Position numbers and translations under genes: made by a program | IMG/VR virus record: IMGVR_UViG_2531839301_000007 | Location: 1 to 64,000 of that record | Length of the DNA stretch: 64,000 bases | Strand: one strand, 5' to 3' | Source: a virus | Taxonomy: Duplodnaviria > Caudoviricetes | Notes under the pieces: generated by a model | Databases searched by the model: none | Seen by the model: the letters and a program-made list of their open reading frames with translations, nothing else | What the model was told of the DNA's origin: nothing | In this document: in pieces, positions 1 to 64,000 of the stretch | Numbering within the stretch: the first letter of the stretch is position 1 | How the letters are laid out: each line of letters opens with the position of its first letter

Positions 1-12
1 TGAAATACAGAG

Positions 13-618
13 TTATAATTGAAAATTCATGATTGCTTTATTCTCTTGCGAATTGATATTTGCCTTATCTGGGATGTCATCCTGCATACAACTTGGAGAT
101 TTGTCCGTAACATCTATCTGTTCGAATATGATTTGTTTCGGAAGTATTTTATGGCAGAAATAGCTGCTGTTGAACGGTACGTTTTTCCCTTTTCCGAACT
201 GAATACGTTTATCGAACATGAGTAATTCCAGATCAGTATTCTGGAAAAGTCGGCAGGGTGCTACGTTGTTCAGCCAATAGTTGGACATCAGCAAGGCGAA
301 TGGTTTTCCGAGTTTCAGACAGCGTTCAAAGACTTCCACCTTCCGGCTGAAAGGAGGATTGGATACGAGTATATCCCATTGGGACGGTTCATAGTTGAAA
401 AAATCCTGTCCGTTATAGATATGGGAATACACGACATGGAAACCGGCATCCTTGAATTTCTGCACAAACTCACTGCGCTTCGTATCGAAAGGACACCAGA
501 CTATCTTGCCTTCGGGTATATATTTGATAATGGGTAATACACCATATCCCGGTGTATATTTTTCATCTGTCGGATTCCCGTATAATTTTTTTAAGTAGTT
601 TGAAGATTTCATAGGCAC
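13..618 (-). CDS. N6-adenine DNA methyltransferase-like protein (phage type)
   Basis: DEKYTP, VWCPFD and ILVSNPPF catalytic motif; AT-rich. Confidence 0.7.
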   Translation of the reverse strand: MPMKSSNYLKKLYGNPTDEKYTPGYGVLPIIKYIPEGKIVWCPFDTKRSEFVQKFKDAGFHVVYSHIYNGQDFFNYEPSQWDILVSNPPFSRKVEVFERCLKLGKPFALLMSNYWLNNVAPCRLFQNTDLELLMFDKRIQFGKGKNVPFNSSYFCHKILPKQIIFEQIDVTDKSPSCMQDDIPDKANINSQENKAIMNFQL

Positions 619-661
619 ATGATTAAAAATATTTATATTGATTTCTTTTCCCTATTTCGCT

Positions 662-997
662 TCATTTCTTTATCTGCCTGGCACGCGCCCAAGTACAACG
701 TCCCGTCCGGGTCATTTGGATTTCACATTGCCAAAGAGTGCCCTTCTCCACTGTTTTGAAATTAACATTCCCGTATCTTGGTCCGTAAAAACCGGTATGT
801 TTTTGAAAAGCGAATAAGGCAATCCTCCGTCTGTCTTCTGTTCGGAAGTTGCATATTAGGGCAAACTGCCCTCTGTGATGCCACCATTCGGTACTCACAA
901 GTTTTCCGATAAATGTTTCGGCTTTATTGGGGGCTATATAGTCCGCATAATAAAGCCCATCCGTACCTTTGTGATATTCTGATAAATCTGTTTCCAT
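662..997 (-). CDS. Hypothetical protein
   Basis: 111-aa ORF co-oriented with the tra operon. Confidence 0.6.
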   Translation of the reverse strand: METDLSEYHKGTDGLYYADYIAPNKAETFIGKLVSTEWWHHRGQFALICNFRTEDRRRIALFAFQKHTGFYGPRYGNVNFKTVEKGTLWQCEIQMTRTGRCTWARARQIKK

Positions 998-1009
998 GTC
1001 ATCATCGTT

Positions 1010-2155
1010 TTAATTCCTTTTTTCCTGTCCGTTCACTAAATACACGAAAGTTCCGTATTTCAACTTGACTTTGTTTTTCTTGATAGCTTTGCTAATGGCA
1101 TTGCTTGTTTTCTGGTAGGCATTGTTCACCGCCTGCATCCCCCATTGTGCAAGGCTGTTTCCTGTTGTACTTCCCATACTCATGTTCATATTGCCCGACA
1201 TTGCCCCGCTTGCTACATCCTTGCTCGTTTCCCGGAATTGGCTGTTGGGCACATACAGCCCCTCCATGCCATCTGTATCATAGAGTGAGAGACTCACTTT
1301 CACCAATTCGTCATTCACGAGGATGCTGCTGATATTACCTTTCACGCGCCCGGATGAGAATCCGCTTACCGTAGCGTACAGGTATGTTCCCCTTGCTATC
1401 ACACACTCGCCGATCTCCACATCGTCAAGCAGGCGCAACCTCACGCGCGAGCCGTCCACCGCTTTGATGTTCTCGTCAATGATGGCTTGGATGAGTTTCG
1501 GTTCACGGACATTCTTCGACAGTGTGTTAAAGTAGTCCGAGGTTGTCTTCACCTTGCGTACCACCTCGCTGGGCGGTTCGTCCGCTGATGGCGTTTTCAC
1601 AGCCCGGCTCTCTTCGTTGATGGTTCCGGAGGCTGCTGCTCCTTGTGGTGGAGCAATGTTGGCCGTGTCCGTTTCTGCCGGGGGTACAGTCGCGTTTTGC
1701 CCTCTCAGTCTCGCCTCTGCGAGTGCTTTTTCCAGTTCGGCAAGTGCTTCCTGTTCTCGTGTCTTGGCAGAGGCAATTTCCGCTGCCGCAGCTTTTTCCT
1801 GTTGTTCTTCCGTGAGCAGGTCGATGTCGTCCTGCGTGTATTTCGATTCATACTCTTCCTTGTTTTTATCGGGTTCTTCCCGGTCTATGTTATCTACAGC
1901 GGAGTAGTCCTGTATCTTACCCCATGATTTCGCCATATTCTCGTATTTGCTGCCTATGCCATCGTCCTTGATCTGTGCCCCCGGCAATTCGGGGTTCAGG
2001 AACTCCGTCGTCTGCAACGCCTTGTCTTGTATTTCTATCGTTTCTGTCTGAAACAGGTCGAAGATGAAATAAGACGTGCCGAGCAGGGGGAAATAAAGGA
2101 TGGCGGGAAGCATATATTTCGGCTGGCGAAAATTGATTTTCTCCAATATCTTCAT
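1010..2155 (-). CDS. traM: Conjugative transposon protein TraM (VirB10-like)
   Basis: N-terminal TM (YMLPAILYFPLL), coiled coil, C-terminal GSRVRLRLLDD...YDTDGMEGLYVP; start chosen at MKILEK. Confidence 0.9.
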   Translation of the reverse strand: MKILEKINFRQPKYMLPAILYFPLLGTSYFIFDLFQTETIEIQDKALQTTEFLNPELPGAQIKDDGIGSKYENMAKSWGKIQDYSAVDNIDREEPDKNKEEYESKYTQDDIDLLTEEQQEKAAAAEIASAKTREQEALAELEKALAEARLRGQNATVPPAETDTANIAPPQGAAASGTINEESRAVKTPSADEPPSEVVRKVKTTSDYFNTLSKNVREPKLIQAIIDENIKAVDGSRVRLRLLDDVEIGECVIARGTYLYATVSGFSSGRVKGNISSILVNDELVKVSLSLYDTDGMEGLYVPNSQFRETSKDVASGAMSGNMNMSMGSTTGNSLAQWGMQAVNNAYQKTSNAISKAIKKNKVKLKYGTFVYLVNGQEKRN

Positions 2156-2165
2156 TATACATCTT

Positions 2166-2648
2166 TTAATTGAGTTGTACATATTTGCCTTCAATGGCAC
2201 AATTTCTCAGTATCTCTGCGTTGTCTTCTCCGAAAGCTAATAGGATGCTACCGCGACTGGGAGAGTCACCTCGTGCTCCGTCTGGTCGGTAGAATCGGAT
2301 GCGGTGGCGTAGGAATTTCATTCCCGTCGCTTTTGGGAAGATGACGTCCTGAAACATTTTGGAATCGCAACGGTTGAATAATAATGCAATGCCGTTGCCA
2401 TGTTCTGCCAATTTCCGGACGAATAGTTCGATAAGAGGACGCGAATAGGGAGGATTGAGCCACACACGCCCTTCCCATATCTGGGACAACCCATCTATGT
2501 TCTGGTCATACATGACCTCGGCAGTCGGCCACAACGGACGGATGGGAGCGCAAGGGTCAAGGTCGAATTTGCCCAATGCGTCCAGTATCTCCTTTGGCGT
2601 GTACCATTCGTCTGACGAACGGACTGATTTTCCAAGCCGTGTATTCAT
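2166..2648 (-). CDS. Phage Dam-type N6-adenine DNA methyltransferase
   Basis: DEWYTP, FDLDPCA, VWLNPPY motifs; 121/160 aa identical to ORF 60517-60999 by manual alignment. Confidence 0.85.
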   Translation of the reverse strand: MNTRLGKSVRSSDEWYTPKEILDALGKFDLDPCAPIRPLWPTAEVMYDQNIDGLSQIWEGRVWLNPPYSRPLIELFVRKLAEHGNGIALLFNRCDSKMFQDVIFPKATGMKFLRHRIRFYRPDGARGDSPSRGSILLAFGEDNAEILRNCAIEGKYVQLN

Positions 2649-2658
2649 AAGTATTCTT

Positions 2659-3033
2659 TTATTGTGGTTTGTCCCCTCTGTTTTTATGTTCCCTTATTTC
2701 GACTTCCTGCAACAGCTTGTGCCGTTCCCGAAGCACAGAATCCTGCATTTCCGTCGCCGTGCGACTTGCCGGACTGTGTCTGTACACAGTTACCAAGCGG
2801 TAGGCGTTCCATACGAAAGCTCCGATGACGAATGTAAAGACGATGACCAGAAACAGCGTCCGGTGTGCGTTGGCAAAGCCCTGCACCTTGGCCGCCGCTT
2901 GGTCGATGCGTGTCGCCTTGGCGAATTTATGCCCGGCCTGCACCTCTCGCTCGTAGCGTTCCTTGTACTGCGGGTCATCTTTGTCCGGCATCTTCTCGCC
3001 GAACAACATCCGTTTAAATCCTTTGATATTCAT
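2659..3033 (-). CDS. TraL-like conjugation membrane protein
   Basis: Lies between traK and traM; single TM segment. Confidence 0.55.
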   Translation of the reverse strand: MNIKGFKRMLFGEKMPDKDDPQYKERYEREVQAGHKFAKATRIDQAAAKVQGFANAHRTLFLVIVFTFVIGAFVWNAYRLVTVYRHSPASRTATEMQDSVLRERHKLLQEVEIREHKNRGDKPQ

Positions 3034-3045
3034 ATCTTTGGTGAT

Positions 3046-3660
3046 TTAATAGTTACTCTTTGTTTTTTGCTCGATATCTTTGTTCAGCAATGTGCGCCAG
3101 TTTACTATGAGCAGTCCATGCGGATTGTTGTCCGTTCTCGGCACACGTTTAAGTTGCCCTGCCGTAACCAGTTCGCGCATCAGGATATTACTCCGGCGCT
3201 CGATTCGCTGTCGACCATAGTAGGTGAACTCCATATTCTTTTTGTCAAAGGAGATACTGTCACAGAATATCGAGAACACCGCGCTCGTACCCAATATATT
3301 GGAGTAAAATCCCTTTTCCTTGAGGGTATTGTACTGTGCCAGTCCCGTCTCATCGACCAGGTACATCGCTTTTTCCATCGTATAGCGGATGTATTTGTCG
3401 TCCGGTGCGAGAGTAAAAAAGTAATGGTGGAACATTTCTACGTGGCTCTTGGCCTCCACGTCCAGTGTTTCGTCCATCGTCGTGCGGGTTACGAGTATAG
3501 GTACATTTCCGTCCAGCACATACACCTTTTTCTGCGCGTCCGTCACCATTGTCCGGGCAGTCCAGATACTTGATACGCTGATGATGATACACCCTGCAAG
3601 AAAAGCAGTGCAGATGATGCCCACCAGTCGGATTTTATTCTCCAAATGTTTGATGACCAT
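3046..3660 (-). CDS. traK: Conjugative transposon protein TraK (VirB8-like)
   Basis: VYVLDGNVP, HVEMFHHYFFTLAPD, RTDNNPHGLLI motifs. Confidence 0.9.
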   Translation of the reverse strand: MVIKHLENKIRLVGIICTAFLAGCIIISVSSIWTARTMVTDAQKKVYVLDGNVPILVTRTTMDETLDVEAKSHVEMFHHYFFTLAPDDKYIRYTMEKAMYLVDETGLAQYNTLKEKGFYSNILGTSAVFSIFCDSISFDKKNMEFTYYGRQRIERRSNILMRELVTAGQLKRVPRTDNNPHGLLIVNWRTLLNKDIEQKTKSNY

Positions 3661-3672
3661 ATACCTCTATTT

Positions 3673-4086
3673 TTACTTGTTAGACAATCGTGTGTATTCG
3701 TCATGTAACATTGTCATGACTGTATCATGCAACTCCGTCAGAAATTTTTCGAACTTCCCGTCAAAAAGCTGTGTGTAATCTTCCCGCATGATTACATGCA
3801 CGAATATCCACCAGACACGGCGGTTTCGATTCTTGGCATTTTTCTGCAATTTGACCAGTTGCAGACGATAGGTAAGGTAAGTCATCATAGGGACAATATA
3901 TCGGTTGTCCCATGTAATGGCTTCGTCCAGTTCTTCATATTCCGGATCAATTCGGTGGTTAGGTGCATAAACGAGTTCTTCGCTTATGCGTTCATTTGCA
4001 TAGTGCACGAAACGCTCGTTCCTGCACCATTTCTCAATTTTCTGTTGTACATTCATCTTTTGGATATTTAATATTAGGTTTATCAT
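3673..4086 (-). CDS. Hypothetical protein inserted between traJ and traK
   Basis: 137-aa ORF abutting the traJ-like stop. Confidence 0.6.
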   Translation of the reverse strand: MINLILNIQKMNVQQKIEKWCRNERFVHYANERISEELVYAPNHRIDPEYEELDEAITWDNRYIVPMMTYLTYRLQLVKLQKNAKNRNRRVWWIFVHVIMREDYTQLFDGKFEKFLTELHDTVMTMLHDEYTRLSNK

Positions 4087-5219
4087 TATCTCATCATCGA
4101 GCCGATACCGCCCGTAGCCGTCATTTTGGCCTGCTGCGCCACACCTTCTCCAAAGTTCCGTGTAGAGAAGGCCGTGTCGCCTTCAGGTATCATCCATGCT
4201 GCCAAGTCCGGCACGAGGTTTAGGCATTTCAGTGCCACGATACTTGCCGCCATCAAGTAGCCGGCGGAGAAGAAGCTGTTTTGCAAGTAGGCCGCCATTG
4301 TCTGTTCGCTTGCTGTGATTGCCGTCAGGTTTTCTACCTGTATGCACAGTACAATGTCGAATAACAGTAGCACATAGAAGCCGACGAAGTAGAGCATTGC
4401 ACCATAGAAATGTACTGTCAGATACCTTATAAGCCACTTCGCCCATGCACCTTCCCATTTGGGCAACAGCGAGAACGCCCATTGTATAGGTCCGAATATT
4501 GTTAACATGCCCAGTAGGATTTGCTGGCAATAGATGGTTGCCCACCATCCGATACGATACACAATCAGAGCGATAAGCATGATGATTTTGTCGATACCTA
4601 CGATGACTCCTGCCGTCAGTGAGGTAAACCACAGTTCGGCTGCGTCTTTCTCCATCTTCGTCACTTCGTCCACTCCGGTTTGTTCCATGGTCGCTTCTAC
4701 CAGGTTCGGGTCGGAGGTACCCGTGTGAGCGACATCTGCCTGTGCTTGCAAGCTTTGGTACATCGTGTCACGTACATGGATAAGTTGCTGCACTTCCTCG
4801 AATTTGTCCGCTATTTGGGTGGCTTCTGCCTCGTACAGGTCATGCGTGTACGAGCCGATGCAGTTCGGGATGTAAGACAGGAAGTCAAGGAAACACCAAC
4901 TGCTCCCACTGCCAGCCATACCCGTGTCTGCTGGCGGATACCACCAACAGAGGATGATTGAAACAGCCAAAGGACGGAACAGCTTCAGCACATCCAGTGG
5001 CTCATGTTTCACCATCATCTTGTACGCCATTCCCGCTGCCATCACAATAGCGAACAGGGCAGCCAGTGCCATGCACATTTGTAGTATCCACCAGAACGGT
5101 CCCTGCGAGCCGGTAAAAGTCGCATCAGTCAGGAACTCGTTCGTTTGAAAAATCACATCGTCAATTTCTTCTTCAAGGATATTAATACCGAAATCCGAGA
5201 GTATATTTCCGTCTGCCAT
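4086..5219 (-). CDS. traJ: TraJ/VirB6-like polytopic mating-pore protein
   Basis: Several TM helices, GPIQWAFSLLPKW motif, position upstream of traK. Confidence 0.75.
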   Translation of the reverse strand: MADGNILSDFGINILEEEIDDVIFQTNEFLTDATFTGSQGPFWWILQMCMALAALFAIVMAAGMAYKMMVKHEPLDVLKLFRPLAVSIILCWWYPPADTGMAGSGSSWCFLDFLSYIPNCIGSYTHDLYEAEATQIADKFEEVQQLIHVRDTMYQSLQAQADVAHTGTSDPNLVEATMEQTGVDEVTKMEKDAAELWFTSLTAGVIVGIDKIIMLIALIVYRIGWWATIYCQQILLGMLTIFGPIQWAFSLLPKWEGAWAKWLIRYLTVHFYGAMLYFVGFYVLLLFDIVLCIQVENLTAITASEQTMAAYLQNSFFSAGYLMAASIVALKCLNLVPDLAAWMIPEGDTAFSTRNFGEGVAQQAKMTATGGIGSMMR

Positions 5220-5233
5220 ACGTTTTTGTTTTT

Positions 5234-6004
5234 TCAGTTCCCTTTGTTTACTGTTTCATCTCCGTCGCCGCTGCCACCCGTGTTATTGCCTGATTGCGGG
5301 CCGCGCACGGCAAAGCGCGATTCGTGCCATCGGTTCACCGCATCGCGGACAATACTCTCCTTATCCAGAGTACGGTCAGCGGTAGCATTCAGTAGCGTAC
5401 TTGTTATCGTAGTATTCTGCCGTTTGGCAAGGTAGCCGACAAGGATTTCGTTCTGTCGAGTTATATCCTCGTAGATGCGCAGATACTCTTTCTTCCGCTG
5501 TGCGTTGGGCATATAGGCATCTTTCGTTGCATCAATGGCGCACTGGTAGATATGGTAATATTCCGTCCATCTGTCTTTATCCTCCGGTGTCCCCCCGACA
5601 GGCAAGATGCGGTCTATGTTTCGTTTGAACCGTACCATCTGTCCGTTGACCTTATCGCCTTCAGCGACCCATGCGATGTCCGCTTGACGGTCAGCCACGT
5701 TCAAGGCTTCTATCTTTGCCCGGCTCACCAATGCCGAGTCGATGGCTTCAGCTTCGTCCGTTTGGTTGTATAGGTTGACGCCCGCCAGTGTGCGGAATGA
5801 CAGTTTGTTCTTGACTGCTGCCGACTTCTTATACTTGTTGTGCAGTATGGAATAGTAGAGGTCGGGCGAGAGTGCTCCCGTACCGGTTTCCATTACTGTT
5901 ACTTGGTTTTGTTTCGGCGAATCGTGGTTATAGGTCACGGATTGTGCCTTTGCCGCCGTGGTTGCAATTATTGTAACCGTCACGAGTAAGAGTATTCTGT
6001 CCAT
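5234..6004 (-). CDS. Exported ICE protein (DUF5045-like)
   Basis: Signal peptide then QSVTYNHD; tra operon context. Confidence 0.6.
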   Translation of the reverse strand: MDRILLLVTVTIIATTAAKAQSVTYNHDSPKQNQVTVMETGTGALSPDLYYSILHNKYKKSAAVKNKLSFRTLAGVNLYNQTDEAEAIDSALVSRAKIEALNVADRQADIAWVAEGDKVNGQMVRFKRNIDRILPVGGTPEDKDRWTEYYHIYQCAIDATKDAYMPNAQRKKEYLRIYEDITRQNEILVGYLAKRQNTTITSTLLNATADRTLDKESIVRDAVNRWHESRFAVRGPQSGNNTGGSGDGDETVNKGN

Positions 6005-6072
6005 ATTTACTTTCGGTTATTTGTTATTAATCTTTCAATACTCAATGTGTTTCAATCAGTTAATCACCAGGA

Positions 6073-6843
6073 TTATTCCACATTTCTTTTTATATTATAT
6101 TCATTTCTAATCCTTTCCTCTCCCCGCAAGAAGTGCATATCATCCTTTTCAATACAAATACATTTTCTATTCGTATGAATACAGGCGATTGCAGTGCTCA
6201 TGCTTCCAGAGGCAAAATCAAGGACTGTGTCACCCTCTTTCGTGTATGTTTTTATCAGATATTTCAACAATGCGACTGGTTTTTGATTAACATGAATCGT
6301 TTTGCCCTCTGATTCCGCAGTTTTAAAATATTTCACACTTCGTGGGTATCTCGTTCCTTTGTTTTCATTTCTGAATGTAGGATTTGGTACCTTGTTTACT
6401 CCTGTCCAGTTACTTCCTCTCTTTGTACGATTCTCATAAGGCTCACCTTCCTCCATGATTGGATAATAAGGAGTTCTGCCGTTACAAAAGATACTGATTA
6501 GCTCATGCGCTTTTAGAGGTTGCTTTTTAGCAAGAAGGAAATTGCTTGCTTTTGACTTTTCCCATACCCAGTCATATTTAAATTCGGCTAAATTGCCACA
6601 GCGTAAAAGGCTGCTGAACGGTTCGCTGCCAAATAAAGCCGTAGGCGCATTATCCTTTCTCACTCTTCTAATCTCCTCCCACATTTTCGAGAATGGTATT
6701 ATCTTATCCCATTGCGAAGCTGTAATTCCGAAAGGTGGGTCGCATAGAACTAAATCAATACTTGATTCTGGGAGAAGAGGCATTACTTCAAGGCAATCGG
6801 CTTTATATAGCGTAATGTCTTTTTCAAAAACGATCTTTTTCAT
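6073..6843 (-). CDS. N4/N6 DNA methyltransferase (beta class)
   Basis: DLVLCDPPF, HVNQKPVALL, VLDFASGSMST motifs. Confidence 0.9.
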   Translation of the reverse strand: MKKIVFEKDITLYKADCLEVMPLLPESSIDLVLCDPPFGITASQWDKIIPFSKMWEEIRRVRKDNAPTALFGSEPFSSLLRCGNLAEFKYDWVWEKSKASNFLLAKKQPLKAHELISIFCNGRTPYYPIMEEGEPYENRTKRGSNWTGVNKVPNPTFRNENKGTRYPRSVKYFKTAESEGKTIHVNQKPVALLKYLIKTYTKEGDTVLDFASGSMSTAIACIHTNRKCICIEKDDMHFLRGEERIRNEYNIKRNVE

Positions 6844-7053
6844 TACATCTTTTATTAATCCAAATGTCCATTTGCCTCTTGGTTATAGGCCAGATAGACT
6901 TGTTTGTACTTAAAGTTTCTTTCTCTGTTTGTACTTCTCCGAACATTCAGAACGAAACGCTTTTCCTGCGTTTTAAGATATTCCTTATCAATTTCGGTAT
7001 ATAGAAGTCATAATCATCATTATGGCATTATTTACCTCCTTCCTCTTTTACCG

Positions 7054-7779
7054 TCAATAATCCAGTCGTCCCGCATTGCGCCATCGTCCGAAAGCACCGT
7101 CAATAATTTCCCGTTTGGTACGTTCCCGGTAAATCTTCGATTTCCAGTAGCCGATACGTACCTGTATGTATCTCCATGTCTCGATGTATGCCCGGTTCAA
7201 GTGTTGCTCAATGCTGTCCAGCGACTTGTTCACGGACTCCAGTACCATCAGCAGGTCGCTGGTCGAGCAGGCCGCTGCGCCCGTGGCATACAGCACGAGG
7301 TCGCTCACCGACTTATAGAGGTGTTCTCCCTCGTTGGCGATGTCCCGTATTGCTTTTTCATTGATAGTCAGTATCAATGCGTCTGACGGCTCGATGTTCC
7401 CATGTTTCAGGATTTTCTCATGGAAAGCCTCCAGCATGGTCTTATAGTCACCGATACGGTCACTTACCGAGCTGTAGGTATCCTTCACGTTCAGCACCGT
7501 CCGCAGGGACTGGTACATCACGTCGATGACATCAAAGGCACGGGTATAGCGGTCAAGGTCGATATTTACTTCCTTGTATTTGCCCGTCTCCTCACGGCTG
7601 TACTCGTGCAGCAGTTGGTTGCTGTATTCCAGCGTGCTTCGGGCCAGCAACAGGCTGCGTTGTTTTTTGTGGTCATTTATGTACGCTTCCACCGACACGA
7701 TATCGAATGTCCATTGGCCCTTGGCGACATCGGGTAGTAGCGCAAGCAACGTAATGGCTATCAGTATAGTGCGTTTCAT
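7054..7779 (-). CDS. Exported conjugation protein (possible minor pilin / TraI-like)
   Basis: Signal peptide, helical body, tra context. Confidence 0.5.
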   Translation of the reverse strand: MKRTILIAITLLALLPDVAKGQWTFDIVSVEAYINDHKKQRSLLLARSTLEYSNQLLHEYSREETGKYKEVNIDLDRYTRAFDVIDVMYQSLRTVLNVKDTYSSVSDRIGDYKTMLEAFHEKILKHGNIEPSDALILTINEKAIRDIANEGEHLYKSVSDLVLYATGAAACSTSDLLMVLESVNKSLDSIEQHLNRAYIETWRYIQVRIGYWKSKIYRERTKREIIDGAFGRWRNAGRLDY

Positions 7780-10307
7780 GGCCGTACCTCCTTTCTGCCA
7801 CTTCGGGATGTCCGTGCGTTTTCTACCCAGCGGTCATGGCACTCTTCCACGAGTGTCAGCCTACGACCCTCGTCCGTATCGAGTTCCGGTAGCACATCCT
7901 TCAGTACGTCGATGATGTTCCGCTTGTAGTGCATCATCTTCTCCAAGGATACGAGGTCGGCGTATATTTTCGTGATACGTGAATCCACTTCTCGTGCGAT
8001 TTCGAGGCGGTCACTTGACCAAAGCAGGTGGTACACGTCGCTGTTCGGTACTTCTTCCATAGGTTCTGTACGGGCATACTCGGTAGTGATTTTACAGTTG
8101 GGATATTCCCGTGCGATTTCCGATATGCGATTATTCACGATTTTAGTCTTTTCCTCGTTCGACAGGTTCGGATCGAGTGTCAGTACATCGGCAACGTGCG
8201 TGTCTGTGTATGCCGAAGTCAATTCCCAACTGATTTGGATAATGGCACGGTGAATCTTGATACCCAGAAAGTATTTCGGCTTCCGTGCGATAGAAATAGT
8301 CGCACGGAACGTAATGATACCATTGATGTTCGGCATCGTCGCCTTACGGACGAACGTATAGCCGCTCCATGTACCTCCGTCCTGCCAAGTGAGGCTATAG
8401 GCTGTCTTGCAATCCTGCATGATAGCCGGTAGGCGGTAGTAATCATCTGTCGGCACATCGTTCTCTGCTTCCGCTTCCTGCTTCGCATCTGCGTACTCCT
8501 TCTGTTTTTGTTGCCACTCGGCAAGTTCGCTTTTCAGTTCCTCGATACGTGTCCGGTTGGAGTTATATTGTTGCCGGTAAGCTGCTGCGTCTTCCACGCT
8601 CGCCTCGGCAATTTTTTTCAGAAGGTCGGCGTTTTCCTTTTCCAAGGCACTAATCTGAGATTGAAGAACGGCGACTTGATTGTCCGCTTCCCGTATCAGT
8701 GCGTCCAGTTCTGAAAGGTCCAGTTCGTTCTCCGTTACCGAGGTCTGCATGACACACTCTTTGGAGTGGGCATCCAGTGAGCCGCCACACTTGCGACACT
8801 TGTATTGTGTCGAGCCTTGCCCCAGCGTCGCCCCGTCTGAACAGGTTACACTGATGGTCACGCTTTCGCATCCCTGCAATTTTGCGGCGTCCGTCGCCTG
8901 ATAATAGTTCCGTGTATCGGATGCTATGTAATAGATATAGCCTTCCTCGTTGTCATTGAACTCCGAGAGGCGGGCATTGAGCTGCGCTTTGAACGTATTC
9001 AAATCCATCGAATAGGAGTCGAAGACATCCTCATAGACCACCTCCGTCCGATTCCAACTCTGTGTCACGTGTATCTCGTAGGCGTATGCCTTCTTTGTCT
9101 GTTTGTTACCCTTACTGATGATATAGGCCTGTTGTCGGGTATTGATAGTATAGGTGTAGCCATCGTTGCTATTGTTGAGCTGTTGCACTCGGCTTCTTGA
9201 CCATCCGGCATACCGTTCTGAATTGGCGAGGGCCTGCTCCCGTTGCGAAGCGTTCGGATAAAATCCCGGATCACTCGTGTTAAAGCGTGTCCATGCGCCC
9301 CCATTCAATATGCTGTTGTCGTCTGTCGGTGGGTAGTAGTCGCATAGAGAAATGCTTCCTTGATCACGCCGTGCGATATACCACCGTTGCGTGTAATAGT
9401 TCCCGACAGCATTGTCCATATAGTCGGTCATCCACGATGTGAGGTCGTAGTTGCTGAAATTGAACAATGCGGCCACGCTATCCTGACCGCCCACCATGTC
9501 GATTAGCAGACTGCCGATGTCATGTTCCGCCTGCTCGAAGAGAGTACCGTAGTGTTCATACAGGTTGCCGATTTCATTGACTTTGCCACCCAACAGGTCA
9601 TGGAACGCACTACTTTGCAGTAGAGCGTCACCGAGGTTCTCCATACCTGATGTTGCCAGCCCTACGCCCATGTTATAAAGGTTGTCAATGTCGCCCTTTA
9701 AGTTCTCAATCGTGAAATTGCCCGGCACTTTGGTAAAGTTGTCCAACATCCGTTGCCAATCGGTACCGCCCAGTTCTGCGAGGTTCAGCAAGGTGGCAAT
9801 GTCGCGGTCAATTTCCAGAAAAGCGATGTCCGAGAACGACAGCGTGCTGTTTGTCACCACACTTTCGAACTGCATACACAGGCTCTTCGTATCGTCGCAC
9901 ACCTTCATCAGGTAGCTGCCCCAGTGGATTGCTGTTTGTGGTGAGCGCAGCATCAGCTTCGCCACCACCCATATTTTCGGCATGATTTTTTCTGCCACCA
10001 TGTGGTAAATTCGACGATAGTAGTAATTTTCCGTGCTGCTGCACCAGATGCCAAGGTCGGACAGAGCCTTGTGTTCCAAAAATTTGGAAGAAAATATCCC
10101 TGCTGCCGCCACTTCTGCCGCCGTATAGTGTTTCAGAATATCATCCACCTGCTCGCGGTAGTAGCTTTCGGCTACTGCCTCCGTGCCGAATGCTGCGGCC
10201 ATGGCCGCCACGGTACGAGCGTCATAGTTCACGCTGTAATATTGTGCGTGAACGTGCTGTGTCAGGGCAGGCAATAGGATAACCCAAAAGATAAACAGCC
10301 GTTTCAT
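7776..10307 (-). CDS. Large exported ICE protein (843 aa) with CxxC motif and coiled coil
   Basis: Signal peptide; KCRKCGG...HSKEC; heptad-rich stretch. Confidence 0.6.
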   Translation of the reverse strand: MKRLFIFWVILLPALTQHVHAQYYSVNYDARTVAAMAAAFGTEAVAESYYREQVDDILKHYTAAEVAAAGIFSSKFLEHKALSDLGIWCSSTENYYYRRIYHMVAEKIMPKIWVVAKLMLRSPQTAIHWGSYLMKVCDDTKSLCMQFESVVTNSTLSFSDIAFLEIDRDIATLLNLAELGGTDWQRMLDNFTKVPGNFTIENLKGDIDNLYNMGVGLATSGMENLGDALLQSSAFHDLLGGKVNEIGNLYEHYGTLFEQAEHDIGSLLIDMVGGQDSVAALFNFSNYDLTSWMTDYMDNAVGNYYTQRWYIARRDQGSISLCDYYPPTDDNSILNGGAWTRFNTSDPGFYPNASQREQALANSERYAGWSRSRVQQLNNSNDGYTYTINTRQQAYIISKGNKQTKKAYAYEIHVTQSWNRTEVVYEDVFDSYSMDLNTFKAQLNARLSEFNDNEEGYIYYIASDTRNYYQATDAAKLQGCESVTISVTCSDGATLGQGSTQYKCRKCGGSLDAHSKECVMQTSVTENELDLSELDALIREADNQVAVLQSQISALEKENADLLKKIAEASVEDAAAYRQQYNSNRTRIEELKSELAEWQQKQKEYADAKQEAEAENDVPTDDYYRLPAIMQDCKTAYSLTWQDGGTWSGYTFVRKATMPNINGIITFRATISIARKPKYFLGIKIHRAIIQISWELTSAYTDTHVADVLTLDPNLSNEEKTKIVNNRISEIAREYPNCKITTEYARTEPMEEVPNSDVYHLLWSSDRLEIAREVDSRITKIYADLVSLEKMMHYKRNIIDVLKDVLPELDTDEGRRLTLVEECHDRWVENARTSRSGRKEVRP

Positions 10308-10311
10308 CGTT

Positions 10312-10950
10312 TCAGACCTCTTTTATGTATTCCGGTTCCTTGTGATTGAAATACCACCGTTCAGATTCGATACAATTCTCCGTGACAAGTCGGCAGAACA
10401 TATCATGTATGATGGTAGTATCCTTGATGGCCCTTTTGATCCGGGCTTCTTGGGAGCCGAACCATCTCAAAAAGAAAGGCTGGTTTAGATAAGTTTCGCG
10501 CACGGTCTGATAACGTAGCCATCCCAAGTCACTTAGTCTTTTTTCACTCATCGGACTACTGTTCAGTTCCCTGAATAGTTCTTCTCGAAACCTGTTTTCA
10601 TCGAAGACAGGTTTGCTGTTACATAGCCTGTCGCACATATCGTAAAACTCCTTTTCTTTGGGGTTTTCTTCATAATACCGGTTCAAATACGCTTCCAGTT
10701 CTACATCGGACATACCCAACCGAAGGGAATACTCTGCCAACAACCGTTCGATGGCGGCTACTTTGTCCGGTGTCATGTCATCCATGCGGAGCAGGTTCTC
10801 CTTGGACAGCATACAAAACTCCCGGAGGGACAAAACAGTGAGTTCCGGATTGCTGACAGAGATTTGTTCGCGCGTCAAGCTGCTTTCAAACCCCATCATA
10901 TTTATCCCGTAGCCCAGTGACAGGGTGATTAAAATCCTTTTCGTTTTCAT
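10312..10950 (-). CDS. Protein with N-terminal RNA polymerase alpha-CTD-like domain
   Basis: FCMLSKENLLRMDDMTPDKVAAIERLLAEYSLRLGM resembles the alpha-CTD C-terminal pattern ending L.LGM. Confidence 0.5.
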   Translation of the reverse strand: MKTKRILITLSLGYGINMMGFESSLTREQISVSNPELTVLSLREFCMLSKENLLRMDDMTPDKVAAIERLLAEYSLRLGMSDVELEAYLNRYYEENPKEKEFYDMCDRLCNSKPVFDENRFREELFRELNSSPMSEKRLSDLGWLRYQTVRETYLNQPFFLRWFGSQEARIKRAIKDTTIIHDMFCRLVTENCIESERWYFNHKEPEYIKEV

Positions 10951-13661
10951 TATGATGTTATTTTAGTGGTTAAGTTCAGTACACATCCCGCTTCATTAAC
11001 TTTCTGCGCAAACGGCAATGCCTTGCCGATACCGCTGGTATTCCAGTCGCGGCAATATGCCTCGATAGCCTCTTGGTGGCTGCATTGTAACTCGCGCTTG
11101 TAAAGCTTCAGAGCCTCTTTCTCCGCTCGTTCGGTCGTGTAAGTCATGTAGCACTCGCGCGGTTCTTCCACGCCATAAACACCGCTGGTCGTGCCCCGAC
11201 GGATAAACACCTCGCGGAAGAAGCTGCGTCCTTCCTTGTTTTCAAGGCGGTTAATGGTAAAAATTTTCTTACAGTCCACGTCCGTTAGGCCAAGAATCGT
11301 CTTGATGGTGTCGAAACGTTCCTTGAATTTGCTCTGGTCAAGCAGCATCACCACATCCGAGTTATTGATGATGGCCTCTTTCACGATTTCGCTGCCGATG
11401 ATGTCTTGTATTTCCTGTGTCACCACGCCCACACTGGCCCAGAATTTACGCGCTGTTTTGTACATAAATTTAATGTACTCCGCCATCAGCGGGCTGGCGA
11501 TGGCTTTCCATGCTTCCTCGATGACAAGGACTTTGCGGTTCTTCTTGATGCGCATTTTTTGCAAGAAAACATCCATGATAATCAGCGTGACCAAAGGAAA
11601 AAGCAGCGGGTCATCTTTTATGCTGTCGATTTCGAAGACCACGAACGTCTCGTCGAACAGCGAGCTGTCCATGTTCTCGTTCAGCGTTTTTTCGTGGTTG
11701 CCGCCCAAATAGAAGTCCTTCATCATATAGCGGTATGTCGAGAGGTCGATGCCCGTGATACGGTTCTCCTCACAGATATCCGGGATGCGCTGCACGGAAT
11801 ATTCATAGAAAGAGTTGAATGACAGTTCCTCCACTTTCAGTTCCTTGCGTCGGCCCTCTATCTCGTCAATGATACCCTCGATGCGGACCGCGCGTTCCCG
11901 TTCGCTTTCGTGCCGCTTCTCACTGCTGTTGCGGTCATCAATAACGAGGCTCTTACGCAAGTCCTCACGCTGTTGGGGTGTGAAGCCCTCGAAACCATTG
12001 AAGTAGGCGTCGTAATATTCCGTGATGACGTGCTCTATCAGACGGTCTTCCGTCTTTGTGACCGTTCCCTGCGTACCTTTCCAGATAAGCAAGACGAGGT
12101 TTTTCAAGAATCCCGTTTTTTCTACGTTCATCTCTTCCCGATTGATACGGAACGGATTCATCGTGATGGGCCGTTCCTCGGTATAGCTGATATACTTGCC
12201 GCCGAAATACTCGCATAGCCCCTCGTATGAGTTACCCGTATCGACCATTACCACGTCCGTCCCCTGTTCATGCAACTGGCGCACGACGGAGTTCATGTGG
12301 AAACTCTTTCCGCTGCCCGAAGGCCCCAGGCAGAAAAAATTCGAGTTGTCGGTCAGCTTGTTCTTTCCCTCTTTTCCCGTGATGTCGATAGCTACCGGAA
12401 CACCTTGACGGTCAGTATAATAAATTTTTATCGGCGTTTCCTCACTATGCTGCACCCGTTCCTTGTACATCAGGCATACCGCAGCGTCGGAGAGGGTCAG
12501 AAAACGGTCATATTCCTCGTTCAGGCTGTAACAGTTGCCCGGAAATGAACTGACGAACAGTTCCAGTTGGTTGTATGCACGCTTACTGATATGTATGCCC
12601 ATGCGCCCAAAAGCGTTTTCCAAGTGATTCGTGCATTTTTGAAGGTCGGTGTCGGCAGGCACGCCCACCACCATGTTGAAGTGCGTGTACACGAGCAGTT
12701 TGCTTTCACGGGCTATTACGTCCTGTACCTGCTTGATGTCCTCTACGGCCATTTGGTTACTCGGATTGGGGATGCTTGCGTGCCGGTTCTTCTTTTTGTC
12801 GAGTAATGCCAGTTCACGCTTCTGACTGGGCAGGAAAATAATTTGGTTGTACACCACCGTTTCTGCGTTCGGAATATTATCCACCACCGAGACAAGATCC
12901 ACTGGCATCTCGGTATTATTCACCTCGATATTGGTATAGGGACGTATCAGCGAGGGGAGTGCGGCGCAGTCCACGTCCACGAGGCTGTACACCTTACAGC
13001 GTTTATCACCCATAGATACCGTTTCGTCGTCAGCCTTGACATTCGTCATCGAGACCGTACGGTCTTTGAAGTTCATCGCAAAGTAACGGTCCACATATTC
13101 GCTTGCCTCGGCTTTGTTCAGGAATTTCACTTGTACACCGCTGTCGCGTAGTAGGTCTCGAACCTTATAAATCTTCACGAGGAAATCGCGCCATTTCTTG
13201 CTATCGTAAGAGAAAAGACGGCTCTTCTTGGCTTCCTGTGTGATAGTCAGATAGCAAAGGCTGTCCGTGTACGGACGCCCATTAAAATAACGGAAGTACG
13301 ATGCTGAGAGAAATTCTTGATTATGCTCCGGCTCGTTCGCGAACTGTTTTCTCACGAAGATGTCCTGTTTGTGTAAGGCATATCCTTCGCCCAGTGTTTG
13401 CGCAAGGGCAGAGAATAGATGCGTGAAATCGTAATAGCTGTCAATGTCCGCCGAATACTTCTGTACCGGATTTTCGATTTTTAAGACGGCGGAATATTCA
13501 CCCGTCTTGGTGTACAGCACACCCACACCATCTGTATCTTCCACAGAGAAATAGATATTCTGAAAGATGTGCTTGCGCTTGCCGCCCGTACCGAACGTAT
13601 AGACTGACAAGGCCATACCCGTACATAGGGCGATGAAAAATAAAATGATATATAGGGTCAT
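10950..13661 (-). CDS. traG: TraG VirB4-family conjugation ATPase
   Basis: Walker A GPSGSGKS, Walker B LVIEEAW, VVTQEIQD. Confidence 0.93.
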   Translation of the reverse strand: MTLYIILFFIALCTGMALSVYTFGTGGKRKHIFQNIYFSVEDTDGVGVLYTKTGEYSAVLKIENPVQKYSADIDSYYDFTHLFSALAQTLGEGYALHKQDIFVRKQFANEPEHNQEFLSASYFRYFNGRPYTDSLCYLTITQEAKKSRLFSYDSKKWRDFLVKIYKVRDLLRDSGVQVKFLNKAEASEYVDRYFAMNFKDRTVSMTNVKADDETVSMGDKRCKVYSLVDVDCAALPSLIRPYTNIEVNNTEMPVDLVSVVDNIPNAETVVYNQIIFLPSQKRELALLDKKKNRHASIPNPSNQMAVEDIKQVQDVIARESKLLVYTHFNMVVGVPADTDLQKCTNHLENAFGRMGIHISKRAYNQLELFVSSFPGNCYSLNEEYDRFLTLSDAAVCLMYKERVQHSEETPIKIYYTDRQGVPVAIDITGKEGKNKLTDNSNFFCLGPSGSGKSFHMNSVVRQLHEQGTDVVMVDTGNSYEGLCEYFGGKYISYTEERPITMNPFRINREEMNVEKTGFLKNLVLLIWKGTQGTVTKTEDRLIEHVITEYYDAYFNGFEGFTPQQREDLRKSLVIDDRNSSEKRHESERERAVRIEGIIDEIEGRRKELKVEELSFNSFYEYSVQRIPDICEENRITGIDLSTYRYMMKDFYLGGNHEKTLNENMDSSLFDETFVVFEIDSIKDDPLLFPLVTLIIMDVFLQKMRIKKNRKVLVIEEAWKAIASPLMAEYIKFMYKTARKFWASVGVVTQEIQDIIGSEIVKEAIINNSDVVMLLDQSKFKERFDTIKTILGLTDVDCKKIFTINRLENKEGRSFFREVFIRRGTTSGVYGVEEPRECYMTYTTERAEKEALKLYKRELQCSHQEAIEAYCRDWNTSGIGKALPFAQKVNEAGCVLNLTTKITS

Positions 13662-13684
13662 TCCGATATTCGTTCATTAAATAG

Positions 13685-13719
13685 GGGCAGGTCTGCCTCG
13701 GCTGGAGGCGGACCCGCCC
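13685..13719 (-). terminator. Strong GC-rich hairpin between traF and traG
   Basis: 15-bp stem with one mismatch on the minus strand and a weak U tail; may be a stabiliser rather than a terminator. Confidence 0.45.
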
Positions 13720-13772
13720 GCGTTCAACAATCAATCAGCCACACACATTGCCGTGATGGTTTTTTCTTATAG

Positions 13773-14066
13773 TCATACTTTGTGCGAATAGGCATACACA
13801 TACACTCCACGTTTTACATTTTTGCTGTGCAGCCCTTTTCGCTGTTTGAGGATGATAAGCACGATTCCCGCAGATAAGACAGTTGCCAATACGACCAGTC
13901 CGGCCACAAAGCCCATAAGACAGTAGGCGGCGATAAAGCCCACAATGGCTCCACCAGCCACGCCTGCCGCCCAATAGATGTAGCGGCCTTGTAATCCCAT
14001 CAGCTCCAAAGGCCGTTGTAACCCCTTGAACAGCGGATAATCCGGATAACGTCCGTCATTAATCAT
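13773..14066 (-). CDS. traF: TraF / DUF4133 (VirB3-like)
   Basis: YPLFKGLQRPLELMGLQGRYIYW, two TMs, RKGLHSK. Confidence 0.85.
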   Translation of the reverse strand: MINDGRYPDYPLFKGLQRPLELMGLQGRYIYWAAGVAGGAIVGFIAAYCLMGFVAGLVVLATVLSAGIVLIILKQRKGLHSKNVKRGVYVYAYSHKV

Positions 14067-14079
14067 TTCCCCTGACTGT

Positions 14080-14457
14080 TTATGCGTTAATTCCGAAGAA
14101 TAGAGGTAATGCTTGGGCTGCCGCAATCAAGAAAAGGCACGCCCCAACTACCATCATGATCTTCTTCTTGACATCCTGTTCCTCGTTGTTCATGGCGATA
14201 TACACCGAAATGGCTCCGATGATGGCCACGACACCAGCAATGGCATAGCAGAGTTTGACCATGACAGGAACGTATTTCACGATTTCCTCCGCTACGGTTG
14301 ATAGAGCTGTCGTACCGGCCGAGTAATCACCTGCCGTACTTTGAGCCATAGCAGGTATGCCTCCCAACAGGGCAATGATTAACATTCTTACTTTGGTGGA
14401 AACTTGCATGATGGTTTTCTTTGCCTTTCGGCACATTCTTTTGAATTTCTGAAACAT
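14080..14457 (-). CDS. traE: TraE / DUF4134 pilin-like protein
   Basis: KLCYAIAGVVAIIGAISVYIAMNNEEQDVKKKI motif. Confidence 0.85.
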   Translation of the reverse strand: MFQKFKRMCRKAKKTIMQVSTKVRMLIIALLGGIPAMAQSTAGDYSAGTTALSTVAEEIVKYVPVMVKLCYAIAGVVAIIGAISVYIAMNNEEQDVKKKIMMVVGACLFLIAAAQALPLFFGINA

Positions 14458-14521
14458 ATTTATTACATTTTTGTGGTACTCTTGTTTTTTTTTGAATTTA
14501 TTTTACACTTCTGTCAGCCAC

Positions 14522-14845
14522 CTATATGCGGTAGCCGAAGAAAGCAGGGAACACGATTGAAGCACCAATGATGAAGAGGCACGCACCGACAAGTGATACG
14601 ATAGACTTCACCACGCCGTCCTCGCCTGTGTTCATTTTGATATAGATCTGGAGCGCGGCAACGACTACGAAAACCGAGGCGACAGCGTAGCAGATGTACA
14701 GCACGTACAGCATCATCGTCACCACGAAGTCGTGCATCGTTGCCAGTGCGTCTGCACCCCAACTGTAGTTTACGCTGCCACTTTTGGCGAATGCCGCATA
14801 AGGGACAAAGCACAGTGCACATAATATTTTTTTTGCTTTCGACAT
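14522..14845 (-). CDS. Second DUF4134 pilin-like protein
   Basis: LQIYIKMNTGEDGVVKSIVSLVGACLF parallels traE. Confidence 0.75.
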   Translation of the reverse strand: MSKAKKILCALCFVPYAAFAKSGSVNYSWGADALATMHDFVVTMMLYVLYICYAVASVFVVVAALQIYIKMNTGEDGVVKSIVSLVGACLFIIGASIVFPAFFGYRI

Positions 14846-14846
14846 T

Positions 14847-15299
14847 TTACAATCGGTCTTTGAGAGGTTTCCATACCAGTTTCGGACGGTTGCCCGTCTT
14901 TCCTTTGGCAAGCATCGCTTTGTATAGTTCGTCTGCCGTGTATGCGTCCGACAGGTAGGTCTCGGTTTCTTCCATCTGTTCCTCCGCTTGGGCTTTCAGG
15001 CGTTTTAGCTTCTCCGCCACGGCTATCTCGCCATTATTGTCTGCGGTTTCCGTCTCCCGTGGTGCAGGCGAAGCGGTAGGGGCAATATCTGTTTCATATT
15101 TCTCATTACCCACATTGAATCCCGTATCGCTCTCCGTCACGTACACACTCTGCTCATCTTCTGGCGCACCGAGGTCAAATACCTCTTCTTCCAGCTTGCC
15201 ATTTCCTTTTTTTCCATAAAGGTCCTGCACGATGATAACTGCATAATAGACGAGATAGGCAACCGTCAGGACAATGGTGAAAATAAAATATGATTTCAT
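14847..15299 (-). CDS. First gene of the tra operon; N-terminal TM, acidic tail
   Basis: MKSYFIFTIVLTVAYLVYY start after an AT-rich intergenic region. Confidence 0.6.
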   Translation of the reverse strand: MKSYFIFTIVLTVAYLVYYAVIIVQDLYGKKGNGKLEEEVFDLGAPEDEQSVYVTESDTGFNVGNEKYETDIAPTASPAPRETETADNNGEIAVAEKLKRLKAQAEEQMEETETYLSDAYTADELYKAMLAKGKTGNRPKLVWKPLKDRL

Positions 15300-15311
15300 A
15301 TATTTTTGTAT

Positions 15312-15446
15312 AATATGATTTTTATATTTGGTTGTGTGTGCAAAATAAGAATGGATAAGTTTAAAGATAAAATTATTGGCTACAAAACATATTATTTTAA
15401 TATGATATTTTCTCAAAATACAAAAATCATATTACAAAATCATATT
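15312..15446. repeat. AAAATCATATT repeats upstream of the tra operon
   Basis: Copies at 15423-15433 and 15436-15446; inverted copy 15312-15322; near-inverted copy 15399-15411. Confidence 0.6.
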
Positions 15447-15488
15447 CAAATACGATTTTACATAAGAAAGCAGGAAAAGTTGGGGTAT

Positions 15489-15516
15489 AAAAAAAGCCCT
15501 CCGTGAAGGAGAGCTT
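15489..15516 (-). terminator. Rho-independent terminator after the primase gene
   Basis: Minus strand AAGCTCTCC-TTCAC-GGAGGGCTT followed by a U run. Confidence 0.75.
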
Positions 15517-15530
15517 AGGGAGTGGGTTGT

Positions 15531-16424
15531 TCATTGTTTCTTCCCGCGTAGGTAGTCGTTTAGGTCTTTGTAACCGGCATAACGGTTGGACTCGTTATAG
15601 ACGCGTCTATCATACATCCCGGCTACGGTTTCCACTGTCTTTTGTCCGGCAAGGTCATTGTCAAGGTAACAGTGGATATACGTGTATTTTTGCAGATACG
15701 TCAATGTCTTTTTCAGATTACTGATCGAGTTCATAATAAGGTGGTCACAGGGAGCATTAATACAAATGGCACTATCGTCCGTCTGTTTGAGAGTCAGATA
15801 GGACAGAAAGTCCATGAACCCTTCAAACAGGCAGACACGGCTCTGTGTCTCACCACGCGATTGGAGTATCAAAGAAATGTCCTTGTTCTTGATACATCCT
15901 TTATAATAAGGGTTTCGCACCTCGTATCCACCGGATATGTTGCCAAAAGCCAGTGCAAAGTAACGTCGCTGGCGCAGTTCGTAATGCACTTCCTTACAGA
16001 ACATTCGTCCGATATCCGAATCAATCATACGTGAATGGAGATATGAGAACAGTGCGTGGTGTCGCAGCGGCACGATAATCAGATTTTTCATGTCGGCTTC
16101 CACGGGTCGGAACGTTGTGGGCAATGTCCGGGTTTTCGGTAGCGATACACCATTGACATGCCGTTCGATGTATGCTAATGCTTCACTCACACTTTTTGTT
16201 TCGCAAAGGTACTTACCCAGTTCCACAAGGTCGCCTCCGGTGGCCTCGCCAAAATCATACCATTCATTCAGCCGGTCATTGACTTTGAACGATGGCGTCA
16301 CCTCTTTCCTGAGAGGCGAAAGATACCAGTATTGCTCTGATTTCATATACTGCGCACGGTGGCCGAGCTGGGCCAAAAAGTCCACGATACGCACTCGTTT
16401 TGCTTCATCTATGGTCATATTCAA
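15531..16424 (-). CDS. DNA primase (zinc finger plus Toprim-like)
   Basis: SPLRKEVTPSFKV, LFEGFMDFLS, YLDNDLAG, YKDLNDYL. Confidence 0.88.
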   Translation of the reverse strand: MNMTIDEAKRVRIVDFLAQLGHRAQYMKSEQYWYLSPLRKEVTPSFKVNDRLNEWYDFGEATGGDLVELGKYLCETKSVSEALAYIERHVNGVSLPKTRTLPTTFRPVEADMKNLIIVPLRHHALFSYLHSRMIDSDIGRMFCKEVHYELRQRRYFALAFGNISGGYEVRNPYYKGCIKNKDISLILQSRGETQSRVCLFEGFMDFLSYLTLKQTDDSAICINAPCDHLIMNSISNLKKTLTYLQKYTYIHCYLDNDLAGQKTVETVAGMYDRRVYNESNRYAGYKDLNDYLRGKKQ

Positions 16425-16450
16425 ATTCTTTTCACTTGTTTGCGCAAAAG

Positions 16451-16500
16451 CGGTTTAGTTTAGTTTGCGACCCTATATATATAAATACTAAATTAAACTG
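16451..16500. repeat. Imperfect inverted repeat around a (TA)n core
   Basis: CGGTTTAGTTTAGT ... TATATATATA ... ACTAAATTAAACTG between the ATPase and primase genes. Confidence 0.55.
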
Positions 16501-16524
16501 AATTATATAGGCCCGCGCCCGCTC

Positions 16525-17631
16525 TCATTCTTCATCGAAAAGCATGGTTTCTGCCTGTGTCATGTCATAATAAAAAAGTTTATCTCGTTTGATAACCAGT
16601 TTTAAGGTGTCAGTCAGATATTGCAGCAGTTTGACCATTACGTTTCTCCCACGCTTAAATCCGATTGCCTCGTAAGCTGTCATCATGGCTTGCAGCATAT
16701 TTTCAAACCCACGGATAGGTTTGTCTCCAAACGCAGCGGAAAGGGCTTCACGGTGCTGTTCGACGCTTAGTTCCATAAAACCCGTCCGCTGTTTAGGTTT
16801 CTGATGTGGGGCATTCTCAAACAAATGCCCTTCTGCGAGAACCGGGAGCCCGCCCTCATTAACAGTGAAAGCAAAGGGTTTAAACTCTTTCTCACGGATG
16901 TGTAACGCATGAACCTCGCTGACGTTGGGACAATCGTTGTTTTTGCTGATGACCAGTACAGTCTCCGCCTTGTTGCTCATTTCCGTACCGATATGCCCGC
17001 GCACATTGTTATCTCCTTTATTCAAGTGTAGCACACAGTGGATATGCAGGTCATACTTTGATGACCACTCCATCATCTTGTTAATGACTTCCACGGACTC
17101 ACCGGTACTGTTTATGTCAAGCATCAGGTCACGGATACCGTCGATGATAACAAGTCCGTATCCTTTTCTTTGACGTAAGGCGTAGTCGATGACCCCAATG
17201 CGTATTGCCGGAGAGTATTCGCGCAAGCAAATAAAGTCGAGGTTTTCACTGTCGGTTGTAGTGGGCAGTCCGGCAAGCCGCAAGATGCGTTCCAGTACAT
17301 TGTGACAATGGAAGCGGCTCTGCTCCGTGTCCACGTACAGAATCTTGCGTTTACCTTCCGGGAGGTGCGCCCGGTAGTTCAGCACTTGTTTCCCTGCCAG
17401 CGATGCAGCGACAATGGCCGAAACGTTAAATGTTTTTTTTGATTTCGCCTTGCCGGTTGATGCGCTGAAGTTGCCGAGCGTAGCAATGGTCGAGTTGTCT
17501 ATCCAGATAATCTGTGGCGGCGTTTCATAGGTATCCGTCGCCCGAATCTGCGAGGCGGAGAGGATATCCGATAAGAAATCCTCCTCCGGCCTCATATCCA
17601 CATTATATTCAGTTCTTCTTTCGTTTTCCAT
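16525..17631 (-). CDS. AAA-family ATPase/helicase (AAA_25-like)
   Basis: GKAKSKKT Walker A, VDTEQS, IIDGIRD, HLNKGDNNVRGHIGTE. Confidence 0.85.
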   Translation of the reverse strand: MENERRTEYNVDMRPEEDFLSDILSASQIRATDTYETPPQIIWIDNSTIATLGNFSASTGKAKSKKTFNVSAIVAASLAGKQVLNYRAHLPEGKRKILYVDTEQSRFHCHNVLERILRLAGLPTTTDSENLDFICLREYSPAIRIGVIDYALRQRKGYGLVIIDGIRDLMLDINSTGESVEVINKMMEWSSKYDLHIHCVLHLNKGDNNVRGHIGTEMSNKAETVLVISKNNDCPNVSEVHALHIREKEFKPFAFTVNEGGLPVLAEGHLFENAPHQKPKQRTGFMELSVEQHREALSAAFGDKPIRGFENMLQAMMTAYEAIGFKRGRNVMVKLLQYLTDTLKLVIKRDKLFYYDMTQAETMLFDEE

Positions 17632-18007
17632 GGCGTCTTTGATTAAAGAAAGGTTGTGTGGCAGCGGCCTCGTTTGCCATACGTGCTGCTTCATCTACGG
17701 TTGGTTCATAATTCTGCAAAAGCCATTCGTCCAGATCTTCTTTGGCGAAATATATCATTTTGCCACGTGGCTTGTAGTGCGGAATCTCCTTGCCTGATGT
17801 TAGCTTGTACAGCATACTCTCGGATATTCCGATATACATACAAGCCTCTTGGAAGGTAAACACCTGTTTGGTGGTATATATATTTTTTTCCAGCAATGCG
17901 ATGCGTTCCAACAGACTTTCTATCGGATCTAATTTCTTTAGGATGGCTTCGACGCTTGTAAGCCGTTCACTCAGCCGTTCCATGAATGTCAATCTATTAT
18001 TTTGCAT
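17609..18007 (-). CDS. HTH_17 excisionase-like DNA-binding protein
   Basis: FTFQEACMYIGISESMLYKLTSGKEIPHYKPRGKMIYF. Confidence 0.85.
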   Translation of the reverse strand: MQNNRLTFMERLSERLTSVEAILKKLDPIESLLERIALLEKNIYTTKQVFTFQEACMYIGISESMLYKLTSGKEIPHYKPRGKMIYFAKEDLDEWLLQNYEPTVDEAARMANEAAATQPFFNQRRHGKRKKN

Positions 18008-18183
18008 AAATGAGTTATTATAAATTTAGACAATGAAGTATATCCTCCGTTATGTAGCGCGCTAACGGAGGTCAAAGATAGGGCAACCCAAAAGGTCAGC
18101 GTGAGTTTGTACCGTGATAGTAACCACGTATCACGGCAACTGTCACGCTTTTACCTTTCACATACTTCGCTTATTGGCACTTC

Positions 18184-18957
18184 TTACCACTCTCTCAGTT
18201 CATCAATGGCTCGTCTGATACCGTAACCTGTTGATGTCATGTTGTTACGCAAGGCAGACAGAGCGGATGAAAGGCTTGAAGCTGAAACGAATCCTTTTCC
18301 ATCCTTGGTTTGCAAGAACCGCCCACTACTGAGAACGGACTGCCATTTGGCTTGGATAAACGAGTGCTCAAGGAGTGTATCAAACAGGATGGCCACATGG
18401 CGGATATTGTTTACACGAATACAGAATCCTTCTTTACAGGAAAGCAGGGCTTCCATATCTTCAACGTGTAGGGTAGAAACGCAAAACAGATGATAAGCAT
18501 TGGCACAAGCTGTAATACCTATCATCTGTTTACGAGTGAGATTGCATCCAAAAGAAAGAGGATAAATTCTTGTCGGTCCATCTTTGCAGCACGTGACGGA
18601 CTGTGATGGTGGCACAAACGTATCATACGTTCGTTTCAGTTCCATACACTTCTCGAACGAGAAGTCTGCTTCGGTAAAAAATGCTCGGATAAGATGGGAG
18701 CAATCGTTTAATAGCCCCTTGACGATATGAATGTTCATTTCATGGCAGTTCCGGCAGACCGCATGGTCACAGTCGATATACCGGTGGCTGTTTACGAAAT
18801 CCTCCACGTAACGGTAGTACTGCTTATTGCCCGTCACGACATCACGGAGATACATTGTTTTTGCTTCAACGAGCAATGCGAATAATTCTTTCGCTACATC
18901 CTGTTCTGCAACAAAATGGTGCAGATGTTTTTTCCCTCCAAAAAGAGAGAGAGCCAT
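18184..18957 (-). CDS. Hypothetical Cys-rich protein between int and xis
   Basis: 257-aa ORF, co-oriented. Confidence 0.6.
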   Translation of the reverse strand: MALSLFGGKKHLHHFVAEQDVAKELFALLVEAKTMYLRDVVTGNKQYYRYVEDFVNSHRYIDCDHAVCRNCHEMNIHIVKGLLNDCSHLIRAFFTEADFSFEKCMELKRTYDTFVPPSQSVTCCKDGPTRIYPLSFGCNLTRKQMIGITACANAYHLFCVSTLHVEDMEALLSCKEGFCIRVNNIRHVAILFDTLLEHSFIQAKWQSVLSSGRFLQTKDGKGFVSASSLSSALSALRNNMTSTGYGIRRAIDELREW

Positions 18958-19090
18958 TGTTAGGTCTTTTCATGATGAAATATTTTAAATTGGATTTATA
19001 TGATATATTATAAGAGTGTTGCTCCCGAAAGAGAATCCTGTCGGAACAACACCCTTATAAGTGATTACATATCTGATGTTCATTGCATTG

Positions 19091-20221
19091 TCAATCGAAT
19101 AAACCGTTGGTCAGATTTACTGCATCGTCTTTTTTCTTATTGACGATTTTGGCATACACTTGGGTCATCTTTACAGATGTATGACCGAGTAATTTAGATA
19201 CAGTGTACAAATCGGCCCCCAATGTCAGCATCATTGTGGCGAACGTGTGGCGGGCGGTATGAAAGGTGAATCGCTTGGAAATTCCGGCGGCTTTGGCCCA
19301 TGGTTTGATAAGCTGGTTGATACCAGAAGGCAAATCGAACACATGGTCGTCTGCTGTCTTGTCCCCACGTTCCGGCATCCACTTCAACGCTTCATTGGAG
19401 AGCGGAAGGTAAATCGGTTCTTTCGTCTTCTGCATGGCTACTGCCAAGCGGTATTGGCCGTTGTCAATAAACACATCTTTCCATTGCAATCCGATAATGT
19501 CACTGATACGTAGTCCACAGAAGCAGGAGAACAGGTAGGCACTTTTTACCCCTTCGTTCTGCATTGGTGTAGCGATTAATGATCTCACTTCTTCAATAGT
19601 CATATACGAACGCACACTTTCCGGCATCTTGGGCTTCTCCGATTTTTCCATTTCGTTGAATGGATTCTTTAAGATCCGTTTCGCACGGACAGCGGCATTT
19701 AACGCACCGTTGAAAATCTGGTAATAGGTATTACGCGTAGAAGCCGAGATGGGTTTTCCTTTGGGACGGTAGTTTGTCAGCATATAGTCGATATAGCCGT
19801 GGCAAAAAGTGAGGTCAATCTGATTTAATGTGAATCTTTCTCCTGCATACTCTTTCAAGATATCGGTAACAGATTTTATCTGGCCTATGTTTTTCTTACC
19901 ACGTTTCTTCTGTTCCTCTTTATAGAGTTGCATCCAGTCCAGCAGATAAACCTTATCCTTGTGATTCATGATACCGGCTTCACCACTTGTCAACTCTATG
20001 ATACGCTTCGATTTGATTGCATTTGCGGCAGCCATTGTCGTTTCGTTCTGTTGGCGGGCATTACGATCCGTTTCCGGAATAAGATACATTTTCAGATACT
20101 CGTATGTCCGCTTACCATTTCGGTATATATCCAGATACAAACTCTTGCTGCCATTGGCCAACTCCTTCGTCCGAAGACGAATCGGCTCCTTTACTTTTAT
20201 TGGCTTTCTGGTCCTTGGCAT
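19091..20221 (-). CDS. int: Tyrosine recombinase / integrase
   Basis: GLRISD, FHTARHTFAT, LLGH, TQVYAK catalytic residues; N-terminal arm-binding domain. Confidence 0.95.
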   Translation of the reverse strand: MPRTRKPIKVKEPIRLRTKELANGSKSLYLDIYRNGKRTYEYLKMYLIPETDRNARQQNETTMAAANAIKSKRIIELTSGEAGIMNHKDKVYLLDWMQLYKEEQKKRGKKNIGQIKSVTDILKEYAGERFTLNQIDLTFCHGYIDYMLTNYRPKGKPISASTRNTYYQIFNGALNAAVRAKRILKNPFNEMEKSEKPKMPESVRSYMTIEEVRSLIATPMQNEGVKSAYLFSCFCGLRISDIIGLQWKDVFIDNGQYRLAVAMQKTKEPIYLPLSNEALKWMPERGDKTADDHVFDLPSGINQLIKPWAKAAGISKRFTFHTARHTFATMMLTLGADLYTVSKLLGHTSVKMTQVYAKIVNKKKDDAVNLTNGLFD

Positions 20222-20253
20222 ATTTGTGTCCTTTTATTCGTTATTTCCTATCA

Positions 20254-20261
20254 CAAAGGTA
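20254..20261 (-). promoter_or_regulatory. Bacteroidetes -7 promoter element for int
   Basis: TACCTTTG on the minus strand 33 nt upstream of the ATG. Confidence 0.65.
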
Positions 20262-20278
20262 CAAATAAAAAACGAAAT

Positions 20279-20420
20279 CAAGAAACAAACAAGAAACAAA
20301 AATGCACCTAAAAAGAGCAAAGCAACAGAAAACGTAGAAAACAACTGAAAATAAAAACTCGTATATAAATTATTGATATATAGATGATTTATCTATATTT
20401 ATTTGGAACTTGTTTTCATT
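20279..20420. other. Probable ICE end (att region) with arm-type-like repeats
   Basis: Tandem CAAGAAACAAA at 20279-20300; GAAAACAA at 20337-20344 with an inverted copy at 20410-20417; exact crossover not determinable. Confidence 0.45.
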
Positions 20421-20454
20421 TTATATATGTCTTTATGATTATTGGTAAGGAAAA

Positions 20455-20676
20455 ATGACAATGGAAGAAAAGAAGGTAAAAGTGTCTATGGAATTAGACA
20501 AAGATGTGTTTCAAGCATTTTGCTTTATGATGGGAGAGAAATTGACCGATGAACTATGGAGTAAGCTAACAGCCGAAGAAATTGCTATCAACGTAGATGA
20601 AATGGGTGAAGAGGCACAACAAATTAAATTGGCTTTTTCTGCGTTTGCCATTGCAATGGTAGCGGATAAGAAGTAA
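20455..20676 (+). CDS. Phage hypothetical protein
   Basis: Tightly packed small-ORF run. Confidence 0.6.
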   Translation: MTMEEKKVKVSMELDKDVFQAFCFMMGEKLTDELWSKLTAEEIAINVDEMGEEAQQIKLAFSAFAIAMVADKK

Positions 20677-20680
20677 TAAT

Positions 20681-20902
20681 ATGGCTGTAAAATTCAGACA
20701 TAAAGAAACCGGATTATTCTTTTGCCGGGCAAAAGGTTTATCTCCTTCGAGAAGAGATTATGATAAGCTGGGAGAAGAAGGAGTTTTCAGGAAAAGGCAT
20801 TTGTCTAAGCGAGGAAGAATCTATGAAACCGCTACTGAAAATCAGAAACGGGATTGGATCGGCAAGAAACATGCTGATGAATTTGAAATTGTAACTGTAT
20901 AA
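20681..20902 (+). CDS. Phage hypothetical protein
   Basis: Tightly packed small-ORF run. Confidence 0.6.
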   Translation: MAVKFRHKETGLFFCRAKGLSPSRRDYDKLGEEGVFRKRHLSKRGRIYETATENQKRDWIGKKHADEFEIVTV

Positions 20903-20914
20903 CCAAACAACAAA

Positions 20915-21205
20915 ATGGCAAAGAACACTAAGTATATGCTTTGTATCACAAGGCTATTTGAATCTACTTCCAACCGGAAGATTGAACTGTATGACGTGTT
21001 ATGTAAGAAACATTGGTGGCAAAGATTCACTTCTATTCACCCTACGTTTCTATCTCTTAAAGATGCACATGGAGCTATTGTAGAGAACTCCAAAACTCCA
21101 TCCATTACTGTAACTATAATGCTGAATGGAAAGCCACAATCTATCGGTACATATAAGAGGATTAACGATGGAGCTTACGAACGAGTAATGACGAAAAATT
21201 TATAA
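20915..21205 (+). CDS. Phage hypothetical protein
   Basis: Tightly packed small-ORF run. Confidence 0.6.
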   Translation: MAKNTKYMLCITRLFESTSNRKIELYDVLCKKHWWQRFTSIHPTFLSLKDAHGAIVENSKTPSITVTIMLNGKPQSIGTYKRINDGAYERVMTKNL

Positions 21206-21224
21206 ATCACAAACAATTTTAGGT

Positions 21225-21602
21225 ATGAGTAAAAAGGCACCATTGCAATTTGGCAATTTTACTATTACAAGAGATAGTAGTAACGAACATGATTGGATTA
21301 GTATTAAGGCTATATCCGGCTTTTGGACAATGCGGTTCCGGGATGATAACGAGATGTTTGAGCGGATTCGTCTACTGGCAAACAACAAAGATTTCGGTGA
21401 GTATATGGACACATGGATTAAGGTAAACTTTCTTATGTCAAATTGTACTCCTGATGCTGAATTTATGAAAGACTTCTTCGAGGCTTATACCAAGATGAAT
21501 GAAAGATTGATTTCTCGCCGGAAGCAAATCTCGGAAGAAGAAGACAAAGCCATTTTGGAGCAAGAGAAAGCTGCCTACGAACTTAAAGAGCAAGCAAAAT
21601 GA
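21225..21602 (+). CDS. Phage hypothetical protein
   Basis: 125 aa; ATGA overlap with the next gene. Confidence 0.65.
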   Translation: MSKKAPLQFGNFTITRDSSNEHDWISIKAISGFWTMRFRDDNEMFERIRLLANNKDFGEYMDTWIKVNFLMSNCTPDAEFMKDFFEAYTKMNERLISRRKQISEEEDKAILEQEKAAYELKEQAK

Positions 21603-21961
21603 AGGTTCCAATTAGTAATATGACTTTTGCCGAAAGCCAATTCAATGGTGAAGGTGGTTCATGGAAAGCCCAAACACTGTATGATTTTGCTAAAGCAAAA
21701 GAATATCCTATAATGGATATGCCTTTATGGTGTGTAGATTTGAGTACCGATGCCTTTGAATGTGGCAGTCTTAAAGATTTCATCTTCCAATGTAAAAGAG
21801 TAAATGATACCTCTCTTGATTATCCTATCATACTTGATGATAAAGGTCAAATAGCGGATGGTTATCATCGCTTATGCAAGGCGATATTGGAGGGACGGGA
21901 AACTATAAAGGCTATTCGGATGCTGGAAATGCCTGCACCTGATAAAGTTGATAATAATTAG
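21599..21961 (+). CDS. ParB/Srx-like domain protein
   Basis: YPIIL...IADGYHRLCKA motif. Confidence 0.6.
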   Translation: MKVPISNMTFAESQFNGEGGSWKAQTLYDFAKAKEYPIMDMPLWCVDLSTDAFECGSLKDFIFQCKRVNDTSLDYPIILDDKGQIADGYHRLCKAILEGRETIKAIRMLEMPAPDKVDNN

Positions 21962-21981
21962 TTTATTTATATCTTTGTTCC

Positions 21982-22119
21982 GGCAATCGGTCATTACTCC
22001 TATAAGTTCAGTGCATCGTTCCTGGCGAACCTCTGCTGGAAGCTGAATACCGATTGTCTTTATTGTATAAATAAAAGGCTGCCCCCACTTAACAGAGTTA
22101 GATGGGGGCTTAACTTTTT
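21982..22119 (+). ncRNA. Candidate small structured RNA
   Basis: TATCTTTG at 21970-21977; 10-bp stem 21982-21991/22049-22058; terminator-like hairpin 22081-22109. Confidence 0.35.
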
Positions 22120-22180
22120 CAACGCTTGGTTGATAAGCAAACTTCTACATTGCAAATGTAGTCAATAGATTCATGGGTAC

Positions 22181-22432
22181 TTATCTTTTCAGTCTTTTAT
22201 TTGTAGGCTTCTTGGGATATTTTTGATTTATTCTCTTTTGTAAATCATCGTTTATACTTTCTTCCAAAAGGATTTTAGAATTGAGCACCCGGACTTCTCC
22301 GGTAAGTTCCATGATTGTTTTAGCCTGAAGAGCATTTTGTTTTGAAAGCTCGACGTTGGTAATTGCCAACTTGCTACATTCAGATGCAAGCTGATTCCAT
22401 TTTTTTGTAGTGATAATTTTGATTCCAAACAT
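22181..22432 (-). CDS. Small coiled-coil phage protein
   Basis: Follows gp7; start at MFGIKIIT. Confidence 0.55.
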   Translation of the reverse strand: MFGIKIITTKKWNQLASECSKLAITNVELSKQNALQAKTIMELTGEVRVLNSKILLEESINDDLQKRINQKYPKKPTNKRLKR

Positions 22433-22443
22433 AATATTGAGGT

Positions 22444-23247
22444 TTAAATATCTATTTCGTATATCGGTACTATATAACAGCAGCAATGCGCATGGTATGG
22501 CGGTACCGGGTCGCCGTTACTAAAGACATGGAAATAAGTAGTTTCATCATCACATTGCTGGCATGGATAACTACTGCCCCTAAATGACATGAAACCTATT
22601 GCTCCACTCTTTTGAGCTATCATGGCAAAGTAATCCATCCAGCCCTCGGCTATGGCGAAGTTGGTTAGATTATCAAGTGCAGTGAAAGAACTATTTGTAC
22701 GTCCCACACCGTATGTTTCCGGGACTTTCAATCTTGATATTACCGGGAAGCCCTGTGATGTAGCCTGTCTTATGTGTCGATTGAATAAAGGACTCTTCCG
22801 ACTTTCTTTAATGGAAGACAATAATTCACCTTCCGCAACATTGAGTAATACGCCGGATGCTATGGCTACTTCCAGTTCTTTTTTGAATTGGGTAGTATAT
22901 GCGTTGATACGATCAACAAGAGTTTTTCCATGACTCTCTCGGTTGATAAAAGAAATGATATGTTCTTTTTCATCCGTATGGGTTGCCACGGCAAGCGTTT
23001 CTGTATAATCCTCAATAAGCTCCCGAAGGTTAGCTATAATAGTTTCCACTTCTTCTTGTAGCTCTTTGTTATAAGAGAAACTGAATTGATTTGTGGGAAC
23101 GTTGTATTTGTAGGATACAGCGATTATCTCCTTTGCAGCTTGATACATAATGGCAAGTAGATTGTTCTCCATTGAAAGTTCTGCATTAAGCCTTTGCCGG
23201 AGATAGTCTTTCGCTTCTTCTATTTCCTTACTCGTTGGTTGTTTCAT
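22444..23247 (-). CDS. Head morphogenesis protein (SPP1 gp7 / Mu F-like)
   Basis: Follows portal; C-terminal CQQC...PPYHAHCCC. Confidence 0.75.
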   Translation of the reverse strand: MKQPTSKEIEEAKDYLRQRLNAELSMENNLLAIMYQAAKEIIAVSYKYNVPTNQFSFSYNKELQEEVETIIANLRELIEDYTETLAVATHTDEKEHIISFINRESHGKTLVDRINAYTTQFKKELEVAIASGVLLNVAEGELLSSIKESRKSPLFNRHIRQATSQGFPVISRLKVPETYGVGRTNSSFTALDNLTNFAIAEGWMDYFAMIAQKSGAIGFMSFRGSSYPCQQCDDETTYFHVFSNGDPVPPYHAHCCCYIVPIYEIDI

Positions 23248-24751
23248 CTTTATTTTCTTCGCTTATCTTAGCTGTTTGCTGTTGTGATTTCAACTGATAA
23301 AGTAGGTCTGCCGACTGTTCTTCCTTCTTTTCCCGCATGATTCTATCCCATTCATTATTTCTGCCGTACCCGCTAAGTTCGGATGCGCTTTCTTTGGACA
23401 AGAAACCACCGCCAACCGCTTGTACAAGGTTGCTGATAAGTTCTGCGGCGTTCTGATGCACATACGGTTCTGCCCATGACAAAACTTTCATATTGGCAAA
23501 TGGAGTACTCATTTTTCTCTCGATACCATAACCGTAAATGAATAGTCTCTTCATTGTATCAATGGAAGAATCAAACTCTTTGCAGTCTATCATAGCTTTC
23601 TCCAAAGATGGAGAATAAATCAGCTTGATTGCTACACCCGGTAAATCACCTGATTTTACTTCAGGGGGCATTACAGTGAAACTTCCCATGAATATCATCT
23701 TCAGGAGAGTATTGAACTGTAACTCGAATGATTGTGAAGATTCCGGTCTGTTCATAAATCCAGCATCATCTTCTTTGCCCATTGTTATAGCTTTTACCGC
23801 ACCGTACATGTCACCTTTGATTTCAACATCTTCACCTTTAAGTAACATAATGGGAAAGGCATAAGCCATATTGTTTTGACAAAGGTGTGAAACTGCAAGC
23901 TCGAAATCATCTATATTGCTTTGTGAGAAAGACCAACACGCGCCATGCTTATCACGAAGATATACTACTGGACATTCTTCAAACTGATGAAGTTCTTTGC
24001 TATCCAATTCATACCCATCTATTCCAAATATCTCTTTAAGTTTGTTTACCGCTCCCTTAAATCCGGCTTTTGTCTGCCGATAGCGATAGAGGTATTTGTT
24101 ATCCCATAATTCTACCCATGAAACAAGCTCCTTACCTTCAGAGTCGTAGTCACTGTATTGCCGGGCAAAATATTCCATCTTTCCGGTAATGGAGTTTGTA
24201 TGTGGATATAATATATCTCCATCGAAGAATGAAAGAACTTTGGTTCCCACTTCTCCTTTATCCATATAGAATACAACCGCTCCATCTCCGGTGATCTTTA
24301 CGCTCTTTGCAAATTCGTAGAACGTAATCTCCATGTTTTTATCCAGCCACCCTTTCTGAAATTCAAGGAAGGATTCTTTCAATTTATCATCAACTTGTGC
24401 GGCTGTAAGTTCATGGTGAATATCATTTCCGCAGAGGTGAACAAGTTGCTGAATGGTAATAATCATTTGGAAGGGGAAAGCGACACGCATAACCTTCTCT
24501 TCAAAGAAGCGTTTATTCCCATTTTCGTCTTCCTCGAATTTGATGCGATTAGGATAAAATGCCGGAGAATTTATCTTGTGACCGGATGGATAAAACTCTC
24601 TGATAAAATCCGCTTGGGATAAAATCTGATATTCTATCTTGTTGTTATAATACGAAGCGATTGATAAATCACTTGTAGTTTTGCCATTAAGATAGCCTGT
24701 TGGCGTTACTCTTGTAAACGGCTTTTTGGTAAGAACTTCATTTTTAATCAT
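23228..24751 (-). CDS. Portal protein (SPP1 gp6-like)
   Basis: 507 aa, directly after terL; SGVAIKL-like PGVAIKL motif. Confidence 0.85.
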   Translation of the reverse strand: MIKNEVLTKKPFTRVTPTGYLNGKTTSDLSIASYYNNKIEYQILSQADFIREFYPSGHKINSPAFYPNRIKFEEDENGNKRFFEEKVMRVAFPFQMIITIQQLVHLCGNDIHHELTAAQVDDKLKESFLEFQKGWLDKNMEITFYEFAKSVKITGDGAVVFYMDKGEVGTKVLSFFDGDILYPHTNSITGKMEYFARQYSDYDSEGKELVSWVELWDNKYLYRYRQTKAGFKGAVNKLKEIFGIDGYELDSKELHQFEECPVVYLRDKHGACWSFSQSNIDDFELAVSHLCQNNMAYAFPIMLLKGEDVEIKGDMYGAVKAITMGKEDDAGFMNRPESSQSFELQFNTLLKMIFMGSFTVMPPEVKSGDLPGVAIKLIYSPSLEKAMIDCKEFDSSIDTMKRLFIYGYGIERKMSTPFANMKVLSWAEPYVHQNAAELISNLVQAVGGGFLSKESASELSGYGRNNEWDRIMREKKEEQSADLLYQLKSQQQTAKISEENKDETTNE

Positions 24752-26361
24752 AACAATCCTATTCCTTTAAAGTGTTTGCGTTTCTTTTTTATCTCGAATA
24801 TTTCTCTTGTCATCATGCTTTCCCAAAAGTCAGGAGAGTGACCGACTATTTTTTTCATTTCAGACTTGGCTATAAGTTTCCAATATTTGTCAGCCGCATT
24901 TTCATCTTGTCGCATTGCTTGTCTTTCATTGATAAGCACTTGTGAAAGAGGAACATCTTTGAATCCTTTGCCGGAGTATTTACGTTTCAGCAAGTCGGGT
25001 AATATACTAACTCCACCACGGGTGAATCTGTCAATAAATTTGTATGCAACTTCTGATTTCAGATAGTCAAACATTGTATGCGATCCATCTGACGGACATT
25101 CTATATTATTGAACTTCAATGCTTTAGGGAAGAAACCGACAAATATCTGTCCAAGACCATTAAGGTCGTAGGCGAAGTTCTCTTCCAAAACTTTATATTG
25201 TTCGAGCAGGAATTTTGCGGTTTCAATAGTCTTTTTACTATCTTTCTTGCAAACGTGAATACCTATAATGTTCCAGCCTTCCCATATCCAAAACACGCAG
25301 TTATCTCCACCCGTAAACGCCGGGTCACAAGTTATATACCGAGTTCCCGATTCTGTTTGAAGGGCATTTTCAAAGAAACTTCTCATGTGTTCGAGAGTAA
25401 CAAGCCCGGTTCCGGCTGTACGGAATTTCCAGTTACCTTCAAGGTCACGGGCACGTTGTTCTTCGGACTGATTGGCAAGGTTGGCAAGATAGTTCGGGTC
25501 AGAACGGAGAAGCTGCATGTTTTCTTCCAGCTTACCTTCTATGAAGGTCACTGATTTAATGAATAGCTCTTGCGGACTGCCCAATGATTCGTATTCGGGT
25601 TTCCACAAACGATCAATGATGTGCTTACATTGTTCATATACTTCTTCGCGGGTATCTCCCCAATAGATTCCTTCAATACTATCTCCGTCCATGAAACAAT
25701 AGCGTACAACTCCATCACGATCTAGGATGGGAAAGCCATCTGAATCTATCCACCAATTTATGAATGTAGCTACCCAACTGTCGGGGTCAGGGTTACATGT
25801 ACCAAAGAAACGGTTGCGGATAAAATGGGCATTACGGTTACAGGTAATAAGGTATTTGAACTTCGGATAATCCATGTGCGTGATTTCATCCACTCCTATA
25901 TAAGAGAACTGTCTTCCCTGAAAACGTTTCTTGAAATCCTCAATGCTATCAGAGTAGTAATTAAATTCCAGCCATCCTCCCCAGTTGAAGTTCCAAGTCA
26001 TATCTCCTTTTGACTTGTTATACTTACCGAAATCATCGTAAATCTGATAGGAAGTAGTGATAAGGTCGGTAAGGTCATTAATCTCGTTACGGAAGATTAT
26101 AGAGTTGAAGTATTTGCTTTGTATGTCATGTTGGGATTCAAGCAACAAGGAGAATGATTTGGCACCACCACGTTTTCCACCGTATATAACAATGTCTGCC
26201 ATCGTAGAAAGGAATTTCTCTTGTCCTCCACGTTGGGCAATAATCTTTTGCGGGTTTGGCATTTTCTTATCTGCCTCCCTTAACGTTTCGATAAATTCAT
26301 AAGTAAGAATCTTCTTTCCGTCCGTTGTCGTGACACCACTATATTCAGCTATTTCTTCCAT
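24748..26361 (-). CDS. terL: Terminase large subunit
   Basis: YGGKRGGAKS Walker A, GVDEIT Walker B, TCNPD coupling motif, CDPA nuclease motif, HSPDFWES. Confidence 0.92.
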   Translation of the reverse strand: MEEIAEYSGVTTTDGKKILTYEFIETLREADKKMPNPQKIIAQRGGQEKFLSTMADIVIYGGKRGGAKSFSLLLESQHDIQSKYFNSIIFRNEINDLTDLITTSYQIYDDFGKYNKSKGDMTWNFNWGGWLEFNYYSDSIEDFKKRFQGRQFSYIGVDEITHMDYPKFKYLITCNRNAHFIRNRFFGTCNPDPDSWVATFINWWIDSDGFPILDRDGVVRYCFMDGDSIEGIYWGDTREEVYEQCKHIIDRLWKPEYESLGSPQELFIKSVTFIEGKLEENMQLLRSDPNYLANLANQSEEQRARDLEGNWKFRTAGTGLVTLEHMRSFFENALQTESGTRYITCDPAFTGGDNCVFWIWEGWNIIGIHVCKKDSKKTIETAKFLLEQYKVLEENFAYDLNGLGQIFVGFFPKALKFNNIECPSDGSHTMFDYLKSEVAYKFIDRFTRGGVSILPDLLKRKYSGKGFKDVPLSQVLINERQAMRQDENAADKYWKLIAKSEMKKIVGHSPDFWESMMTREIFEIKKKRKHFKGIGLL

Positions 26362-26434
26362 AAATAAAAAGCCTACATGATAAATTTCTCTATCATGTAG
26401 GCTTTGAAAGCTCACTATTTGATTAATAATGAGG

Positions 26435-26442
26435 CAAAAGTA
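26435..26442 (-). promoter_or_regulatory. -7 promoter element for the packaging operon
   Basis: TACTTTTG on the minus strand. Confidence 0.65.
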
Positions 26443-26503
26443 TATATAAAAATATGAATTTTCTAATTTTAAGATGAAAATAATCTATTATTTGCATTGG
26501 AAT

Positions 26504-26531
26504 ATAGAAAATATATATTATGTTTGCAGCG
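26504..26531 (+). promoter_or_regulatory. Promoter for the tRNA/head operon
   Basis: ATAGAAAATATATA + TATGTTTG + CAGCG; near-identical to 42882-42908. Confidence 0.7.
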
Positions 26532-26545
26532 AATAAGGATAACAG

Positions 26546-26767
26546 ATGATTAAAATTGATACAAAAGAAGACCCTCGACAAGTGGTTGAACACCACAAGT
26601 TAGTGATTTGCCCGACATGCGGACAAAAGCTCACTGATGTTAAGTATGTTGATGGTATTGTTATGCTACGGATTAAATGCCGTAGATGCAGGAAATACAT
26701 TAGTGTTGATTTGATAGGTAGTAAAGAAGATATTCAGGATACATTGCGGGATGGAGCAGTCAGGTAG
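26546..26767 (+). CDS. Com-like zinc-ribbon regulator
   Basis: CPTCGQKL...IKCRRCRK; stop codon falls inside tRNA-Met. Confidence 0.7.
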   Translation: MIKIDTKEDPRQVVEHHKLVICPTCGQKLTDVKYVDGIVMLRIKCRRCRKYISVDLIGSKEDIQDTLRDGAVR

Positions 26768-26818
26768 CTCGTTGGGGTCATATCCCAAAGGTCGTTGGTT
26801 CAAATCCAACTCCCGCTA
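26745..26818 (+). tRNA. tRNA-fMet (CAT), initiator-like
   Basis: Cloverleaf; 1:72 mismatch; GGG/CCC anticodon stem; loop GTCATAT. Confidence 0.9.
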
Positions 26819-26895
26819 CAATCAAACGGAGGTGCGGTTACTCTACCGCCGGGGATGAAAAGGAGACGTTTTCCCGTTCGGAAAAAACGGGGAAT

Positions 26896-26971
26896 GGAAA
26901 GATGGCAGACGCGGTGTATGCGCCGGACTGAAAATCCGGTTAAGGTGATTCGATTTCATCTCTTTCCACCA
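26896..26971 (+). tRNA. tRNA-Phe (GAA), CCA encoded
   Basis: GGAAAGA/TCTTTCC acceptor; CCGGA-CTGAAAA-TCCGG; TTCGATT loop; atypical D arm. Confidence 0.82.
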
Positions 26972-26974
26972 TTC

Positions 26975-27195
26975 AGTATTGTACAGGAGACGGGGGCGCA
27001 TTGGGTCGATATATTGAATTTCAAATCCCTCTCATCGGCGTGACGGTGAATAGTTTAGTGGTCGAAAACACCAGTACAAACAATTACTTCGTAGTTGCAA
27101 ATGCGAGTATGACTGATGAAAACCTATACGGTGTGGTTCAATTCCCACAGGTACGCCGCAATGGGGTATCGCAGGTCAGGTGAGTATAGGTATGT
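26975..27195 (+). ncRNA. Unassigned structured RNA inside the tRNA array
   Basis: Several helices and a T-loop-like GGTTCAATTCC but no complete cloverleaf. Confidence 0.4.
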
Positions 27196-27196
27196 T

Positions 27197-27269
27197 GTCC
27201 GGTTAGCTCAATTGGTAGAGCAATACACTGTTAATGTAAAGGTCGGTAGTTCGATTCTATCACCGGGCG
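27197..27269 (+). tRNA. tRNA-Asn (GTT)
   Basis: GTCCGGT/ACCGGGC acceptor; loop CTGTTAA. Confidence 0.92.
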
Positions 27270-27276
27270 CAATGAA

Positions 27277-27349
27277 GCGGAGATAGTTCAGTTGGAAGAA
27301 CGTCAGATTCCAAACCTGATTGTCGGGGGTTCGAGTCCTTCTCTTCGCG
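27277..27349 (+). tRNA. tRNA-Trp (CCA)
   Basis: GCGGAGA/TCTTCGC acceptor; loop TTCCAAA. Confidence 0.92.
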
Positions 27350-27354
27350 CATAT

Positions 27355-27425
27355 TGAGATATGGTGTAATGGTAACACAACAGATTTTGGTTCTGTTATT
27401 CAAGGTTCGAGTCCTTGTGTCCCAA
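27355..27425 (+). tRNA. tRNA-Gln (TTG)
   Basis: GTGT/ACAC D stem; ACAGA-TTTTGGT-TCTGT; one acceptor mismatch. Confidence 0.9.
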
Positions 27426-27430
27426 CATTT

Positions 27431-27515
27431 GGAAGTATGGGTGAGTGAACGATACCACCTCTTTGCTAAAGAGGCAAGCTGAAAGGCTTCGGAGGTTTGA
27501 ATCCTTCTGCTTCCG
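27431..27515 (+). tRNA. tRNA-Ser (GCT)
   Basis: GGAAGTA/TGCTTCC acceptor; CCTCT-TTGCTAA-AGAGG; long variable arm; atypical D and T loops. Confidence 0.88.
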
Positions 27516-27534
27516 CAATTAAAGATATAAGACC

Positions 27535-27578
27535 AAAGAGTCAGATTGATGCAAAAAGCATTGTCTGACTCTTTTTTT
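27535..27578 (+). terminator. Terminator after the tRNA array
   Basis: AAAGAGTCAGA...TCTGACTCTTT followed by a U run. Confidence 0.8.
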
Positions 27579-27603
27579 ATGCAACATAAACACAAAGTAA
27601 AAC

Positions 27604-28272
27604 ATGGACAAAGAGACCCTTTTATCCAATTTCACAAAGAGTATCGGAGAACCCGATGCCACTACTGGGATGTACGGAGACACCGGAATTTCCCGTAGAA
27701 CTATGGATGTCTATATTGACAATCTTTTACCTCGTATTACTGACGACAATACGGTCAATGATGCTTTTATTGAAGCACACGTCAACTTCATTAAAGCTAT
27801 GGGAGGTCAATTGAGACATGAACAAAGTGAGTTTGTAAAAAACTACAAACCAAATCAGCAACAAGCTAATGATACTCCGCAGGAAGGTAAAGACAATGAA
27901 GTTCTTGAATTGCTGAAAAGCATTAAGAATGAGAACAAAGAATTGCGCGAACGTCTTGACAGACAAGACCAAGCAAAGAGCCAAAGTGAATTGCGTGAGA
28001 AAGTCATTGCCGGGATGAAAGCCAAAGGTGTAAATGACGAGTATGTATTGACTACTACTTTGACTAAACACGGAGAACTTGATTCCAAGAAATCAGTAGA
28101 TGAACTTGTGGATTCTCTTCTTCCAGTTTATGACAAAGAGTTTAGTGCTTGTCGTGGAAATGGGGCTGTTCCGAGAACCGGACAACAACAGCAACAAAAC
28201 ACAAAGAATGAAACACTGAAGAAGTTTAAAGAACGGCACCAAAAAGCAGGTGATTTGCCTGTTGCAAATTAA
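27604..28272 (+). CDS. Capsid scaffolding protein
   Basis: Charged, coiled-coil protein first in the head operon. Confidence 0.65.
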   Translation: MDKETLLSNFTKSIGEPDATTGMYGDTGISRRTMDVYIDNLLPRITDDNTVNDAFIEAHVNFIKAMGGQLRHEQSEFVKNYKPNQQQANDTPQEGKDNEVLELLKSIKNENKELRERLDRQDQAKSQSELREKVIAGMKAKGVNDEYVLTTTLTKHGELDSKKSVDELVDSLLPVYDKEFSACRGNGAVPRTGQQQQQNTKNETLKKFKERHQKAGDLPVAN

Positions 28273-28311
28273 AATAATTAACTGATTACAAACACATTAA
28301 AACACAGAACT

Positions 28312-28926
28312 ATGATTGGTAATACTTTTGGTAGTAAGACAAGAAAGTTTGGTGGTGCATTTCCCGTATGGAAAGATGTATTTAGCAAGGTAGACGGTGG
28401 CGGCGTATTTGAGAAGACGCCGGACGTGGGAGATGTTATTCCCGCAGGAACACCCGTATATCTTGATAAAACCGGAGGTACTTCTAAATGCTTAGAATTT
28501 TATGAGGCATTGGAAGGTAGCACTGGCACCACATTGAAAGTGACTGTTGGTATGGGGCTTCCGACTCCAACCGTGGGTCAATTCTTAATGAAAGTACCCG
28601 ATTCTCTTAACGGTACGGGAACGGGCGTGAAGGTGACGAAAGTAGTCATTGATGGAAACGAAGCTACTGTTACCTTGAGTGCTGACCCTGATACTCTTGC
28701 AGAAGGTGATATTCTGACCGTAGCTGCCGCATCTGGTGCAACACAGAAAATGGCTATCACGCACATGTCAGGTCTGACAAAGAATGATGCTTACATCGAA
28801 GAAGGCACGCAAGCAGCCACTTGTACGGTCGTATGGAGTGGAAAGGTTTATGCAGACCGTATTCAACCTATCCCGGATATTTTCAAAGCATTGGTTCCTA
28901 ACATTTTATTTCAGAAGGAGGCGTAA
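28312..28926 (+). CDS. Head decoration/cement protein
   Basis: IPAGTPV motif; immediately before the capsid gene. Confidence 0.65.
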   Translation: MIGNTFGSKTRKFGGAFPVWKDVFSKVDGGGVFEKTPDVGDVIPAGTPVYLDKTGGTSKCLEFYEALEGSTGTTLKVTVGMGLPTPTVGQFLMKVPDSLNGTGTGVKVTKVVIDGNEATVTLSADPDTLAEGDILTVAAASGATQKMAITHMSGLTKNDAYIEEGTQAATCTVVWSGKVYADRIQPIPDIFKALVPNILFQKEA

Positions 28927-28929
28927 GTT

Positions 28930-30096
28930 ATGGAAGTTAGAGATAGAGAATTTTATGATTTGATTGCCCGTGGGCTTGAAAACAATGGTATTTCTTTTCA
29001 GGATTACATTGACGAAATGTTTGCTGAAAAGTATAATAAGCCCGAAACTCCCGGATTTGATTGGGAACCGGATATGCAGGATGATTTTGAGTTTAAGCAA
29101 ATCTCCGCAACTGCTCGTGTATATACGATGGCAACGTATGTTGATTTCGACTCTCCCGGTCCGGTTAAGCACACAGAAGGCTTCGAGCTTGGTAGTGACA
29201 AGATGCCTCGTATGAAGCATGAGTTCAATATTGACGAAGCTAAAATCCGCTTGCACATGCAAGCATTGCAACAGTTCGGGGTGTTCTCTGAACGTATGGC
29301 ACAAAGTGTTGAAAACTTGCTGTTTGAAAGCACTGATATGTTGCTCGGTGGTAACTACAACTCTTTGAAGTTCCAACGCCATCAAGCCGTATCTAAAGGT
29401 CAGTTTGATATTATCGCGGAAAACAACCCGCAAGGTATTACAGGTGTCAGCATTGATTTCCATGTACCCGGCAAGAACCGTTGGGAAATTGCTTGGTGGA
29501 AGAAAGATGGTACTCTGAATGCGGATATCACACCATTGGAAGACCTGAAAAACAAGGTTACTTATATTCGTCAGACTTGCTATGCTCCGGTAGACCATAT
29601 CGAAGTAAACAAGATTACATGGGACAAGTTCATTATGATTCCGGCTGTAAGACAGGCTCTCGGATACATCAAGAATCCGTTGGTTACTACTGCTGATGCT
29701 GCCGTACAAATTGGCGTGAGCTTGCTGGATGATGAAATGAAGGTCTTGGTAGAGAAGTATGTTGGTGCTCCTATTACCATTATTGATAGTGTTTCCGTTG
29801 TAGAGAAGTTCGACAAGAAAACTCGCACGGTTTCTACTCCGACATTGCAGAGTTTCGATGAAAATGTATTTGTTTTCGTTCCTTCTTCTCGTATCGGTAC
29901 GATCAAGGCGGTAACTCCAATCGTAATCAATGATCCGGCGGCTCGTATTGCTTTCTATGATGAAGGACGTACCGTAATCACACAGACTTTTGATGCCTAT
30001 AACAAGGTACAGAAGATTTCGAGTGAGCTTACAGCATTGTGCGTGCCGAATGTGGTGAGACAAATGTATTACCTGACTGTAAAGGCAAGTAAATAA
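28930..30096 (+). CDS. Major capsid protein (HK97 fold, lambda E-like)
   Basis: 388 aa; position; strongly biased codons. Confidence 0.85.
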   Translation: MEVRDREFYDLIARGLENNGISFQDYIDEMFAEKYNKPETPGFDWEPDMQDDFEFKQISATARVYTMATYVDFDSPGPVKHTEGFELGSDKMPRMKHEFNIDEAKIRLHMQALQQFGVFSERMAQSVENLLFESTDMLLGGNYNSLKFQRHQAVSKGQFDIIAENNPQGITGVSIDFHVPGKNRWEIAWWKKDGTLNADITPLEDLKNKVTYIRQTCYAPVDHIEVNKITWDKFIMIPAVRQALGYIKNPLVTTADAAVQIGVSLLDDEMKVLVEKYVGAPITIIDSVSVVEKFDKKTRTVSTPTLQSFDENVFVFVPSSRIGTIKAVTPIVINDPAARIAFYDEGRTVITQTFDAYNKVQKISSELTALCVPNVVRQMYYLTVKASK

Positions 30097-30476
30097 TGGC
30101 AGATACGGTTTCTCATATTGATATGCCGATTGAAGAATATTTAAGAGGTGTTGTTGGCTATCAAATAGCTGACAATGCCCTTAATTCCATTCTCTTCAAA
30201 CGGAAAATTGCAGCCGAAGCAATGGCAAGTTCGCTGACAGAAAAGCAACTTGACCTTTGTACTGCTGACCTTTATTTATGGTGTGCAGCTACTCCCAGTA
30301 CACAAAATAATACGGAGGACAGCGATGGCGGATGGAAGCACGTTGAAGGTGGCTGGCAGACTTCAGCTTTTGATAAGAGGGAGTTGCGGGCTATGGCAAA
30401 AGAGCTATATGAGAAATGGGGAGAGAACATGCCGGGTAAAAGTAAAATGAAAATAGTACACTTTGGTATAAGATGA
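30096..30476 (+). CDS. Head-tail adaptor
   Basis: Synteny after the capsid gene. Confidence 0.6.
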   Translation: MADTVSHIDMPIEEYLRGVVGYQIADNALNSILFKRKIAAEAMASSLTEKQLDLCTADLYLWCAATPSTQNNTEDSDGGWKHVEGGWQTSAFDKRELRAMAKELYEKWGENMPGKSKMKIVHFGIR

Positions 30477-30796
30477 AACCAAATAATCCACGATTCCCAC
30501 ACAAATGTACCATTTACCGGATGGAAGGTGAAACTTCGTTTTCGGAAGGTAAAAGAGATATTCTCTATGAAGGAGAGTGCCGGAAGTATGGTAATACTTC
30601 ACTCCGCACATTTAAAACAGAAAATGTGGTAAAGGCTGACTATGCGTTAAGTATTCCGGGGGTAATAGAAGGTATCAAAACGGGATATTTAATAGATGTG
30701 ACAGACCGCGTAGAAACTTTTACCGAATGTATGGTTGCAGACTGTTACCCCGGAAATTTGGGAACAACCGTCTATTTCAATCTTGCAAAAAACTGA
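30473..30796 (+). CDS. Head closure protein
   Basis: Synteny; beta-rich. Confidence 0.55.
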   Translation: MKPNNPRFPHKCTIYRMEGETSFSEGKRDILYEGECRKYGNTSLRTFKTENVVKADYALSIPGVIEGIKTGYLIDVTDRVETFTECMVADCYPGNLGTTVYFNLAKN

Positions 30797-30798
30797 TT

Positions 30799-31329
30799 AT
30801 GGATAATTCAAAGGCATTTGATGCAGGTATAAAAAAAGCAAGGCAGATTGTCAGCGGTTATGTATTTGACTGCTTGACAAAAGCCTGTGAAGAGCTTGCT
30901 GATGATGCTGTCAAGAATTATCGTTCTCCGATAGGGGCGTTTACCGGAAATACGATAACAAGCTATGCTTGCGGACTGTATATGGATGGAATTTTAAGCT
31001 ATTATTACAGTAATGGTGATAAGATGAAATCTCCCGTCCGGGCGAAGTTGGCTAAAGGTGAAACTGCTTTTTTAAACCCCGATTATGAAGGACGAAGCAG
31101 AAAGTTTACTGGTAAGACAGATACGGACAAAGGTTTTGGAGAAGGTTTCTCTTTCAAGTTTCTTTCCCAGTATAAGTCAAGGGTAAAAAAGGGATTCGAG
31201 ATAGTGGTGTGCAGTGGTACTGAATACTCCAGTTATATAGAAAATGTATGGCATGGAAATGTTTTGACTGACACATTTGAACGGGCACCTAAGATTCTGG
31301 CGAAAAATTTTAAACCGATGAAATTATGA
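30799..31329 (+). CDS. Neck / tail completion protein (HK97 gp10-like)
   Basis: FTGNTITS and EYSSYIE motifs; synteny. Confidence 0.55.
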   Translation: MDNSKAFDAGIKKARQIVSGYVFDCLTKACEELADDAVKNYRSPIGAFTGNTITSYACGLYMDGILSYYYSNGDKMKSPVRAKLAKGETAFLNPDYEGRSRKFTGKTDTDKGFGEGFSFKFLSQYKSRVKKGFEIVVCSGTEYSSYIENVWHGNVLTDTFERAPKILAKNFKPMKL

Positions 31330-31709
31330 GCATAAGGTTTGACAGAATGGGGATTTTGAAGAAGTTGGTTGATTCAATGGCTGATGTAAGCAATAATATA
31401 TTTGTTACAGACCGCCCAAGTGCCACAACAGAACAGATGAACAACTTTGTGGTTGTGGCTTTGACGGGTGCAATGAATGATAGAAATGCTTATGGTGATT
31501 CTCATATCAGAATAGATGTCTTTGCCAAAGACAGGACTGGCGGGATTGAAGCAACGGATAAGTTGGAAGAAATGCAGCTAAAGATTTTTGAGAAATTTCC
31601 AATGGTGAATGATAAGTTTACTACTTACAAACCGCGATTGATTGCAGGAGGTGATGATGGACTCGGATTTCATTATCTGATGATTACAGCAAAAATAGTA
31701 TTTACATAA
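31326..31709 (+). CDS. Tail terminator
   Basis: IRIDVFAK; position before the tail tube gene. Confidence 0.6.
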   Translation: MSIRFDRMGILKKLVDSMADVSNNIFVTDRPSATTEQMNNFVVVALTGAMNDRNAYGDSHIRIDVFAKDRTGGIEATDKLEEMQLKIFEKFPMVNDKFTTYKPRLIAGGDDGLGFHYLMITAKIVFT

Positions 31710-31739
31710 TAACATATAACACTTTAATAACACACAATT

Positions 31740-32315
31740 ATGGCGAAATTAAACATTACAACAGGACTTGCGGACTTGCAAAAACTGTTTAACAAGATGA
31801 AGGAGGTTTATTTTGTGGCAACACCAAACTCTGATTTGGCTACGCTGGATGCATTTGACATGGAACTTCCGGTTATTGATGATGGCATTAGCTTTAATAC
31901 CGGAGAACCCGATGTAACAACAGTAAAACTGACAACCGGAGAGAACTGGACTTCTTATGGTAAAGCTGGCGACCCTGACATTTCAATTCAGGTTGCTTCC
32001 ATTGCCGGAGTGGTGAATGATTTGCTTATGAACAAGCAGGGAGCAAAGAAAACTATGGCAAATGGTTTTGGAGAAACTGGTGCTGAAACTTATGAAGGAC
32101 AAGGTTATGACCTGAATCCGAAGAAGACAACCGGAGCTTTGTTTTTCCGTTCGGAAGACATGCAGAGTGCTATTTGGCTACCCAATGTGGAAATGTATTC
32201 AAACCTTGTTATTGAAACGGATAAACCTGCATATTTTAATATCAAGATTACACCGCTTGCAGGAAAAGATGGCGCAGCTATTGTCCCATTGACAAGAGTT
32301 GCTTCGGGGGGATAA
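31740..32315 (+). CDS. Major tail tube protein
   Basis: 191 aa; synteny; followed by a terminator. Confidence 0.75.
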   Translation: MAKLNITTGLADLQKLFNKMKEVYFVATPNSDLATLDAFDMELPVIDDGISFNTGEPDVTTVKLTTGENWTSYGKAGDPDISIQVASIAGVVNDLLMNKQGAKKTMANGFGETGAETYEGQGYDLNPKKTTGALFFRSEDMQSAIWLPNVEMYSNLVIETDKPAYFNIKITPLAGKDGAAIVPLTRVASGG

Positions 32316-32342
32316 ACTCGCAAAACTCAATATCATTTGTTT

Positions 32343-32381
32343 GGGGCGGTGAGCTTAGTGATTAAGCCGCCGCCTCTTTTT
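32343..32381 (+). terminator. Terminator after the tail tube gene
   Basis: GGGGCGG...CCGCCGCCTC followed by TTTTT. Confidence 0.7.
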
Positions 32382-32405
32382 GTTTAACAATTAACACAAA
32401 AAAAC

Positions 32406-32888
32406 ATGGAAATAAAAAAAATAGAACAACCATCTACTGACAGTGAACGACTACTGGACGACATCTTGGGTGACAGTGTAGAAATGGTATCATTGAGAAG
32501 TAAGAAGAAACAATATCCTGTTAGATGGATGAAGCCGGGGACTATGCGCAAACTGACTCATATCATACTGAAAAAAGGTAATGATAGCAAATTGAGTTGC
32601 ATGAGTGCTTCACTTATCATCCTGAATAACTTTTGGAAAATCAAATGCTTCTATCCGCTTCATTGGCGTTGGTTCTATTACATAAAGCAGTACACGGATG
32701 ATGAATTGTTTCCCATTATTGCTGCTGGTAAAAAAAAAGTTCCTCTGCAAACATACTTAATGAATATCACATTGCTGACCGAAATGAAGGATACGATAAT
32801 GATAATGAAGAAGGAGGAAGCGATTACTTCCCTTCAAGGACGCTCTACGGAGCCGGATGGGAAAGTGCAAAAGACCACAGTTGGATGA
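32406..32888 (+). CDS. Tail assembly chaperone G
   Basis: Between tail tube and tape measure; A9 slippery run at 32730-32738. Confidence 0.8.
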   Translation: MEIKKIEQPSTDSERLLDDILGDSVEMVSLRSKKKQYPVRWMKPGTMRKLTHIILKKGNDSKLSCMSASLIILNNFWKIKCFYPLHWRWFYYIKQYTDDELFPIIAAGKKKVPLQTYLMNITLLTEMKDTIMIMKKEEAITSLQGRSTEPDGKVQKTTVG

Positions 32889-33139
32889 TGCGACCACTCC
32901 TTTTGTTGGGTGGGCTGATATGCGTTCCGATGTATGGCTATAACTGGGTTATGACATTGGCACAACTGGAATTGATTGGCAATGACAAGCCTTTGTCCCT
33001 TCTGAAAAGGAACAATAAAAAAGATGGTAAACCTAAAGCTCCATCAGCAGAAAAAATACAGGAGGCATTAGATAGATATACAGAAAAAGCAAACATGCAT
33101 TTGGCGTTTAATCCGAATGAATACATAAACACGAAATAA
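32885..33139 (+). CDS. Tail assembly chaperone T segment (probably expressed as G-T by -1 frameshift)
   Basis: -1 frame is open from the slippery run into this ORF. Confidence 0.7.
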   Translation: MMRPLLLLGGLICVPMYGYNWVMTLAQLELIGNDKPLSLLKRNNKKDGKPKAPSAEKIQEALDRYTEKANMHLAFNPNEYINTK

Positions 33140-33142
33140 GAT

Positions 33143-36100
33143 ATGGCAGACCTTGGTAATTTACAATTTTCAATTCTCTACAAAGACGACCCGAAGCAAC
33201 TTGACAAGATAAAGGAAAGAGCTTTGAAGAAGTTACAGGATATGAATCTTGTAACTAAAGTCAGCGGTTCGATTAATAAGACTGATTTAGTTAAAAGCGT
33301 AAGGGAGGCTCTCGGAAGCGAGCAATTTAAAATTGGTGTAGTGGTTGATAAGGCGAGCACTGCAAAAGCGGTACGTGATGCTTTGGAGAAAGCCGGATTG
33401 AATACCAACTATTCGGCAAGTGACTTGCGGGCACAGCGAGCTTTGGAGATAAGACAACGTATGGCGGATAAGGCTATCATTGATGCAGAACGGTATAAAA
33501 AAGCAGCAGCGGATGCAAAATCAGCTTTAGAGAAGTTGTCTCAGGTTCAACAGAGAAATGCAAATGCCGCAAATAATCATGCACGGGCATCGCTTAATCT
33601 TGGTAACGGAATGAATGCTAATATCCGAATAGCTGGTGAATTAAAGAATCAGATGCTTGGTATATATTCTATTTATACAATAGAACGCTTTATTAGCAGC
33701 TTGGTACGAGTTCGTGGTGAATTTGATATGCAACTTATATCCTTGAAAGCTATTTTGCAATCAGGAGAAAAAGCTACAGAGTTATTTAATCAAATAAAAT
33801 CGCTATCAGTTATTTCCCCCTTCCAGTTTAAGGATTTGATTGGTTTTGCAAAACAACTATCCGCTTATCAAATACCGAATAGTGAATTATTTAATACCAC
33901 CAAACGTCTCGCTGATTTAAGTGCTGGCTTGGGGGTGGACATGAATCGTATAATTTTGGCATACGGTCAGGTAAGAAGTGCCGCTTTTCTTCGCGGTCAG
34001 GAACTTCGCCAATTTACAGAAGCCGGTATTCCGATGGTTGGAGCATTGGCTGATAAGTTTAGTAAATTGGAGAACCGTGTGGTATCTACCGGAGAAGTAT
34101 TTGATAAGATTAGCAAACGCCAAGTTCCGTTTGAAATGGTTAAGGAAGTAATGGAAGACCTTACGGATGAGGGGGGACGCTTCTATATGATGCAAGAAAA
34201 GCAATCAGAGAGTCTGCAAGGTAAAATTTCTAATCTACGTGATGCCTATGATATTATGCTAAATTCAATTGGTGAGGCTAATGATGGTATCTTAAAAGGC
34301 AGTGTAGATGCTTTGACTTCTTTAATGGAAAATTCGGACAAACTTATATCCATAATCGGTTCACTTGTTGTGACATACGGTGCATATCGAGCAATGGTTA
34401 TACTTAATAGCATTGCTTTGGGGAAAGAAACGCAGTCTGTTATAAGTGAAACTTTGGCGAATAAGGCAAAACGCGCGGATATGCTTACCATGGCAAGCAT
34501 GTATCGGACTTTAACCAAAGAAGAGCAAATAGCAATAAGCACACGTAAACAAATGACAACGGCAGATTGGAGGGCTGTTGCAAGTAGTGGTGCTCTGTCT
34601 AAAGAACACGCCTTACGTTTGGTCAGACTTGGCAAACTTACCGAGTTACAAGCGATGGAACTTACAAGTATATATGCAACTACAAATGCAGAAAGAGCTT
34701 TATATCAAAGTCAAGTTAAAAAAGCTCTTTCGATGCAGACAAACATACAGCTTGGGAAAAGAATGACGCAAGTTTTTGGAGCATTTGGGATTACATCAAA
34801 AGAATTGACTAAGACCGTTAATAGCTTAAAATTAGGTTTATGGGGAATGGCAAATGGCATTGGTAACGCATTTGTATCTTTGGTGTCACCCGCTAATATT
34901 GCCATGCTTGCGATTGGTGCTTTGATATATACTATTACAAACTATCAAAAAGAGCAACAAGAGTTAAGCAATAGGATTAAACAGACTGGGGATGCCATTA
35001 AAGATTCGTATGATGAACTTAATAAATTTTTAACTGATAATCCATTAAGCATTGCTTTTAATAATGGGAACGAAGGAATAAAAGCATTTATTGACAAGCT
35101 GAAAGAACAAGTGAAAGAAAATTCACCTATTGCTATTGAGATAATTGCAAAAGCGGATGGTATTGAAGATAATGTAGAACGATTGGATTTTCTTCGTAAA
35201 GCATTGGAAGATACGGCACAAGCGTATTTGGTAGCAAGTGATGCCAAAGATATTTTTGAGAATGCTAATGTTGCTACAGATGATTGGGGAATTGATGATA
35301 AATTAGATGAAAATTTGAATAATTATGCGGATGCTCTTCGCAAATTTAATTACGAATTGAGTTCTACTAAACGGGCTGATTTATTATCAAAACTTCCTGT
35401 CTTTGGGGAAAATACAAATGAAATAAGAAAGAACATAGAGACAATGCGTGATGCAGGTAAAAGTCTTCCTGAAATTTATGATTATTACTATAATATATTT
35501 GCGAAAAATGCTAAATGGAATGATGGTCCCATTACACATTCAATGGGGATAATAAATGGGTTAAAAAAAATATTGGAAGATACCAAGAAAGAAGTAGAGC
35601 ATGATTTTGATACGTTTTACAAAGATTTGGAAACTCAAATTGAGAATAAAGGTATTGATGTAAATTCTATTTTGGGAAAGACTTTTGTTGAACGCTTGAA
35701 AAAAGAATATTTCACTCAAAATAATGTGCAGCTATTGGGGCAGGAACTGTTTAATTTCAAACTTGACAGTAAACTATATAATCAGAGTGCGGCTGTTCTG
35801 AATGAAATAGTACGTTTAATGAAATTAAAGGGGAAAGAAGCAGTACGAGAGTTTTCGGATTCAGGAGTTTGGGGTGAAGGTATGAATAAAGCATTAAATT
35901 CAGCTATCACTGAAGTCAAAATGAAATTCCCTGAATTTAAAGATACCATTAATAAAACAATAAATAATCAAGAGTTTAAAATAAGTATAAAAACTGTTCT
36001 TCAAGTTCCTGATGAAACCGAAATTCAAAAATGGGCTAAGTCGGTTTATTTGTCTCAACGTGGACTCATTGAAGGGATAAGTGACCCGAAATTAATAAAT

Positions 36101-38917
36101 GATGCTATAAAGAACTTCAATATATCCGGTTTGAAACCGGGTAATGATACCAAGTCAGTTTTTGATATAATTGATAATCTTAAAAAAGAAGCGGATGATT
36201 ACAATGATAAAATAGATGAACTGACTAAAGTTTATGATTCCCAAAAGAGCGAAACTGTAAAGACAGAACTTGACGGATATATTAAACAAAGGGATGCTAT
36301 TATTAATCAACTTGCCGGATATGGATATGACTATGTACGAAAAGGCAAAAATGAAGAAAAAGACCCTGTACTTGAATTATTGAAAGAACGCTTTAAGCAA
36401 GTCAAAGATTTTATGTCTATGTACGAGAAGCTAAGTGATACTTATGGAAAGGCTGATGCTCTTCGCATGACAAAAGATAGTGGGCTTTTTGCATCTGATT
36501 TATTTAAAAACTCTACCACTGAAAGTATTACGGAGAATGTACAGAAAGAGATTGAGAAGATTATAAAAAGGTCAAGTAGTAAAACCAAAGATAGACGCTC
36601 TCTGACTGAAAGTGCATTATCATACAATATTGACTTGGGTGTAAAAGTTGATAAGGAGAATTTGCAGAAAGCTGTTACAGAAATTGGAAAGTACATATCT
36701 GACACAACAAAGAAATGGGATATATACAAGAATGCGCTCAACAGTACGAATAATGAAAAACTTGCCATGCAACTGGCTTTTGGCGGTAATGTAAGCTTCG
36801 GCAATGTGACAGACGAACTACAAGCCAAAATTCAGGAAATGATGCAGGGTGACAAACGAGTAAATATTGATTTTGCCACTCTTGTAGGAATGAATATCAA
36901 GGATATAGAGCAAAGTTTCGGGAAACCTCTTGCAAATCTTGTGAAAAGCTGGCAGGAAGAAACCGGTAAGTTGAAAGAGGAAACTGTAAAGAACTTCCTT
37001 GATATATTGAAACGTTCTGCTGACTTCGGAGAACAAATAGCTGCCATTGATGCGAAATTACAGAAGGATATTGCAGACTTGGAGAATAATAGTCAGAATT
37101 TAAGCAATGAAGATGTTGAAAGAAGGCGTAAGTTCCTGACGGATGAAGCTAATAAGGAAAAATCATCTGTAAGGTTTGAAGAATTTAAGCAAACTTCTGA
37201 TTGGGTTAAAGTCTTTGATGATTTAGATAGAGTTTCTACAAGTACACTCAATGAAATGATTGAAAAAATCAGTGAGTTTGCGCAACAAGCCGGATTGAGC
37301 GAGAAAGTGACTAAGCAGCTTGTAGAGGCTATGAGAAAGTTACGGGAAGAAAGCATTGATAGAAATCCATTTCAAGGTTTGTTAAATGCCATCAACAATC
37401 ATTCCAAATGGAACTTTGCAAAAGACAGACTTGGCAATAATGATTCTTTCACCTTTAAACGAGATGAAGGAGGCTTCAAAAAGGGACAAACTATTACCAA
37501 GAAGGACGTGGATAATGGTTTAGCTGAATCCAACGATGATATGGAGAAATCCGCTTTGGATATTGCAAACAAGTTTAAAGCCGTTGCCGATGCTGCTGAT
37601 ATGTTGGGGGGAATGTTCGAGAATTTGGGCGTAAATATGGATGGTTTCTTAGGGGGTATAACCGATATTCTTGGTGGTGCTGCCAGTGGGGCACAAGCTG
37701 GTGCTGGTATTGCAAGTGCACTGGGAGCAGCTGGTCCTTGGGGTGCTGCTGCTGGTGCTGCCGTAGGTATGCTTTCAGCCGTTTTTGCTTTGCATGATAA
37801 AAAGCAAGAAAAGATTATTAATGAGAGTAAACAACGTGTAAAAGAGTTGGAGAATCTTTATGATTTGATTGATAAGAAGTTAGAGTACTCATTAGGGAGT
37901 GGAGCCAGCGTAAAATTGCTTGATGCCGAGAATGACAAAATTCAACTGGATAAAGTTAATGCAAGAATAGACTCTATTCGTCGCAAAGATAAAATAAGCA
38001 TCTTTGATATTATGGCTTTATCGAAATATTCAAAAGAATCGGAGAAACTGCAAAAACGTGTCAAAGCATACAATGAAGGAGGTGCTTATGGTTATCAGCG
38101 TGCTTTGATGCAAGAGCAGATGTCAGAGCTTGAAAAACAGAGGCAGGCAGAGATTGATAAGAAAAAAACGGATGATGGCAAAGTTGCTGATTATGAAAAT
38201 CAGATTGCGGAACTAAAGCAGCAGATAAAGGATTTTGCCGAGGATGCTGCGGATTCTCTATACGGAATTAATCTGAAAGATTGGGCTTCACAGCTGGGGG
38301 ATGCCTTGTACGAAGCATGGCAAAAAGGGGAAGATGGTGCCGAAGCCTTCAAGAAGAAAGCAGCCGAAATTATGGGAGATGTAATGAACTCCGTATTGAA
38401 ACTTGCAATACTTGAACCAGCTATGAAGAATCTCCAAACCATGCTTTTCGGGGAAGACGGTCAAAGCGGTATGTTTGGTAAAGATTTCAAATTAGATAAT
38501 AGCGAACTCGAAAACATTGCTGATTATTTGATGGGTGTTAGCAGTAAGACTGATGATTATTACGATGCACTGGATAAGCTGAACGAGTATATGGAAAAGA
38601 AATATGGAGTCAGCATGAAAGAAGAAGCTGAAAGTTCCGGTTTGAGTAAAGGAATTGAAGGGGTAACTGAAGACACCGCAAATTTGCTCGCCTCATATTT
38701 GAATTCAGTTCGTTCTGATGTTGCGATGAAATTACAACTTGTGAGACAGATTGTAGATGAACATTTTCCTCGAATGAATTTGTTGGCAGAAGCTCAACTT
38801 ACAGAACTCAAAGCTATTTCTCGAAATACAGCAAGTAACGTAGTGTTGGTTACTGAAATTAGAGATATGCTCGGTGCGGCAAGACTTAGTAAAGACCGTG
38901 GTTTCTACTTAAAATGA
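33143..38917 (+). CDS. Tape measure protein (1924 aa)
   Basis: Tape_meas-like block (RIILAYGQV...ELRQFTEAGIP), helical, Gly/Ala TM-like patches. Confidence 0.93.
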   Translation: MADLGNLQFSILYKDDPKQLDKIKERALKKLQDMNLVTKVSGSINKTDLVKSVREALGSEQFKIGVVVDKASTAKAVRDALEKAGLNTNYSASDLRAQRALEIRQRMADKAIIDAERYKKAAADAKSALEKLSQVQQRNANAANNHARASLNLGNGMNANIRIAGELKNQMLGIYSIYTIERFISSLVRVRGEFDMQLISLKAILQSGEKATELFNQIKSLSVISPFQFKDLIGFAKQLSAYQIPNSELFNTTKRLADLSAGLGVDMNRIILAYGQVRSAAFLRGQELRQFTEAGIPMVGALADKFSKLENRVVSTGEVFDKISKRQVPFEMVKEVMEDLTDEGGRFYMMQEKQSESLQGKISNLRDAYDIMLNSIGEANDGILKGSVDALTSLMENSDKLISIIGSLVVTYGAYRAMVILNSIALGKETQSVISETLANKAKRADMLTMASMYRTLTKEEQIAISTRKQMTTADWRAVASSGALSKEHALRLVRLGKLTELQAMELTSIYATTNAERALYQSQVKKALSMQTNIQLGKRMTQVFGAFGITSKELTKTVNSLKLGLWGMANGIGNAFVSLVSPANIAMLAIGALIYTITNYQKEQQELSNRIKQTGDAIKDSYDELNKFLTDNPLSIAFNNGNEGIKAFIDKLKEQVKENSPIAIEIIAKADGIEDNVERLDFLRKALEDTAQAYLVASDAKDIFENANVATDDWGIDDKLDENLNNYADALRKFNYELSSTKRADLLSKLPVFGENTNEIRKNIETMRDAGKSLPEIYDYYYNIFAKNAKWNDGPITHSMGIINGLKKILEDTKKEVEHDFDTFYKDLETQIENKGIDVNSILGKTFVERLKKEYFTQNNVQLLGQELFNFKLDSKLYNQSAAVLNEIVRLMKLKGKEAVREFSDSGVWGEGMNKALNSAITEVKMKFPEFKDTINKTINNQEFKISIKTVLQVPDETEIQKWAKSVYLSQRGLIEGISDPKLINDAIKNFNISGLKPGNDTKSVFDIIDNLKKEADDYNDKIDELTKVYDSQKSETVKTELDGYIKQRDAIINQLAGYGYDYVRKGKNEEKDPVLELLKERFKQVKDFMSMYEKLSDTYGKADALRMTKDSGLFASDLFKNSTTESITENVQKEIEKIIKRSSSKTKDRRSLTESALSYNIDLGVKVDKENLQKAVTEIGKYISDTTKKWDIYKNALNSTNNEKLAMQLAFGGNVSFGNVTDELQAKIQEMMQGDKRVNIDFATLVGMNIKDIEQSFGKPLANLVKSWQEETGKLKEETVKNFLDILKRSADFGEQIAAIDAKLQKDIADLENNSQNLSNEDVERRRKFLTDEANKEKSSVRFEEFKQTSDWVKVFDDLDRVSTSTLNEMIEKISEFAQQAGLSEKVTKQLVEAMRKLREESIDRNPFQGLLNAINNHSKWNFAKDRLGNNDSFTFKRDEGGFKKGQTITKKDVDNGLAESNDDMEKSALDIANKFKAVADAADMLGGMFENLGVNMDGFLGGITDILGGAASGAQAGAGIASALGAAGPWGAAAGAAVGMLSAVFALHDKKQEKIINESKQRVKELENLYDLIDKKLEYSLGSGASVKLLDAENDKIQLDKVNARIDSIRRKDKISIFDIMALSKYSKESEKLQKRVKAYNEGGAYGYQRALMQEQMSELEKQRQAEIDKKKTDDGKVADYENQIAELKQQIKDFAEDAADSLYGINLKDWASQLGDALYEAWQKGEDGAEAFKKKAAEIMGDVMNSVLKLAILEPAMKNLQTMLFGEDGQSGMFGKDFKLDNSELENIADYLMGVSSKTDDYYDALDKLNEYMEKKYGVSMKEEAESSGLSKGIEGVTEDTANLLASYLNSVRSDVAMKLQLVRQIVDEHFPRMNLLAEAQLTELKAISRNTASNVVLVTEIRDMLGAARLSKDRGFYLK

Positions 38918-39058
38918 TGATTGCTTCACAATAACCTACTTTAACACTGTTTTTACAGACTATACGAATGTACTATGGCGTATAGGCTATTTAATATTTG
39001 TTTTTACTAAAATTATAGTGGTAAATTATTCGTACTTGCACAGTCAAAAAACGCCTTG

Positions 39059-39177
39059 TATATTTGCACTGTATCAAGTAGGACTGATGCCCAAACATAC
39101 TGATTATCATTGCCTGATATAGGCTTTATAATATTAAAGAGCCGTGCCAAAAGTCCTACTTGGTGCGGTTCTTTTTT
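39059..39177 (+). promoter_or_regulatory. Promoter plus two-hairpin leader with complementary loops
   Basis: TATATTTG; GTATCA-AGTAGGAC-TGATGC hairpin; terminator-like hairpin with loop AAGTCCTAC. Confidence 0.55.
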
Positions 39178-39539
39178 GCGGTTCTATCAGTGCCAACCGT
39201 GCGGACTTATCACCCGTGAGATAAAATGGCTCTTCAGTCGATTAAGACGCTTGTTTAACCCTGCTCCGTTCCACGCACTAACGACAGGTGACTCACAAAG
39301 GATTACCACTTTTGACAAGCGAACGAAATTATCATTCAAGCAAAGAAGCTTGGGTAGTGAGGCGGAAGTGCTTAATTCGGCTTGATTTTCTTGATTTTTC
39401 AGATAAACGAATTAAATAAATAGTTTATTGATAAAATGCATAAATGTTATGTAATGATTAATCAAGAAGATAACTCTCTTACCTCTGTTGATATATAGGT
39501 AGTGAGAGATAAGGTGCGATATATAATTAAGTAAGCTAT

Positions 39540-40040
39540 ATGGATAAATTAAACAATGAATTAAAAAAACAAGCTATCGCCTACGGCTTATGCGAGCAAT
39601 GGACGAACGATTGGAGTGAGAGCCACAACAAACAAGAATTGATTGATATGTGGCTCCGGGGGATTGACTTTGCAGTTGAAAACGATTATCCCACTAATGA
39701 ATTTATCAAAGAGCATTTTGAACCGGAACTTCTGAAAGAGAACCATATCTTTGTTGATAGTCCTTTTAATGGTGTCAATCTCGACAAAAAGGTGGTAGTA
39801 TGTGGCAAAAGTGATGGTGTGTTGGAGTTTGACAAGTTCTCGACATGTGATATTTATATACGCCATGAATGTCATGCGCATATACGCGCTTCGGGATGCT
39901 CGAAAATTTTCATCAATTTGTATGACGGTGCAAATATAACTATCAAGCAAATGGAAGCTGCAAAGGTGTATGTTTATCTTCATGGTTCTAATTGCCATGT
40001 GAAGTATGAGGGAGAAGTCTTTGTAAGAAATAGTAGATAA
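39540..40040 (+). CDS. Phage hypothetical protein
   Basis: 166-aa ORF. Confidence 0.7.
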   Translation: MDKLNNELKKQAIAYGLCEQWTNDWSESHNKQELIDMWLRGIDFAVENDYPTNEFIKEHFEPELLKENHIFVDSPFNGVNLDKKVVVCGKSDGVLEFDKFSTCDIYIRHECHAHIRASGCSKIFINLYDGANITIKQMEAAKVYVYLHGSNCHVKYEGEVFVRNSR

Positions 40041-40062
40041 TCAATTTTAAAAAAAGCGATAT

Positions 40063-40713
40063 ATGAAAACAAATCAAATAATGACACGTCCTATGGGCGA
40101 ATTTAAAGTAACCCAACGAACAAAAGACGGATTCTTTAATGCTACGGAGCTTTTGAAGCAATGGAACGAAAACTCTGGGATGAAAAAGGAAGTAACAAAA
40201 TTTTTTGAAGTCCAATCTACTGGGGAACTTGTAAAAGTGATAATGGAGCGAGAAAATCTAAATACGCAAGATTCTACGTATTTAAAAATGAGGGGTAAAA
40301 ATGGTGGTACATGGATGCACCCAATTCTCTTTATAGACTTCGCCATGTGGATAAATCCATCATTCAAGTATGATGTGATTAAATTTGTTTATGATGAGAT
40401 GATAAAGTTTCGCAATCTATCCGGTGATGCTTATCCCACAATGTGTAAGGCAGTCAAAACGATTCTCCCCGAAGGTATGTTCCGTGAAAAGATAAAAGAC
40501 CTTGCCCGTTCGCTGAATATTATCGTTTTTGGAAAACATGAATCAGAAATGAGGAATAAAATAGCTGACGAAGCCAAATTAAAAGAATTGTACGATCTTG
40601 AAATGAATATAGCCCAATGGATAAATATCGGCATTGTTAGCAACTATCTACAACTTAAAAAGGCTCTTACTACCTTGTATTATCAGAGATATCCAAATGT
40701 ACTGCCGCTTTGA
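40063..40713 (+). CDS. KilA-N domain protein
   Basis: QRTKDGFFNATELLK, GGTWMHPILFIDFAMWINPSF. Confidence 0.85.
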   Translation: MKTNQIMTRPMGEFKVTQRTKDGFFNATELLKQWNENSGMKKEVTKFFEVQSTGELVKVIMERENLNTQDSTYLKMRGKNGGTWMHPILFIDFAMWINPSFKYDVIKFVYDEMIKFRNLSGDAYPTMCKAVKTILPEGMFREKIKDLARSLNIIVFGKHESEMRNKIADEAKLKELYDLEMNIAQWINIGIVSNYLQLKKALTTLYYQRYPNVLPL

Positions 40714-40733
40714 TATGGTACTGGGATAAGAGA

Positions 40734-40755
40734 AAGCCGGGGTAGTTCCCGGCTT
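40734..40755. terminator. Hairpin between convergent genes
   Basis: AAGCCGGG-GTAGTT-CCCGGCTT. Confidence 0.65.
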
Positions 40756-40766
40756 ATGTAAGCAAG

Positions 40767-41372
40767 CTAAAAATTATCAAGCATAGGGTCTTTTACGGAT
40801 TTGAGTTTTTCTAATATTTCTTTTTTATATTCTCCTAATATGTTTCCAATTACATCTGTATCATATTCTTTATAAATACTATCGTTAAATTTGCTATTTG
40901 TAGGAGCTGGAATTTCAAAAGCAATTTTAATTATTCCTTTTTGAAATATTTTATCAATATCTTTTTGGGAAATGTCGGCAAATACCGATATTTTATAGTC
41001 ATAATTTATTCCTTTCCTCCCAATCCTATCAATATAATCATCATTTGACTTCAATGTTACAATTTCATTGTTTGATAATTTTAACAAAATTCGCTTATTT
41101 TTCATCATAATCAAATCATATTTTCCTTCTATATAAAAAACAACAGACCAAAAATATTTTTTATTTTCTTTTTTGTAATTCAATACCGTAAGTGATAATC
41201 CAGGAGAAAAAGAGTAGTAACAATTATCGTCTTTCATATACTGCATATTTTTTAAAGGCTCAAATTTACAAAGCACCCTATCCATTCCTACTATTTCATC
41301 ACTGACATTATGCTCTTGCGACATCGTTAGCTGAGAGGTTATTATAAAAAGAAAGAATAAAATTTTCTTCAT
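40767..41372 (-). CDS. Exported moron protein, very AT-rich
   Basis: MKKILFFLFIITSQLTMS signal peptide. Confidence 0.7.
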   Translation of the reverse strand: MKKILFFLFIITSQLTMSQEHNVSDEIVGMDRVLCKFEPLKNMQYMKDDNCYYSFSPGLSLTVLNYKKENKKYFWSVVFYIEGKYDLIMMKNKRILLKLSNNEIVTLKSNDDYIDRIGRKGINYDYKISVFADISQKDIDKIFQKGIIKIAFEIPAPTNSKFNDSIYKEYDTDVIGNILGEYKKEILEKLKSVKDPMLDNF

Positions 41373-41375
41373 AAT

Positions 41376-41543
41376 TTATAGTTTAACAATTTGAAAATAA
41401 ATCAATAGCAAATATATGAACCACCATAAATAAATTATCATTGCGTACCTAAGATTGATATAATATGCCACACAACCGACTGGAAGTGTAACAACAAACA
41501 CCCAAAAAAGGAATGATGATATTTTACGCTGGAATGAGGGCAT
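41376..41543 (-). CDS. Small two-TM membrane protein
   Basis: Hydrophobic; start at MPSFQRK. Confidence 0.55.
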   Translation of the reverse strand: MPSFQRKISSFLFWVFVVTLPVGCVAYYINLRYAMIIYLWWFIYLLLIYFQIVKL

Positions 41544-41544
41544 C

Positions 41545-41682
41545 TTATCTAAGTTCATGTTTAATTCCAAAGAAAAGTGCTAATGCACCACCCACTATCC
41601 ATACAATAGCATAAATCCATCCACCACATACGCAAAAGCATATTAGAAGAATAAATAATATCCAAAGAATAACTCCTATCAT
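41545..41682 (-). CDS. 45-aa hydrophobic membrane protein (not in the ORF track)
   Basis: MIGVILWILFILLICFCVCGGWIYAIVWIVGGALALFFGIKHELR; TATTTTTG promoter at 41708-41715 on the minus strand. Confidence 0.6.
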   Translation of the reverse strand: MIGVILWILFILLICFCVCGGWIYAIVWIVGGALALFFGIKHELR

Positions 41683-41903
41683 GTTCGTATCATTTGTTAT
41701 CTAAATGCAAAAATATTAATTATACAGTCAAGAATACAAGTTTCTCGATATGTTTGATTGCATGATTTCGTTGTTTAGAATATTTCTAAATAAATGGGCG
41801 TAAATATGTTGTGCAACTTAATTTGTTTTCATTCTTTCTCACTCTTGTCCATAATGTGCTAAAAACCAACATAATGCCATTTGTGAGTGATATTATATTG
41901 CCT

Positions 41904-42037
41904 TAGCTTTGCATCAGAAAACAACGTTGAATCTCATGTTTCGTGGTGGTTACATGGAGATAGATAACAATATATTTATGGGCATTTGGGCTTTGTCGTA
42001 AACCACCACAATATACGGCATTCCCATTTGCCCTTTC
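41904..42037 (+). promoter_or_regulatory. Promoter plus two-hairpin leader with complementary loops
   Basis: TAGCTTTG; loop GTGGTGGTT (41943-41951) complements loop AACCACCAC (42001-42009). Confidence 0.55.
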
Positions 42038-42051
42038 TCATTTTAATAATT

Positions 42052-42843
42052 ATGATTATGAATACGAATTTAGTTTTGTCCAAAGATAGTAGCGAGAGTG
42101 AAATCAAAGCATATTTCAATGCAGTTCTTGAACTGTCAAAGTCGGAAAATGAATTTCCAATCAATCTTGATGATGTATGGGCGATAGCCTATACAGAAAA
42201 AAGAAGTTGTGTACGTGAATTAAAGAATAATTTCATTGAAAGTGTTGATTATCAAGTTTTACGCAAAAGTGTGCAAAACTCAAAAGGCGGTCGTCCCACT
42301 GAAGATTACTATATTTCAGTTTCATGCCTTGAATATTTAATCGCTCGTAAAGTACGCATGGTATTTGAGGTGTATAGACAGGTATTTCATAAAGTAGCCA
42401 ATGGAGAAGTGAATGGTCTTGGATTGAGTAAAGATGATATAGCTTCATTGAAGATGCTTGCTGGAATGGTACGAATGATGAATATGCAGACTTTCGTAGC
42501 TCCTTCAAATCCTGAAACTGTTTCGCCGGAATACGTATCATATAAAAGAATGAACAGTAATCGTAATGCGGAGTTGGATGCAAGCGTTGAACACCTTATC
42601 GGAAATGAAGACTTGCAGCGTACTTATTATACTGTTTGTGCTTTTGCCCGGCACAACTTTATAGAGCTTGATAAGTATGAAGCTGCCCGTCTCGGTAATC
42701 TTTCCGCTAATCTTTGTCGTAGAAATGGATTTGCTATTGGAAAATGTGCAGATATTCGTTTTGATACTATAAATGTCTATCCCCGTGAGATATTGACTGC
42801 TGTTTTCCGGCAACGCTATCCTGAACGCCACATAAATTCATAA
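42052..42843 (+). CDS. AntA/AntB-type antirepressor protein
   Basis: EFPINLDDVW...FIESVDY...GGRPTEDYYISVSCLEYL. Confidence 0.78.
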   Translation: MIMNTNLVLSKDSSESEIKAYFNAVLELSKSENEFPINLDDVWAIAYTEKRSCVRELKNNFIESVDYQVLRKSVQNSKGGRPTEDYYISVSCLEYLIARKVRMVFEVYRQVFHKVANGEVNGLGLSKDDIASLKMLAGMVRMMNMQTFVAPSNPETVSPEYVSYKRMNSNRNAELDASVEHLIGNEDLQRTYYTVCAFARHNFIELDKYEAARLGNLSANLCRRNGFAIGKCADIRFDTINVYPREILTAVFRQRYPERHINS

Positions 42844-42881
42844 CAAAAAATAGAAAATACAACCATTAGTTCTTTGAAATA

Positions 42882-42908
42882 ATAGAAAATATATATAGTT
42901 TTGTAGCG
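42882..42908 (+). promoter_or_regulatory. Promoter for the distal tail operon
   Basis: ATAGAAAATATATA + TAGTTTTG + TAGCG. Confidence 0.7.
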
Positions 42909-42928
42909 TAATAAAAAGAATAAAAGCC

Positions 42929-42979
42929 AAAAGAGCTTGTTATTGGAGTTTAATAGCCCCAATAGCAAGCTCTTTTTTT
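42929..42979 (+). terminator. Terminator-like hairpin immediately after the promoter
   Basis: AAGAGCTTGTTATTGG...CCAATAGCAAGCTCTT followed by a U run. Confidence 0.7.
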
Positions 42980-43000
42980 ATTGTCATACAAAACGAGGTA

Positions 43001-43513
43001 ATGGTAGAGGCATATAGCATATTGTTTCAGAAGACTTCAGACGGTGCGAAGGTGAAAGACCTTCTTACTGAATGGAAGATGGTGTGTACCGATTTTCCAT
43101 TTGAATTGTATCCTGAAACGAAGGATTTGCCTAAACGTGATTGGGCTGACGAAGACGGAGAGGACACTTTTATTCCTGACGTATTACCGCTAAAGGCTTA
43201 TGATCTTGAAGCTGGGATATGTTATACAGGTGAAATGGCAACCGCCTATGATAATGTTGTTTCATTTTTAGGCTACCTGATTGGAGAAGATGGCAATGGT
43301 GCCACTTTGAAGGTGTATAATCCACATACCAATATCGGAAGACGGAATTTATACTTTCTTGGAGCAAGTGACTATGACTTCCATTCAACTAAAGATGGTG
43401 ATTCAGTCACATTTAAAGTGAAGTTCCGGGTAACTGATCCAAAGACGGAAATTGTGCCTTCGTACAGTATTGATATGACTACGATTTTAGCATTAGTAGC
43501 AAAGAAGGGATAG
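43001..43513 (+). CDS. Distal tail protein (Dit)-like
   Basis: First tail-tip gene; WADEDGED motif. Confidence 0.6.
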   Translation: MVEAYSILFQKTSDGAKVKDLLTEWKMVCTDFPFELYPETKDLPKRDWADEDGEDTFIPDVLPLKAYDLEAGICYTGEMATAYDNVVSFLGYLIGEDGNGATLKVYNPHTNIGRRNLYFLGASDYDFHSTKDGDSVTFKVKFRVTDPKTEIVPSYSIDMTTILALVAKKG

Positions 43514-43514
43514 T

Positions 43515-46352
43515 ATGTGGAAGGTATATGACAAAACAGGAACGAAGGTACGCTGTGAGGTACGAAAAGTACAATACAGTGGAACTTTCATGGGCGAATG
43601 TTTCGTAAATACTACCATAAACTCTGAACTACCGATTGATTTTGAAATCGGAGATTACTTCATTTACCGTAATGAACAGTTCACGATTAACTATGATCCA
43701 AGTGTTTTAAAGAAAGCCGGAGCAAGAAAAAATGGAGAGGCTTATGTTTACGATGGTGTGAAGTTCAATAGTTATTCGGATGAACTGACTCGATGTGATT
43801 TTCTTGACTATGTTCTTGCTGACAACTTCGTTCATTTTTCTTCTCTTCCTACTTTTAGCTTCTTTGCATCAAGCATACAGGATTTGGCTGACCGCATACA
43901 AGCTAACCTCGACCGTGTTTATACTGGCGACCAAAAATGGGCTGTTGAAGTTCACCCGGAATATGTCAATACAACCAATGTGAACATTGACGCAAGTAAG
44001 CTAAAGGTGTGGGCTGCGCTGGATTTCATTAAATCGAAATTCGATGCAAATTTCATTATTCGCGGACGCAAGATAATTATTGGTACTGCGGGAGTAGCTA
44101 TCGACAATGTTTTCCAATATGGGAAGGGAAAGGGATTATTTGAAATTCAGCGCGTGGCTGAAAGTAACCAGCAAATAATTACCCGTCTTCGTGTGTATGG
44201 TAGTACAAGAAATCTTCCGGTTAGATATTACAATAAGTTGTCGGACGCATCCCTTACCAATTATCTGCCTAATAACATGGCAGTACAAAATCTGATGTTG
44301 CCGGATTTTCCCAAGAGGACGTTGGATGCTTATATTGATAGCCCCAATATATCGGTGCTTGGAGTACGTGAGGATAGCGTGTATTTTGATGGAAGTGACG
44401 AATCATTGCCAGAGATTTACCCGTCAATGGAAGGCATGACTGCGGAGCAACTTATTGCTGCCGGAATATCATGCAGTATTGATACCGGGGACAACGGAAA
44501 CTTGGACGAGATTGTGACGGATGCTACCGAAAAAGATGGTAAAGCAATCAGTGATGATGGTATGTGGGACAAGTTGAAAGAGGGTGAGAATATTCCATCA
44601 TTTCTTTTGACTATTAAAGATGTTGGTTTTGATATAAATGACTATCTGACCGGAGAAACAGCCACCATTAGCATGGAAGATGGTATGTGTGGTGGACGAG
44701 AATTTGAGATTACAAAATGTGAGAAGAAGGGTAATAAATACATTCTCACTTGTAATCGTGTTTATGATGATGGGCTGAAACTCTATTTCCCATATAAAGA
44801 TTACAATATCAAAGCCGGAGACAAATTTGTCTTCTTGAATATTGATATGCCGGAAGTGTACATATCTGCTGCTGCTCAACGCCTTTTGAAAGCTGGCAAG
44901 GAGTATTTGGCAAAAAATGATTATGTGCGCTATACCTATGAAGTGAAGATTGACGAGATATACATGGCTCGGCACCCACAACTTTATAGCTTGCTGAAGG
45001 AAGGAGATTTGATGTTGTTCACTGAATCCGATTTCAAGATTGACGGAAGTATCATTATTGATTCTCTGCGAATTACTGAAGGAGAAGGTCTTGTCCCGAC
45101 TTACGAAGTGACATTGGCAAATGAGAAATCTGTTGGTACTCTTGAAAAGATTCAAAATGCAATAGACTCCATTGGAGGTGGGCAAGGTTCGGGCGGATAT
45201 AATGCACAACAGATAAACAGCTTAATTCGGACTTTTGGCAGTAAACTATTCCTTTCTAAGATTTCGGATGATATTGCGCAAGGAGTAATCCAGTTTCTCA
45301 AAGGGGCAGTCTTCGGAGAGTTTGCAGAAGGTATTTCCGGCTTTGGTGGGAAGATAGACCAATTCGGTTCCGCTTGGCTTGATTCATTATCTGTCCGCAA
45401 GTTCTTGGAAGTTCCTGAATTGAGATATAACCGGATAAGCATAGAAGTTGGTAATCGTTGGAACGCTCCGGGCGGGGGTGTCGTTGAGAGTGTGGTTCCT
45501 GATACTGATGTTGATGGAAACATTCTTAATACGGGAACAATAATATTACACTTGCAAGACAAAGAAATTGGCAAAGTTGCCGTGGATGATATTTGTCAGG
45601 GGATATTCCATGATGGAATGACGTTGGACAATAATTTTTCAGATGATTATGACGACGGAATAGGCAATTTTCAATTCTCCGGATTCTATACATGCTATTT
45701 TCGCATTACGGATATTTTAGAAGTTGGAAGAAACAGCAAGTTCCGATATATGCTTCGTGGCGTAAGTGATCGTTGGAGATTTCTTTTTCATCCGTGCGAG
45801 GCAATGCACTTTGTTGGATATGGAAACTTCACAGATAAATCACGGCAGACCTCTCGCTATTCTACTCGAACGTATGAACGCTATTTGCGGGGAGTTAATG
45901 ACTGGGAGTTTACTTCAGATAATATCGGGGCACAATTTGGTGATTTGAGTAACTTGTCTGTCTTCGGAATGAACATGGAAGGTTATTCTGCTTATTTGAA
46001 TAACATATACATGACCGGAGTTATTGAACAACTTGAAAACTACCCGGCACGTATTGAGATAGATACGCAAGGAGATAATTTTCTTGCTTTTGGTGAGACT
46101 ATGGACATTACTTGTAGGGTATTCAAAGGTTGGAGCGATATAACCGATACTGTAACAAAATGGAGAATAACCCGTGATAGTGGTGATACGGCAGATGATG
46201 AAGCGTGGGCAATCAAGAATAAAAACTTTGCCGGAAATATAACGCTTGCTTATGAAGACCTCGGAGATAACGCTATCACATCTGTAAGTACATTATTTAC
46301 CGTTACGGCAACAAATAAAACTGATACGGCGAAAGCTATTATAAGTATATAG
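43515..46352 (+). CDS. Tail tip / baseplate hub protein
   Basis: 945 aa; YGKGKGL...ITRLRVYG hub-like motif. Confidence 0.7.
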   Translation: MWKVYDKTGTKVRCEVRKVQYSGTFMGECFVNTTINSELPIDFEIGDYFIYRNEQFTINYDPSVLKKAGARKNGEAYVYDGVKFNSYSDELTRCDFLDYVLADNFVHFSSLPTFSFFASSIQDLADRIQANLDRVYTGDQKWAVEVHPEYVNTTNVNIDASKLKVWAALDFIKSKFDANFIIRGRKIIIGTAGVAIDNVFQYGKGKGLFEIQRVAESNQQIITRLRVYGSTRNLPVRYYNKLSDASLTNYLPNNMAVQNLMLPDFPKRTLDAYIDSPNISVLGVREDSVYFDGSDESLPEIYPSMEGMTAEQLIAAGISCSIDTGDNGNLDEIVTDATEKDGKAISDDGMWDKLKEGENIPSFLLTIKDVGFDINDYLTGETATISMEDGMCGGREFEITKCEKKGNKYILTCNRVYDDGLKLYFPYKDYNIKAGDKFVFLNIDMPEVYISAAAQRLLKAGKEYLAKNDYVRYTYEVKIDEIYMARHPQLYSLLKEGDLMLFTESDFKIDGSIIIDSLRITEGEGLVPTYEVTLANEKSVGTLEKIQNAIDSIGGGQGSGGYNAQQINSLIRTFGSKLFLSKISDDIAQGVIQFLKGAVFGEFAEGISGFGGKIDQFGSAWLDSLSVRKFLEVPELRYNRISIEVGNRWNAPGGGVVESVVPDTDVDGNILNTGTIILHLQDKEIGKVAVDDICQGIFHDGMTLDNNFSDDYDDGIGNFQFSGFYTCYFRITDILEVGRNSKFRYMLRGVSDRWRFLFHPCEAMHFVGYGNFTDKSRQTSRYSTRTYERYLRGVNDWEFTSDNIGAQFGDLSNLSVFGMNMEGYSAYLNNIYMTGVIEQLENYPARIEIDTQGDNFLAFGETMDITCRVFKGWSDITDTVTKWRITRDSGDTADDEAWAIKNKNFAGNITLAYEDLGDNAITSVSTLFTVTATNKTDTAKAIISI

Positions 46353-46355
46353 AGT

Positions 46356-47558
46356 ATGGAAAGTGTAAAGAAAAGAATTAGAAAAGATTTTCAACCATTG
46401 ACTATTGCGGTCAGCTTGAAAATTATGACTCCGAATAGCCCGACTTCGCAAGTATATAATAGCGAGAATGGCGAATATGAGCCTGACCGTGGCGTTACTC
46501 CGCTTGTGATTCTGCCGGAAGTTATTGCGAACTGTACGGATGGTAGCTGGAATACTCCTTATGCGAATGAGTTACTTTCCGAAATGAAGTGGTATATCAA
46601 CGGAAAAGAGGCTTCAACCGTAGCTTCTTGGAATGGAAAGTATTCTATTGATACTGTTGGTTCGACTCGCGGTGCAATTACGATCAACCGCAATGTTTCT
46701 CCGGGAGAAAGTTTTGAGCTTCATTTTGAAGGTGTAGTTGCTGATACCCGATTGGGTGCAAATATCCCAGTGAAGACAGATACTATAACTCTTTCTACCG
46801 TAGATAAAAGTGAAGATGAATACAGCTTATCAATCGGAGACGACCAAATCATCCGGTACAATCCATTTGAGGATGCTTTGCTACTGTATGATTATAAAGT
46901 TGCTAATGGTTTGACTACGGCTTCAACATCTGCACGCAATGCTGCGCTGAATGAAAACGCATACGAACGCTCTATTTCTGTATCCGTGCATAAAGGGGAC
47001 ACACTTTTAGCTGCTGGTTATACATTGAATTTATACAGCATTGGTAGTGGCGGTGTCTTGACACAACTTACAACTGCCAAACATGAGATAATCGCTTTGA
47101 CCTTAACGAAGATCACTATGGATTTGCGGCTAATAGAAAAAGGTGATTTTCTCTTGGTTGTCAATGTTGGTGGAAAAGAAAAAGCAAGAAAACAGTTTTC
47201 TATAAACCGGGTATATCCCAAATTTGATATAGAACCAGTAAGCGGAGTTTCCATTAATCCGGGTGAGACTACTCACTATAATAAAGTAATGGTGCATTAC
47301 AATGGAAATATAGTTCCGGTTCCCGCTCCAATTTTAAAGATGGTATGGTTTACTGATACAGAGAATTTAACCGGAGTACAACATAATGAGGGAACTGAAA
47401 CGGTGATAACATTATCTCGTACAGGAATTGGAAATACATATCTTGATGATTGGCTTGATATATACGTGGAAGCGGAACAGAAACCGATATTTAAAGTTAT
47501 GACTGATGCTTCGGGCACAGAATATACGGACAAAAGTGGAAATGTTTACATAAACTGA
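46356..47558 (+). CDS. Minor tail protein
   Basis: Beta-rich, 400 aa, in the tail operon. Confidence 0.6.
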   Translation: MESVKKRIRKDFQPLTIAVSLKIMTPNSPTSQVYNSENGEYEPDRGVTPLVILPEVIANCTDGSWNTPYANELLSEMKWYINGKEASTVASWNGKYSIDTVGSTRGAITINRNVSPGESFELHFEGVVADTRLGANIPVKTDTITLSTVDKSEDEYSLSIGDDQIIRYNPFEDALLLYDYKVANGLTTASTSARNAALNENAYERSISVSVHKGDTLLAAGYTLNLYSIGSGGVLTQLTTAKHEIIALTLTKITMDLRLIEKGDFLLVVNVGGKEKARKQFSINRVYPKFDIEPVSGVSINPGETTHYNKVMVHYNGNIVPVPAPILKMVWFTDTENLTGVQHNEGTETVITLSRTGIGNTYLDDWLDIYVEAEQKPIFKVMTDASGTEYTDKSGNVYIN

Positions 47559-47563
47559 TAATT

Positions 47564-47791
47564 ATGAGATATGTAGTAGCAAAAACCAAAACAGTCACTA
47601 ATGCTGGAATCAGTGATAGCGGACATAGAACAAAGAAAGGATTTATCATTATCAATGAAAAAGAGGTGATGAATAGTGATTTCCTCGAAGGTGATTTTGA
47701 AGCTCGTGTTCAAATACTTGGAGGTACAACATATACAAACGTGGAAATAAATAACATTATAAACGAAGGAGGATGGAATTATGGCTTATGA
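47564..47791 (+). CDS. Small tail-associated protein
   Basis: 75 aa, overlaps the next gene. Confidence 0.55.
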   Translation: MRYVVAKTKTVTNAGISDSGHRTKKGFIIINEKEVMNSDFLEGDFEARVQILGGTTYTNVEINNIINEGGWNYGL

Positions 47792-48803
47792 TTACAGTGC
47801 CCAAAATAGTATTACCATCAAGCGATTACGAGCGAATGATAGCTTGACACTTAGTTTTGATAATAACGGAATACCTCTGTTTCAGGGCGTAGATTCTGAA
47901 AGTGGAGTCGTATCGCCGGATTGGACGAAAGCAGCAAACCAACCGATAAGAACTCCGAAGGTTATTTCATCGCATGGGCTGGCAGTCGCATTGTCAAACC
48001 ATACTTGGACATACAATGGCGTGGCATTAAAATTTAGTGGTGCGGAAAGTAGCGGATGGAAGGCTGATAGCACCGGAAAGTTTCAAATGAACACTACTAC
48101 CGGAGCTATTAAGATTATTGCCAATTTAGCAAGTAAGACCAATATTGCCGGGGATACTCTTATTTATTCGTGTGTGGCTACGGTTGCCGGAGTAGAGTAT
48201 AACTTGACAAAGGATTTGCCTATCGTAATTCAAAACATAGGTGCAAGTTCATATTATCTTGCTATTCTCGCTACAACTGAACAGCTAACGAGTAAGGTTA
48301 CTTCAACTTCATTGCAGACAAAATTATATCTTGGAGCAAATGAGGCATCGGATTACTATGTGAAATGGTATAAAGACACGGCGGCATGGGCAGATAAAAA
48401 CGGTCAAAAAACTATTACTGTCGGAAGAGGTGATGTTGATGGTACTCAACTGTTCATTGCTGAAGTGTACAAGTCTTCCAGTGACTCACAGCCTTTGGCA
48501 CGTTCGGGTATCCGTATTATTGATACTGCGGATGAATTTCAGGTTGTGTGCTACATTTCTTCAGCCAATAAAGAGGTGGATACAGGTAGCCCGGTAACTG
48601 TTAGTGCAAAAATTGTCAATATGACTACCGGAGCGACATATTCCCCTTCGTCTGCCGCATGGACAATGAATATAATGGATAAGGAAAACTGGAAGAGTCT
48701 GAAATCTTCATCTACGAACAGCATATCAGTAACAACAACTGAAACAGATCGTAACGGGAATCTGTATGACGTAGATGTAGTTGCAGAATGTAACTTCAAT
48801 TAA
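47781..48803 (+). CDS. Minor tail protein (Ig-like, Thr/Ser-rich)
   Basis: 340 aa, beta-rich. Confidence 0.6.
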   Translation: MAYDYSAQNSITIKRLRANDSLTLSFDNNGIPLFQGVDSESGVVSPDWTKAANQPIRTPKVISSHGLAVALSNHTWTYNGVALKFSGAESSGWKADSTGKFQMNTTTGAIKIIANLASKTNIAGDTLIYSCVATVAGVEYNLTKDLPIVIQNIGASSYYLAILATTEQLTSKVTSTSLQTKLYLGANEASDYYVKWYKDTAAWADKNGQKTITVGRGDVDGTQLFIAEVYKSSSDSQPLARSGIRIIDTADEFQVVCYISSANKEVDTGSPVTVSAKIVNMTTGATYSPSSAAWTMNIMDKENWKSLKSSSTNSISVTTTETDRNGNLYDVDVVAECNFN

Positions 48804-48824
48804 TAATTAATCAAATACAAAATT

Positions 48825-50144
48825 ATGGCATCAAAAACTTTAGGAAGTGAAACCATAGTACAATCTATGCTAAGAAGCAATAGTGTACTCGTTGAGATTG
48901 ACGGAAACGTTCGCCGTATTTCATTGGAGAATCTGATGAACGCAATTAATACAGGTAATGAACAACTTCTGCGACAAGTCGCATGGGGTATCCCTTTAAA
49001 GCATAAAGTTCAGAGTAGTACTGCTTATGGAGTTGTAGGAAATACGGCTGCATGGGCTGAATACAAACGAATGAGTGGACGTTATCTCGTTAATAATGCG
49101 GGGAAAGCCTCAAAACTATCTCCGACTAATTCAGGAGTGTTTGCTGACGGTACTGCTCTTGACGAATCCAAAGGACATGTAATGTTCATTTCTCCGCGTT
49201 TATACTTTTTAGTTAAGACTGATAGTGTAAGCGGAATACCTTATTTATGGTTAAGCATGTATCCAATCGGTGGACATTATATTGGTGGAGCCAATGGTGG
49301 TGAATACAACTGTATTGGTGCGTATAAAGGTTCTATGTCAGGCAGTGCGCTTGTTTCCCGTTCCGGGGTATCTCCGGCAGGAAGTAAGACTATCAATGCC
49401 TTTTGGAGTGCAGCACAAGTGAATGGTAAAGACTGGGGACTGACTGACTACGATCAGCGTAAACTTATTATGATGCTTGGATTATCTGAATATGGAGATA
49501 CCAATATTCAAGCAAAACTGGGGTACGGTGTTAGTGGTAGCTCAAACTTGGATTTATGGGGGGCTGCGGCATCATTGAAAACCGGAGCTACCAAAAGTCT
49601 TGGTGATAACTGGGGAAAGATTGGCATTTCATTAGTGAATGGAAGCATTACGGGTGTGAATTGTTCACGTGTAAACATGATGGGTATTGAAGACCCTTAT
49701 GGATGGCAATGGGAAGATATACAAGGGGTATATTGTGGAAACTCTGCAAATGATACACAAGACGGAACCGAAATCTTTATCTATAAAGGCAACCGACTTC
49801 CAACTACTGCTGAAGTATCTACTCACCCTAACGGGGAATACCGACAAGCAACCCGTTTAACAACAAGTGGGTATGTACAGGAAATTATGGCTGGGGATAA
49901 CTTCGATATTTTCCCGGCAAAGATTGGCGGAGGAAGTACTTCATATTGGGCTGATTATTCATGGGCTAACAACACTGGGCAGCTTGTCTTTTGGGGCGGT
50001 AATGCGTCTTTCGGTGCGTACTGCGGCTTGGCGTATGCGTACTCGAATTACGCTTGGTCGCTCTCGTATGCGGATGTCGGCTCTCGCCTTGCTTATTATG
50101 GGAATTTAACATTTGTTACGGGTGCTGAATTGATGGCATCTTAA
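48825..50144 (+). CDS. DGR target protein; receptor-binding protein with C-terminal C-type lectin-like fold
   Basis: GIEDPYGWQWE, C-terminal WGGNA...VGSRL; contains the VR. Confidence 0.9.
   Translation: MASKTLGSETIVQSMLRSNSVLVEIDGNVRRISLENLMNAINTGNEQLLRQVAWGIPLKHKVQSSTAYGVVGNTAAWAEYKRMSGRYLVNNAGKASKLSPTNSGVFADGTALDESKGHVMFISPRLYFLVKTDSVSGIPYLWLSMYPIGGHYIGGANGGEYNCIGAYKGSMSGSALVSRSGVSPAGSKTINAFWSAAQVNGKDWGLTDYDQRKLIMMLGLSEYGDTNIQAKLGYGVSGSSNLDLWGAAASLKTGATKSLGDNWGKIGISLVNGSITGVNCSRVNMMGIEDPYGWQWEDIQGVYCGNSANDTQDGTEIFIYKGNRLPTTAEVSTHPNGEYRQATRLTTSGYVQEIMAGDNFDIFPAKIGGGSTSYWADYSWANNTGQLVFWGGNASFGAYCGLAYAYSNYAWSLSYADVGSRLAYYGNLTFVTGAELMAS
49981..50097 (+). repeat. DGR variable repeat (VR) with IMH
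   Basis: 117-nt match to TR; 13 mismatches, all opposite TR adenines. Confidence 0.97.
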
Positions 50145-50189
50145 CGAATTAATGAAACTTAGTTCTTTGAAATACAAATAGTTACAAAA

Positions 50190-50247
50190 TCCGTTCACAG
50201 CGTCACGTTCTCGAATTACGAATAGCGTGACGCACCCGACAGGGGTG
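50190..50247 (+). other. Hairpins 5' of TR
   Basis: GCGTCACG...CGTGACGC and CACCC-GACAG-GGGTG stems. Confidence 0.5.
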
Positions 50248-50270
50248 GACGGTTGGCGGAAGGGAACAAG

Positions 50271-50387
50271 AGCTTGTCTTTTGGGGCGGTAATGCGAATA
50301 ACGGTGCGAACTGCGGCTTGGCGTATGCGAACTCGAATAACGCTTGGTCGAACTCGAATGCGAATGTCGGCTCTCGCCATACTTATT
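50271..50387 (+). repeat. DGR template repeat (TR) with IMH*
   Basis: AAT/AAC-rich copy 290 nt downstream of VR. Confidence 0.97.
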
Positions 50388-50658
50388 TAATCGTGGAGAA
50401 ATCTGCGAGTTCCCTGAACCATGACCCTGCAATATTATGGTTGCAGCGTAGTAACCAGTAAGTTACGATGTCAAAAAAACACGTGCGGAAAGGTCTGTTC
50501 ATCTTGCGAAAACAGACAAGCGGCGTTAGTAGGTTTATTCTCGAAAGCTCCGGGCAAATTATTCAAGCAAGCAAAATGGACTTGCAATATCGGAATAATT
50601 GAAATAGGTCTGAAGAAGACAAAATTAAAAGTATGGTGTAAATTTTAAATAGAAGGTA

Positions 50659-52088
50659 ATGACTAAGAGAAGAGGATTTTTGATAGAACAGATTGCTGAT
50701 ATGGATAATCTTCGGGAAGCGGATAGAGATGCGCAGGATGGAAAGGTAAAGAAGAACCGATTTATCCGCCGTCACAACGAGCACGCCAAAGATGATTTAG
50801 AGGCTTTAAGGGAAATGATATTAACGCTGAACTTTCCTGACCCGAACTTCAGTATTATGACGGTTGTCAGTGATGCGGGGAAGAGAAGGGATATTGCAAA
50901 ACAAAGCTATTTCCCGTGGCGTATTCTCCACCATGCCATAATGAGGGTAATTGGGGAAGAGCTTTATAAGAGCCTCATTCTTGATACGAGTGCTTGTATA
51001 AAAGGAAAGGGATTGCATTTTGGAGTCAGGCGCATGAAGATGTTTCTACGTAGGTATCCTGAATATAAATGGTTTGTAAAGACCGATTTCAAAAAGTTCT
51101 ATCAGAGTATTCCACATGAAGTATTGCTTAATGCGCTTCGCCGGAAATTCAAAGACGAGAAGTTTATAAAGCTGATTGAGATTGCATTATTGAGTTATGA
51201 TAGCGGAGAAGAGTTAATTGAAATTTTGGAAAATGAAGAACTTCGGAAAAAGAGGTGTACCGATTGGAGCATACACAAGCCAACCACTCGGAAATTTCGC
51301 TGTAAGCCCGATAGACCACAAGTTCAAAGAACAGTATAAGGTCAAATGTTTGCATCGGTATTGTGATGATAACGTGATGCTTGCTCGGACAAAAGGTGAA
51401 GCTAAGTTCCTACTTCGGGAATATAACCGGGTAAGTGCAGAATATGGATTGGTTGTGAAAGGGAATAGTTGTATTTCTCCAATAGGAACGGAAGTTAGGC
51501 ATGAAAACAAAAAACATAGAAAGCGAAAAAGAAGTAAGAGGAAGAAGGATTAGCTTCTTGGGATATTGCTTTACACCGGACAATGTAAGGCTTCGTAAGA
51601 ACATGAAGAAAACCTTCGCGCGAAAAGATAAACGAATAAAGAGCCGTAAACGTAAGCAACAAATCCGTGCATCATACTGGGGATGGTGTAAATGGGGAGA
51701 TTGCCGAAATTTATGGAAAACAATAACAGATAATGATATGAGTTTTGCTGACAAAGGAATCAAACAAAGTGGAAAGACAAAGGACGGAAAGAAGTTCTTT
51801 GATGTTTCGGAAATGAGATTAATGGAAATTTTGAATATTCCCATTAAGGTATTGGATTTTGAAACAAACGTGAAGACTTCACAGGGAGACGGAAGGTATT
51901 GTGTACTGTTTGAAATGAATGGTGCAAAATACAAGTTCATAACAAATTGCTTTAACCTGAAAGATGTGCTCGATCAAGCAAGGCTACGGGAACAAGAAAC
52001 GGGCGATAAGATTTTCCCGGTGGAGAATGTGATTATTAAAAGACGTGCACTTCGTGAAGGAAAGAGTGCTTATTATTTTGATGAATAA
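50659..52088 (+). CDS. DGR reverse transcriptase split over three frames (50659-51339, 51233-51553, 51501-52088), with a fused 116-aa C-terminal domain
   Basis: Frame A: KTDFKKFYQSI; frame B: GVPIGAYTSQ and RYCDD; frame C: ISFLGY and ASYWGW thumb. Confidence 0.9.
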
Positions 52089-52105
52089 TTTAAAAGGAGG
52101 TAAAA

Positions 52106-52480
52106 ATGAAAGCGTACAGTGATTTTAATGGAGTGGTGCCCGAAGGTGTACAAGTTACAGTGGAAGGTAGTTTGGTGCGATTGTTCTTTGATTATGCCAA
52201 AAACGAAATTACCGTTGAAGGTGAAAAGCGTGAACAGTTGGTTTGTGAGAATGTAAATGCAAGCGGGAGAACGTATGAAGAGCTTGTCAGTGCTATTGTA
52301 ACTGACCGCTATTCGGCAGATAGACGTGAAGCCGTATTCGCCAATTATGAAGAAGCCAAAGATGAAACGAGTGAACTAACTGAAGTAAAACGCGCTGAAT
52401 ATTTAAAGGAATATTCTGATTTTCAGGCATGGCGTAAACGCGCAAAAGAAGTAGCAAATGAAGTATTAGCAAAATTGTAA
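52106..52480 (+). CDS. Phage hypothetical protein
   Basis: 124 aa, after the RT. Confidence 0.7.
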   Translation: MKAYSDFNGVVPEGVQVTVEGSLVRLFFDYAKNEITVEGEKREQLVCENVNASGRTYEELVSAIVTDRYSADRREAVFANYEEAKDETSELTEVKRAEYLKEYSDFQAWRKRAKEVANEVLAKL

Positions 52481-52484
52481 TAGA

Positions 52485-53804
52485 ATGAAGATACAAGGAC
52501 ATATAATAATAAGAAGAAAACCCAAAAACGGAGATAATGGGCAGGACGCGGTTCTCTATGAACTGATGCCAAGTGGACAAATTATCAATTTTTCCAATGA
52601 CAATGTGTTTTCTCCAAGTTTTGTCACTTGTTCTATTAAGAAGATACAAGGCAATAATCTTATTATGCTTACTACTGCATCCGCATTATCTACCGAAGGA
52701 CTTCGATTAAGTTATGCTATGGATGATGGTTCTGATGGTGACACAGTTATCAATCCTACCACTAAAGTATATCCGAATGATAAAATATCATATATAAATT
52801 TTACTCTTAAAAAGAATGAAGCAATAATAGATAAGAAGACTATTCAAATATGCAATGATGGTAAAGATGGAGAGAAGGGAGAAGACGGATTACAGGGGTG
52901 CATCCTTCGGCAATCTGAATGGGCATCTGGCGTAGAGTATCGCAATGACGAGGCTCTTATTTCCGGTACTCGGTACTTGGATATTGCCATTGTAACAACT
53001 GGTGCTAATACTTTCAACGCTTATAAATGCTTGAAGACACATGTTTCCAGTTCTTCTATTCCGGTTACTAACACAACATATTGGCAGAAGTTTAATACTC
53101 TTCAGCCTGTTTATACTCCATTAATTATGGCTCAAAATGCTATTCTTCGGTTTATGCAGGGGAATCAGCTTTTGATTATGAAGCCTGATGGAAAAACTAT
53201 TGTAGCAGGACTCGTTGGTGGAGACATACCATTTTGGGTCGGAGGGGAAACGCCTAATAATGCTTCTGTGTATTTCGGAATGGCGGGTAACGGGCAGTTA
53301 GCGCATGGAAATATCAGTTGGAATGAAGCTGGTGATTTGACTTGTGAAAGAGGTATTTTTAAAGTGGGTATAAAAAAAATATATCGTAAAGTTAGTTTAG
53401 ATAAATATACTTCAGAATCTTTCAAAGCAGACCTTACAACTGGGTTGAATTTTGTTTTTACCAAAAATACAGGAAACGATACACATTATATGACTTTGCC
53501 AACTTCCACTGATTTAGATGGATTCGATTCTGAAATGATATTTTATGGTAATCCGGGAGCAGTAATGATTAGTGGAGAAAATGGTACATATCCTTTTATG
53601 TACAATGGCATGAGAGTAAAACAAATTAAAATAGGCTCTTTTCCTCGGCGTTTGCATTTAAGTGCGAGAATAAGTAATGATATTGGAGGGTCTAATAGGA
53701 TTGAATGGTGGATTGTAAATACTTCAGATTTTACTTTACAAGGAAAAATTTCAAGTAGTGGGTATTATAATTATGTAGAATCACAATATTACAATTCATT
53801 GTAA
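52485..53804 (+). CDS. Tail fibre-like protein
   Basis: Short collagen-like GKDGEKGEDGLQG; WASGVEYRND repeat-type motif. Confidence 0.65.
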   Translation: MKIQGHIIIRRKPKNGDNGQDAVLYELMPSGQIINFSNDNVFSPSFVTCSIKKIQGNNLIMLTTASALSTEGLRLSYAMDDGSDGDTVINPTTKVYPNDKISYINFTLKKNEAIIDKKTIQICNDGKDGEKGEDGLQGCILRQSEWASGVEYRNDEALISGTRYLDIAIVTTGANTFNAYKCLKTHVSSSSIPVTNTTYWQKFNTLQPVYTPLIMAQNAILRFMQGNQLLIMKPDGKTIVAGLVGGDIPFWVGGETPNNASVYFGMAGNGQLAHGNISWNEAGDLTCERGIFKVGIKKIYRKVSLDKYTSESFKADLTTGLNFVFTKNTGNDTHYMTLPTSTDLDGFDSEMIFYGNPGAVMISGENGTYPFMYNGMRVKQIKIGSFPRRLHLSARISNDIGGSNRIEWWIVNTSDFTLQGKISSSGYYNYVESQYYNSL

Positions 53805-53833
53805 ATAATATTATACACAAACACAGGATAACA

Positions 53834-54319
53834 ATGAAAGAATTGAATGAATTATTTGTAATTGCATGGATGCTATTTGGCATCTACATGCTTGTATTAT
53901 TGCTGATCGGGGCAGATTTATGGAGTGGATACAGAAAAGCTAAACAAAGAGGTGAAGCAAGAACGAGTTATATGCTTAGAAAAACCGTTGATAAAATCGC
54001 ACGGTACTATAACGCATTATTGGCTTTGACCTTCGTTGATTGTATGCAGATGGGGGGAATTTGGTTTTTGGACAACTATTATGATTGGCATATCCCGATT
54101 TTCCCGTTAGTAACATTGTTGGGTGCAATCGCTTTCGGTGCCATAGAAGTCAAAAGCATTTATGAAAAGGCAGAAGATAAAATGAAGGACGACTATCGAC
54201 AAGTAGCCATACTTGCTGCTGAAATAGCAAAGCATAAAAACGAGCCTGACAAGATGATACATGCAGTTGATGATTTTATGAATAAAAATAACAAAGGAAA
54301 TAAGGAGGAACAGAAATGA
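53834..54319 (+). CDS. Holin
   Basis: TMs; ADLWSG.RKAK.RGE...LRKTVDK motif; precedes the lysin. Confidence 0.8.
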   Translation: MKELNELFVIAWMLFGIYMLVLLLIGADLWSGYRKAKQRGEARTSYMLRKTVDKIARYYNALLALTFVDCMQMGGIWFLDNYYDWHIPIFPLVTLLGAIAFGAIEVKSIYEKAEDKMKDDYRQVAILAAEIAKHKNEPDKMIHAVDDFMNKNNKGNKEEQK

Positions 54320-54732
54320 CACGAGGACTACGAAATAACAATCCATTGAATATTAGGAAGAATAGCACAAAATGGCAGGGCTTATCTGCAACACAAACAG
54401 ATAAGAGCTTCTTTCAATTCACGTCTATGGCATACGGATACCGGGCTGCTTTTAAGACTCTCCAAACATACATCTTGAACAAGTATGATACTGATAAAGA
54501 TGGAGTGTCAAACGAACTTGAAGATGTCATAATGAGATGGGCACCGCCATGTGAGAATAATACAGAATCGTATATTTCCACAGTAGAACGGCGTTCAGGG
54601 GTATCCCGACATACTGTTTTACGTAGAGACAATAAAGAACAGCTTATTGCGATAGTTTCTGCTATGAGCTATGTTGAGAATGGCGTTCCGGCTAATATGG
54701 AAGACGTTAGGAAAGGATGGGAATTGATATAA
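54316..54732 (+). CDS. Endolysin, lysozyme-like
   Basis: RGLRNNNPLNIR, YGYRA, RWAPPCENNTESY. Confidence 0.72.
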   Translation: MTRGLRNNNPLNIRKNSTKWQGLSATQTDKSFFQFTSMAYGYRAAFKTLQTYILNKYDTDKDGVSNELEDVIMRWAPPCENNTESYISTVERRSGVSRHTVLRRDNKEQLIAIVSAMSYVENGVPANMEDVRKGWELI

Positions 54733-54755
54733 TAACTATCATAAAACAGAACTGT

Positions 54756-55457
54756 ATGATAAGTCTAAATTTTATTCAAGTGGAAGACGGGTGGTTTGAG
54801 AGCCAGCCGATTCAGGTGTCGGGGAACATTGCTATTAACCTGACTTTTGATGATACAAATGACAACCGGGTAGTACTACTGAAAAGTTCTACCGGGCATA
54901 GTTATGTGTCGTTTAAGGAGAATCTTAATGTTGGTTCTTGTTGTGATATGAATGAGAATTATCTAATTCCCGGTCAATATATCAAAGTGCGAGTTAATAA
55001 ACTTCCGGCAACATCATCTTTGTTGGAAGACCTACAAGGGAGCTTCGCAAGTAAGCAAGATTTGTTTGTTGAAAGTGGAAGGGCACAGACAGAGGAATCA
55101 AAACTGGAACAGTCTATCAATAGTGTGAAGCAAGCATTAGATACGCTGGTTAAAGGTGTAGATGCGACTACGGCTATTGATACATTTAAGGAGATTGAGG
55201 ATTTCTTGGCAGGAGTAACGAATGAGAAGACCTTAACCGGGATGCTTGCTGCCGTTGATGGAAAGGCTGGCACTGCGCAAACGACTGCCGACTCTGCAAA
55301 GAAAACGGCGTCTTCTGCTTTGGCAAAAGCAACTGAAAACGGAACAAAACTTGCTACTATTCCTGACATGCCAGCCAATGACGGGAAAATATATGGATTC
55401 TGTAATGGTGCATGGATAGTGATAGCTGAAAGTGGTAAATCTGTATATACAACATAA
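54756..55457 (+). CDS. Phage structural/hypothetical protein
   Basis: AIDTFKEIEDFL fibre-type motif. Confidence 0.55.
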   Translation: MISLNFIQVEDGWFESQPIQVSGNIAINLTFDDTNDNRVVLLKSSTGHSYVSFKENLNVGSCCDMNENYLIPGQYIKVRVNKLPATSSLLEDLQGSFASKQDLFVESGRAQTEESKLEQSINSVKQALDTLVKGVDATTAIDTFKEIEDFLAGVTNEKTLTGMLAAVDGKAGTAQTTADSAKKTASSALAKATENGTKLATIPDMPANDGKIYGFCNGAWIVIAESGKSVYTT

Positions 55458-55459
55458 CA

Positions 55460-56023
55460 ATGAAAAGCAAATTACCAATAGGAATAGTGATAGCGGTATT
55501 GATTGCCGCTATCATTTGCCTCTCCAATTTATTGAAGAAGGAGCGTATTGAAAGTAAACGTCAGTCCGGGAATGTTGAGGCACTGTTTTCAGAGTTGAAA
55601 ACTTATAAGGTGAGGGATAGCCTCAACGTGGCTGAAAGTAAACAGCTTCGCTTGACTATCGAAGAACTGAAGGAGTATCGTGAAGCTGATGCAAAATTGA
55701 TTAAGGAGTTGAAATTAAAGCCATCACAGGTAGAGTATATAGCTCACACGAAAGTGGTAACAAAAGATAGTATTGTCTTTGTGCTGAAAGATAGCTGCTT
55801 CAATTATGCGGATAGGTGGGCGGAGTTTAACGGTTGCATCAGGTCTGATACAGTAGATTTTAACTATCAGACATCAGATAGTCTTTCTACCGTAGTGAAT
55901 CGGGAATATAAACATCATTTCTTATGGTTCCGGTGGGGTACAAAGGGGTATCGGATGAAAATAGTGAACCATAATCCACGATCACGGATAACATACAATG
56001 AATTTATAAAGATTGAGAAGTAG
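55460..56023 (+). CDS. Spanin-like protein
   Basis: N-terminal TM plus coiled coil at the end of the lysis cassette. Confidence 0.55.
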   Translation: MKSKLPIGIVIAVLIAAIICLSNLLKKERIESKRQSGNVEALFSELKTYKVRDSLNVAESKQLRLTIEELKEYREADAKLIKELKLKPSQVEYIAHTKVVTKDSIVFVLKDSCFNYADRWAEFNGCIRSDTVDFNYQTSDSLSTVVNREYKHHFLWFRWGTKGYRMKIVNHNPRSRITYNEFIKIEK

Positions 56024-56024
56024 C

Positions 56025-56057
56025 GGGTGGTAATAGTAACCACCCTTTTACTTTTTT
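56025..56057. terminator. Terminator between convergent arms
   Basis: GGGTGGT...ACCACCC followed by a U run. Confidence 0.7.
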
Positions 56058-56448
56058 AGAAAGGCAAATCATCCTTATTGTCGTTATCGAACATTTGCTG
56101 TTGTGTCGGTTGTGGGGGAGTCGGTTGTTGAGGCGGTGCCGTAGCGTAATTTGGCTGACTGGGTGCCGTTTGCTGACCCGGATTGCGAACAATGACTTTC
56201 CAACATGTGATTGAGTTATACCACTTACCATTCCATTCAGTCGCATTAATATCAATGTGAATGTCTACTTCTTGACCGACTGTTAATCCAAAATTCATAA
56301 TGTTATCGTTCATAACAGAGAAAGCTATCTTTTTAGGATATTGCTCTTTTGTCTCGATAACATAATCTTGGCGCGACCACTCTTTCCCGGCTTTAGAAAC
56401 TCCGCCTTGCGCTGGAAGTGCTACAATTATTTTCCCGCTAATTTCCAT
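56056..56448 (-). CDS. DUF3127 OB-fold (SSB-like) protein
   Basis: GVSKAGKEWSRQDYVIET..YPKKIAF; DDLPF tail. Confidence 0.8.
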   Translation of the reverse strand: MEISGKIIVALPAQGGVSKAGKEWSRQDYVIETKEQYPKKIAFSVMNDNIMNFGLTVGQEVDIHIDINATEWNGKWYNSITCWKVIVRNPGQQTAPSQPNYATAPPQQPTPPQPTQQQMFDNDNKDDLPF

Positions 56449-56466
56449 TATAATATGTTTTTTAAG

Positions 56467-57111
56467 TTACACAGCCGGATTCAATTTGTCTGACGTGCTG
56501 ATTGCCCGGCTGATTATGTTACAATCCGTCAGTTTTCTTTGTATGATTTGCATTGCCATTTTGCAATTAGAACTTTCGTTCAAGTTGATGTATTCTTTGC
56601 TTTGATAGAGAATATTTGATAATCCATCAACATAGCTGAAAAGTGCTGTAAGGCGAAGATAAGTAAGCCTTTTCACATCTTGATTATATGGAGTTGCTTC
56701 TTCTATTCGTTTATCAAGCGACAAACAAGATAACTCGCACATGCACCGGGTCAATTCCATTTTTGCAAGGAGAGCACTATCTTTGAGTTTATGTTTGTCA
56801 AACTCTGATTTGATGCTGTATTCCATTTTCAGTAAATCAGGCTGTAACTCTTCAGAAATAACTTCGTTAGCGTCCGCCATGAAGAAGATGCGTTTCCCGG
56901 AAATCTCGGCAATGCGCTTTTCATATTTCCGCATTTCATTCTCTATGCGTTTGGCTTGTTGTTTCACATTGAAACGGTAATATGGTGATTTCTTCAGTTG
57001 GCTTATGAAATCTACCACAAGTCCACAAACAACATCATTAGTAAATAGTATATTGTAAACGGCAGTAAGTGTGACATTCTCCGCTATATCCCGGCTTATT
57101 TGTTTTTCCAT
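56467..57111 (-). CDS. Phage hypothetical protein
   Basis: 214-aa helical ORF. Confidence 0.65.
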   Translation of the reverse strand: MEKQISRDIAENVTLTAVYNILFTNDVVCGLVVDFISQLKKSPYYRFNVKQQAKRIENEMRKYEKRIAEISGKRIFFMADANEVISEELQPDLLKMEYSIKSEFDKHKLKDSALLAKMELTRCMCELSCLSLDKRIEEATPYNQDVKRLTYLRLTALFSYVDGLSNILYQSKEYINLNESSNCKMAMQIIQRKLTDCNIISRAISTSDKLNPAV

Positions 57112-57199
57112 ACGTTCATTAAATCTTTGATTATTACTTTAAGGATACAAATAAGGGCAACCATTTCGATTGCCCTTATAATCCATTGTATTATACTCA

Positions 57200-57493
57200 T
57201 TAATCATTCCTTATTTGATTAAAGTCCATTTTTGCTTTTATCAGAGCATCTATATCACTTCCGAAATGATTAAGAGTGCTCATGGCTACAAGTATTACGT
57301 CTGCCAATTCCTCTTCAAAATCAGAGAAGTGCTCAATGTGCGAGCTTTTCTTCCCTTCAGCATTGAACACTTCTGCAACTTCATTCAGTAAATCACGGTG
57401 GAAATTATTTTCTTCGTCTATAAGACTTATCTTTCCACGGCGAACGGCGCAATCATGCGCTTTCTTAGCAATTTCATTTAGATTTTCAACCAT
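57200..57493 (-). CDS. MazG-like NTP pyrophosphohydrolase
   Basis: NEVAEV...EEELADVIL...KMDFN. Confidence 0.7.
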   Translation of the reverse strand: MVENLNEIAKKAHDCAVRRGKISLIDEENNFHRDLLNEVAEVFNAEGKKSSHIEHFSDFEEELADVILVAMSTLNHFGSDIDALIKAKMDFNQIRND

Positions 57494-57596
57494 GATTTAC
57501 TACAATTCCTAAGCTGAACATCGAAATTAATATCTACTTTAAAAGTTATTCTATCCATATTACATATTAATATTATTATCCATAAGTTTATTTATT

Positions 57597-57878
57597 TTAT
57601 TTTCTAAAAAACATATCTCCCGAAATGGATCGGGCTGTATCATCACCGGTAAGACGAATATACCTGAAGAAGTTTTGTTCTGTCCGGTGCCCGGTGAATT
57701 GACCTACAGTTTCGGGAATGACTACATAGGGAACATTTCGGCTTGTCTCCGATAATGACTGCCTGTCTTCTACAATGTAAGTATTACCACACTCATGATA
57801 ATAGTACCCGGTAATCCATTTCCCATTATCGGCAGACTTCCCTCTGAATTTTATTGTACGATTCATTTTAATTCTCAT
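57597..57878 (-). CDS. YopX-like protein, probably 3'-truncated
   Basis: IKFRGK...GKWITG...ETVGQFTG, then the usual GKEIYEGDI is missing. Confidence 0.6.
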   Translation of the reverse strand: MRIKMNRTIKFRGKSADNGKWITGYYYHECGNTYIVEDRQSLSETSRNVPYVVIPETVGQFTGHRTEQNFFRYIRLTGDDTARSISGDMFFRK

Positions 57879-58065
57879 CTAAATTTATCAAATCCATTTT
57901 ACTGACAGCCTTTAAGACTCTTAGGATATCCTCCTGAAAGTCTATAACCTGTTGGTTACGCACTCTCTTTTTCAACTCTATCAGGGATAGTTCCTGTATT
58001 CTTATCAAAGATGAAATATCGTTCACCAACTCAATTGTAATTTCTTTTTTCTTAGATTGTTTCAT
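57868..58065 (-). CDS. Phage hypothetical protein
   Basis: Operon packing. Confidence 0.55.
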   Translation of the reverse strand: MKQSKKKEITIELVNDISSLIRIQELSLIELKKRVRNQQVIDFQEDILRVLKAVSKMDLINLDEN

Positions 58066-58067
58066 AA

Positions 58068-58505
58068 TTATTCCTTTCCTTTAAAGTGTTCGATTAGCTC
58101 TTCTACGGTAGCCTTGTGATAATTTCCCATGTTAGTATCTTTAGGTATAGAATCAAAAGCTAATGTTCTATATACAGTATTACATGGTGAACAACATTCT
58201 GTTTTTGGATGATATGCCCATTCTTCTCCATTGGTGAACCATTGATTTTCGTTTGTATCATCCCTGAGTGAAGCGATAGCCAAGAAAAGTTCTTCGTTAG
58301 TTCCGCAATCAATATCATTAGTTTTACGAATATCTTCATTGTCGAGCCATTCAGGGTGTATAGAATGATAAAAATTAAGATAGGCAGCTGTACACAAACA
58401 AGACCTATCACGTCTTAATGAAGAACAGTTATATCCCAACTCCTCCAACTTCTTCCGAAGCTCCGGTGTGTTGCGTCTAATAAACGCTGCTGTTGTAAAT
58501 CCCAT
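58068..58505 (-). CDS. Phage hypothetical protein
   Basis: Operon packing. Confidence 0.6.
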   Translation of the reverse strand: MGFTTAAFIRRNTPELRKKLEELGYNCSSLRRDRSCLCTAAYLNFYHSIHPEWLDNEDIRKTNDIDCGTNEELFLAIASLRDDTNENQWFTNGEEWAYHPKTECCSPCNTVYRTLAFDSIPKDTNMGNYHKATVEELIEHFKGKE

Positions 58506-58507
58506 AG

Positions 58508-58699
58508 TTAGTCCTCCTTTCTGTATCTTTTAATGACAGCACTTTTGTTGAAAATAAATAGTTTTATCAAAGCTATAATTAGCTTTAATAGCTCTAATTT
58601 GCCGACAATGATGACGTTAATATCATAGATAATATTATACCAATTTCGATATGGCTTAAGACACCTGAAAACAGTAGTCACATTTGTTATTTTCTTCAT
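58508..58699 (-). CDS. Phage hypothetical protein
   Basis: Operon packing. Confidence 0.45.
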   Translation of the reverse strand: MKKITNVTTVFRCLKPYRNWYNIIYDINVIIVGKLELLKLIIALIKLFIFNKSAVIKRYRKED

Positions 58700-58721
58700 T
58701 TCTTTATTGTTTTGAGCCTAA

Positions 58722-59516
58722 TTAGGCTACATCGTTAATACTAATTTCTCCTTTCAAAACTCGTTCTACCTGCCTGTCGATTATCTCTTGAAACTCTATC
58801 TGGCAGATAAGAGAGCAATCCGGTATAATTTCTTCCACTGGGTCACCTCGCCACGTTGGTAGTTCATCAAGGAAGATTCGCCCGTCTTTATCTTTTAGGC
58901 ATGTTGCACCTACATCACGTTCAATCTGTGCCATTTGAGCAAATACCTCCGGGAAGTCTTTCCGGATTTTGTTCCAGTAGCCCATGCCACCTTTCACACA
59001 GCCGATGCAGTTGTTGTTATTGTATCCCATCCTGTACATGGCGGGGATTTCAATACCGGCTTTCCAAAGCATACCCATAGCATCCGACTTTGTAATCTGC
59101 TTTTCAATGAGCGGAAACAGTGGCTTTGTGTCTGGATACTGCTGTTTCAAGCGGATAGCCCGGTTAATCTCTTTTGGATCGTAATCGAATCCCCAAACTT
59201 GACCGTCCCAAGAACCAAGTTCCTTTTCTAACTTATACCGAACTTGTTTCTTCAGTTCGAATGTACAAGCTGCACCAGTCGGACCATTGATGTACCGTTT
59301 TTTAATCAGTACATCTTCTACGTTGAAATACTTATCGCTGCGAATGGTGTGTATTGGCTGATCGTACCATTTTTCACAATCCGCAAGGAATCGGGCGTTA
59401 TCAGGATGTCCGGAGCCTGTCTCGATGTAGTAAATCTGCACATCATCGTATAGACTTAATGCTATCTTACAAGCAACTGCGGATGTTGCACCACAAGAAA
59501 ACCATGTTATTATCAT
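58722..59516 (-). CDS. PAPS-reductase-like / PP-loop protein
   Basis: WFSCGATSAV PP-loop-like, CTFELKK, NNNCIGCVKGG. Confidence 0.7.
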   Translation of the reverse strand: MIITWFSCGATSAVACKIALSLYDDVQIYYIETGSGHPDNARFLADCEKWYDQPIHTIRSDKYFNVEDVLIKKRYINGPTGAACTFELKKQVRYKLEKELGSWDGQVWGFDYDPKEINRAIRLKQQYPDTKPLFPLIEKQITKSDAMGMLWKAGIEIPAMYRMGYNNNNCIGCVKGGMGYWNKIRKDFPEVFAQMAQIERDVGATCLKDKDGRIFLDELPTWRGDPVEEIIPDCSLICQIEFQEIIDRQVERVLKGEISINDVA

Positions 59517-59538
59517 TTGATTACTTTCTTTTTCGTTA

Positions 59539-59820
59539 TTAGTTATTCTTTGAAATCCAGTTATCAGTATCACAGTGGAAGCAATATCCGCTTTTAGGAT
59601 GTTCCGCACCGTCTTTAGCTCCACAAGTTCCGCAATAATACTCCTTATCATATTCCGGAGAAAGACCTTTATTCCGTTCTTTGATTACTGCTTTTCTTTC
59701 TTCAAGCATCATCATTTTATCGGGATTACGGCTCAAATAAAACTTTCTGACTTTATGTATTTGCTTTTCAAACAGTTCGTCAGATTCTGCAATTTGTTTG
59801 GCTGTATATTTCATATCCAT
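59539..59820 (-). CDS. Zinc-ribbon hypothetical protein
   Basis: CGTCG...CFHCD. Confidence 0.6.
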   Translation of the reverse strand: MDMKYTAKQIAESDELFEKQIHKVRKFYLSRNPDKMMMLEERKAVIKERNKGLSPEYDKEYYCGTCGAKDGAEHPKSGYCFHCDTDNWISKNN

Positions 59821-59824
59821 TTTG

Positions 59825-60043
59825 TTATTCGTTATCTAATCCTATGCAAAACTCCTCTCTCGTCTCGTTCCCATAATTGGTATGTAGGGCATTGAGTGCA
59901 TTCGTGATTTTGTCCGCTTCATCTGCATATACTTCACAATCCCACCTAATTGTAGTTTTAGATGGTAACTTTATTACAGCAAGAAGTGTATCTAAATTGT
60001 CAACTGCTTCTTGAATCTTATCTAAGCATTCCTTTCGTGTCAT
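59825..60043 (-). CDS. Phage hypothetical protein
   Basis: Operon packing. Confidence 0.55.
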   Translation of the reverse strand: MTRKECLDKIQEAVDNLDTLLAVIKLPSKTTIRWDCEVYADEADKITNALNALHTNYGNETREEFCIGLDNE

Positions 60044-60063
60044 AAATGTTCCTTTCTATCTTG

Positions 60064-60468
60064 TTATACGTTAAACACTTTCTTAGCCATATCAATGACC
60101 TTATCAAACTCTCGATTAAATTCATCTATGCTAATTCTTTCACCAAGAGAATGAACGAATTTAGAATAATGCGGGTCAATGCTAATAATGCCATCCTTGC
60201 ATACTTGAAATTTTAAAGTTTCACATCTAGCTAGTACATTGTCATTTTTTAAACCACCGATGTACAAATCATTAGGAGTTAGAGAAGTAATTTTAAAATA
60301 AGTGTACCAGTAGTCTGATTCTTTCTCTGGGCAGCTATACGAATTTCTGTACTTATAACATGTTCCGATTAATTCCTTAAATTTAGGATATTCAGCATTT
60401 ATCATTGCCTGCCGTTCCTGTTCTTCGATATCGGCTAATGCTTTCATTAGTTCTTCTTTCTTGCTCAT
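60064..60468 (-). CDS. Phage hypothetical protein
   Basis: Operon packing. Confidence 0.6.
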   Translation of the reverse strand: MSKKEELMKALADIEEQERQAMINAEYPKFKELIGTCYKYRNSYSCPEKESDYWYTYFKITSLTPNDLYIGGLKNDNVLARCETLKFQVCKDGIISIDPHYSKFVHSLGERISIDEFNREFDKVIDMAKKVFNV

Positions 60469-60516
60469 ATCTTTCTTGTTTTATGCAAATCCTTCAAGAA
60501 CTTGCAAGGTTTTACT

Positions 60517-60999
60517 CTAATTGATTCGTACATACTTACCTGCGATATCGCAAGTTCTTAATATCTCTGCATTATTTTCTCCAAAGGCTATTAGGATACT
60601 GCCGCAACCGGGCGAATCTCCACGAGTCCCATCAGGTCGGAAGAACCTAATCCGGTTACGCAAAAACTTCATCGCTGTTGCCTTCTCGAATATTATGTCT
60701 TGAAACATCTTTGAATCACAACGATTAAAGAGTAATGCAATTCCGTTTCCATGCTCCGCCATCCGTTTTATAAACTGTTCAATAAGCGGACGGGAATAAG
60801 GAGGATTAAGCCATACTCTGCCAAACCATTCTTTTGATAAGCCATCATCATTCTTGTTATACATTCGTGTAGCTGTTTGCCAAAGCGGTTTAACCGGAGC
60901 GCATGGATCTAAATCAAACTTTCCCAATGCGTCTATTATTTCCTTCGGAGTGTACCATTCGTCAGTAGCACAAGCCGAACGTTCAAATCTTGTATTCAT
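60517..60999 (-). CDS. Phage Dam-type N6-adenine DNA methyltransferase
   Basis: DEWYTP, FDLDPCA, VWLNPPY. Confidence 0.88.
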   Translation of the reverse strand: MNTRFERSACATDEWYTPKEIIDALGKFDLDPCAPVKPLWQTATRMYNKNDDGLSKEWFGRVWLNPPYSRPLIEQFIKRMAEHGNGIALLFNRCDSKMFQDIIFEKATAMKFLRNRIRFFRPDGTRGDSPGCGSILIAFGENNAEILRTCDIAGKYVRIN

Positions 61000-62102
61000 T
61001 ATTCTTTTGTTGTTTGCAATTTAGACAACCAATATTCCCAAATCCGTTGTGCTATTTGAGCCATCATTACAGGAGGAACAGACATTCCCATGATATATCC
61101 GGGATTCATCTGTAGAAAGTTGTAATCTGACGGAAAGCTGCTTATTAGCAGCCATTCTCTTTTGGAAAGTAATCGCTTTTCATCAAATATAACATAGCAC
61201 GCGTTATCGACATGTGCAGCAAGAGTTCCACAAACTTCATCTTTGTATAGATACATATAACTGAATGCCTTTCTTTTTCCTGTAACTCTTTGATAAGTTT
61301 CTCCCATACATTTCTCACCAAACTTCTTTAAATCCCATCCTTCGCTTACAATACGTGTCATTGATTTCATGGGGATGTCCTTCGGTTTATATATTTCTTT
61401 AAAGGGAGTTTTGGGTTCGTCAAAATCCAATTTTATATATGGCTCAACATTAAATAAGTCTGAAACCTTTAAGAAATTGATACCTAAATCATGTCTGATA
61501 CAAATAAAAAACACTCTTTCTCTTGATTGAGGTACGCCCATATTTTCGGAATTAAGCAAAAAGTGTTGGCAGTAATATCCTGCTTTATCAAACTCTTTAT
61601 ATATCTTTATTACATAGTTAATTGCTGTTCCAATCAATAATCCTTTCACGTTTTCAGCTACAACAACTTTAGGCTTTAATTCTTTTGTTAAGTCTATAAA
61701 ATCAAAGAACAAAGTATCAAGAATCTGCTTGGATTGACCTTCACGGAATTTCTTTTCTTTTCTCCAATCGCTTTCCCTATTGCCAGCTATGGAAAATGTG
61801 GAACATGGAGGACTGCCATCTAAAATATTCAGATTGTATAACTCATGCGGCAATGCCTTCTCTTTGGCTTTTGTGACAAGTTTTCGTATATCACAATTGA
61901 AGTTCAGTCTTGGATGATGGTTTTCAACATAGACTTCATTAATTTTAGGGTCTATTTCGTTGCAACCAATAACATCAAATCCTGCAAGTTTATACCCCAT
62001 CGTACTACCACCTCCACATGCGAAGCAGGAGAAAACAGTTCCTTTATCTTTTGTGAAAATACTATTCTTTAAAGTCCAATTAAATGGGAATTTACATTTC
62101 AT
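60999..62102 (-). CDS. DNA cytosine-5 methyltransferase
   Basis: FACGGG, DGSPPCS, AENV, QSRERVF motifs. Confidence 0.92.
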   Translation of the reverse strand: MKCKFPFNWTLKNSIFTKDKGTVFSCFACGGGSTMGYKLAGFDVIGCNEIDPKINEVYVENHHPRLNFNCDIRKLVTKAKEKALPHELYNLNILDGSPPCSTFSIAGNRESDWRKEKKFREGQSKQILDTLFFDFIDLTKELKPKVVVAENVKGLLIGTAINYVIKIYKEFDKAGYYCQHFLLNSENMGVPQSRERVFFICIRHDLGINFLKVSDLFNVEPYIKLDFDEPKTPFKEIYKPKDIPMKSMTRIVSEGWDLKKFGEKCMGETYQRVTGKRKAFSYMYLYKDEVCGTLAAHVDNACYVIFDEKRLLSKREWLLISSFPSDYNFLQMNPGYIMGMSVPPVMMAQIAQRIWEYWLSKLQTTKE

Positions 62103-62104
62103 GT

Positions 62105-62620
62105 TTATATTGTTATAGAGTTAGACGTTTGTAGATAATTAATCCTTCGTAGTTTATGGAAACGATAATATGCCGAAAGATTAAGTTTATCAATGAATTT
62201 GTTGTCAGCTTTGGTAGAGGACACCTTTTGAGCGGCTTTAGCTACATGGAAATAAATAATAGGTTCCGTATATCCATCTGCCCGGCGTGTTCCATTGATA
62301 GCATAAATAAGTCCGGCAAATTCAGGAACTTCTTCTGGCTTCACAAGTCCATCAGGAACTATGTAATAGAAGTAGTTGGTACGTCCACCAGCCAAAATGT
62401 TATCAAATTTGCTGTCCCCATTTTGATCTTGCTTCTTACTATCTTTGTGGAAATCACACCTACTGACTTTTACTTCATATTCATAAGTGAGCCGTGACCG
62501 GGTAACTTCTAAAAGGTCGGCTTCCCATTTTTCAACGAAAACATTTGGGTATATTTTGTTTCCCTTTCTATCCCGGAAGACAAGCTCACAGAATCCATTA
62601 ATAATATCGGCTGTTTTCAT
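62105..62620 (-). CDS. MmcB-like PD-(D/E)XK nuclease
   Basis: WEADLL...YEYEVKVSRCDF...NYFYYIVP. Confidence 0.65.
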   Translation of the reverse strand: MKTADIINGFCELVFRDRKGNKIYPNVFVEKWEADLLEVTRSRLTYEYEVKVSRCDFHKDSKKQDQNGDSKFDNILAGGRTNYFYYIVPDGLVKPEEVPEFAGLIYAINGTRRADGYTEPIIYFHVAKAAQKVSSTKADNKFIDKLNLSAYYRFHKLRRINYLQTSNSITI

Positions 62621-63024
62621 TTCAGTTTACCAAACTGTTTATCAAGTTCATATTGGAAGAAGCCTAAAGCCTCTTCATACTCTTTTCCTTCAATATTAGA
62701 AAAATACATGGCACTACTAAAGGCTTTAAGTGCAGCTTCCTTTCCTTTCTTTATGTAATATTCAGCTTTTACAACCGCCTTTCTTTCAGTCTCTTCTTTT
62801 TGAAATTGTAGATGTCGGTCAATGGCACTACGTCCCCATTGGAATAGCTCTTCTTTATCTCCAAAAGTTTTTGATTCTTGCCAAACGATACGTTTTTCAG
62901 AAGAAAAAGCGTAAGCGGATATTCCTTTGTGTTTTTGTACGTGTACAACAATATCAAAACCTTTGTATTCTTCTTGCCAGCCGTAACCACCAAGAGAGAA
63001 AGGAAACTCATTTTTTTCGATCAT
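62617..63024 (-). CDS. Phage hypothetical protein
   Basis: Operon packing. Confidence 0.55.
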   Translation of the reverse strand: MIEKNEFPFSLGGYGWQEEYKGFDIVVHVQKHKGISAYAFSSEKRIVWQESKTFGDKEELFQWGRSAIDRHLQFQKEETERKAVVKAEYYIKKGKEAALKAFSSAMYFSNIEGKEYEEALGFFQYELDKQFGKLK

Positions 63025-64000
63025 AAAGCCTTAATGTTTATCAATGGTCGAATCGTATCAATTATATCAACGGTAGGTTCAATAAGCTCTTTGATTTCAT
63101 CCGTATTTTTGTATGCCATAGGACTTTCGTCTATTGTTCCTTCACATACGGATGTAGAATATACTTCAACCATTCTTTCTTTGAATGTCTCCATTGATAA
63201 TTTCTCTTTGGCAAAAGACCGGGAGAATAAACGTCCGGCTCCATGTGGTGCAGAGTAATTCCAATCAGGATTTCCCTTACCGCGACAAAGTAATATACCG
63301 TCAGCCATATTCATAGGAATAACTACTATTTCATTCTCATGTGCAGATATGGCACCTTTACGAATAATAAGGTCATCAAAGTTGATATAATTATGCACCG
63401 TTTCGATGGTAGACGAAGTTTTCCAGCCCAATGCATGGGAGATACGATTGATAATTGTCTGCCGATTTAATGAAGCGTATGTTTGCGCTATTGACATATC
63501 AAATAGATAATTATACATTGCAGTATCAGACAAATATCCATTTCTAATAGAAAATTCTTCTTTAATCCGTTTTATCTCTTCCTGAAGACGCTGTGGTGGA
63601 ACAGTTTTCTTGATCTCTTCCAATTCCGAGGAAAAAGCCCTCTTGTCAAACTTCGCTAATTTGGCGTAATACTTACAAACTTTCACACCAAAGTTTCGAG
63701 AACCTGAATGAATAGTTAGATATATACAATTATTTGCATCTTTTCCTATCTCAATAAAGTGATTTCCACCACCCAAAGAGCCGATTGAATTGTAGAATAC
63801 CTTTTCATTCATACCTACCTTTTTGCATAGTTTGGTTATATATGATTCATCGACATAAGGCGGCTCCGGGAACATCCCCTCTCGATGAAAAGATAGATTA
63901 ATGTTTGCTTTGTCGAAGAATGACTGCTTTTCGGATTCTGTGATAGATTCACTATTAATGTCAAATCCCATTGGAACAACGTTTCTGATAGTTCTATCAA
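63021..64000 (-). CDS. rtcB: RtcB-family RNA ligase (5' end off-window)
   Basis: SLGGGNHFIE, HSGSRNFG, HNY, RKGA, SAPHGAGR. Confidence 0.93.
   Translation of the reverse strand, partial: DRTIRNVVPMGFDINSESITESEKQSFFDKANINLSFHREGMFPEPPYVDESYITKLCKKVGMNEKVFYNSIGSLGGGNHFIEIGKDANNCIYLTIHSGSRNFGVKVCKYYAKLAKFDKRAFSSELEEIKKTVPPQRLQEEIKRIKEEFSIRNGYLSDTAMYNYLFDMSIAQTYASLNRQTIINRISHALGWKTSSTIETVHNYINFDDLIIRKGAISAHENEIVVIPMNMADGILLCRGKGNPDWNYSAPHGAGRLFSRSFAKEKLSMETFKERMVEVYSTSVCEGTIDESPMAYKNTDEIKELIEPTVDIIDTIRPLINIKAL

Follow-up and report, generated by a model that had tools for sequence, protein, structure and literature searches.

A DGR reverse transcriptase kept in three reading frames in gut Bacteroides phages and possibly made as three separate chains

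The reverse transcriptase (RT) of the DGR analyzed here is encoded in three successive reading frames, and comparison with its relatives shows that the three-frame layout is genuine, is conserved, and accompanies an active DGR. The arrangement itself is already known, having been published in 2021 for Quimbyvirus by Benler et al. (Microbiome 9:78, PMC8008677), who described it, suggested two programmed frameshifts, and demonstrated adenine-specific VR variation. Our best reading, to which we give an even chance, is that the RT would be produced as three separately initiated polypeptides.

The window, i.e., the whole stretch of DNA that was analyzed, comprises 64,000 nucleotides (positions 1 to 64,000 of the IMG/VR record IMGVR_UViG_2531839301_000007), and its source element is a gut Bacteroides prophage of the Quimbyvirus/LoVEphage type. 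A complete DGR lies inside the window, consisting of a target gene with its VR1, the template repeat (TR), and the RT. The following features were located from the ORF list, Pfam matches, repeat comparisons, and alignments:

48825-50144, plus strand: DGR target gene, tail-fibre-like, 439 aa (ORF list)
49981-50097, plus strand: VR1, inside the target gene (TR comparison)
50271-50387, plus strand: TR (TR/VR comparison)
50659-51339, plus strand: ORF A, frame 1, RT N-terminus and motifs 1-3 (ORF list, Pfam, alignments)
51208-51244, plus strand: insert 1, 37 nt, a frame-A acidic helix (consensus QEIIDxLDDE) followed by a basic residue
51218/51233-51553, plus strand: ORF B, frame 2, RT motifs 4-6 including YCDD, then a basic tail (ORF list, Pfam)
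51233-51235, plus strand: frame-B ATG, 4 codons 5' of the conserved KRGVPIG
51247-51250, plus strand: junction 1 hand-over (constraint limits in alignments), at an A5 run (51247-51)
51488-51539, plus strand: insert 2, 52 nt, a frame-B polybasic peptide (consensus GKKKxRKRQRG)
51501-51503, plus strand: frame-C ATG, 13 codons 5' of the conserved GRRISFLGY
51501-52088, plus strand: ORF C, frame 3, RT motif 7, thumb, and an extra C-terminal domain of ~116 aa (ORF list)
51536-51542, plus strand: junction 2 hand-over, AAG A GGA (constraint limits in alignments)
65931-66047 (genome position, outside the window), minus strand: second VR (TR comparison)

VR1 differs from the TR at 13 of 117 positions and, because all 13 of these mismatches coincide with TR adenines, the DGR of the window is, as judged from its repeats, active. 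The second VR carries 18 mismatches to the TR, 14 of which are at TR adenines. A near-identical copy of the locus, compared over 6.9 kb, differs only at 13 VR1 positions corresponding to TR adenines and by a 1-nt indel in an A run. Pfam RVT_1 was matched by both ORF A and ORF B, the latter containing the DGR-type motif 4 (I/LGxxxSQ, here PIGAYTSQ) as well as YCDD, and a natural A-B fusion matched the Bordetella DGR RT (PDB 8ub7) with an E-value of 1.8e-13. Among the ORFs listed for positions 47000-56000 around the RT, none has the size of avd.

The RT motifs are spread over three frames, each +1 relative to the previous one, as had been described in the initial annotation of this DNA, which was made from the letters and their ORFs. 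Its coordinates all check, including the GGA codons at 51205-07, 51245-47, 51485-87, and 51540-42, the 37- and 52-nt gaps between them, the new-frame ATG within each gap (51233 and 51501), and the placement of the breaks between conserved RT motifs. Going by motif order, motifs 3 and 4 flank junction 1, and motifs 6 and 7 flank junction 2; both breaks are inside the interleaved fingers/palm fold and not between domains. The conserved portion of ORF A stops at ~51249, and the remainder is an unconstrained out-of-frame tail, terminated by a TGA that is imposed by the YCDD codons of the overlapping frame.

Positions 50600-52100 (1501 bases) were recovered with 0 mismatches and 0 gaps in contigs of four independent public runs (dated 2011, 2018, 2022, and 2024, with sources that include chicken gut and mouse gut). 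An assembly or sequencing artefact, the indel error against which the initial annotation had advised a check, is ruled out by these four identical runs together with the conservation of the layout.

A near-identity DNA search of the phage collection gave no match, while the protein-mode search gave relatives. More than 150 related loci have the layout, with protein identities as low as 50%; cultured Bacteroides isolates and inducible phages are among their sources. The layout is present in 55 of 60 IMG/VR viral-contig relatives, in 14 genome contigs of isolates and MAGs (isolates: B. acidifaciens DSM 15896, B. intestinalis AF14-32, B. oleiciplenus YIT 12058, and Bacteroides sp. GD17), and in the majority of 80 metagenome loci, and the A, B, C order with its +1 steps persists to 50% identity among the 60 IMG/VR relatives. 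The gaps range from 28 to 40 nt and from 37 to 61 nt, their lengths being invariably 3n+1, and purifying selection acts on all three frames. At ~43% identity, the loci L057-59 have A and B in one frame without insert 1 and keep junction 2, and at 37% identity L060 is a single ORF without either insert. ORF A is 76% identical to the copies of LoVEphage and of the cultured phages BI-TP1 and PV4-TP1, in whose records the RT is annotated as fragments only.

Forms in which two of the frames are joined occur naturally. In variant P0001 (sample ERZ28633889, SRR14076545), the A5 run at 51247-51 is an A4 run, so that A and B run on in one frame as ...EELRK-RGVPIG... and insert 1 is still present; this was the one genuine A-B fusion in a search for fused proteins with the inserts in frame, which also returned four aberrant deletion forms. 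In L193, junction 1 is kept while B and C share one frame, with an unrelated 24-nt loop in place of the basic insert. The fused A-B variant was modeled by AlphaFold as a confident RT fold (pLDDT 81), with a disordered basic tail and with insert 1 as a short helix of low confidence, a model that does not separate the leading explanations. The existence of P0001 and L193 means that one continuous chain can at least arise. As such fused forms arise and yet the three-frame form persists, the comparison suggests that the layout is selected: it has been held for long although the deletion of a single nucleotide fuses A and B in this lineage, and selection for it would plausibly serve to limit or time a mutagenic enzyme.

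The substitution patterns among relatives show both inserts to be translated in the upstream frame. Their pN/pS is 0.44-0.53 in the upstream frame vs. 0.76-1.5 in the downstream frame (insert 1: 0.47 in frame A; insert 2: 0.46 in frame B vs. 1.28 in frame C), the codon of the basic residue that ends insert 1 swaps among CGG, CGT, CGA, CGC, and AAR, and AGR/CGN swaps of Arg codons are found in frame B of insert 2. At junction 1, frame-A constraint extends up to the Arg/Lys codon at 51244-46 (CGG) and frame-B constraint begins with the Arg codon at 51251-53 (AGA, CGC, CGA, or CGT across relatives), so the hand-over must fall within 51247-50. At junction 2, frame-B constraint extends up to 51536-38 and frame-C constraint starts from the Gly codon at 51540-42, for which all four GGN codons are used among relatives.

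The new-frame ATG was found in 32 of 33 distinct lineages at junction 1 (2-6 codons upstream of the conserved region) and in 34 of 35 at junction 2 (9-17 codons upstream), back to the deepest relatives having each junction. The two lineages without it have TTG (L043) and GTG (L195), and in every lineage the frame is open from the ATG to the conserved region. The upstream-frame codon lying over the ATG is only NAT at junction 1 (N in 12, D in 18, and Y in 2 lineages) and CAT, AAT, GAT, or TAT at junction 2 (H in 5, N in 13, D in 4, and Y in 12). NAC is absent from both overlaps and Glu occurs only in L043, the single lineage without the ATG at that junction; for comparison, other conserved NAY codons of the same genes have T in 43-88% of cases. 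This NAT-only variation of the overlapping residue points to selection on the nucleotides A-T-G themselves at both junctions. The start context of the junction 2 ATG scores 7.3 vs. a median of 6.1 for the gene starts of the phage (58th percentile of true starts), while that of the junction 1 ATG is marginal (13th percentile of the phage's true starts). In addition, the same phage divides another gene over two ORFs, of which the second has an ATG of its own.

Under the reading with three separately initiated polypeptides, chain A (from 50659) would comprise the N-terminal region and motifs 1-3 and end in the conserved acidic helix, chain B (from the ATG at 51233) would carry motifs 4-6 with YCDD and end in the conserved polybasic tail, and chain C (from the ATG at 51501) would supply motif 7, the thumb, and the extra C-terminal domain, the three chains assembling into one active enzyme. 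That the new-frame ATGs may serve for initiation and that the chains may assemble is something we infer only. The initial annotation had offered three alternatives, i.e., ribosome hopping, +1 frameshifting, and a three-chain RT made by reinitiation; the last fits best as far as the split is concerned, with reinitiation as a putative route. In favor of the three chains are the retention of the new-frame ATGs with overlaps limited to NAT codons, the lack of a conserved shift-prone site or RNA structure at the junctions (see below), the typical start context at junction 2, the second split gene, and the retained DGR activity. Several observations speak against them. Upstream constraint reaches almost to the downstream start at both junctions, as a frameshift predicts, and the ~10-50 residues of the ORF A tail are unconstrained with no sign of selection for an early stop. 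Two further stop-codon tests, on new-frame stops 3' of the ATG and on upstream-frame stops 5' of the junction, are without power, since such purine-rich stretches almost never form stops. The breaks fall within the fingers/palm fold, the start context of the junction 1 ATG is only marginal, and in-frame variants show that a continuous chain can at least arise. Gain and loss of the inserts track the change of frame (L057-59, L193, L060), which fits an insert that promotes recoding too.

Enzyme pieces on separate ORFs have parallels in split polymerases, such as the naturally split archaeal PolB, and a downstream ORF that starts at a +1-frame ATG within the upstream ORF resembles the overlap of phiX174 gene E, which is nested inside gene D. 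Unlike in split polymerases, the breaks here are within the fingers/palm fold. We know of no described RT of three chains and, if true, a three-subunit RT would be without precedent in this class of enzymes.

The main alternative, which we hold to be less probable than three chains, is that two programmed +1 frameshifts (at ~51247-50 on Lys AAA-A and at 51536-42 on AAG-A-GGA) would yield a polypeptide of ~470 aa; the ranking of the two reflects the balance of hand-over, shift-site, structure, tRNA, and ATG evidence. Besides having been proposed in PMC8008677, frameshifting agrees with a coding constraint that is handed over without a break at both junctions, with gap lengths that are always 3n+1, and with inserts that always accompany their frame change, and the natural A5-to-A4 variant encodes exactly the shifted product that it predicts. 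At junction 1, AAA or AAG is followed by a purine in most lineages. At junction 2, the zero-frame codon is always NGG and never TGG (AGG in 20 lineages, GGG in 8, and CGG in 7), AGG and GGG being the rarest Arg and Gly codons of the phage, respectively, and it overlaps a +1-frame Gly codon that is most often GGA, the phage's commonest. The acidic and polybasic inserts, together with the rare NGG codons, would then act as unconventional stimulators that keep the level of the mutagenic RT low.

Against frameshifting, no conserved shift-prone site was found at either junction in the aligned relatives. The codon before the skipped base at junction 2 is AAG, GGT, AAA, CGC, GGC, AGC, AAT, CGT, CAT, or CAG, and most of these P-site codons (e.g., GGT, CGC, CAT, and AAT) are unable to re-pair in +1, while at junction 1 some lineages (L072, L077) have neither an A run nor a Lys codon at the hand-over. 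Two +1 sites that had been put forward in the initial annotation, CTT-C (51241) and the A6 run (51509-14), did not hold up: the A6 run was located, but neither site is conserved. Conserved RNA structure, including a take-off hairpin, was found neither at the junctions (mean folding z of 0.17 at junction 1 and -0.08 at junction 2) nor downstream of them (mean z of ~-0.9), and the alignments contain no SD-like sequence or conserved nucleotide motif as a stimulator. A suitable tRNA was also not found: the six confident tRNAs of the phage, which are all that its array contains, are those for Met, Phe, Asn, Trp, Gln, and Ser; Lys, Arg, and Gly are not represented, and no phage tRNA with an expanded anticodon loop was found. 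Furthermore, frameshifting leaves unexplained the retained new-frame ATGs, whose nucleotides are seemingly selected, and two low-efficiency events in series would result in very little full-length enzyme. During the tRNA search, the low-threshold ARAGORN output was rejected as noise, and a tRNA-like element beside a split radical-SAM gene was discarded with 20 bits against tRNA-Sec, below threshold.

Programmed +1 sites include prfB (CUU-UGA), Ty1 (CUU-AGG-C), and Ty3 (GCG-AGU-U). The RT gene shares with them the +1 change and, at junction 2, a rare zero-frame Arg codon (AGG/CGG) over a +1 Gly codon, but it differs in having no conserved heptamer, no stop at the site, no SD-like or structural stimulator, and two sites per gene, each of which keeps a new-frame ATG. 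We regard as doubtful the more specific proposal of a motif-less +1 recoding that would be used twice and be specified by the nascent peptides encoded in the inserts together with the rare NGG codons, setting the dose of the RT. If true, two motif-less +1 frameshifts would represent a new recoding signal, one that sets the dose of a mutagenic RT in a temperate phage that is among the commonest of the human gut.

A mixed reading appears improbable. Here, initiation at the internal ATGs would yield B and C as free chains, or only C, serving an Avd-less DGR as accessory factor, and occasional +1 shifts would give fusions. It would cover at once the retention of the ATGs and the seamless passage of constraint between frames, and it suits both the extra domain of ORF C and the lack of an avd-sized ORF among those listed around the RT; however, it is less parsimonious and has no evidence specific to it.

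It is very unlikely that the frame is corrected at the RNA level, whether through an RNA polymerase that slips on A runs or through a transcript from which the inserts are removed. A5 and A6 runs do lie near the junctions of the window, and one old metagenome contig (L016) contains two additional A in the run that precedes the junction 2 ATG, but A runs are not a conserved feature (at the hand-over, several lineages have A3 or no run) and the inserts, being under protein-level selection, are not removed from the transcript. The stretch also occurs in a single RNA-labelled run (X4), but there it is part of a 66.7-kb contig that matches the DNA exactly; this is probably carried-over DNA and uninformative on transcripts, splicing, or slippage.

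We consider it equally far-fetched that the RT gene is decaying or inactive, as might be thought from an 11-nt deletion in YCDD in L004 and L034 and from extra frameshifts in several low-coverage contigs. Both junctions are kept over >50% protein divergence with all three frames under purifying selection, every VR1/TR mismatch is at a TR adenine, and copies near-identical over 6.9 kb differ only by the 1-nt A-run indel and the 13 VR1 positions mentioned above; the view taken in the initial annotation, that the arrangement is functional, is thereby borne out.

The mechanism that it had favored, a double translational bypass of the T4 gene 60 kind, in which at each of the two breaks ribosomes would take off from a GGA codon, hop over an untranslated gap, and land on a matching GGA codon, is refuted and has practically no chance of being right, because homologues keep the breaks but not the matched codons and because the gaps are translated. 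In the window, GGA-to-GGA joining does give seamless motifs, and the 37- and 52-nt gaps resemble the 50-nt gap of gene 60. This likeness, GGA codons bracketing ~40-50 nt, is limited to the window, with GGA/GGA pairs confined to its near relatives. In most lineages the codons at the two gap ends are unlike (e.g., GAG/GTA, GGC/GTA, AAA/AGA, GCA/GGA, or CAA/GGA), with >20 codon pairs at junction 1 and 19 at junction 2. Unlike in gene 60, the gaps evolve under purifying selection as upstream-frame protein, including the AGR/CGN swaps of Arg codons, there is no conserved take-off hairpin, and neither take-off codon is followed by a stop (the frame stays open for 20-63 codons in frame A and for at least 16 in frame B), a caveat that the initial annotation itself had raised correctly. 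The homologue comparison that it had called for gave a divided result, with the breaks and +1 offsets conserved, the GGA pairs not conserved, and the gaps under coding selection rather than free to diverge. Likewise, the GGA-N-AGTTA-N-TGAAA string shared by the gaps and the complementary ends of gap 1 are present in the window but not conserved in relatives.

As regards its closest known counterparts, LoVEphage (MW660583, PMC8525569) belongs to the same phage group as Quimbyvirus, and in PMC8008677 and PMC8525569 each phage has ~95% nucleotide identity to a prophage in B. dorei CP011531.1. The window shares with them an RT in three overlapping frames, the character of a temperate Bacteroides phage of ~70-78 kb with a tRNA array, and two VRs, of which one belongs to a tail gene and the other is distal, close to methyltransferases and RtcB; it differs in being a sister lineage at 76% identity and not the same species. 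PMC8008677 is without an analysis of frameshift sites, conserved ATGs, the coding status of the inserts, or natural fused variants, and the literature searched contained no treatment of the mechanism besides the proposal of Benler et al. 2021. The Bordetella phage BPP-1 bRT (PDB 8ub7 series) is likewise a DGR-type RT with an I/LGxxxSQ motif 4, YxDD, and adenine-specific TR-to-VR mutagenesis. In contrast to the RT of the window, bRT is encoded by one ORF, lacks in the alignment an acidic insert between motifs 3 and 4, and works with Avd, whereas no avd-sized ORF is among those listed around the window's RT.

Phages of the LoVEphage/Quimbyvirus type rank among the inducible temperate phages that are most prevalent in the human gut (PMC12629997), and the DGR of these phages rewrites a tail protein as well as a second, defence-linked protein.

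A natural fusion of the first two pieces of the DGR reverse transcriptase (RT), ORFs A and B, was found in a copy that is near-identical to the window over 6.9 kb:

L199:3001-3894 and L200:351-1244 (related contigs), corresponding to window position 51247; copy with an A4 run, from a single metagenome sample

In this copy the A5 run of the window is A4, which puts ORFs A and B into one frame, and over the 6.9 kb the only other differences from the window are at 13 positions of the variable repeat VR1, located at adenines of the template repeat (TR). A fusion of the other two pieces was observed in the related contig L193 (CZCB01016632.1), where junction 1 is kept while B and C are joined in frame, the place of the polybasic insert being occupied by an unrelated 24-nt loop (YLSEGNIV); this looks like a secondary reversion within the split clade.

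An 11-nt deletion in the YCDD box causes a third frame change in L004 and L034 (IMG/VR 3300045988), and these RT copies are probably inactivated. Additional indels were detected in L016, L125, L161, L184 and about 15 metagenome loci of low coverage, most of them in the A runs of insert 2 or dispersed across ORF C (e.g., A8 in L016, from an old metagenome, vs. A6 in its relatives). Such indels probably stem from errors of assembly or sequencing, or from copies that are defective, and they show that contig-level frameshifts have a background rate. Distant DGR RTs from a Pacearchaeota MAG (L085) and a Nanoarchaeota MAG (L087) are broken at a poly-G run immediately before motif 4, by +1 in one and -1 in the other; these breaks are unrelated to the Quimby-type junctions and may reflect homopolymer length variation or error.

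LoVEphage-clade copies (L006, L046, L064 and the database proteins P0002-P0005) have an N-terminal extension of ORF A of approximately 45 aa (MNIGRNDIDW...), which is absent from the window, and several database RT proteins are forms with internal deletions. No avd-sized ORF was seen among those listed around the RT (47000-56000). Beyond the thumb, ORF C contains an additional domain without a Pfam match:

Window 51738-52085; extra conserved domain of ORF C, ~116 aa

Outside the window, the same genome (L062) encodes a split radical-SAM gene, followed by a tRNA-like element:

L062:9050-10060 (genome 69050-70060), minus strand; RlmN/Cfr-like radical-SAM gene, 260 aa
L062:9005-9084; tRNA-like element, 20 bits against tRNA-Sec, under threshold

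The 260-aa ORF is terminated by a stop and lacks its C-terminal segment, which is present 20 nt downstream as a separate 39-aa ORF in a different frame, with its own ATG and GAACGQL near its end.

The phage also carries its own tRNA-Met:

Window 26745-26819; tRNA-Met, first in an array of six tRNAs

Its 1:72 pair is mismatched and its anticodon stem has three G-C pairs at the base, both being initiator-like features.
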